The notes below the pieces were generated by a model that was given only the letters and a program-made list of their open reading frames with translations, was not told the DNA's origin and ran no database searches. Of a stretch of 33,887 nucleotides of DNA, positions 1-33,887 are shown one piece after another. The position numbers and the translations under genes were made by a program. Position 1 is the stretch's first letter. The number at the start of each line of letters is the position of its first letter. Source of the stretch: Candidatus Heimdallarchaeota archaeon (GTDB lineage: Archaea > Asgardarchaeota > Heimdallarchaeia > Hodarchaeales > Hodarchaeaceae); assembly GCA_019057635.1 (NCBI GenBank), contig DXJL01000160.1:1-33887 (forward strand), read 5' to 3'.

Positions 1-341
1 ACTGTCCTTTGGCTATTTATACCCCATTAGCTATCGAAACTGACCACTTTGAGAAGGATCCCAGTGATTTTCTCCCTTATCTTTTGCGTCGACGTGTCCT
101 TCAAGACAGACTCAAAGCGGCCAATCTGTGGAAAGATGAGTTTACAAAATCTACATGGTTAGATTTCTCAAGGAAAGCTCAGAAAATTATCATGGATAGC
201 TTGAATGAGCTAATAATTACTGATGCCAACTTGGATAAGAAATTAATGAAGTTGAAATCTCACAATGTGAAATTATTGGTTGGTTATCCAGCAATTTCCT
301 CGATAAGGAACCATCAGATTGAAAGGTTCAAAATTAGCTGA
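1..341 (+). CDS. C-terminal fragment of a hypothetical protein (5' end probably outside the window)
   Basis: Frame is open from the window edge to TGA at 339-341; no recognisable motif. Confidence 0.55.
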   Translation, partial: CPLAIYTPLAIETDHFEKDPSDFLPYLLRRRVLQDRLKAANLWKDEFTKSTWLDFSRKAQKIIMDSLNELIITDANLDKKLMKLKSHNVKLLVGYPAISSIRNHQIERFKIS

Positions 342-367
342 AAAAAAGAAAAAATGTAAAGAGGGGA

Positions 368-1477
368 TTAAATTAACCATTTTCCCTCTTTATAGATCAT
401 TTCTCCGTCAAGGAGAATTTTGGATTCTGGAGATTTCATATCCTTAAGTATATCCCAATGAATAGATGATTCATTCTTTGAGCCTGTTTCTGGATAGCCT
501 GCCCCTAATGCAAGATGAACAGTTCCACCCATTTTTTCATCAAAGAGCATATTCTTTGTAAATCGCTGGATACCATAATTGGTTCCAACAGCAAGCTCTC
601 CTAAAATATTAGCATTGGGAATTGTGGTGACAATCTTCTTTAGTAAATCCTTCCCTTTATCTGCATCGAAGTCGACAACTTTTCCATCTTTGAAGGTTAA
701 ACGAATATCTTCAATTTCCTGTCCAGAAAAAATACCTGGATAGGTAAATCGAATAGTGCCATTAACTGCATCTTCAATAGGGGCTGTGAAGACCTCACCA
801 TCAGGTAAATTTTCTTGACCACTACAATTTTCCCATGGACGTTGAGCTATTCCTAAGGTAAGGTCGGTATCCTCACCGATTATCCGCAAAGAAGAACCGT
901 TGTTTAATATATCGACAATGTGCTGTTGTTTTTTCTCGAAGTCCTGCCAAAACTTCACGGGATCGGGTTGATGAAGATTAAGTGCTTTATACGCAAATTC
1001 AAGATATTCTAATGGTCCCATATTCGCTTCTTGAGCGAAAGCATTACACGGAAATGGTGAAATATTCCACCTGAGCTCCTTTGTACTTGCTCGTTCAAGG
1101 AAAATTTTATTCATCTCTTTCCCTGCTTCAGCGACCATAACTTTCTTCTCAGGAGGGACACTTGTTAAATCCCTGGTATTAAAGGAAGCATAGATATTGA
1201 TGTATTTCTTTAGTGTCTTCACGATATCTAATTTAATAGGATTGATATATTTTAGTTGATTATCAGACGCAAACTTGAAAAATAATTCATCTTGACCATC
1301 AAAACTAAGATCTACTAAGATAACATGTCCTCCCGCTCGTAAAGTTTCGCGGTAAACAGTCTTTACCAAGGGTTCAGCGATCGTAGGTGCTTTTATAATA
1401 ACAGTGTCTTCAGGTTCAATTTTTACTGCATATTGAACAATTAATTTCGCAAGTTTTTCATTATAGTCAGAAAACAT
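368..1477 (-). CDS. Aminopeptidase, thermophilic metalloprotease family M29 (AmpS/AmpT-like)
   Basis: Motifs NLPDGEVFTAP, LGELAVGTN, LFDEKMGGTVHLALG, SSIHWD. ATG at 1477 is preceded by a GGAGGT SD (the track start at 1492 overlaps the SD). Confidence 0.93.
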   Translation of the reverse strand: MFSDYNEKLAKLIVQYAVKIEPEDTVIIKAPTIAEPLVKTVYRETLRAGGHVILVDLSFDGQDELFFKFASDNQLKYINPIKLDIVKTLKKYINIYASFNTRDLTSVPPEKKVMVAEAGKEMNKIFLERASTKELRWNISPFPCNAFAQEANMGPLEYLEFAYKALNLHQPDPVKFWQDFEKKQQHIVDILNNGSSLRIIGEDTDLTLGIAQRPWENCSGQENLPDGEVFTAPIEDAVNGTIRFTYPGIFSGQEIEDIRLTFKDGKVVDFDADKGKDLLKKIVTTIPNANILGELAVGTNYGIQRFTKNMLFDEKMGGTVHLALGAGYPETGSKNESSIHWDILKDMKSPESKILLDGEMIYKEGKWLI

Positions 1478-1582
1478 GAGTAAAACCTCCACTCAACGAA
1501 TATAACAAATTAGTTTTGAATATTCCCAATCTGACAGAACGAATTATCAAGTGAAAGTTTTTTGACAGATATCATATTTCAG

Positions 1583-1775
1583 TATGGTTTGAGATGAATT
1601 TGCCGTTCTGAAAGACTTACCCAAATAGGACAGCTAGGAATAAGTTGGAAAAATTATTCTTAACTATCTTTGGAGCTGTTCTTCCTGATTCAGCGACGCG
1701 AGCCAGCATTCATGCAGGTCTTACCGCCTCTCCACAGGCGTTTAAGGTCTCCGCGGAACTCTCGGCGACAGGAAA
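1583..1775 (-). ncRNA. Putative TnpB omegaRNA (reRNA) scaffold (~1775-1603) plus ~20 nt flank-derived guide (CAAAUUCAUCUCAAACCAUA)
   Basis: GC-rich island with AACGCCUGUGGAGA and UGAAUCAGGAA. Stems include CCGAG/CGCGG, GAGGCG/CGCGUC, GCAU/AUGC and a long GAUAGUUAAGAAUAA/UUAUUCCUAGCUGUC stem with G-U pairs on the - strand. AAGAC/GUCUU could form a pseudoknot. Confidence 0.62.
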
Positions 1776-2064
1776 GACCCATGACTTTCCTGATTGATTA
1801 GCAGCTTTTCTTCTTATAAACCTACTACGCCCTGGAATCTAAAACAAATTTGCTTGTTTCCCGTTATTCTGATATCAAGATGTTACCTAGCGCATCATTT
1901 TAGGTATAATCCCATGAGATCGGTTGAACACTCTGTTAATCATTTATCTTAATCTCTACTCCCTTCTCCTAAGATATCCTGTCGTCTATTTCTCTTCTTT
2001 CCGTAATGTCATCTTGTCCTATGTGTCTAGAAATGGCCATATCTGTCAATCTATCCGACAACAG
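1603..2064 (-). mobile_element. Internally deleted, non-autonomous IS607/IS200-IS605-superfamily element (left end, degraded tnpA 5' part, tnpB 3' tail/omegaRNA, right end)
   Basis: The - strand at 1769-1710 encodes VAESSAETLNACGEAVRPA*, a typical TnpB tail, followed by GTCGCTGAATCAGGAAG and a terminus TTTGGGTAAGTCTTTCAGAACGG ending in GG. The distal end has repeated GACA motifs after CTGTTG. Left boundary is uncertain (2064 or ~2071). Confidence 0.75.
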
Positions 2065-2105
2065 TATTGACCCCTATGTTGATAAAACATCACCAATATA
2101 GGTGA

Positions 2106-2996
2106 ATGACAATGGAAATCAATTCAGAATTTGTTTATACTTCGTTAAATGAGAGTTTGAAGGAGATAACTTGGCAGAATATCATGTTATACGCCACAGC
2201 GATATCTGATCATAATCCCTATTATCTAGATGACGAAAGAAATGAGGGAATTGTTGCTCATCCTATGTTTCCAGTGACATTGACCCTACCGATCGTAGAA
2301 AACTTGGGTGACTATATTAGTGAAGATTCAAAACAGGAATTTCCGTATGAAGTATTAATGACCGTTGTGCATTACTCAGAGCATCTACAAATTCATAGAC
2401 TTATCCGTCCAAACGATTTTTTGAGAATAACGGGTAGGATTGAAGCAATAATCCCTCATAGAGCTGGTACACACGTAATCTTAGGTTTTAGGGGATTTAA
2501 TAGACAAAATCAACCAGTTTTTACCGAATATATTGGCGGAATGTTACGAGGTGTGGAATGCATAGGAGGGGAGAAGGGAAGTGAAAATATTCCTGTTATT
2601 CCAGTTTTAGATTCTACTGACTCTGTTTTATGGGAATCAGACCTTTTTGTTAACCCATTGCAGGCCCATATCTATTATGGCTGTGTCGGGCCAACATTAC
2701 CATTTCATATCTCAAAAGAGATTGCCCATCAATTGGGGTTACCTAATATAATTTTACAAGGAGTTTGTACATTAGCTCTTACAGTGAGCAAAATAATTGG
2801 TGAGGAATTGGATGGTGATCCATCCCAAGTAACAGAAATAGCCTGTAAATTTACATCTATGGTTATCCCCGATTCTAGAATAAAAATTGTAGTAAACCAT
2901 CAAATAAAGAATAACGAGGGTTGTGAATATTTTTTTGAGGTGTACAACCAGAAAAATAGAAAGGCGATTCGCGAAGGATACATTAAAGCCAAGTAG
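2106..2996 (+). CDS. Tandem hotdog-fold MaoC/PaaZ-like (hydratase-2-like) protein
   Basis: N-half YATAISDHNPYY...HPMFPV...VVHYSEHL; C-half PFH...GLPNIILQGVCTL...FTSMVIP. Confidence 0.85.
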   Translation: MTMEINSEFVYTSLNESLKEITWQNIMLYATAISDHNPYYLDDERNEGIVAHPMFPVTLTLPIVENLGDYISEDSKQEFPYEVLMTVVHYSEHLQIHRLIRPNDFLRITGRIEAIIPHRAGTHVILGFRGFNRQNQPVFTEYIGGMLRGVECIGGEKGSENIPVIPVLDSTDSVLWESDLFVNPLQAHIYYGCVGPTLPFHISKEIAHQLGLPNIILQGVCTLALTVSKIIGEELDGDPSQVTEIACKFTSMVIPDSRIKIVVNHQIKNNEGCEYFFEVYNQKNRKAIREGYIKAK

Positions 2997-3000
2997 AAGA

Positions 3001-3390
3001 TTAACAATCACAATTAGAGTCTGATTTTTTGATCAGGATATACTGGTCATCCCCCTCAGGACAGCATTGTTGCACAAAGCCAATCATTTTACGCATCCGT
3101 CCAGTGACTTTTAACACCATAGATTTTCCATCCTCAGTTAAAGAGTACGTTCGAATGCGTTTATCACGATCATCTTTTTGAGTATCAGTGGTTTCTTGAA
3201 TGAACTCTGCTTTCTCTAATGATTGGATGATTTTGTAAGTAGCACCTGCGGATGGTGACCATTCTTCCCCTAAATCTTTTCTTACGCGCTTAACAATTTC
3301 TACTCCAGATAAATTTTGATTATGGAGAACTAGAAGAAATAAGGCTTCAGTAGGGGTTATTTCGAGATTTTTACCAAGAATGATTGACAA
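3001..3390 (-). CDS. PadR-family winged-helix regulator with Cys-rich C-terminus
   Basis: SGVEI...WSPSAGATYKIIQSLE...RTYSLTEDG; tail QQCCPE...NCDC; TTG start. Confidence 0.85.
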   Translation of the reverse strand: MSIILGKNLEITPTEALFLLVLHNQNLSGVEIVKRVRKDLGEEWSPSAGATYKIIQSLEKAEFIQETTDTQKDDRDKRIRTYSLTEDGKSMVLKVTGRMRKMIGFVQQCCPEGDDQYILIKKSDSNCDC

Positions 3391-3442
3391 TGTAAATAAC
3401 TTCCAAGTGATTGCCCCCTCGAAAATGTTTATAAGTGTAATC

Positions 3443-3484
3443 CATTAGGAATATTCCCAAGGAATATTTCTAATGAATATTCAT
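3443..3484. promoter_or_regulatory. Operator-like inverted repeat between padR and arsM
   Basis: CATTAGGAATATTCC-CAA-GGAATATTTCTAATG (15 bp arms, one mismatch, 3443-3475) plus overlapping ATGAATATTCAT (3473-3484), just downstream of TTTATAA at 3428-3434. Confidence 0.7.
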
Positions 3485-3514
3485 GTTTCAAAGAATAAAA
3501 GGAAACGAAGCAAG

Positions 3515-4480
3515 TTGACAGAACAAAAAGATGTAATACAAGAAAAATCAGCAGAACGGAGTTATCAATGTTGTGGATCAGAGTCAAAAAGGCAAGATAC
3601 CACTTCGACTGAATTTGATACGACAAAAGAGACCCAAATACGTAAAGATATACGAGAACAATATGGAAAGATTGCCTCAGGAGATTATGCGTCGTCTAAA
3701 GAACAGGAACTAGATAATACAAGTTGTTGTGGTGATCAAGAAAGTTATACTGATTATTCTAAAGAAGAACTGGAAAATATACCAGAAGGTGCAAATCTTG
3801 GATTAGGTTCGGGGAATCCTATTAGATTAGCTGACATTCAATTAGGAGAAACAGTCGTTGATCTTGGTTCAGGAGCGGGTATTGACTGTTTTCTAGCGGC
3901 AAAAATGACTGGAGAGACTGGTAAGGTAATTGGTATTGACATGACTTCCCAGATGATAGATAAAGCAAGAACTAATGCTGAAAGAGATGGATATCATAAT
4001 GTTGAATTTCGACTTGGTGAAATCGAACATATGCCGATTTCTGATAATTCTGTAGATCTTATTGTATCAAATTGTGTCATAAATTTATCTGTAGATAAAT
4101 CACAGGTATTTACTGAAGCATTTCGTATCTTAAAACCTGGTGGAAGAGTGGTTGTATCAGATATTATGCTTCAACACGAATTTCCTGATGCTGTCAAACG
4201 AGCCTTAGCTGATAGTCCAGGCTGTGTATCACGAGCATGGGTGACTGAGGAATACCTTGGAGCTATAAAAAACGCGGGTTTCGAAAATGTAGAGCTACTG
4301 GAATCACAACATATTAAACCTCAAAAAAGAGTAACAGAAGAACTTGACTCGGGAAATAAGAAACATATAGTTATGGTTTCTGGGAAAAAGATCGAAGTTG
4401 AGCTATCACCTGAAGAGGATGAGCGATTACAAAATACCGTGATGAAGGCACATGTACGCGCCTACAAACCACCTGCCTAA
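3515..4480 (+). CDS. arsM: Arsenite S-adenosylmethionine methyltransferase
   Basis: IREQYGKIA, SCC, ANLGLGSGNP, VVDLGSGAGID, IGIDMT, VSNCVINL, GCVS. Likely TTG start at 3515 (the track ATG at 3473 lies in the operator). Confidence 0.88.
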   Translation: MTEQKDVIQEKSAERSYQCCGSESKRQDTTSTEFDTTKETQIRKDIREQYGKIASGDYASSKEQELDNTSCCGDQESYTDYSKEELENIPEGANLGLGSGNPIRLADIQLGETVVDLGSGAGIDCFLAAKMTGETGKVIGIDMTSQMIDKARTNAERDGYHNVEFRLGEIEHMPISDNSVDLIVSNCVINLSVDKSQVFTEAFRILKPGGRVVVSDIMLQHEFPDAVKRALADSPGCVSRAWVTEEYLGAIKNAGFENVELLESQHIKPQKRVTEELDSGNKKHIVMVSGKKIEVELSPEEDERLQNTVMKAHVRAYKPPA

Positions 4481-4596
4481 CCTTTTTCTTACTTGGGTTT
4501 AGAGAGACCCAAGATCCCCTCAATTTTATTAAATTAATTAATTCTTCGTCTGAAAAACCGTAAAAATTCCCGATATAATGGCGAGATTGACTATTT

Positions 4597-5097
4597 TTAC
4601 ATGCCTAAGCTAATCAATGAATCCATAGTATTATCCCACGAAGTATTCACAGCTTCTGAATCAGGAGGATTCTCATTTGCATATCGAAGATAACCTACCT
4701 GTGCTAAATGGTGAATAGTGTGAAAAGATGTGTGCCAAATAACCCACGCTAATGTAGCTCCTTCTTTGGGATCTTTTGGAACAAGATCTGTATCCATTGA
4801 TTGTTTTACTAATTTTTTCAAGAATGATTGTAATGAAAGGTAAAGATCCAATAATTCAGTAGAATCTAGTGAAGGAAGTTGATCAAGAGTTTTAGGAGTT
4901 TTATGACCGATGAAATCCAACCAGTAAAGTTCTCCCTCAAGAATATGTCGAAAGATTTCTAGAATAGACTTTCCTTTCGTCTCCTTAGGAGTCCAATTAA
5001 GATCTTCTGAGGATAACCCCTCTGTTAATCGTTGTCCATAATCTCTCAATGTATCGATTATTGTAAGTAAGTTTTTTTGTCTTTCTTGTTGTTCCAT
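4597..5097 (-). CDS. DinB/YfiT-family four-helix-bundle protein (putative metal-dependent thiol transferase)
   Basis: SILEIFRHILEGELYW and HTSFHTIHHLAQV His pattern; start moved to MEQQ at 5097. Confidence 0.82.
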   Translation of the reverse strand: MEQQERQKNLLTIIDTLRDYGQRLTEGLSSEDLNWTPKETKGKSILEIFRHILEGELYWLDFIGHKTPKTLDQLPSLDSTELLDLYLSLQSFLKKLVKQSMDTDLVPKDPKEGATLAWVIWHTSFHTIHHLAQVGYLRYANENPPDSEAVNTSWDNTMDSLISLGM

Positions 5098-5311
5098 ATT
5101 AAATCTCTCTTTTTCAAAATTCATTTCAGATTGTATATTGTATACTAAAGCTATTAAGTAAAGGATTCTTAATCTGAAAGATATGATATTCGAATTTCTA
5201 TACTTATTTAACAAACGATTTTCATAACACTCATTCTTCTGAATATCGTCAAAAAGCACTTAATAGCGAACGGACTTAGTAAGTTATTTATACAACTAAA
5301 CAGAGGAATAG

Positions 5312-6241
5312 ATGTTGGTACTAGTAGCAGGAATCCAAATTGCTCCTGTGTTCTTAAACAGCAAGAAAACTTGGGCAAAATTATCAGAATACGTTAGAGA
5401 AGCTCATGATAAAGGAGCTAAATTAGTAACATGGGGGGAATCATTAATTCCAGGTTATCCGTTTTGGCTGGGTGCATCTGGCGCTGCAAAATGGGATAAT
5501 ACTGATCAGAAAAAAGCGTTTAGTACGTACTGGCAGGAAGCAATTGATTTATCTAATAGTATCATTCTTTCAGAAATGAAAAAATTAGCCCAAGAGTTGG
5601 AAATCATGATGATGGGTGGAATTACGGAAAAAATGAGTGGTTCTACGTACGCCACTCTAATTACGATTAATGAAAAGGGGGATTTGATCAATCGGCATCG
5701 GAAGTTGAAACCTACATACGCGGAAAGGCTGGTTTGGGCGGATGGGGACGGAGAGGGTCTGAAAACCGTCCCCTTTAGTGGTTATAATATAGGGGGTTTG
5801 AATTGCTGGGAAAATTGGATTCCTTATGCGCGTGCAGCACTCCATAAACAGAATGAAATGTTTCATGTAGCTGTATGGCCAGGTAATAATCATGTTACAC
5901 AAGATATTACCAAATTCATTGCAAAGGAGGGTCGATATTGGGTACTTTCTGTGTCAGGCATCATAAGAACTGAAGATTTCGCTGATCTTTCAGAAAACGA
6001 ATTTCCTATCAAAAAACTCTTAGATATAGAAAATAAGAAGGGGAAATTTTGGCAAAATGGAGGATCTTGCATTGCTGACCCAAAAGGAAATTTCGTCCAA
6101 AAACCACTGATTGAGAAAGAAGAGATCATTTATGCTGATATCGACTTCATGACAGTCATTGAAGAGCGGCAAAATTTTGATTATTCTGGTCATTACAGTC
6201 GTTTCGATATTTTCAATGAGCCCTTACGAAAACAATGCTAA
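5312..6241 (+). CDS. Carbon-nitrogen hydrolase (nitrilase branch)
   Basis: E-K-C triad in WGESLIPGYP, HRKLKPT, LNCWEN; C-terminal DYSGHYSR. Confidence 0.92.
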   Translation: MLVLVAGIQIAPVFLNSKKTWAKLSEYVREAHDKGAKLVTWGESLIPGYPFWLGASGAAKWDNTDQKKAFSTYWQEAIDLSNSIILSEMKKLAQELEIMMMGGITEKMSGSTYATLITINEKGDLINRHRKLKPTYAERLVWADGDGEGLKTVPFSGYNIGGLNCWENWIPYARAALHKQNEMFHVAVWPGNNHVTQDITKFIAKEGRYWVLSVSGIIRTEDFADLSENEFPIKKLLDIENKKGKFWQNGGSCIADPKGNFVQKPLIEKEEIIYADIDFMTVIEERQNFDYSGHYSRFDIFNEPLRKQC

Positions 6242-6397
6242 TGGGTAATGTCTGGAGAAGATAATTTCTTGAATGGACGAAATTATTTTGCTTTTTCATC
6301 TCATACAATTAATTGAGGACTATTTAAAAAATAAATGATTCTATTATTCCTAATCATAAGTTCCTATTAACTTCCTATTTGAAATGGTGTTGTAGAA

Positions 6398-8359
6398 ATG
6401 AAAAAAACGATTGTATTACCCATTATACTTTTACTGGGAGTATTCGGATTATTTTTTACTATTCCAATATCTCCTGCAACAGCTGCCCCAATAACTCATT
6501 ATTATGACGATTTTGAAGGTGGATTGTCAAATCTGTGGACTGTTTCAGGGGACTGGCATATAGAAGATAATACTACATCGAATTATCCAATTACTGACCC
6601 CTCCGTCACTATCCCAAGTGGTTCGCATTATATGTGGTTTGGAGATAATACAACTGGGACTTATAACAATGTAACGGGGTTTTTAACCTGGGGGCCATTA
6701 GACCTAAGTGCAATTACGGGTAAAGTTGAAGTTAGCTATTATGGCTGGTTGTATCATTGGAATGAGTATCTAGATGTTCAATACTCACCAAATGGTGTTG
6801 ATTGGTATTCTCCAGTTTCAGGTTGGTTTGTAGCTCACACTGTCCAATTTTCACAGCTTTCGTTTGAGATTCCCTACTATGCAAAAACAACTACTTTTTA
6901 TTTTCGCTTTAGATTTATTCAAAATACCCTATACAGTGAAAGCGAATTTGGGTGGAGAATCGATGATGTGGCAATCACAGAGACACCTGACTACTTCATT
7001 GACTTTCCAAAATTGGGAGCGCCTCGCGCGCTGGTTGGGGAAATAGTACAGCTTAGACATTCCGTACAACTTCACTTTTCTACTAGTCAAGTCACAGACA
7101 TACGTGTCACTATGACATCTCCTTCAGGAGCTCAAGAAATCATTCACGAGAGTACGGTGACACTTACAAGTGAAGAAACGTGGTTTTTGAATCAGAATTA
7201 CACTTTTACCGAGGAAGGCGATTATAACGTGACAGTGGAAGTGGTCGATGAGATGGGGAGTCATTTTTATGCCTCAGATATTTGGAAAGTTGGTCCCTAT
7301 GTGTTGCTGTATCTACTTGAGAGTGGTTATTTCGCAAATATTGGTGAAACTGGAGAAATGGGATTTATGATAGCTAGTTATTATGATGTAGATACCAATT
7401 TTAACATCACAATTACCGTTGTAACACCTTCAGGAGCGAATGTTACAATATATGAAGAAGCATCTAAAGTTGTTGCTTATGAGATATTTCACTTCGATGC
7501 GACATATACGTTTTTAGAAAACGGCTATCACATGATTTACATTATGGCTACAGATGAATTAGGAAGAGAATTCACTGAATATGGAGGAAGTTGGGACGTA
7601 GGCCCCTATTTTGCGACGTGGACTGAAAATATTGAACCATATGAAGAGAAATATGTAGGGGAAATATTGAACCTCAATGTCATTATTGAGGCTCGGACCT
7701 TTACCAATAACGAAATAAATCTACAAATCAAGATGATTGATCCAGACTACGTTGAAGAAATGTTATTGGAAGAGTTGAATGTTCCATTAAATCCTTCAGA
7801 GATCTGGAATCAAACATTGACATTTACTTGTGCAAAAGCAGGATTATATCAGCTTGATGTTCGGATAGAGAATTCCTCAAATACAGCAGAAGTGTGGTGG
7901 GGTGATCGTCTAGATTGGTTTGCAATTGAGGAACTAAAGATCTGGATTGATCAAGTAGACAGTTATTCCTTAATTGGAACAGAAGAAATGATGACCTTCA
8001 ACTTGATTAACCATTTTGGTTATACTTTGGTATTAGATATCGATATTAGTATTGAGACGCCAAGTAATGAAAAAACTGTCATACATGAGGACACGATAAC
8101 TCTTCAAATGGGTGAAGCATGGAGTACCACACTAAGCTATACATTTACGGAATTAGGACGGTACGATATACAATTTCAGGTAATTTACGGTACAGCAAAG
8201 GCATGGTTGGTAGAAAGTTGGTGGCGAATTCGAGATGAAGATTCGACCACAGATACCACACCATCGATCTCCTCTCCTGGGTACGAAACGATTGTCAGTT
8301 TTCTCACAATACTGGTGGCTACAATTAGTGTACGTTCATATAAAAGAAGAATGAAATGA
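6398..8359 (+). CDS. Secreted surface protein: beta-sandwich domain, ~4 Ig-like repeats, C-terminal PGY-TM-basic sorting tail
   Basis: Signal peptide; DDFEGG...GWRIDDVAI domain; repeats TPSG...YTF.E.G.Y; Thr/Ser linker; SSPGYE, TM helix, KRRMK. Confidence 0.8.
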   Translation: MKKTIVLPIILLLGVFGLFFTIPISPATAAPITHYYDDFEGGLSNLWTVSGDWHIEDNTTSNYPITDPSVTIPSGSHYMWFGDNTTGTYNNVTGFLTWGPLDLSAITGKVEVSYYGWLYHWNEYLDVQYSPNGVDWYSPVSGWFVAHTVQFSQLSFEIPYYAKTTTFYFRFRFIQNTLYSESEFGWRIDDVAITETPDYFIDFPKLGAPRALVGEIVQLRHSVQLHFSTSQVTDIRVTMTSPSGAQEIIHESTVTLTSEETWFLNQNYTFTEEGDYNVTVEVVDEMGSHFYASDIWKVGPYVLLYLLESGYFANIGETGEMGFMIASYYDVDTNFNITITVVTPSGANVTIYEEASKVVAYEIFHFDATYTFLENGYHMIYIMATDELGREFTEYGGSWDVGPYFATWTENIEPYEEKYVGEILNLNVIIEARTFTNNEINLQIKMIDPDYVEEMLLEELNVPLNPSEIWNQTLTFTCAKAGLYQLDVRIENSSNTAEVWWGDRLDWFAIEELKIWIDQVDSYSLIGTEEMMTFNLINHFGYTLVLDIDISIETPSNEKTVIHEDTITLQMGEAWSTTLSYTFTELGRYDIQFQVIYGTAKAWLVESWWRIRDEDSTTDTTPSISSPGYETIVSFLTILVATISVRSYKRRMK

Positions 8360-8700
8360 GAGAACCTCTCAAACTTTCACTTCTTTGTTTTTTCAAAATT
8401 TGTAGCATCACAGGATGTTACTTTTTGTATATCATTACTAACAAAATAAGCAATTAACATGTGTATTATTGTGCAATAATACTGTACATAAAGTTTAGCC
8501 AAAGATATGCAGTCTATTTAGAATATATCCTTACATACTAGATTTTATTTAGTAAATAGATCATTTTGTGTACACTCATTTTATATATCCTTACGTACTG
8601 TAATTACCTGACCTATAAAGGTCAACAAACAAGCTAGACATTTCTATAAGGAGTGTCTGCAGAATAATAAGAAAAAGAGATTAAGGATGGTTTAAAATAA

Positions 8701-8859
8701 ATGAGTAGCCTATCAAAATCTAAAGAAAGTATAATGAAAATTTGTGCTGACTTTTATCCAAATTGCCACTATTGCACCTGCTTTCACATGTGTTTTCCCG
8801 ATAAAGCAAAAGACGATGTGTTTTCTGAAATGGCCAAAAAAAGTGAAATTGTCACTTAG
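8701..8859 (+). CDS. 52-aa cysteine-rich microprotein with a C-x6-C-x2-C-x5-C motif
   Basis: Hand translation MSSLSKSKESIMKICADFYPNCHYCTCFHMCFPDKAKDDVFSEMAKKSEIVT*; upstream AAGGATGG; below the ORF-track size cutoff. Confidence 0.6.
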   Translation: MSSLSKSKESIMKICADFYPNCHYCTCFHMCFPDKAKDDVFSEMAKKSEIVT

Positions 8860-9012
8860 CTAAACATTGGCCAAACTTTTCAGGATTAGTAACAAAGATT
8901 TTCTGATAAAGCCATTATTAGATAATATTCCCTCAATCAATAATCAAACGAAAAACCTCATAGAGAACTTCAAAGCTAAAATTTTTTAACTTGAAATCAG
9001 TCTTAGATATAG

Positions 9013-10089
9013 ATGTCCATGAATAACCTAATGAAGAGAGAATCTACCTTAAAATTATTACTACTGCTTTGTGCTGGGGAAGGAGTGGATATTAATGTCA
9101 GTGAATTAGCAAACAAACTCAATAAACATAGAAACACCATTAAAGATAGAATAGATCATCTTATAGAGCATAAAATCATTGAAAAACCAGTATATCCATT
9201 ACTGTGGTTATTTACTGAGTATCCTCTTTTAGTTATCTCAAAGGACAAATTATATCGGGATGAGAATACTAGGACTTTCATTGAAAATGATCCACATATC
9301 TTCGCAGGCTATTTCTTCCAGGAAGGAGTATATAATACGTTAACTATTCAATTCCATGAAGATCTTTACTCTTATCAAATCTGGTGTGATAAGGTTTTAG
9401 AAAACGGAAAAATCATTAGGGAAGAAGATCGTCATCATCCTGATATGCTACTTTTCAGTACAAAGCGTATTTTAAAGTATGACACCTCTGCTCCCTTCAG
9501 AATAATTGAACGGGGTTTTAAGAAAGGGGATATAAAAAAAATAGGTGATTATGAGCTAGATTCTTTATCGATAAATATCCTAAAAATGATTTTAAATGGA
9601 AAGGCGATAAGAACCAATGAGAATTCATTAGCTCGAACCTTAAAGGTGAATAGGAACACCATTATCAGGCAGATACATAGCCTACTGAAAAAAGGAATAA
9701 TTGCGAAACCCACCTCTAGATTTCCTCCGACATTTGTTCCACCTGACTATATGCTAATATTTTCTTTAATTGAAATTAAAAGACGTTGTGAAGAGGTTGC
9801 AGGATTCCTTAGAAGAGACCCTCGTGTTCCTCTCCTAATCAAAGCAAATGTTGGTAGGTATAATTATTTTGTAGCAAGCACATTTAAAACCGTAGAAGAT
9901 CATATAAAGTGGCAAGAAAAGTATACTCAAAATTTCCAAGCGTGTATAGAGGCAATTAAGAACACTTATCTTTCCCCTGCAATGACGTTTTCAATCAATC
10001 AGAATAACATATCCCTTGAACTCATAAAAAAGAAAATACACTTACTACAAGAAGAAGAAAGTACATTTAACCACAGTATAGATTTGTAA
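9013..10089 (+). CDS. Internally duplicated Lrp/AsnC-like transcriptional regulator (two HTH+RAM-like units)
   Basis: Repeat HTHs NVSELANKLNKHRNTIKDRIDHLIEHKII and NENSLARTLKVNRNTIIRQIHSLLKKGII, each followed by a GxYN-containing beta-alpha region. Confidence 0.75.
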   Translation: MSMNNLMKRESTLKLLLLLCAGEGVDINVSELANKLNKHRNTIKDRIDHLIEHKIIEKPVYPLLWLFTEYPLLVISKDKLYRDENTRTFIENDPHIFAGYFFQEGVYNTLTIQFHEDLYSYQIWCDKVLENGKIIREEDRHHPDMLLFSTKRILKYDTSAPFRIIERGFKKGDIKKIGDYELDSLSINILKMILNGKAIRTNENSLARTLKVNRNTIIRQIHSLLKKGIIAKPTSRFPPTFVPPDYMLIFSLIEIKRRCEEVAGFLRRDPRVPLLIKANVGRYNYFVASTFKTVEDHIKWQEKYTQNFQACIEAIKNTYLSPAMTFSINQNNISLELIKKKIHLLQEEESTFNHSIDL

Positions 10090-10101
10090 ATCATTTTTTG
10101 T

Positions 10102-10188
10102 TTAATTACGGTTTTTCTCTAACTGTTGCTTTAGACAATTCAGACAAGCATGGAAGACATACCAACCAGACGATAATAATTTAATCAT
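10102..10188 (-). CDS. Possible 28-aa CxxC peptide
   Basis: AGGAGGAACC-ATG; MIKLLSSGWYVFHACLNCLKQQLEKNRN*. Confidence 0.3.
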   Translation of the reverse strand: MIKLLSSGWYVFHACLNCLKQQLEKNRN

Positions 10189-10300
10189 GGTTCCTCCTGT
10201 CTTTCCTAGTGATTAAATTATTTTATTCTCCTTTTGAAAGAATTAAAAATGATTTTGACAAATTTAAAACCCATGTAAGAAATTACATTTGGCTAAAATA

Positions 10301-10366
10301 TGGCTAAATTGTCAATTAACAATAGTAAAAATGACAGTTTCGCCAATATTTATAAGCATAATTGGC
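10301..10366 (+). promoter_or_regulatory. Putative operator (inverted TGGCNAAAYTGTCA half-sites) and TATA box of the sulfur-relay operon
   Basis: TGGCTAAATTGTCA (10301-10314) and inverted TGGCGAAACTGTCA (10332-10345) match at 12/14; TTTATAA at ~10349-10355 is flanked by GCCAAT/ATTGGC. Confidence 0.55.
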
Positions 10367-10551
10367 AAGTTTCGTCTTGAATAGTTTCAACGCACCTAAC
10401 CACTCTTAACTATCCGTAAGTAGGTATGAGAGATCATGCCTTCCTCTTTACGGAATTCCTCCTCAGAGTTTCAGAGATTTTGGGACTATTCTCTAATAAT
10501 GATAGTATTAGTGAAGAAACAATTTTTTTAACTTTTAAGGATGAAAATAAA

Positions 10552-10788
10552 ATGAGTGAAGTACACAAAACCTTAGATGCACGCAACTTGAGTTGTCCAA
10601 TGCCCGTTCTGAAAGCAAAAAAAGCTTTGAAAGAATTAGATATCGGTCTAGTGCTAGAAATTCTGGCAACTGACCCTGGTAGTATGGCTGATTTTCCTGC
10701 CTGGACTCGTTCCACAGGTCAAGAACTCCTTTCTTCGGAGGAACTTGGTCCAAAAGATTATCGTTTTTTAGTTAAAAGAATGAAATAG
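10552..10788 (+). CDS. tusA: Sulfurtransferase TusA family protein
   Basis: LDARNLSCPMP, ATDPGS, DFPAW; start at MSEV (10552). Confidence 0.93.
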   Translation: MSEVHKTLDARNLSCPMPVLKAKKALKELDIGLVLEILATDPGSMADFPAWTRSTGQELLSSEELGPKDYRFLVKRMK

Positions 10789-10807
10789 AGTAAGAGATGG
10801 ATGAATT

Positions 10808-11284
10808 ATGAGTGAGGATAAACCGAAACGTATGGCAATTATTGCTGCAAATGGAACATTAGACGCTGCTTACCCTCCAGTTATTTTGGCATCAACAGCC
10901 ACTGCAATGGACATGGAAGTCGCAATATTTTTCACCTTCTATGGATTAGATTTGATCCACAAGAAGAGGAGCAAGAAACTCAAAGTGAGCCCAATCGCAA
11001 ACCCAGCTGCTCCAATGCCAGTCCCTAATATTATTGGTATGATCCCTGGAATGACTGCAATGGCAACCTGGATGATGAAACGCTGGATGAAAGGTGCAAA
11101 TGTTGCTAAATTCGTAGAATTAAGAGAAATGTGCCAAGAGAATGGGGTTAGATTTATCGGCTGTCAGATGACCATGGATGTCATGGGTGTCAAAGAATCG
11201 GATCTTATTGACGGTTGTGACCTCGGTGGCGCAGCTACCTTCTTAGAGTTTGCTAAAGATGCTGATATTACATTAATGATGTAA
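10808..11284 (+). CDS. DsrE/DsrF/DrsH-like (DsrE2-type) sulfur carrier
   Basis: GTLDAAYPPVILASTA, FFTFYGL, IGCQMTMDVMG, GAATFL. Confidence 0.92.
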   Translation: MSEDKPKRMAIIAANGTLDAAYPPVILASTATAMDMEVAIFFTFYGLDLIHKKRSKKLKVSPIANPAAPMPVPNIIGMIPGMTAMATWMMKRWMKGANVAKFVELREMCQENGVRFIGCQMTMDVMGVKESDLIDGCDLGGAATFLEFAKDADITLMM

Positions 11285-11322
11285 TATCTTCTAATTATCT
11301 TTTTTATCAGGTGGTTTTTATT

Positions 11323-11733
11323 ATGGGTAAATTTCTAATGGTATGTGATTCCGCAGCAACAGATAAACTTCAGACTTTAGCGATAATTGCTTCAGGTGCA
11401 GTAACAAGTGATCATGAAGTAGTCATTTTCTTTATGCATGACGCTGTTTACGCCTTGAAAAAAGATGCTCCTCCCGAGCCTGAAGTTACTAGTATCTATC
11501 CTGAAGTAGCTGAAAAAGTGAATCAGGCGAGAAAAGATGGCAAATTGATGCACTGGAAAGGGCTTCTTGAAGATTTGAAGGATTTGGGTGAACTCAGAAT
11601 TATCGCTTGCGTCCAAATCACGGAAATATTAGGCTTAGAGAAAGATGATCTCTTGCCTATGGTAGATGAAGTCGCAGGGGTGAATACTCTTGCTGAGCAG
11701 GCAATGCTTGCTGATAGGGTAATTTTTCTTTAA
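11323..11733 (+). CDS. DsrE-family protein
   Basis: IIASGA, IFFMHDAV, IIACVQ, EVAGV; ATG after AGGTGG. Confidence 0.85.
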   Translation: MGKFLMVCDSAATDKLQTLAIIASGAVTSDHEVVIFFMHDAVYALKKDAPPEPEVTSIYPEVAEKVNQARKDGKLMHWKGLLEDLKDLGELRIIACVQITEILGLEKDDLLPMVDEVAGVNTLAEQAMLADRVIFL

Positions 11734-11754
11734 TAATCAAAGGTGAATAAAAAA

Positions 11755-11997
11755 ATGAGTAATGAAGTACAAGCAGATAAAGTCATGGATGCTCGCAACT
11801 CTTTTTGTCCAGGGCCGTTAATGGAGCTGATTAAATCCATTAAGAAAGGAGAAATTGACAAAGTTTACGAAGTCTGGAGTAAAGATGCAGGCTCAATAAA
11901 AGACATCCCAAAATGGGTTGAGAAAGCTAAACATCAAATGGTAGCCGTTATTGAAGAGAATGGTTATACTCGTTTTCAAGTAAGGAAGGCAAGATAA
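11755..11997 (+). CDS. tusA: Second TusA family sulfurtransferase
   Basis: MDARNSFCPGPLMEL, DAGS, DIPKW; AGGTGA SD. Confidence 0.92.
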   Translation: MSNEVQADKVMDARNSFCPGPLMELIKSIKKGEIDKVYEVWSKDAGSIKDIPKWVEKAKHQMVAVIEENGYTRFQVRKAR

Positions 11998-12028
11998 TTG
12001 TCTACCTTCATTTTCTTTTGGTGATATT

Positions 12029-13201
12029 ATGAGTATAGACAAATCTAAAGTTGTTATTTTAGGTGGGGGTACTGGTGGAGTTATTGTTGCTAATCTTCTT
12101 GGACGGAAAGCTAAAAAGCAAGCTGACGTTACATTAGTCTCTAAACAGGATAATGTTTTTTATGAAGCCGATCTACCCTACCGTATCTTTGATAGAAAGT
12201 CATTCAAGTCACAATATAAATCAGTTCGTAAGGTTGTGAATAATAACGTTAGCATTCTTAAGGAAGAAGTAGTCGGTCTAGATGTAGATAACAAGTCGGT
12301 TTCTTTCAAGGGTGGTAGTAGTATTCCTTATGATTATTTGGTAATTTCTACTGGAGCACACTATGATTATGATGCCGTTCCGGGGTTTAAAGAGGGTGCC
12401 TATCATTATTACAATGAAGAAGGTATCCATGAACTAAGAAAGGCATTGGATGAATTTGTGGAGCAGGGTAAGGGAGGCAACATTGTAATTGGAATTGCTG
12501 ATTTACCGTTTAAATGTCCTGTCGCTCCTCTTGAAGGAGTTTTTATGACGGAGCATTTCTTAAGACGCAAGAAACTTCGAAAAACAACAAATTTGCACTA
12601 TCTAAGTCCTATTGGTGGCGCGTTTTCTATTGAACAAGCCAATGTTCATATCGAGAAAAAATTTGCAAAGAAAGGTATTAATTTGCATACATTCTTTAAT
12701 ACAGAGACTATTCATACTGATCGCAAAGTTGTGGAATCTCTTGAAGGTGATGAACTGGAGTATGACCTTCTAATCATGGTTCCCCCTCACAGGGGGCAAC
12801 CGTTTCTGCACGGAACCCCAATAGTCGATTCAGAAGGATGGGTTAATGTGAATACAAAAACCCTCCAAAATGAAGATTATCCTAATGTCTTTGCACTTGG
12901 TGATGCAGCTAATCTCCCAGTGTCAAAAGCAGGATCATCCGCACATTATCAAGCAATGGCTGCAGCTCATAACTTAATAGACATCTTAAAAGGAAAGATG
13001 GACATTTCACAGGTGAAGGAAAGATATAATGGACATGCTACTTGTTTAGTCATGACTTCTCTAACTTCCGCAATGTTCTTTGATTTCAATTATAACCGTC
13101 CTCCATTTGGTCTTGGATACATCTCTAATCGGTTATTCTACTATATCAAAAAGTACCAGAGATTTCTATACTTCTATGGCTTCTTATCTGGCCGAATGTA
13201 A
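12029..13201 (+). CDS. sqr: Sulfide:quinone oxidoreductase-like FAD-dependent oxidoreductase (type III-like)
   Basis: GGGTGG, YDYLVISTG, FKCPVAPLE, VFALGDA, SKAGS, YNGHATC (both Cys present); aromatic/basic C-terminal helix. Confidence 0.85.
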   Translation: MSIDKSKVVILGGGTGGVIVANLLGRKAKKQADVTLVSKQDNVFYEADLPYRIFDRKSFKSQYKSVRKVVNNNVSILKEEVVGLDVDNKSVSFKGGSSIPYDYLVISTGAHYDYDAVPGFKEGAYHYYNEEGIHELRKALDEFVEQGKGGNIVIGIADLPFKCPVAPLEGVFMTEHFLRRKKLRKTTNLHYLSPIGGAFSIEQANVHIEKKFAKKGINLHTFFNTETIHTDRKVVESLEGDELEYDLLIMVPPHRGQPFLHGTPIVDSEGWVNVNTKTLQNEDYPNVFALGDAANLPVSKAGSSAHYQAMAAAHNLIDILKGKMDISQVKERYNGHATCLVMTSLTSAMFFDFNYNRPPFGLGYISNRLFYYIKKYQRFLYFYGFLSGRM

Positions 13202-13243
13202 AATAAGTATCATAAGAGCGACATGAAATGAGGTTATTCGTGA

Positions 13244-13810
13244 ATGATAGATGAAAAAGACAAGCTGATTATCGAGTACTTTCGAAAACACCCACGCAGC
13301 TCTTTTAATCAAGCCGCAAAAGATTTGAGTTTGGCCAAAGGAACTGTAAAAGCGAGATTTGATGATCTTGTAGAAAAGAATCTTATTTCTCCTGGTGTTG
13401 GTCTTAACATCGCCCAGTTAAAGTTTTGTCATGCCCTATCATTCATTGAAATAACAAATCCAGATACAGAACAAGCAATTTTGGAGTATTTTCAGGATTG
13501 TCCATTAGTAACGGCAATGTTCTCTGTATCAGGTTTTGAGTACAATCTTGTCATTTGCCTGGTCGCTGATACACGCGAGAAGATCAGTAAATTTATTGAT
13601 ACTTTTCCTCTTAGTCCTCTCCCAGGAGTGAAGAGACGGAATAGTTTTTTCGTAAAAGAAACAGAAGGATTTGCTGACAATCCCTTTTGGTTTTTTGCCC
13701 CCCCTAAATCTGAAAAGAATATATTTGATAACCATACTTGTCAGAATCGTTGTGGGGTGTGTGGGGTCATTTCTCAGATACAGGTCGACGCAACAAATCA
13801 AGAATCATGA
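13244..13810 (+). CDS. Lrp/AsnC-family regulator with C-terminal Cys cluster
   Basis: MIDEKDKLII...SFNQAAKDLSLAKGTVKARF HTH; SGFEYNL; tail HTCQNRCGVC. Confidence 0.85.
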   Translation: MIDEKDKLIIEYFRKHPRSSFNQAAKDLSLAKGTVKARFDDLVEKNLISPGVGLNIAQLKFCHALSFIEITNPDTEQAILEYFQDCPLVTAMFSVSGFEYNLVICLVADTREKISKFIDTFPLSPLPGVKRRNSFFVKETEGFADNPFWFFAPPKSEKNIFDNHTCQNRCGVCGVISQIQVDATNQES

Positions 13811-13839
13811 TCAGGAAAGCTAATCGCGACAATTTTTTT

Positions 13840-14196
13840 TCAGTAAGTAAATACTTGAGCGCCTACTGATTCAGTCAAGAGAGTGGTAGCACCAGCAAGT
13901 TTCACTCCTTCTATATAGTCTTCTTGATGGATCTCCCGAGCTTCTACACAGGGGACACAGGTGAAGACTCGTCCTCCCATTTCCATGAAATTTGTGATCA
14001 GTTCTTCAAGTGGGGTGAATGGGGGGAAGACCCAGCCTTTACAATAATCCTTGCGGACGACATTAACTCCTTCAGCTTGGAGAAACATTACAACTTCAGC
14101 GTCTAGTACGTGAGCAGCATTAGCAACTGCCCAAGCCATACTTGCTCGTTCAAAATTGTCGTGGCCATGTGTGGACACAATAACAAATTTAACCAT
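13840..14196 (-). CDS. DsrE-family protein with CxxC
   Basis: KFVIVSTHG, MFLQAEGV, VFTCVPCVEAR, LAGATTL; start moved to MVKF after GAGGG. Confidence 0.88.
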   Translation of the reverse strand: MVKFVIVSTHGHDNFERASMAWAVANAAHVLDAEVVMFLQAEGVNVVRKDYCKGWVFPPFTPLEELITNFMEMGGRVFTCVPCVEAREIHQEDYIEGVKLAGATTLLTESVGAQVFTY

Positions 14197-14278
14197 TTTG
14201 TTTCCCTCTTCTTTGTTTTCTAATTTATTTTTACTAAGTGTTTGTTTTAGTCGACTAAACAATGATTTCCCTTACTTT

Positions 14279-14640
14279 CTAGACTGATGATTGTTCTTCA
14301 GATTCCTGTAAATTACAATAATGTTCTTTAATTCGATGTTGGATTGGTGATTTTGAGATCCGAGATAAACCCGGAACACAATTAATGGCTGCAAGACTTT
14401 CAGCCAATCCTTCATCACCCAGACAACATAATTCGACTAATAAATCATATTCACCAAAAATCTGATACAGCCGTTTTACTCCCGTAATAGGAGTTATTTG
14501 TTTAATGATTTTGTCGATATCTCGACCAGGTTCAGTTTGGATCATAAGAAGAAGATCACGAGAAAAGCCAAGTTTCCAGAGACGACTCAAGGGAACCATC
14601 TTTATTAAAACCCCTTTTTCTTTCAATCGCTTAAGCCGCC
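14279..14640 (-). pseudogene. 5'-truncated Lrp/AsnC regulator (RAM domain intact, most of the HTH missing)
   Basis: The frame reads ...WRLKRLKEKGVL (end of HTH) then IFGEYDLLVE. Upstream it runs into low-complexity sequence and an in-frame stop at 14678-14680 with no ATG. Confidence 0.6.
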
Positions 14641-14750
14641 AAGGCCGCTTAATCTGTTTTTCTCTTTTTCTTCCTTTTTATTTTGGGGTGGGGATACAAA
14701 TAAAAACATCTGATATTGGTTTCAGACAAGACTGATCAGAAGGGATACTC

Positions 14751-15098
14751 ATGCCAGAAACAGAAGAACAAGTTGTTCAAGGGATAAAAAAAGTACTAGG
14801 AAAACTTTCCGAAGAAGAAAATAGAAAGCGCTTTAAGAAATGGAATAAAACTATTGCTTTTTCATTTAAAGAATTTGATAAGACTTGGACAACTACCTTG
14901 ACAAATGGTTTAGCTGGTGATCTTGAAGAAGGTGGGATTGATAAATCAAAGAAGTATGATATACTTTTAATAACTAATTCCAAGACCTGGCTCGGTATAC
15001 TCAATAAAGAAATCAAAGCAATGAGTGCCTTTTCCTCAGGGAACTTGAAAATTAAGGGCAAGATGGTAGATTTATTGAAACTTAAAAAAGTATTATAA
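14751..15098 (+). CDS. SCP2 sterol/lipid-binding domain protein
   Basis: DILLITNSKTWLGIL...AMSAFSSGNLKIKGKMVDLLKL. Confidence 0.85.
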   Translation: MPETEEQVVQGIKKVLGKLSEEENRKRFKKWNKTIAFSFKEFDKTWTTTLTNGLAGDLEEGGIDKSKKYDILLITNSKTWLGILNKEIKAMSAFSSGNLKIKGKMVDLLKLKKVL

Positions 15099-15280
15099 TT
15101 ATTCAGTAACAACCTGAATAATAGATTTAATCTATCAGAAAAGTCAAATAAGATATGTAATATCTAACATTCGGAGACATTTGTTAGAAGGACTTTTATG
15201 GATTTGATCTATTTTACATGTAACTATTTATTAATTACATAATGCATGTAATAAAATTCATTAATATGAGAGATATACGA

Positions 15281-15460
15281 ATGAAGATTGGAAAACGGAC
15301 CATTTGCGATACTTGCGGACGTGTTGAATCGGAAAATCTAAAGATCTATGACCATCCAACGGAAAAAAATAAGCATTTGTGTGATCCCTGTAAACAAGAT
15401 GTGTATTTTGAAAATATCTCGGTTATCGCTAAACAAAAAAATAATCGACAGATGATGTAA
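15281..15460 (+). CDS. Small zinc-finger-like protein
   Basis: CDTC...HLCDPC; start probably MKIG. Confidence 0.65.
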   Translation: MKIGKRTICDTCGRVESENLKIYDHPTEKNKHLCDPCKQDVYFENISVIAKQKNNRQMM

Positions 15461-15471
15461 TGATCTAAGAT

Positions 15472-16050
15472 TTATGTAGATTCGTTTAGGGGGAACGTAG
15501 CTAGGTCTTTGTAGATAGCCCCCGTGGGAGTGAGTGTACTTTGTTTGAAGATGAATGAGTGAATCGTTTCTTCCTCACCAGAGAAGTCTTTCATAGTGGG
15601 TAAAAAAGTTGCTATCTCCTGTTTAGTCTCTATTGTTAGTTTTTTTACACGTCCTAGTGTTAAATGAGGAGAAAATCGCCTCTTTTCTTTTGGAAGACCA
15701 ATAGCTGATAATTTTTGGTCAACTTCTGAAGCCAACGCAATTAATTCTTGTTGGCCCAAAGAAATCCCCGTCCAGATGACACGAGGGCGATGCTCATTAG
15801 GAAAACAACCAATGCTGGAAAAATTTATTGAAAATGAGGGGAATGGGATGGAATCTAGTTCCTGTGAAATCTTTGAAAGCTGGTGTTCTGGGATCTCCCC
15901 AAGAAATTTCAGTGTCAAATGCAGTTGATTTGTTTTTACTGGTCTTATCCCTTTAATCTCTTGAAGTTTGGCTAAGATGCTATCGATTTTCTGGATGTTT
16001 GTGGGGTTTGAAATTTCTACGCATACAAAACATCGAACCAAGTTAATCAT
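15472..16050 (-). CDS. thpR: RNA 2',3'-cyclic phosphodiesterase (2H family, LigT)
   Basis: Two HxT motifs (LHLTLKFLG, FSPHLTLGR), PRVIW, STLTPTGAIY. Confidence 0.93.
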   Translation of the reverse strand: MINLVRCFVCVEISNPTNIQKIDSILAKLQEIKGIRPVKTNQLHLTLKFLGEIPEHQLSKISQELDSIPFPSFSINFSSIGCFPNEHRPRVIWTGISLGQQELIALASEVDQKLSAIGLPKEKRRFSPHLTLGRVKKLTIETKQEIATFLPTMKDFSGEEETIHSFIFKQSTLTPTGAIYKDLATFPLNEST

Positions 16051-16139
16051 CTCTAGAATGTTGAAGGTGCAAGATAAGTTTTATTTCTCATAATTTAAAG
16101 ATTTTCCGCGTGCCGCATTTCAAACCTTAAAAAGTGTCA

Positions 16140-16161
16140 GTACACCTATATATAGATGTAC
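16140..16161. promoter_or_regulatory. Palindromic operator/TATA upstream of padR-HAAS
   Basis: GTACACCTATA|TATAGATGTAC, 10 of 11 positions symmetric. Confidence 0.55.
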
Positions 16162-16248
16162 ATACAAACACGGTTTTATCATGTCTCGATGCTGAAAAAA
16201 GTTCTCAGTAGAATAATTCGAGCAAAACATGTAGTTGGGACTTGAAGA

Positions 16249-16665
16249 CTGTCAAACGATGACGAAAATAGTAGAAATAAGGAATCCAGGGATACACCTA
16301 CCATTATCCAAAACTGGGAACGTGATTTAAGACGTGGGTTACTCAAATTAATGATCTTGCTTCTCATTCGGTTACGAACAGAAGAAGCACATGGTTATGG
16401 GTTAATTAAATTGCTCAGAGAAACTAATATTCCGTTAAAGGCTGGGACTGTTTATCCATTGCTTAAACGGATGGAAAGAGATGGTTTAATTGCCTCAATA
16501 ATTGCAGAAGATTTAGAATCTCCAGGTATGCCCCGTCGTATTTATACTATTACATCTGTTGGTGAATTGATGATCGAATCAATGATTCAAACTTATTTTA
16601 CTTACCATGATTCTATTCAAGGCTGGTATAATGAGATTCAATCCTTTAAGCGTGAAAAGAGGTAA
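16249..16665 (+). CDS. PadR-family regulator (probable non-canonical start)
   Basis: HGYGL, AGTVYPLLKRME, RRIYTIT. The conserved WERDLRRGLLKL lies upstream of the first ATG (16351); candidate CTG at 16249. Confidence 0.82.
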   Translation: MSNDDENSRNKESRDTPTIIQNWERDLRRGLLKLMILLLIRLRTEEAHGYGLIKLLRETNIPLKAGTVYPLLKRMERDGLIASIIAEDLESPGMPRRIYTITSVGELMIESMIQTYFTYHDSIQGWYNEIQSFKREKR

Positions 16666-16670
16666 ATAAC

Positions 16671-18836
16671 ATGAAGAAAATTCATAACGATGCCAAGGTG
16701 TTAATCCGCTCGTATATTGATAATGTTGAAGAATACTTGAAATCAACCTGTAAAATGCATCCAAATGAAATAGACTCACTACTAAATGAAATCAATGATT
16801 TTATGTTTATTCGAAGCAATGAGCTTGCCACAGGAGAAACGGTTTCACATTCAGACGTATTAGAAGCGATGGAAGAATGTGGTTCTCCCTCTGAAATATG
16901 TGACCAATATTTAGAATCAGAAAATGACCAGATCAGTCACCTAGATAAAACCAAGGCAAAATATGGATCAAAAAAAGCATCAGTAAAGAAACCACCCCTT
17001 TCCTTTCGTGGTTCTAAATCAAAAGTCTCCGCCGCATCCTCCTCCTCTACTAGTAATTATCGGGAGCAATTACGACAATATAAACTTTTTGCAATCTATA
17101 GGGTTATCTCTGCTTTTACCTTTATAATGCTAATTATAATGGTAGCAACAAGACCATTTGGAGATATTGGTGCAAGTTACTTTGATCTTTATGACGTAGA
17201 ATACTTCATTGACAATTCTCTCTCCCGTGGCGCTTTATGGGTACTTGCTTTTCTATTCTTCGAAGGATGGTTGATCCACAGATGGAAACAAAGGTTGTCA
17301 TTTAAAGGTTTTCTTCGAAGATTAGATGACGATTTTTTAATTATCATCGCAAGACTTGGATTTCTTGTTCTAATTTTTAAAGCCTCTTTATTACCCCTAC
17401 CTTGGAGAATTACCCCATTTTTCCCCTTGTTAATAGTTCTACAAATATTGTTGGAGAGACAATTAAAAACTCATTTTTGGATCAAAACTATTTCTCCATT
17501 CCTGATTAAAATTGCCCATTCAGTTGATACTGGCAATATTTTAGCAGACTTCAAACGAATACCTCATAATTGGCGTGATTCCTTTCAATATTATTCCAGA
17601 TATGAAAAGCTGATACTTTCCATTGGCGGGTCTTTTTTCCTATTTAGCTTGCTTTTCCCATGGGGGTATGGTTGGAATAGTGGATATTTTCGAGAAAATT
17701 TTCTCACAGCAAGATTAATGGGTGTGCTAAACATTCATCTGTTTGTAACGAGTGCAATTTTAATTGCTATGATCGTATTGAGCTTCTCAGACGATGGGGT
17801 TTCTCGCTCCAACCATAAATTGAATACTGTGAGTTTTTGGGTAGGTAGAATACTTGGGATTCGAACATTAATGATGGTTACTGCATATAATTACGATTAT
17901 TTCTCCTCTAGTATGTATATCTTTACTCCCCTCCTTATTCTGATATACGTGTTCTTTGAAACCACTGTTGGATTTCAAAGGCATTTAGCTGTAAAAAGAT
18001 CAATTGTTAGTGGACTTCAATATTTGGGTCAAGATCCTGCTTTGGTTTCATCACGTCACGAAATTCCAGAGACTCCTATCCCGGCCTCTCCATCTAATTC
18101 AGAAATTGTAACTGTTCCTACAATGGAAAGGTCTCAATCCTCCATGGAACCATCCAGAGAGGTGAGTGATTCAAAAACGCATAAAATTTTGAGGGGTTCC
18201 TATCAAACACTTCATACTTTAGCTTCAGCTTTGTATATAATTCTCACACCCGTATTTTCTTTCATAAAAGCCCTTGTTATTGCCCTCGTATTATTATTGG
18301 GCTCCGTGTACGAAGTTCTCCTCTTTCTTTTGATCTTACTTACTGGTACGAGTGTGGATGGTTCTTATGCTATTCCAACTTATTCTTTTGCTTCTGTTAA
18401 TAGTGGTGATTTGTATCAGATTGGAGGATTTACTATTTGGAGTTGGTATTTGTTAGGAGCGCTTACAGCTCAAATTTTCATTTTAGTCGTAATTGAATGG
18501 TTCCAGTTTGTTCGAAAGAAACCCGATGGAATTATAATTATTTTTTTCAGAAATTTCAGTCGACTTCTCATACTTGGCTTATTCTTAGGTTCCTGCTATC
18601 AAGTGATTACAGGTGATCTTTATGCGATGCCTCGTATTGTCATTATGATAGTCCTCGTCATATTTATGGAGCTTACCTCATTGAAAATCTGCCTAGAAAG
18701 AAGAAAATGGAGCAAAAATTTGTTAAATATCCCTGTTGGGTCAGTAACAGAACATGAAAAGACGCTTGATGTCACAAAAACAAGCAATATTATAGAAACA
18801 GGTAAAAAAAGTAGAAAGAGAGACAAAGAAGATTGA
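16671..18836 (+). CDS. Multi-pass membrane protein with N-terminal HAAS (DUF1700-like) domain
   Basis: YIDNVEEYL...EIDSLLNEI...EAMEECGSPSEIC followed by several TM blocks; 5 nt downstream of padR. Confidence 0.75.
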   Translation: MKKIHNDAKVLIRSYIDNVEEYLKSTCKMHPNEIDSLLNEINDFMFIRSNELATGETVSHSDVLEAMEECGSPSEICDQYLESENDQISHLDKTKAKYGSKKASVKKPPLSFRGSKSKVSAASSSSTSNYREQLRQYKLFAIYRVISAFTFIMLIIMVATRPFGDIGASYFDLYDVEYFIDNSLSRGALWVLAFLFFEGWLIHRWKQRLSFKGFLRRLDDDFLIIIARLGFLVLIFKASLLPLPWRITPFFPLLIVLQILLERQLKTHFWIKTISPFLIKIAHSVDTGNILADFKRIPHNWRDSFQYYSRYEKLILSIGGSFFLFSLLFPWGYGWNSGYFRENFLTARLMGVLNIHLFVTSAILIAMIVLSFSDDGVSRSNHKLNTVSFWVGRILGIRTLMMVTAYNYDYFSSSMYIFTPLLILIYVFFETTVGFQRHLAVKRSIVSGLQYLGQDPALVSSRHEIPETPIPASPSNSEIVTVPTMERSQSSMEPSREVSDSKTHKILRGSYQTLHTLASALYIILTPVFSFIKALVIALVLLLGSVYEVLLFLLILLTGTSVDGSYAIPTYSFASVNSGDLYQIGGFTIWSWYLLGALTAQIFILVVIEWFQFVRKKPDGIIIIFFRNFSRLLILGLFLGSCYQVITGDLYAMPRIVIMIVLVIFMELTSLKICLERRKWSKNLLNIPVGSVTEHEKTLDVTKTSNIIETGKKSRKRDKED

Positions 18837-18839
18837 GTC

Positions 18840-19583
18840 TTATTTTCGTCTCTTTTTAATTAGAATTGGAATGACAGTCAAAGTAGCTATGGAGACGAAT
18901 AATTCAAATCCAGGTATTTCATCACCATTTCCATTACTTATTTCTTCAGTTGTGGTTGCATCTGATTCCCAAGCAGAATCATCATTTGGATAATAATCCC
19001 AATAAGAGACTCCTGAAGTTGCGGATGCGGCGAATGATGTGCCGTCACTTGTCCAAGCCCAAATAGCGACTTCCCAGTTTCCTGAGTTTCCCAGATTGTC
19101 CCAATACGTACTATTTGTTACCCATGAGAGATTATTGCCTGCAATAACAGGATCATCATCCCCAGTACCAAATGTCCCGAAATCAGTAGTATCTTTCCAG
19201 ATCCACCAGAAAGCTTCAGCTGAACCACTTTCAAAACCCCCAGCATAAAACCATGCTCCAGCATCAGACCCCTGTTCTCCGTCTGTAACAAATGAAATCC
19301 ATACCCAGTATAGATGTGTCCCATCAAAAACAGGAGCGGCTTGGAAAGTAATTGATAATGTTACTTGATCTCCACTTCCTTCAACAGCCGCAGAAACAAT
19401 GTCAATGTCGTCTTTGTAGTCGCCGTTATCGTAATCATAACTTAACTGACTCCAACTAATTCTTTCTACGTCATTGGTAGAGTCTGTTCCAATAGTGGCA
19501 TTCGGAAAAGCACTAACAACCGTAATGGAAAGAAATAATAGTAGAAAAGATCCTATAGTCATGTGTCGCTTATTTATCTTCAT
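18840..19583 (-). CDS. Secreted protein with PGF-CTERM-like sorting signal
   Basis: Signal peptide; acidic Trp-rich domain; IPGFE, TM helix, KKRRK. Confidence 0.82.
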   Translation of the reverse strand: MKINKRHMTIGSFLLLFLSITVVSAFPNATIGTDSTNDVERISWSQLSYDYDNGDYKDDIDIVSAAVEGSGDQVTLSITFQAAPVFDGTHLYWVWISFVTDGEQGSDAGAWFYAGGFESGSAEAFWWIWKDTTDFGTFGTGDDDPVIAGNNLSWVTNSTYWDNLGNSGNWEVAIWAWTSDGTSFAASATSGVSYWDYYPNDDSAWESDATTTEEISNGNGDEIPGFELFVSIATLTVIPILIKKRRK

Positions 19584-19754
19584 AATTAATCTAAACCCAA
19601 TATTTAACTTCGATTTGAGAGTTTCTTTTCTTCCTCTCTAATCAGTATTTATGAACCTTACTAAACGAAAAAGCTACAACTGACCTTATTAAGAAATTAT
19701 GTCTGTTTTAGGCATAGAGAAGAAGTGTAGTCGTTTGGAATAAGGGGTTGTTCT

Positions 19755-19994
19755 TCATAATCCTAGTTCTTTTTTAATCAATGTTTTGAGTATTTTTTTC
19801 TCTAATTTTTGCTTGTTTGGGATTGATTTATCTCCCATAACTTTTTTCCCTACTTCTAACAACTGATCTTTTGCTATATCCTTTGCACCAGTTTCAGCGA
19901 TTATTTCTTTTACTGCTGCTTGTAATGCGGTACTCATCGCTTCTTTAACGGCCCCTTTTGCAGCCCCTTTCGCTAAACCACCAATTTTTTTCAT
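19755..19994 (-). CDS. Small Lys/Ala-rich hypothetical protein
   Basis: 79-aa ORF with GAGGA upstream; helical low-complexity sequence. Confidence 0.65.
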   Translation of the reverse strand: MKKIGGLAKGAAKGAVKEAMSTALQAAVKEIIAETGAKDIAKDQLLEVGKKVMGDKSIPNKQKLEKKILKTLIKKELGL

Positions 19995-20214
19995 ATAATC
20001 CTCTCTGAGAATTCTCTATCTTCCAATTCGGAAAATTAAATAAATTCAGGTGACGACTGAATTCTAGCGAATTTAAAAGTTCTCTTTCTGAGAAAATTCA
20101 GGATAGGAGAATTTTCTCTCTGCTTCTGTTTCATGTAGAAGTAAAGAATCTGAACAGAATTGCTTTTAAAGTCGAAATAATCGATAAATTCTTTACTAAG
20201 CCCAATTTCAAAAC

Positions 20215-20745
20215 TTAAATGTATGTTAATCGGCTATCATGGTGATGAAGTTGGACGAATTCGATATTCCTTGGCGAATGTCCTTCAGGTTCGAAGTGAC
20301 CTTCATAAAATTCATGGGGAAATAAGGCATTCAGGCCCCACGCAGCAATTTTATAAACGGGATGTTTTGTATCAAATATTGCTCTTGATATCGTACTCGT
20401 GAAATCTCTTGTTTGTTGTTCATCGATCACCCCAATCGAATGAATATATTCATGAAGGAGTAAATGGAATAAATAAGCTTTGTAGTGGGCTTTTGGGGTC
20501 TCTTCTCGCATTATTTGCAATACATTTCGATTAAGATAAATTTCGTTGGTCCCAACACGATGGTATCCTCCCACAAACCCTTGTGGATGGAATCCAAGAT
20601 CTTCTAATCCTAGTAAAATTCCTGAACGTGATTTTCTAAGCACATTGCTAACAATTCTTCTGATTAAATCGAAAAGTTGAGAATAGTTGTTGGGATCTAT
20701 TGCGTCATATTCATTATAGAACGAGCGAAGTAATGTTTTATCCAC
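20215..20745 (-). CDS. HExxH zincin-like hypothetical protein
   Basis: FVGGYH, EIYLN, HLLLHEYIHSIG; GTG start. Confidence 0.78.
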   Translation of the reverse strand: MDKTLLRSFYNEYDAIDPNNYSQLFDLIRRIVSNVLRKSRSGILLGLEDLGFHPQGFVGGYHRVGTNEIYLNRNVLQIMREETPKAHYKAYLFHLLLHEYIHSIGVIDEQQTRDFTSTISRAIFDTKHPVYKIAAWGLNALFPHEFYEGHFEPEGHSPRNIEFVQLHHHDSRLTYI

Positions 20746-20917
20746 AATTATTACCTATATAGCTATAAACACTCATCTTTTAATATGACTTGCTTTCGGC
20801 CATCGCAGATTCTTACAAAGGGAATGATTTTGATATTCGTAATCTGTCTATATACTCTTGATTAGATAAAAAGTAGAGAATGAGGGAAAAATTAACAATA
20901 ATTAACTCCATTAATCC

Positions 20918-22480
20918 TCATTCATCATCCGTTGAGTAAATGGTTTCAATTCCTTTTGGTTTAAAATTGGCTGATAGCGATCCAAAGTTACCTATCACTT
21001 GATCTTTCTCTGATCGTTCACGAAGCTCTTTAATTGTATTCAAATGAGTGGATTGCAGGTATGATACTGCTATTAATGATGCACCGACTAGTATTGAAGC
21101 AAGCAAAATCAAAAAGAGGCCTATTGTCCACAGAACTAGTAGAGCTATTCCAAAAAGATCTAATGAAAATCCAGCAACCTGTATTCCCTCTGTGGAGGTA
21201 GCTTGTCCAGCAAAACTTTCTGTGACTTGTACTGCAAGCGCTCCAAGGGATATTATCCCAGAAAATCCAATAATAATGCCTAGTCCATCTCTTAATATCT
21301 TTCCGAGAGGTTTTACCGCAACAATATCCCCCTGTGGACTTGATTTAATACGTTTGAATCCTCCCTCGTTAAAACTCCAGATCACTGGAAAGTAGAAGAG
21401 AAGAATTAGTAGAACAAACGGAGATAAGATTGGACTCCAAACAAGGGCGGTAACTTTGTTTTCAAATGGAGAATTTTGGACAAATAATATAGTTAAAATG
21501 GCTGCTAATGCCGTGGGGAAGAATAAAATATCGTAAGCTCTTTGTTTATATAATTCTCGGAGAGTAGATCGAACACCAGATAGATTGATGATATTTACAA
21601 AGCTCTCTTCAATATAATTCTCACCCTCGAAGTCAAAAAATGGAATAATATTAATTATTTTCCCTGTCTTGCCATTGAGCATTTTTAGAACCATATATGT
21701 CCAAAACCGTCCTCCGATTAACCTAACTATACGGAATAGGATCAATAAAAATGCAGTGAGGATACTTGCACCTCCACCTATTGCGACGGTGATGAGTAGC
21801 AAACTTCCTACGAAGAGAAATTCGTTTACGAAATTTTCACTGAGGGCAATAAGTATTTGTTTTAGCCAGTCGAGAATAGGTCTATTGCGTACGACATAAT
21901 AATTTCCTAAGATTTCCCCAGCACGATCAGCTCCAGTAGCGGTACTATCTGTGCTTCGCTGAAATATGGGAAATTCCTTTTGAGGTTGATAATGCGGAGT
22001 TAACTCGTTAGAATCAATATCAACCCATATCGCTTCACGAAACCCGATATCAACAGCATATTCTGTAAAATTGTTCGTCGATGGGTCATGATAGAAAAAG
22101 TTTAGGATTTCTACTTCTGAAAAGAAAGAAACCCATCCATTTGCTCTAACTTCCTCAAGCCGATAGGGTTTAAAGTCGGGAATGCGGATTCCACCCAAAG
22201 TATATACCAATAACTTACCCTCCTGATCAGAAATTGTTACATTTGGGAACCAATCCCCAGTTTCTTCATTAAAGTAATTCCAACTCTGCCAGTTGCCCAT
22301 ATCGTTACGAATGTCTCTAATCAATTGATTTTCTTGAATATTGTACGGAGTACTAGGAAGAATTGCCGCTGTTGTAATAAACATTGCACCTACAGTAGCT
22401 ATAATTGCTGAAAAAATCCAGATCACACAGAAAAATAGCACTTTTGTCTTAAAACGCATTTTTGATAAACGATAAACCAT
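20918..22480 (-). CDS. Hypothetical integral membrane protein with an extracytoplasmic domain
   Basis: N-terminal TM, ~180-aa soluble loop, several further TM helices. Confidence 0.75.
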   Translation of the reverse strand: MVYRLSKMRFKTKVLFFCVIWIFSAIIATVGAMFITTAAILPSTPYNIQENQLIRDIRNDMGNWQSWNYFNEETGDWFPNVTISDQEGKLLVYTLGGIRIPDFKPYRLEEVRANGWVSFFSEVEILNFFYHDPSTNNFTEYAVDIGFREAIWVDIDSNELTPHYQPQKEFPIFQRSTDSTATGADRAGEILGNYYVVRNRPILDWLKQILIALSENFVNEFLFVGSLLLITVAIGGGASILTAFLLILFRIVRLIGGRFWTYMVLKMLNGKTGKIINIIPFFDFEGENYIEESFVNIINLSGVRSTLRELYKQRAYDILFFPTALAAILTILFVQNSPFENKVTALVWSPILSPFVLLILLFYFPVIWSFNEGGFKRIKSSPQGDIVAVKPLGKILRDGLGIIIGFSGIISLGALAVQVTESFAGQATSTEGIQVAGFSLDLFGIALLVLWTIGLFLILLASILVGASLIAVSYLQSTHLNTIKELRERSEKDQVIGNFGSLSANFKPKGIETIYSTDDE

Positions 22481-22608
22481 TTTGGGAGACCTCTTTAGAA
22501 AATAATATTTGTACTATGTTCTCTTTCAGCTGTAATTTTTTTAATGTTCTTGAATACGTAGAGCTAGATTATGCTGAATTTCAATTAAACACTACGTATT
22601 TGTCTGAG

Positions 22609-23721
22609 TTAAGAAAGAAATTGAGTTAATACCGTTTGACCGCCTTGTTTCTTTAAACTCGAAACCCTCACGCCAATTAAACGTACTTTCTTTTGTGACT
22701 TTCTAAATTCATCCAATAAGTATCTGGTCTTACCCAGGATAGCGGATTCGTCATTAAGATAATTATTAAAACTAGAACTACGAGTATAGGTAACATAACC
22801 TTCGAAACGGATTTTAATACTAACAGTTTTAGTCAAGAGATGATATTCTTGAAGTCTACTAACCAGTTTAGAGGTGATTTCTTTTACTTTGGTGTTAATA
22901 ACCTTCCAATCATTTTGGTCTGTCCGAAATGTTCTCTCAGAGCTTATTGATTTTCTTTCCCCACGAAAATTTCCCACAGGTCGATAATTCTCACCATGTA
23001 CAACTTTCTGCAAGTGCAAACCATAATCTCCCAAGAGTAAAAAGATTTTCTCTCGAGTAGTGTTTGAAATATCTCCTATTGTCGTTAATCCTTTCCGAAT
23101 AAGCACTTGTTCGGTCTTTTTTCCCACTCCATTAATTTTTCTCACTGGTAAAGCATGAAGCTTGAGGGGAATATCAGCATTCGATACAATGGCAATACCA
23201 TTGGGTTTGTTAAGGTCGCTTCCAATCTTAGCTATGGATTTTGACTCAGCTATTCCAACCGAAATTGGTAAGGAGAGCTCATTCTGAATTCTGGTTTGAA
23301 TATCTTGAGCAACTGCTTTTGGTGTATCACCATACTTCTCCCAAACTTGTGTTAAGTCTAAATATGCTTCATCTAATCCTGCACTTTGAAAAATTGAGCT
23401 ATATTCTTTTAAAATTGCCATTACTTTCTTAGATTCTTTATGATAATTGGTGAACGATATCTCACGTCCCGAGCATATATATATTCCATCTGGACATTGT
23501 CGATACGCAGTTGAGATTGGCATGCCCGAATGGAGTCCGAATTTTCTTGCCTCATACGAACAGGTAGAGACTACACCTCGTCCTTTTCCTGCTTGGGGAT
23601 CTGAGCCAATAATTACAGGATAATTTTCTAGAAAAGGATGAATTTTCAGATGGACACTAGCAAAAAATGCATCTAAATCAACATGGGCAATAACATGCTT
23701 CCACACTCTCGTTACCGTCAA
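22609..23721 (-). CDS. dinB: Y-family DNA polymerase IV (DinB/Dpo4)
   Basis: HVDLDAFFASV, CSYEARKFG, AGLDEAYLD, SDLNKPNG, GVGKKT, RLIGVRV; C-terminal PIP-box-like QTVLTQF. Confidence 0.95.
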   Translation of the reverse strand: MTVTRVWKHVIAHVDLDAFFASVHLKIHPFLENYPVIIGSDPQAGKGRGVVSTCSYEARKFGLHSGMPISTAYRQCPDGIYICSGREISFTNYHKESKKVMAILKEYSSIFQSAGLDEAYLDLTQVWEKYGDTPKAVAQDIQTRIQNELSLPISVGIAESKSIAKIGSDLNKPNGIAIVSNADIPLKLHALPVRKINGVGKKTEQVLIRKGLTTIGDISNTTREKIFLLLGDYGLHLQKVVHGENYRPVGNFRGERKSISSERTFRTDQNDWKVINTKVKEITSKLVSRLQEYHLLTKTVSIKIRFEGYVTYTRSSSFNNYLNDESAILGKTRYLLDEFRKSQKKVRLIGVRVSSLKKQGGQTVLTQFLS

Positions 23722-23904
23722 ACACAGCGAGTTTCGAAAGATCTTATAAATATGTAAAACGCTCAGATTAAAGTAATTTTCGGTTTAATCTTGGAGATTT
23801 AAGTCAATTTCAGACACAGAAGTTAATTTTTCCCCTTTTTCAGAAGAGATAATGAGAGTTTAATAGAAATCGAATTTGTTACCCCAATTACTGGTTATAT
23901 TGTA

Positions 23905-24621
23905 TTAGACTCCCAAAATAGGTATTTCTTTGATAATAGTGAGCTCTTGTGATTCGATCGGATCATAATTACAAACAACTGCACACAGTTTTACTCCAGT
24001 TTTTTTTGCTATAACTAATGCCTCATAAAAATTGGGATCCATTTCTCTATAGGGAGTGAAATTAATGGCATCATTCCGTTTTGTTATAAACACAATTTCA
24101 GCGCTATAACCAACGGATAGTGCCTCCGTCAATTCCTTCACGTGTCGTGCGCCTCTTGCCGTTGGTGCATCAGGAAACATCGCAGTATGATTCTTAACGA
24201 GTGTTGCACTTTTCACTTCAATAAGGGTCTTTTTAGGTGCCGAGGGATTACTTTGATCTTCCATCAAAAAATCAAATCGTGACTTTTTAAATGTAAACTC
24301 TGATTTTAAGAGTTTAAAATCCCGATACCGTTCAATTTTTGCATAATCCTCTTTGAACAGCTGATTACTCAGTTGTGAGTCTATATTCACCCATATGGAA
24401 CCGGTTTTCACTCCAACGAGAGAAAATTTAGTTTTTCTTCTTGGATTATCACTTCTAGCAAGAAGAACCTCTACGGATGGAACTAAAAGCTCACGTAAAC
24501 GTCCAGGATCCGGAACATGAACATAGTGTTCTGTTTGTGACGGAATTTCGCGTACTCGAGCCAAAAATCTATTTGGTCTTTCAAGAAATTCCCCTAGAAC
24601 ATAATTTCCTAGACAACGCAT
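23905..24621 (-). CDS. sfsA: DNA/RNA nuclease SfsA
   Basis: RPNRF, HVPDPGRL, SRFDF, IEVKS, FPDAPTARGARHV. Confidence 0.95.
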   Translation of the reverse strand: MRCLGNYVLGEFLERPNRFLARVREIPSQTEHYVHVPDPGRLRELLVPSVEVLLARSDNPRRKTKFSLVGVKTGSIWVNIDSQLSNQLFKEDYAKIERYRDFKLLKSEFTFKKSRFDFLMEDQSNPSAPKKTLIEVKSATLVKNHTAMFPDAPTARGARHVKELTEALSVGYSAEIVFITKRNDAINFTPYREMDPNFYEALVIAKKTGVKLCAVVCNYDPIESQELTIIKEIPILGV

Positions 24622-24863
24622 TGTTTAACCCATTCTAGGTATTAGTTTTCTTAATTCCTTCGAACTTTGAGTAATTTACTGGGGTAATTCTTTACTCTAA
24701 ATTTATATTCTATATTAAGTTTGAGTGTTAGTTATAACTTCAATGGGAAATATTATTTAGGTAGTGAACTATAAAAATATTTAATTAACGAATTCAGAAA
24801 TTTTTCATAGAGTAGCAGAGGAATACAGAAGTATAGTACTGGTAGCTTCTCAAGGCTCGTAAA

Positions 24864-25472
24864 GTGAGCAAAATGAACAAGAAAATGAAAACCCTTGATC
24901 CTCAGGTAATCGATAAATTTAAGGCGATCCTGCAAAAATCCGTTTCCCTTGCGGAAGAAGGAGCTTATTCAAAAGCCATTTTGCTCTTAGAAGAGACTCT
25001 GAAAGAAGCAGCGAAATTGTCTGTTGTTCAACCTGAGATTGATGTTCAGAATGCTTTGGGTATTTTACATTGGAAAAACAATTCTTTTGAAAAGTTCCTG
25101 GAAATTACCGCTACTTCACTAGCAAATGCTCGTGTTCATAAGTACAAAAAAGGTACTGCTGAAGCTTTGTTAAATTTAGCTTGGGTCCTCGCAATGGAGA
25201 GAAAAGATTTCATCAAAGCTTTTGATTTTACCGAAGAAGCTTTGGAAGTGACTCAAAATATCGGTTATGTAAAGGGTATTGCTACTAGTTTGTACATCAT
25301 TTCAGCAGCGTATAAGTATAAAAAAATGGAAGACAAAGCCACTTACTATCTCGACAAATCTCTACAAATTTCAATGTCCTTAACTGGAGAATCCGATTTA
25401 TTAATACCCAGTAAAGAAGGCCTTTCAGAAAAGGAGAAAGATCAATTAAAAGATGCTTTAGATCTAATATAA
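24864..25472 (+). CDS. Tetratricopeptide-repeat protein
   Basis: Repeats NALGILH, AEALLNLAWV, ATSLYIISAAY. Confidence 0.8.
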   Translation: MSKMNKKMKTLDPQVIDKFKAILQKSVSLAEEGAYSKAILLLEETLKEAAKLSVVQPEIDVQNALGILHWKNNSFEKFLEITATSLANARVHKYKKGTAEALLNLAWVLAMERKDFIKAFDFTEEALEVTQNIGYVKGIATSLYIISAAYKYKKMEDKATYYLDKSLQISMSLTGESDLLIPSKEGLSEKEKDQLKDALDLI

Positions 25473-25616
25473 GCAGAGAAATAGAATTTTTTACCTTTTT
25501 CTATGGAATTTATATCCCATTGTTCCCAATATTATAAGAATTATTATTTTTTTGTACCTAATATATTATAAGTAGGGTGTATCAGTACATCATTCAATTA
25601 TTTTTCACTGAAAATT

Positions 25617-26774
25617 TTGAATTTGGACTATCTTAGGATGATTGGTACACACAGCTTAACGATGAATCAGAAGCGAGTGATCGTTGGTTTATGTTTGTAT
25701 CCGATAGATTCTGATTATGAAATTGCCCGAAAACTATCAGTAAAACGTTCAACATTCTCAACAATTAAAAAAGAACTTATTAGTTCATTAGCGATTCGAC
25801 CAGTGAATATTCCAAATTTCCTATCACTAAAAGCTGAAGTAATCGCATTAGAGTACTTTCATCTGAATCCTGTTATACTAGCGAGGTTGATGAAAAATCA
25901 ACCTTCCAGTCTACAAGAACGCATTCAACACTTTCCAAACATCGTTTCGTCTACTATTGATACTCATGGTGGATTTTCGCTTCTAATTAGTAAATCATTA
26001 ACTGATGTGACATTGGCACATAAAACACTCGCCGGATTTTGTTATGAATCTGGTTTATCCAATCCACATAATTTCCACCTATATACTGCTCCTTCTACGG
26101 AACAGGGGGTGATAAATTTCATGGAATACGGAAAACAACTTGCATCAGTTTGGGGAATTCTGATTGAAGAGAAAGACTCGACTTCTCCTCTATTATGTTC
26201 TAGTGAAGATGTAATTGACCAAATATCTCCCGTAGGGTGGAAAATTTTCAATAATTTAATTAATAACCCAAGTAAATCGATAATTGAGCTAACAGAAATT
26301 GTTGGTAAACCTAGGAATACAATTGCTCGCTGGGTGCAATTTTTTCTAAGAAATAAACTCTATTTTACCCGATACATACCCAAATTAGTGATGCTTGGTA
26401 TGAAAATACAGGTAGTATATTTCATTTCGATAAAAGGGCTTAATGACAAAGATAGGAAACATTTAATTGAAAGTGTGCAATACAATATGAAACCATTCAA
26501 TCTCTTTGTTAGTCACAGAGAAATAGTGATAATTTCTGTATCGAAAGATTATTCTAGTTTCCGTAAAGATGAGAATGCCTTCATAAAAACCATTCGTAAC
26601 ACTACGAATACCCCCTATCAAATAAAAGACAGAATAGTGACCTCGACAGGAAATTTATCACTTGTTAAAGATTTTCATCGCTCATTAAATCCACTTTTGG
26701 AGTATTTAAAAGCTTCAGAGAGGTATAACTTGAAGCCATTCAATAAAAATACCGTAATCAAGAATTCTATTTGA
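25617..26774 (+). CDS. Double-HTH Lrp/AsnC-like regulator (paralog A)
   Basis: SDYEIARKLSVKRSTFSTIKK and SIIELTEIVGKPRNTIARW; start uncertain. Confidence 0.72.
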   Translation: MNLDYLRMIGTHSLTMNQKRVIVGLCLYPIDSDYEIARKLSVKRSTFSTIKKELISSLAIRPVNIPNFLSLKAEVIALEYFHLNPVILARLMKNQPSSLQERIQHFPNIVSSTIDTHGGFSLLISKSLTDVTLAHKTLAGFCYESGLSNPHNFHLYTAPSTEQGVINFMEYGKQLASVWGILIEEKDSTSPLLCSSEDVIDQISPVGWKIFNNLINNPSKSIIELTEIVGKPRNTIARWVQFFLRNKLYFTRYIPKLVMLGMKIQVVYFISIKGLNDKDRKHLIESVQYNMKPFNLFVSHREIVIISVSKDYSSFRKDENAFIKTIRNTTNTPYQIKDRIVTSTGNLSLVKDFHRSLNPLLEYLKASERYNLKPFNKNTVIKNSI

Positions 26775-26791
26775 TGGGATGGATAATCTGT

Positions 26792-27904
26792 ATGAAAAAT
26801 GAGTCAGATTTAGAAGGTGGATTAAGTGAACGAGAGCAACTCGTGATGGCCTACCTTGTACAATATCCAGATATTCCAGATTTCGAACTTGCATCAAAAA
26901 TCGGCATCAAACGTTCCACATTCTCAACCATAAAAAAACGGTTAAGGGCCAAAAAGTACTATGCACATGTTTATTTACCTAATGTGGCATATCTCAATAT
27001 AGAATTTATCACCCTCAATATACGAGTCATATCGGAATTATCTTCCTATTATGCTGTATCTGATTCATCTGATGAAAAAAAGTCAGTTGATTTTCTAGAC
27101 ATTCTAAAAAAGTCCAATAGACTTCTGTTTTCAGCCGTTGAGAGTAACCTGGCGTTATCTTTAAGCTGTTATGAAAATTATAATAAATTTGAAGAAATAT
27201 CGGATCAACTCGAAAACAAACTATTGAATTTGGGAATAAATTTCAGTTTCCAACAAGAATTACATTTTCCCATTCGATTATCAGAATTTCCAAGATTTCT
27301 TGATTATTCTAAATCATTATTCAGACATTTTGGTTTAAGCTTCGAAGAAAAACTAGAGAAACCTATTTTTCTACCCCCCCAAGATCCAAAACTGAGAATA
27401 ACACAAGTAGGACAAGAAATCCTCTATTCTTTTCTCGAAGCGCCAGGACGAACTCCAAGGGAAGTATCTCAATTAACTGGAAGACCAAGGACGACTACTA
27501 CAAGGTGGTTGAAAAAATTTGTTGATTCAGGAGTAATAGTACCCCGATTATTTCCCAACACTAAGAAGCTAGGGTTTAATATACTTCTTCTTTGCCGCTA
27601 CTGTATCATTTCATCTCAGGCCTCAACTATTGAGAGGTCACTGAGCCTTATTGATAAAGTGCTAACTCCAATTATTTTGATGAGATTTGGGTTTGATGTC
27701 ATAGTAACGGCAGTTTTTAGCTCTTTTGAGGAAGCTATATTGGCTGAAACTCATTTAATATCCTTAATGAGTGACAATGATATTCTGTTTGATGTAGAGT
27801 ATCGAAACTTCCTTTCACTTCCTCATACAATCACTACACTTGATTACATGGATTCTTTTATGCCAATCCTGACATTTTTAGGTGAAACAGAACAAACAAG
27901 TTGA
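26792..27904 (+). CDS. Double-HTH Lrp/AsnC-like regulator (paralog B)
   Basis: PDFELASKIGIKRSTFSTIKK and PREVSQLTGRPRTTTTRW...KKLGF; start probably MKNE. Confidence 0.72.
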   Translation: MKNESDLEGGLSEREQLVMAYLVQYPDIPDFELASKIGIKRSTFSTIKKRLRAKKYYAHVYLPNVAYLNIEFITLNIRVISELSSYYAVSDSSDEKKSVDFLDILKKSNRLLFSAVESNLALSLSCYENYNKFEEISDQLENKLLNLGINFSFQQELHFPIRLSEFPRFLDYSKSLFRHFGLSFEEKLEKPIFLPPQDPKLRITQVGQEILYSFLEAPGRTPREVSQLTGRPRTTTTRWLKKFVDSGVIVPRLFPNTKKLGFNILLLCRYCIISSQASTIERSLSLIDKVLTPIILMRFGFDVIVTAVFSSFEEAILAETHLISLMSDNDILFDVEYRNFLSLPHTITTLDYMDSFMPILTFLGETEQTS

Positions 27905-28102
27905 AATTACTTTATAGTATATTATTTCGGCAAATCACAAGTTTGACTTGTCAGCTCTTCAATTAAGAACTGCGAATTTATATAGTGAGTTTAATAAATG
28001 AGGTAACGTAATATTAAAATTACTAAACAAATCTCCCTAACTACCATTTTCGTCAAAAAATGGGTATAGATTCATTGTATATTATCAATTTGAGGACTAA
28101 TA

Positions 28103-28516
28103 ATGGCACGCATTCTCTTGGTAGATGATGAAAGAGACCTCCTCATGATTTATTCTAAGCTATTGATGATGGAAGGTCATGATGTCATTGGGAATGCCAG
28201 TAACGGAAAAGAAGCCATTGAGAAATTTTCAGAGCTACCTATTAAACCTGATATCATAATCATGGACTACCGTATGCCAGTTCTTGATGGACTTGTTGCA
28301 ATGAAGGAGATATTGAAAAAAACACCTCAAGCTAAAGTCTTATTCGTCTCGGCTGAAAAGAGAGTTGAGAAAGAGGCACTAGAATCAGGTGCTATTGGTT
28401 TTTTTACGAAACCAACAAGTATTCGGAATCTATTAGCTGAAATAGACCGAATTCAGCAGCTACAAACTGAAAAATTGGAAGCAGTAACTCGTGAAGAGCG
28501 AGCGATTGAAAACTAA
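28103..28516 (+). CDS. Stand-alone response regulator receiver (CheY-like)
   Basis: ILLVDDE, MDYRMPVLDG, FVSA, FTKP; GAGGA SD. Confidence 0.93.
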   Translation: MARILLVDDERDLLMIYSKLLMMEGHDVIGNASNGKEAIEKFSELPIKPDIIIMDYRMPVLDGLVAMKEILKKTPQAKVLFVSAEKRVEKEALESGAIGFFTKPTSIRNLLAEIDRIQQLQTEKLEAVTREERAIEN

Positions 28517-28642
28517 TTTATCTGCTTGACAATTTAGTTTTTCGTTGTTTGATGATCTTTCCGTCTAAAGAAGACATCTTATGTTATTAGTAAGAAAAAA
28601 AAGGGAGATGAAGGATTATATGATATATAATTAGTCTAAACC

Positions 28643-28846
28643 TTATTTGGCTGCGGCTAATTTAACATCATTTTCCTTAACGGTCTTACGACCAGAGTGA
28701 CGAGCAATTTCGACTGCGTATTTGGCTAATTCCATACCATAATCGGTTAAAACCTCGTTAAGCCGAGTGATTGCGTCTGCGGATACACGGCGTGCACCAG
28801 CATTACGAATAAGCTTCTCTACGCGAGCACTTGCAAATCCTACCAT
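28643..28846 (-). CDS. Archaeal histone (HMf-like fold, 67 aa, tailless)
   Basis: RVEKLIRNAGARRVSADA...ARHSGRKTVKENDV; AGGTGA SD before MVGF. Confidence 0.95.
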   Translation of the reverse strand: MVGFASARVEKLIRNAGARRVSADAITRLNEVLTDYGMELAKYAVEIARHSGRKTVKENDVKLAAAK

Positions 28847-29238
28847 AATTTTTTCACCTTTTCTCAAAAATACGTCGATTCTTTTTCGACAATTACTTGA
28901 ATTTCCCTATCTTTATAAAGTTATTCCTTTGTTTTGGTATCTAACTTTACCTAGTTTGCGTACCCTTCATGTATAGGATCTTCATGATATGATGTTGTGT
29001 TTAGTAATTCGTTAGTATACTAGATGTTCTTATCTCAATGCATAGAATTCAATAAGAAAAATGAATTTTCAACTCGCCAAATTGACGTTAATTATTAGTG
29101 GACTATGATATTTTCATCTTAACCAGGAAAAGCAGGTAAAAAATTGATATGACCTTGTATTAGCTTATTTTATATAAATAATACCTGAATTAAATGAGTT
29201 ATTATTGAATAAACATGTCTAAACGAGAAACTCAGACG

Positions 29239-30261
29239 CTAATCCATATTTAGACTGCTAAGATGTGATATCCAAGATTTGGTAAATTTCTTCGGAAACT
29301 TCCTATTAAGTTCATTTATTATCTCTTTGAGAGAAATTGCAGGTTCGCTTACTATTCTGCTATGAACATATTGAAGTGTTTCATAGAAAAAGGTCGTTCC
29401 CATCGTCTTATATTGTGCTTCAATTGAAGGAAATTCCCAATCTTCGAGAATTCTTGTTTTGATCAACTCTCTATAGTTCTCATTAACTTCGTATCCTATA
29501 CCCTTTCGTCCAGTAATACGACAAATCTTCAAGGTTGTTCCTGAACCTAAAAAAGGATCGACCACCGTTTCATTCTTAGCAGAATGCATTTTAATGATTC
29601 GATAGGGGATTTCTTCAGGAAATGGCGCAGAATGACCAAATTTATTAACCCCCTTAGAGTCAATTTTAATTACAGGGGAGATATCATCCCAGATTCCTCG
29701 AACAGCGAAATGTCTCCATTCATCTTTTGATAATAAACTTTTTTGCATGGTTTCGGGAGGAACTTTGCGTGTCTTCCCCCCCTTTACAAATACAAAGATT
29801 TGTTCAAAACTAGTGTTTGAGGCAATATTGGTAGGTTTAGGATAACTACCCCAAGATACATTAGAAATATAAGGTGCTTTGTCCCAATAGTGCATTCCAG
29901 ATAAATAGAAATTACTTTCTCGAAAAAAGCGTTCAATATCATACATTAAATTTAATATAACTCTACGTCCAAATCCAGAATTTTTCCTATCTATTGGGAG
30001 CGGTTGGACATTAATAGCTATTTTACCGTTCGGCTGAAGTACTCGTTCACATTCTTTCCAAACCTTATCTAGAGAATTAACATATTCTTTATAGATCTGT
30101 CCGAATCCTATCTGCTCAGAACCGTAATCTCTGACATTCCAATAAGGAGGTGAAGTGACAATTAGAGTCACTGAATCTGACTCGATTTCACGCATATTTT
30201 CTGAGGATTCAAAGAATACTGTTTGATTTTCCACTATTAAGCTGGGGGAAGTGTGTTTCAA
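29239..30261 (-). CDS. Site-specific DNA methyltransferase, N4/N6 beta class (SPPY)
   Basis: VTSPPYW precedes HSAPFPEE and VDPFLGSGTT (motif IV before motif I). Confidence 0.9.
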   Translation of the reverse strand: MKHTSPSLIVENQTVFFESSENMREIESDSVTLIVTSPPYWNVRDYGSEQIGFGQIYKEYVNSLDKVWKECERVLQPNGKIAINVQPLPIDRKNSGFGRRVILNLMYDIERFFRESNFYLSGMHYWDKAPYISNVSWGSYPKPTNIASNTSFEQIFVFVKGGKTRKVPPETMQKSLLSKDEWRHFAVRGIWDDISPVIKIDSKGVNKFGHSAPFPEEIPYRIIKMHSAKNETVVDPFLGSGTTLKICRITGRKGIGYEVNENYRELIKTRILEDWEFPSIEAQYKTMGTTFFYETLQYVHSRIVSEPAISLKEIINELNRKFPKKFTKSWISHLSSLNMD

Positions 30262-30824
30262 GTTAAATCTTCCTCATTCACGACATTTAATCGGTAAGCA
30301 TCACTGCTAAATTTAGATTGTCTCCAATAAATTGATTGATGTTTTGATAGATCATAAGACCATTCATCACGAATAGTTGAATCAACCGCTATCTCAATGA
30401 TTTCACCAACAAACATGTCGTGATCACCTGTGGTGATTGTATCAACGAGTTTGCATTCCAAATTAATTTTACACTCTTTTATACGGGGTGCGGCAATTTT
30501 TTTGGATGGCTCTAAAGTGAAACCAGCCTTTTCAATTTTTTTTGGATCCTCACGACCAGAAATCTGTCCAACAAAATGGGTTTCTTCAACAAGATTGAAA
30601 TGGGGAATATTTACAACAAAAGACTTGGTTTCTTTTATTATTTCATGAGAATACCTCTTATTTGCAATGAGAACACCAAGTAATGGCGGATCTGCTGAAA
30701 GAGGGGTAGACCAAGCGATAGTAAGAGCATTTGGATTAGAAAGCGTTCCAGATGATACGATAATTGTGAATCGTGGATATAAAAATCGGTATGCAGTCTT
30801 CAGATCGATATTAGATATTTTCAC
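30258..30824 (-). CDS. Flavin reductase/flavoredoxin family protein
   Basis: NALTIAW, PPLL, FVVNIP, LECKL, GDHDMFVGEI. Confidence 0.9.
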   Translation of the reverse strand: MKISNIDLKTAYRFLYPRFTIIVSSGTLSNPNALTIAWSTPLSADPPLLGVLIANKRYSHEIIKETKSFVVNIPHFNLVEETHFVGQISGREDPKKIEKAGFTLEPSKKIAAPRIKECKINLECKLVDTITTGDHDMFVGEIIEIAVDSTIRDEWSYDLSKHQSIYWRQSKFSSDAYRLNVVNEEDLT

Positions 30825-30862
30825 GCTAGAGTTACCTCAACAAAACCATTTGCTGAGACATT

Positions 30863-31735
30863 TTATTTCTTTCTGAGACTCCGAAGGAGATCGAGATTCT
30901 TTTTATCATCAATTTTTTCATCTTTGGGAGTTTCAAGAATCATAGAAATATTATTAAATCTAGGATGTTGCATTAATTCCCGAAAACAATCAATGCCTAT
31001 ATTTCCCCGACCAATGTGTTCATGATGATCGATTCCTGAATTTAATTGGCCCTTAGAATCATTGAGATGAATTACTCGGACTTTATTTTTCCCTACCAGC
31101 TCGTCAATACTGTCAAATACCTCATGAAGTATTTCAGGAGACGAAATCTCATAACCAGAGGCAAAAGCGTGTGCGGTATCAAAGCACATTCCTACATACT
31201 GCGGTTCGTTCACGGCATTTATGACATTGGCGATATCTTCAATATTTTTCCCCCAATCTCTTCTTTTTGTTGTTGAGTTTTCCAACAGAATCATTGTAGG
31301 CGCTATTCGTGATTCAAGTGCTTGATCTAAAGCTTTAGCTGTACGTTTAACAGCAAAATCTCGTGATTCCTTTATCGGACTTCCAAGGTGTGAAATAACA
31401 TAGGGGGAATGTAAAAGGTGCGATTTTACGATCTCTTCCTGGAGAACTTTGATCGATCTGTTGTACAGGCCGTCTTCGGGGGAAGACAAATTAGGAAGAT
31501 ACGGCATATGGATAGCAGTATCGAAATATTTGGCGTTTTCGGCTTTATCTAGAAAGTTTTTCACTCGGATTTTGTCTAATGAGTATTTACCTGCTTCCCA
31601 GCGTCTAGGCGGACGGGTAAAAATTTGAAGACATTCGCAGGTACTTTCAAGTCCACGATCAACTGCTTTGTCTATTCCATTCGTAATAGATTTATGTGCT
31701 CCTACTCGAGGAAGTATATTTTTCTCTTTAGACAT
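30863..31735 (-). CDS. nfo: Endonuclease IV (AP endonuclease 2)
   Basis: GAHKSI, QIF, HMPYLPNL, LLEN, CFDTAHAFASG, HLNDSK, DHHEHIG, ILETP. Confidence 0.95.
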   Translation of the reverse strand: MSKEKNILPRVGAHKSITNGIDKAVDRGLESTCECLQIFTRPPRRWEAGKYSLDKIRVKNFLDKAENAKYFDTAIHMPYLPNLSSPEDGLYNRSIKVLQEEIVKSHLLHSPYVISHLGSPIKESRDFAVKRTAKALDQALESRIAPTMILLENSTTKRRDWGKNIEDIANVINAVNEPQYVGMCFDTAHAFASGYEISSPEILHEVFDSIDELVGKNKVRVIHLNDSKGQLNSGIDHHEHIGRGNIGIDCFRELMQHPRFNNISMILETPKDEKIDDKKNLDLLRSLRKK

Positions 31736-31820
31736 GACCATTTATCTCTATAAGTCTTCTATTTCCTTTAAAATTCGTACTCCAGAAAAGTTATTAGTGT
31801 TTATTCCCAAAGAATGCGCA

Positions 31821-32741
31821 ATGAAAGAAATCTCACAAATTACGAGCAAATTTCCAATCAGATACGAATATGTTGCCTTGATTATTGCTACAATAGCAGT
31901 ATCAGGAGCTTCAATCTTTATTCGATATAGCATTTCAGCTGCAATCATCATCGCATTTTGGAGATTGTTTTTAGTGGTGCTCTTACTTTCACCCTTACTA
32001 CTCTCCGCAGAAATTAGAAAGCAATTTCGTTCTGTTTCAAGCTTCAGCCATATGAAATACTTTATCTTAGCAGGTTTTTTTCTTTCACTTCATTTTTTCT
32101 CATGGATTCAGAGTTTAGAGTATACTTCTGTAGCAGCATCGGTAATCGTTGTAAACTCGTCTCCGCTCTGGGTAATTTTTCTTTCCTTTGCTCTTTTCCG
32201 TGAGACGATTACTTCTTCCCAAGTGATTGGATTGATTCTATGTTTTATTGGAATTATACTCATTGCGTTTGGTGAGGTTCCTAGTCAATTACTCGGTTCC
32301 TTTCAAGAAGGAGTTTTTTTGGCCTTATTTGGTGCCCTAATGGTTGCTTGTTATTTCATTATCGGAAAACAAATGCGAAGTCGTTTCAATGTTTCTAATA
32401 TTGCTTATACATACTTTGTTAACGCTTATTGCACCATATTCCTATTTCTTTATTCTTTAGGCCTTTCAGAAAATGTTTGGATATTTCCTTCATCTGATAT
32501 GACCTGGTTTCTTGCTTTAGCCATAGGGCCGAGTTTATTGGGTCATGCTCTGTATACATACTCTATGAAAAAACTTTCTGCACAGGTTGTGTCTTTAACG
32601 GTCCTAGGAGAAGCAGCTGGTGCTTCAATTTTAGGGTTTATATTTTTGTCAGAAAGATTACCCTTCACAACATTATTGGGAGGGCTATTCATTGGAATAG
32701 GTATCATTCTGGCCGTACTTACAGAGGATCAATCGGTGTAA
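31821..32741 (+). CDS. DMT/EamA family transporter
   Basis: About 10 TM helices; AFWRL, LHFFSWIQSLEYTSVA, GHALY, LGE; start moved to 31821 to avoid overlap with nfo. Confidence 0.9.
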   Translation: MKEISQITSKFPIRYEYVALIIATIAVSGASIFIRYSISAAIIIAFWRLFLVVLLLSPLLLSAEIRKQFRSVSSFSHMKYFILAGFFLSLHFFSWIQSLEYTSVAASVIVVNSSPLWVIFLSFALFRETITSSQVIGLILCFIGIILIAFGEVPSQLLGSFQEGVFLALFGALMVACYFIIGKQMRSRFNVSNIAYTYFVNAYCTIFLFLYSLGLSENVWIFPSSDMTWFLALAIGPSLLGHALYTYSMKKLSAQVVSLTVLGEAAGASILGFIFLSERLPFTTLLGGLFIGIGIILAVLTEDQSV

Positions 32742-32757
32742 GAGACTCAAATCTTGC

Positions 32758-33887
32758 TTAGTTTTTCCGATTAACCCAGATTGATTCTCCTTTACGAGGT
32801 TTTGGTCTAAATTTCACGAATAAAACCGATGCTACCAATCCACTTACGGCAAAAAAGCCGATGATTGGGACAGGATCCATAACTGTAGGTGTGGTCATTG
32901 TGGTTGTGGTAATAACTGTTCCATTGGCTGGTATGTACAGGTAGTTCAGAGATAAATTAAGTAATTGGGGTAAAATGTCGTCAGGAACCATATCAGGTTG
33001 AAATTGATAGTTTACTAATTTATATTGTCCATTATCAACAATATACCCTTTTGTACTATAGGAAGAAAATTGAGGATCAATATCCATAAGGACGGGAGTA
33101 GCACCTACCAATAAGTTAACCAATTCTCCATCAGAACCTCTGGTTGCCCGAAGTGTATCGGTATTTCCGAGTGTAAATTGAGGTAGTTCTTCTAAGAACA
33201 ATAACCCTTCTAACATGGAAGCAGGGGATCGGTAATTTAATATGGATTCCGCTTGGAAAATATCACGGTATTCATTTTGGAACTCGGCTCCCTGATTACT
33301 AAAATCAAAGATCGTATAAGAAGACATGAAGATAATACCAGGAGATCGTTCATCACCAAGATCTGAGTTAAAATATTTCTTTATCTCTTTGAACTCATTG
33401 TTATTAATGTGAGAGTTACTTATTGGAGAAATTTCGGGATTTCCAACCCAAATAATTGTATTGTATTGAGCTAATTCTTCAGCAGTAACTTCAGCATCAG
33501 TAAAAGAAGAAGTACACATGATTTCGTACTCATTCGCATATCCTAATGTATCTAACGCTTCTAATACACTTATTTCCGCATCACGACCTAAATCATCATC
33601 TACAACAAGAATCGAACCATTCCGATTGTCAATCTCTACAGAAATGAATGAAGAGTACCCAATATATGGAGAACTTGTGTTATCAGCTGCTCGAGCACGA
33701 ATAATATGTGTTCCTTCTCGTTCTTGGGTCGTATCCCATGAATAAACATACATGTTTGGAGAGAGAATATCAGGAGTAGCTAATTCCCACGGACCATTAT
33801 CGATAGAAACCTCTGTTGAAGTTATACTTGTTGAACTAAGATGGTCAACTGAAAAAAGTAGGTCATAATTTCCAGTAATTACTTCAT
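32758..33887 (-). CDS. 3' part of a large surface protein (Ig-like domain, 'ILVVDDD' alpha/beta domain, Thr linker, TM anchor); 5' end outside the window
   Basis: Frame is open to the window end (EVITGNYDLLFSV...SIDNGPW...YSWDTT); TTTTMTTPT, TM helix, basic tail. Confidence 0.8.
   Translation of the reverse strand, partial: EVITGNYDLLFSVDHLSSTSITSTEVSIDNGPWELATPDILSPNMYVYSWDTTQEREGTHIIRARAADNTSSPYIGYSSFISVEIDNRNGSILVVDDDLGRDAEISVLEALDTLGYANEYEIMCTSSFTDAEVTAEELAQYNTIIWVGNPEISPISNSHINNNEFKEIKKYFNSDLGDERSPGIIFMSSYTIFDFSNQGAEFQNEYRDIFQAESILNYRSPASMLEGLLFLEELPQFTLGNTDTLRATRGSDGELVNLLVGATPVLMDIDPQFSSYSTKGYIVDNGQYKLVNYQFQPDMVPDDILPQLLNLSLNYLYIPANGTVITTTTMTTPTVMDPVPIIGFFAVSGLVASVLFVKFRPKPRKGESIWVNRKN

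Follow-up and report, generated by a model that had tools for sequence, protein, structure and literature searches.

The minus-strand repeat described here, 473 nt long with sharp ends at positions 2075 and 1603, is very probably an IS607-derived mini-element that lacks tnpB and carries an omegaRNA scaffold. It belongs to a family of non-autonomous elements that we label type A for the purposes of this analysis. The window, that is, the whole stretch of 33,887 nucleotides that was analyzed, comes from a Candidatus Heimdallarchaeota genome and corresponds to contig C137. Within it, the element lies between the genes for an M29 aminopeptidase (371-1477, minus strand) and a MaoC-like dehydratase (2106-2996, plus strand). 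Alignments show that it arose by internal deletion from a 1.6-kb element that carries tnpB alone. This identity, taken jointly with a mechanism in which the RNA would be used by a TnpB encoded elsewhere, is on balance a probable explanation; as to whether RNA of the type-A family is made and used at all, we lean slightly toward yes. For annotation purposes, the element accounts for a 473-nt intergenic stretch that looked "empty" as well as for numerous contig breaks in the metagenome-assembled genome (MAG).

A sequence-only reading of the same DNA had proposed that this stretch encodes, on the minus strand, a TnpB tail, two scaffold motifs, a long stem, and an end motif, all of which are found in place (Table 1). 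It had also reported that the window holds neither tnpB nor an intact tnpA. In agreement, neither PF07282 (tnpB) nor PF00239 (resolvase) has a match on C137.

Table 1. Features of the window copy (window coordinates)
Feature	Position	Strand	Remark
AGGG left junction, a target/TAM-like motif; final GG is the presumed serine-recombinase core dinucleotide	2072..2075	-	
Non-coding left arm (LE)	1821..2071	-	colinear with the sequence preceding tnpB in the full-length elements
TTTATAA box, presumed archaeal tnpB promoter in the parents	1814..1820	-	44 nt upstream of the scaffold
Leader and deletion junction (~1780/1779)	1770..1813	-	alignment to the parents
OmegaRNA scaffold and right end, GTCGCCGAG...CAGAACGG, 167 nt	1603..1769	-	85-88% identity to tnpB-linked copies
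Frame GTC..TGA, reading VAESSAETLNACGEAVRPA*	1769-1710	-	
Scaffold motif AACGCCTGTGGAGA	1742-1729	-	
TGA stop private to the window copy, inside a scaffold hairpin loop	1710..1712	-	alignment column 59
Scaffold motif TGAATCAGGAA	1692-1682	-	
End motif TTTGGGTAAGTCTTTCAGAACGG	1625-1603	-	1 match, 0 expected (100 shuffles)
TAA, natural tnpB stop position	1617..1619	-	14 nt before the right end; P0001 ends ...VLFG* there
Flank, would-be guide of 16-20 nt, CAAATTCATCTCAAACCATA	1583..1602	-	directly after the last scaffold base

Boundaries, Copies, and Insertion Site

Comparison of window positions 2400-1400 with the 214-contig genome by blastn yields 33 matches. Eight copies are assembled end to end (two on C75 and one each on C137, C150, C111, C153, C82, and C210), so the repetition is far beyond chance. 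The seven other full type-A copies are 90-93% identical to the window copy, and about a dozen more are interrupted by contig ends. Type-A copies differ from one another by 5-10%, with no identical pair. The flanks of the full copies are unrelated (pairwise difference of 0.61-0.67), and both the repeat copies and the metagenome contigs diverge exactly at 2075 and 1603, by which the boundary of 2064 that had been drawn from the sequence alone is corrected to 2075. The genome provides 13 left junctions of type A, along with 23 right ends for which 20 nt or more of flanking sequence is available; the right ends come from types A-C (see below) and from tnpB-linked copies.

In contigs of four public DNA runs, the depth over 1603-2075 exceeds that of the flanks many-fold, and loose contig ends accumulate at 1603 and at 2074-2075. 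The contigs of one run, X1, span both element junctions; because X1 may be the source sample, these bridging contigs provide no independent support. In all four runs, the summed contig depth is higher over the scaffold part (1596-1780) than over the left arm (1781-2076), as a scaffold common to many of the community's element types would predict. The contigs of the four runs contain no joint that skips 1603-2075, no near-identical empty site, and no excision joint.

Two congeners, G020 and G004, carry the same gene pair with an intergenic region of ~80-100 nt, compared to ~560 nt with the element, which identifies the element as an insertion. Of the empty alleles that the sequence-only reading had suggested looking for, the shorter intergenic region is thus present, but an allele of high identity is not: the empty sites of the congeners are only 70-79% identical, such that the exact donor joint is not readable from them. 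In another, close congener, a tnpB element from the C54/C152b clade, distinct from those described here (L049, G002:C75 1-1236, joined to window 1479), stops at the base directly before the start region of an aminopeptidase gene that is 96-98% identical to that of the window. With this second insertion, the intergenic region is a repeated landing site.

Derivation from a tnpB Element

Genome matches of lower identity come in pairs ~1.2 kb apart with a tnpB gene between them. This gene is intact on C139 (435 aa, P0001) and C104, broken on C152, and interrupted by contig ends on C210 and C58. When aligned to the elements of C139, C104, and C152, the window element consists of ~285 nt from upstream of tnpB joined to the last ~170 nt, and the intervening ~1.2 kb of tnpB has been deleted. 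An 8-bp hairpin, CAGGAAAG/CUUUCCUG (inverted repeat I11), straddles the deletion junction. In the parents, the scaffold region is composed of the last ~50 tnpB codons and a further 14 nt. Descent of a protein-less mini-element from a tnpB element, as had been proposed, is therefore apparent from the alignment, as is the expected match to the tnpB 3' end, in which divergence begins right after ...ACGG. The complete stretch that overlaps the 3' end of tnpB and includes the right end is retained, in keeping with the earlier assignment of a TnpB omegaRNA region. The suggested search for further copies and a tnpA-tnpB parent recovered the eight full copies and the 1.6-kb tnpB elements; neither the window element nor the full-length parents (C139 and C104) contain a tnpA.

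The left arm of the window copy is 70-77% identical to those of C139, C104, and C152 and carries GTCAAT/ATTGAC and repeated GACA-type motifs. Its motif ATAGGACA recurs in inverted orientation in the right end (pair I2). The arm is probably non-coding, since 1-nt indels among the copies argue against a reading frame. Within the ~285-nt upstream region, GGTTTATAAG is conserved ~70 nt before the tnpB ATG. The proximity of the TATA box to the scaffold is a result of the deletion, which moved the presumed tnpB promoter there. The sequence-only reading had noted this box, albeit one base off, at 1819-1813 rather than 1820-1814. The box is kept in all eight full type-A copies, all three parents, both type-B copies, and all four type-C copies, and we infer that it acts as a promoter.

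The TnpB tail that had been read from the window is present as a frame, but its TGA is premature and private to this copy. At alignment column 59, the window copy has a G where 11 of 11 other aligned type-A copies have a T; in these copies and in intact tnpB, the frame continues to the TAA at 1619-1617.

The TnpB of C139, P0001, contains HTH_OrfB_IS605, OrfB_IS605, and Cas12f1-like TNB domains. Both intact resident TnpBs retain the DxG, TE, and DRDxNAA motifs, which we take to hold the RuvC D/E/D catalytic residues. Relatives occur in MAGs of Heimdallarchaeota, Hodarchaeota, and Promethearchaeota, which fits the Asgard origin that had been guessed from the DNA. Among 41 genomes, no full-length element has a type-A-like scaffold (>90% identity). 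Recognition of the type-A scaffold by a resident TnpB is an assumption, given that the scaffolds linked to tnpB in this genome share only 85-88% identity with it. A second, larger tnpB clade is also present in this genome, G000 (C54, C163, C35, C133, C72, C152 at 26023-27297, C67, C69, and C179). It is only distantly related to P0001 (E ~1e-13 to 1e-17), and its C54 copy is paired with an intact IS607 tnpA.

Ends of the Element and Assignment to the IS607 Type

The assignment of the element to the IS607 type is supported by its ends and by the neighbors of related tnpB genes; the TnpB protein alone is indecisive. Of 13 type-A left junctions, nine read AGGG/GTCAAT (the slash marks the junction), two have GGGG, and the rest are variants that retain GG. 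All 13 type-A copies thus have a GG dinucleotide adjoining the left end, as do types B and C and the parents, in which the left junction is RGGG/TTGAYAA. The right end is ...CGG in 22 of 23 cases, and ACGG in the window copy. None of the eight full copies is flanked by a target-site duplication (no abutting direct repeat is present), and the termini, GTCAAT... and ...GAACGG, are not mutually inverted. The element is short, non-coding, and multi-copy, and its ends are common to a larger element, which are traits of MITEs; without terminal inverted repeats or a target-site duplication, it is only "MITE-like".

Three of 15 related loci (L043, L044, and L045) have an IS607-family tnpA immediately before tnpB. 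All three tnpA genes are broken by a stop or a frameshift, and the TnpB identity is 48-63%. The AACGG terminus is common to L043/L044, L045, and the tnpA-bearing element on C56, the right end of which is GAACGG. The genome carries two intact IS607-family transposases, on C56 and C54, and the gene that follows each is a tnpB from a different clade. The GG junctions, the lack of target duplication, and the IS607 tnpA remnants in relatives uphold the IS607 type that had been named in the sequence-only reading.

A strict PATE, that is, an element derived from IS200/IS605 whose single-stranded DNA is mobilized by a Y1 (HUH) TnpA and in which GGG is an ordinary TAM, is a very unlikely alternative on the same evidence. 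Its appeal comes from the protein, which is closest to the TnpB of ISDra2 (an IS200/IS605 element) and scores best on the NCBIfam IS200/IS605 TnpB model (265 bits; the IS607 model gives 220 bits, and neither score reaches its cut-off), and from a weak palindrome at the left terminus, in which GTCAAT and ATTGAC are separated by 15 nt (pair I4). According to one survey, association of TnpB with Y1 or serine transposases is polyphyletic, and "typical" TnpBs include both (PMC10691335). With respect to subterminal hairpins of the PATE kind, the left end has only this weak 6-bp palindrome with its 15-nt spacer. The transposase that a PATE would need has no match (Y1_Tnp) in the genome, which is 91.6% complete, or in seven of nine scaffold-bearing genomes. 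In G013, there is only a 99-aa Y1 fragment, and in G024, the full-length Y1 gene adjoins an unrelated TnpB (~32% identity). Also contrary to a PATE, IS607-family tnpA remnants lie directly upstream of the relatives' tnpB genes, and the GG that ends each junction matches IS607.

The right ends offer a view of the target. In 15 of 23 right ends, CGG is followed directly by a T, and in several cases (C153 and C56) the right flank resembles the left terminus, which suggests that targets resembling GGG plus the left end are preferred. The C56 case (L032, G000:C56 27187-29330) is a complete IS607 unit with a tnpA of 183 aa and an unusually long TnpB of 544 aa. Its insertion point is the stop codon of a zinc-ribbon gene, the new TAG being supplied by the left end of the element, and its right flank, ATAGACCTTGTT, is similar to its left terminus, GTAGACCTAGTT. 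The C153 case is a type-A copy (L004, G000:C153 778-1262) with a variant left terminus, TTGCTAAATACT, and a right flank that starts with TTGCTAAATAAT; the variant may reflect a target mimicking the left end or, alternatively, local conversion.

Other tnpB-less Types

Two further tnpB-less types share the scaffold. Type B is found on C125 and C51, with an additional left end on C72, and type C is found on C174, G002:C82, and G005:C55, with a truncated copy in L038. All three types retain the entire 167-184 nt scaffold from GTCGCC on, and they differ in the spacing between the TATA box and GTCGCC, which is 44, 24, and 22 nt in types A, B, and C, respectively. The usual distance between an archaeal TATA box and the start site is ~25 nt, and transcription of types B and C would therefore start at the first scaffold bases. 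The three junction types are possibly not independent, as type B could be an A-like form that has lost a further 20 nt. Of the 23 right ends in the genome, at least 17 are without tnpB, three are linked to tnpB (two of them intact), and three are unassignable.

Type C was considered as a 223-nt element comprising promoter and omegaRNA only, based on the L038 copy, which starts 39 nt before the scaffold; longer flanks show a left arm of ~250 nt, and this candidate was rejected. At L038 (2942-5045), a full-length tnpB element is nested in the type-C copy at an internal GGGG/TTTGATGA, and this nested insertion accounts for two tandem scaffolds 40 nt apart. L043 contains a second short scaffold of its own type (2314-2448), ~800 nt downstream of the tnpB-linked one and with no adjacent tnpB, which may be another protein-less derivative.

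Structure and Decay of the Scaffold

For the scaffold, 31 sequences of 167-184 nt were aligned (12 type A, two type B, two type C, 12 tnpB-linked, and three from L043/L044), and a six-helix structure was drawn from RNAalifold and per-sequence folds. In this structure, 93.6% of cells pair, compared to 34-46% when the partners are slid by 1-3 columns. Nine pairs are changed on both sides, versus 4.4±1.4 in 500 shuffles (none of which reaches nine) and 1-6 in the slid versions, in a set of sequences that are close kin, are partly the source of the structure, and derive from a region that is protein-coding in the parents. The long 3' hairpin, the base of which pairs the conserved UCAGGAAG with GUCUUUCAGA, forms in 28 of 28 sequences outside L043/L044, and length changes at its tip do not abolish it. 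No Rfam family matches the window at its gathering score; two chance-level matches appear at E values up to 10.

The single-sequence fold of the window copy has a z-score of -1.66, and 16 of 200 shuffles fold equally well; it is the alignment, and not the window copy alone, that supports the stems. The two mismatched stems noted previously are both seen: a U-U mismatch in hairpin 3, where the family consensus is itself mismatched, and one broken pair in the distal stem. The window copy may already be decaying.

Across the eight full type-A copies, diversity is lower in the scaffold (0.059) than in the left arm (0.102). Within the 12 type-A scaffolds, the substitution rate is similar in paired and unpaired columns (0.031 and 0.036, respectively; Fisher p 0.53), and 20 of 36 changes in paired columns break the pair. 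The absence of a structure-preserving bias within type A is expected from neutral decay after insertion, and the caveat of decay raised earlier is a fair one. The outcome for covariation, which the sequence-only reading had proposed testing, is accordingly mixed, in that nine double-sided pair changes occur family-wide but no pair-preserving bias is found in type A. We read this pattern as constraint on the lineages that spread, followed by roughly neutral decay of the single copies.

The same observations bear on the possibility that the family, or at least the window copy, is an inert relic from which no guide RNA is made or used, its scaffold having been spared by the chance of the deletion and by the need of the right end for transposase binding. 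Type-A substitutions that are not structure-preserving, copies that have diverged by 5-10% with none identical, the private mismatches and unremarkable fold z-score of the window copy, and the lack of excision joints in the four DNA runs all point this way. We nevertheless consider a relic the less likely reading. Every tnpB-less type keeps the full scaffold together with a close upstream TATA box, whereas excision required no more than ~60 bp of the right end in the one IS607 element tested (10.1101/2023.11.20.567912). In addition, scaffold diversity is below that of the left arm, and tnpB-less right ends exceed the tnpB-linked ones.

Guide Sequence and Proposed Mechanism

In every copy, the guide is the immediate flank. 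The window guide is unique in the genome; it has four near-matches (at most two mismatches in 16 nt), none of which adjoins GGG, and the genome thus offers it no second TAM-adjacent target. Taken together, the 23 guides have 152 near-matches elsewhere in the genome, of which one adjoins GGG, approximately the chance expectation. In the occupied site, the guide is preceded by ACGG, not by the AGGG of the left junction.

These findings lend no support to the earlier suggestion that the guide, which matches the region upstream of the aminopeptidase gene, could regulate that gene. The match is trivial, as the guide equals the flank by construction, and the site lacks AGGG; we find no evidence for regulation in the match, the site, or a second TAM-adjacent target. 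A domesticated regulator, in which the guide steers TnpB or an inactive derivative to the promoter of the M29 aminopeptidase, is accordingly the most improbable of the explanations considered. The location is suggestive, with the element 125 nt upstream of the aminopeptidase ATG and in the same orientation, and read-through transcription into the gene is conceivable. However, a guide that equals the flank is a property of any such element, the one GGG-adjoining near-match of the 23 guides is no more than chance provides, both resident TnpBs retain their catalytic motifs, and the insertion is missing from congeners.

A mini-element that depends on TnpB in trans is better accommodated by the data, and loading of type-A RNA by a resident TnpB is plausible. 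In the mechanism proposed here, the left arm would keep presumed binding motifs for a serine-recombinase TnpA, and the TATA box would drive a minus-strand RNA of ~190-210 nt composed of the scaffold and the flank-derived guide. The TnpB of a full-length element would bind this RNA in trans. Upon excision of the element by a serine TnpA, the rejoined donor site (flank ...AGGG followed by CAAATTC...) would be cut, and repair of the break templated by an element-bearing copy would keep the element in place. As the occupied site is preceded by ACGG instead of AGGG, the element itself should escape cutting. A further, more tentative idea is that these elements are selfish "guide-RNA genes", in which selection on active lineages would retain a promoter and an omegaRNA between minimal ends.

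If correct, this idea would make the mini-elements hyperparasites of tnpB elements, hijacking the TnpB of a few full-length copies for homing, and would represent a natural split of guide and nuclease loci in an IS607-type system of an Asgard lineage. The Asgard lineage stands near the root of eukaryotes, and the IS607 family is linked to Fanzor. The type-A family is a clean natural test of TnpB guides in trans, for which the predicted pieces of a reconstitution are the TAM AGGG, the scaffold end ACGG, and the scaffold 5' end GUCGCC.

Comparison with Known Systems

In the literature searched, no title or abstract concerns an IS607-derived omegaRNA mini-element or these Asgard elements, although supplements of TnpB surveys may list some. 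The concept itself is already known, since PATEs with omegaRNAs are in print for bacterial IS200/IS605 elements. According to Meers et al. (2023, PMC10055086), PATE-like gene-less elements "often encode omegaRNAs" and need the TnpB of other elements in trans. Similar to the window element, the PATEs of Geobacillus stearothermophilus have no protein genes, keep both ends and the omegaRNA, depend on TnpA and TnpB made elsewhere, and outnumber autonomous copies. The main differences between the window element and PATEs are its IS607-type ends (a GG core and no target duplication) in a genome without a Y1 transposase, its Asgard archaeal host, and the archaeal TATA box 22-44 nt upstream of the scaffold.

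A second point of reference is CboIStron, an IS607 element with TnpA(S), TnpB, and an omegaRNA, for which a strict GG core, TGGG as target and TAM, and a scaffold ending in UCGG are reported (Zedaveinyte et al., 10.1101/2023.11.20.567912). As in CboIStron, a GG core is present at both junctions of the window element. The TAM is TGGG in CboIStron, and the putative TAM here is mostly AGGG; both are G-rich and end in GGG. In both elements, the scaffold end NCGG differs from the TAM at position -3 (C versus G), a difference that would spare the occupied site from cutting, and scarless excision would leave TAM and target. Unlike CboIStron, the window element has no intron, tnpA, or tnpB, and the TnpB sequence family is different.

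Structures of the TnpB-omegaRNA complex of ISDra2 have been determined (PDB 8bf8, 8ex9, and 8h1j), and residues 1-406 of the cognate TnpB, P0001, align with ISDra2 TnpB (8bf8) with an E value of 2.8e-46. The alignment takes in the C-terminal ...TLNA.G..VRPAS, a stretch whose coding sequence runs into the beginning of the scaffold. In contrast to the window element, ISDra2 belongs to IS200/IS605 and has a Y1 TnpA; the comparison is at the protein level, as Rfam offers no model to relate the RNAs. Similar to IS1341-type elements, which are tnpB-only, the parents on C139 and C104 carry tnpB alone between the same ends; the window element differs from this type in that tnpB has been lost as well. 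Protein-less, omegaRNA-bearing derivatives therefore appear to occur in IS607-type elements of Asgard archaea in addition to bacterial IS200/IS605 elements, and such derivatives can outnumber the nuclease genes on which they would depend.
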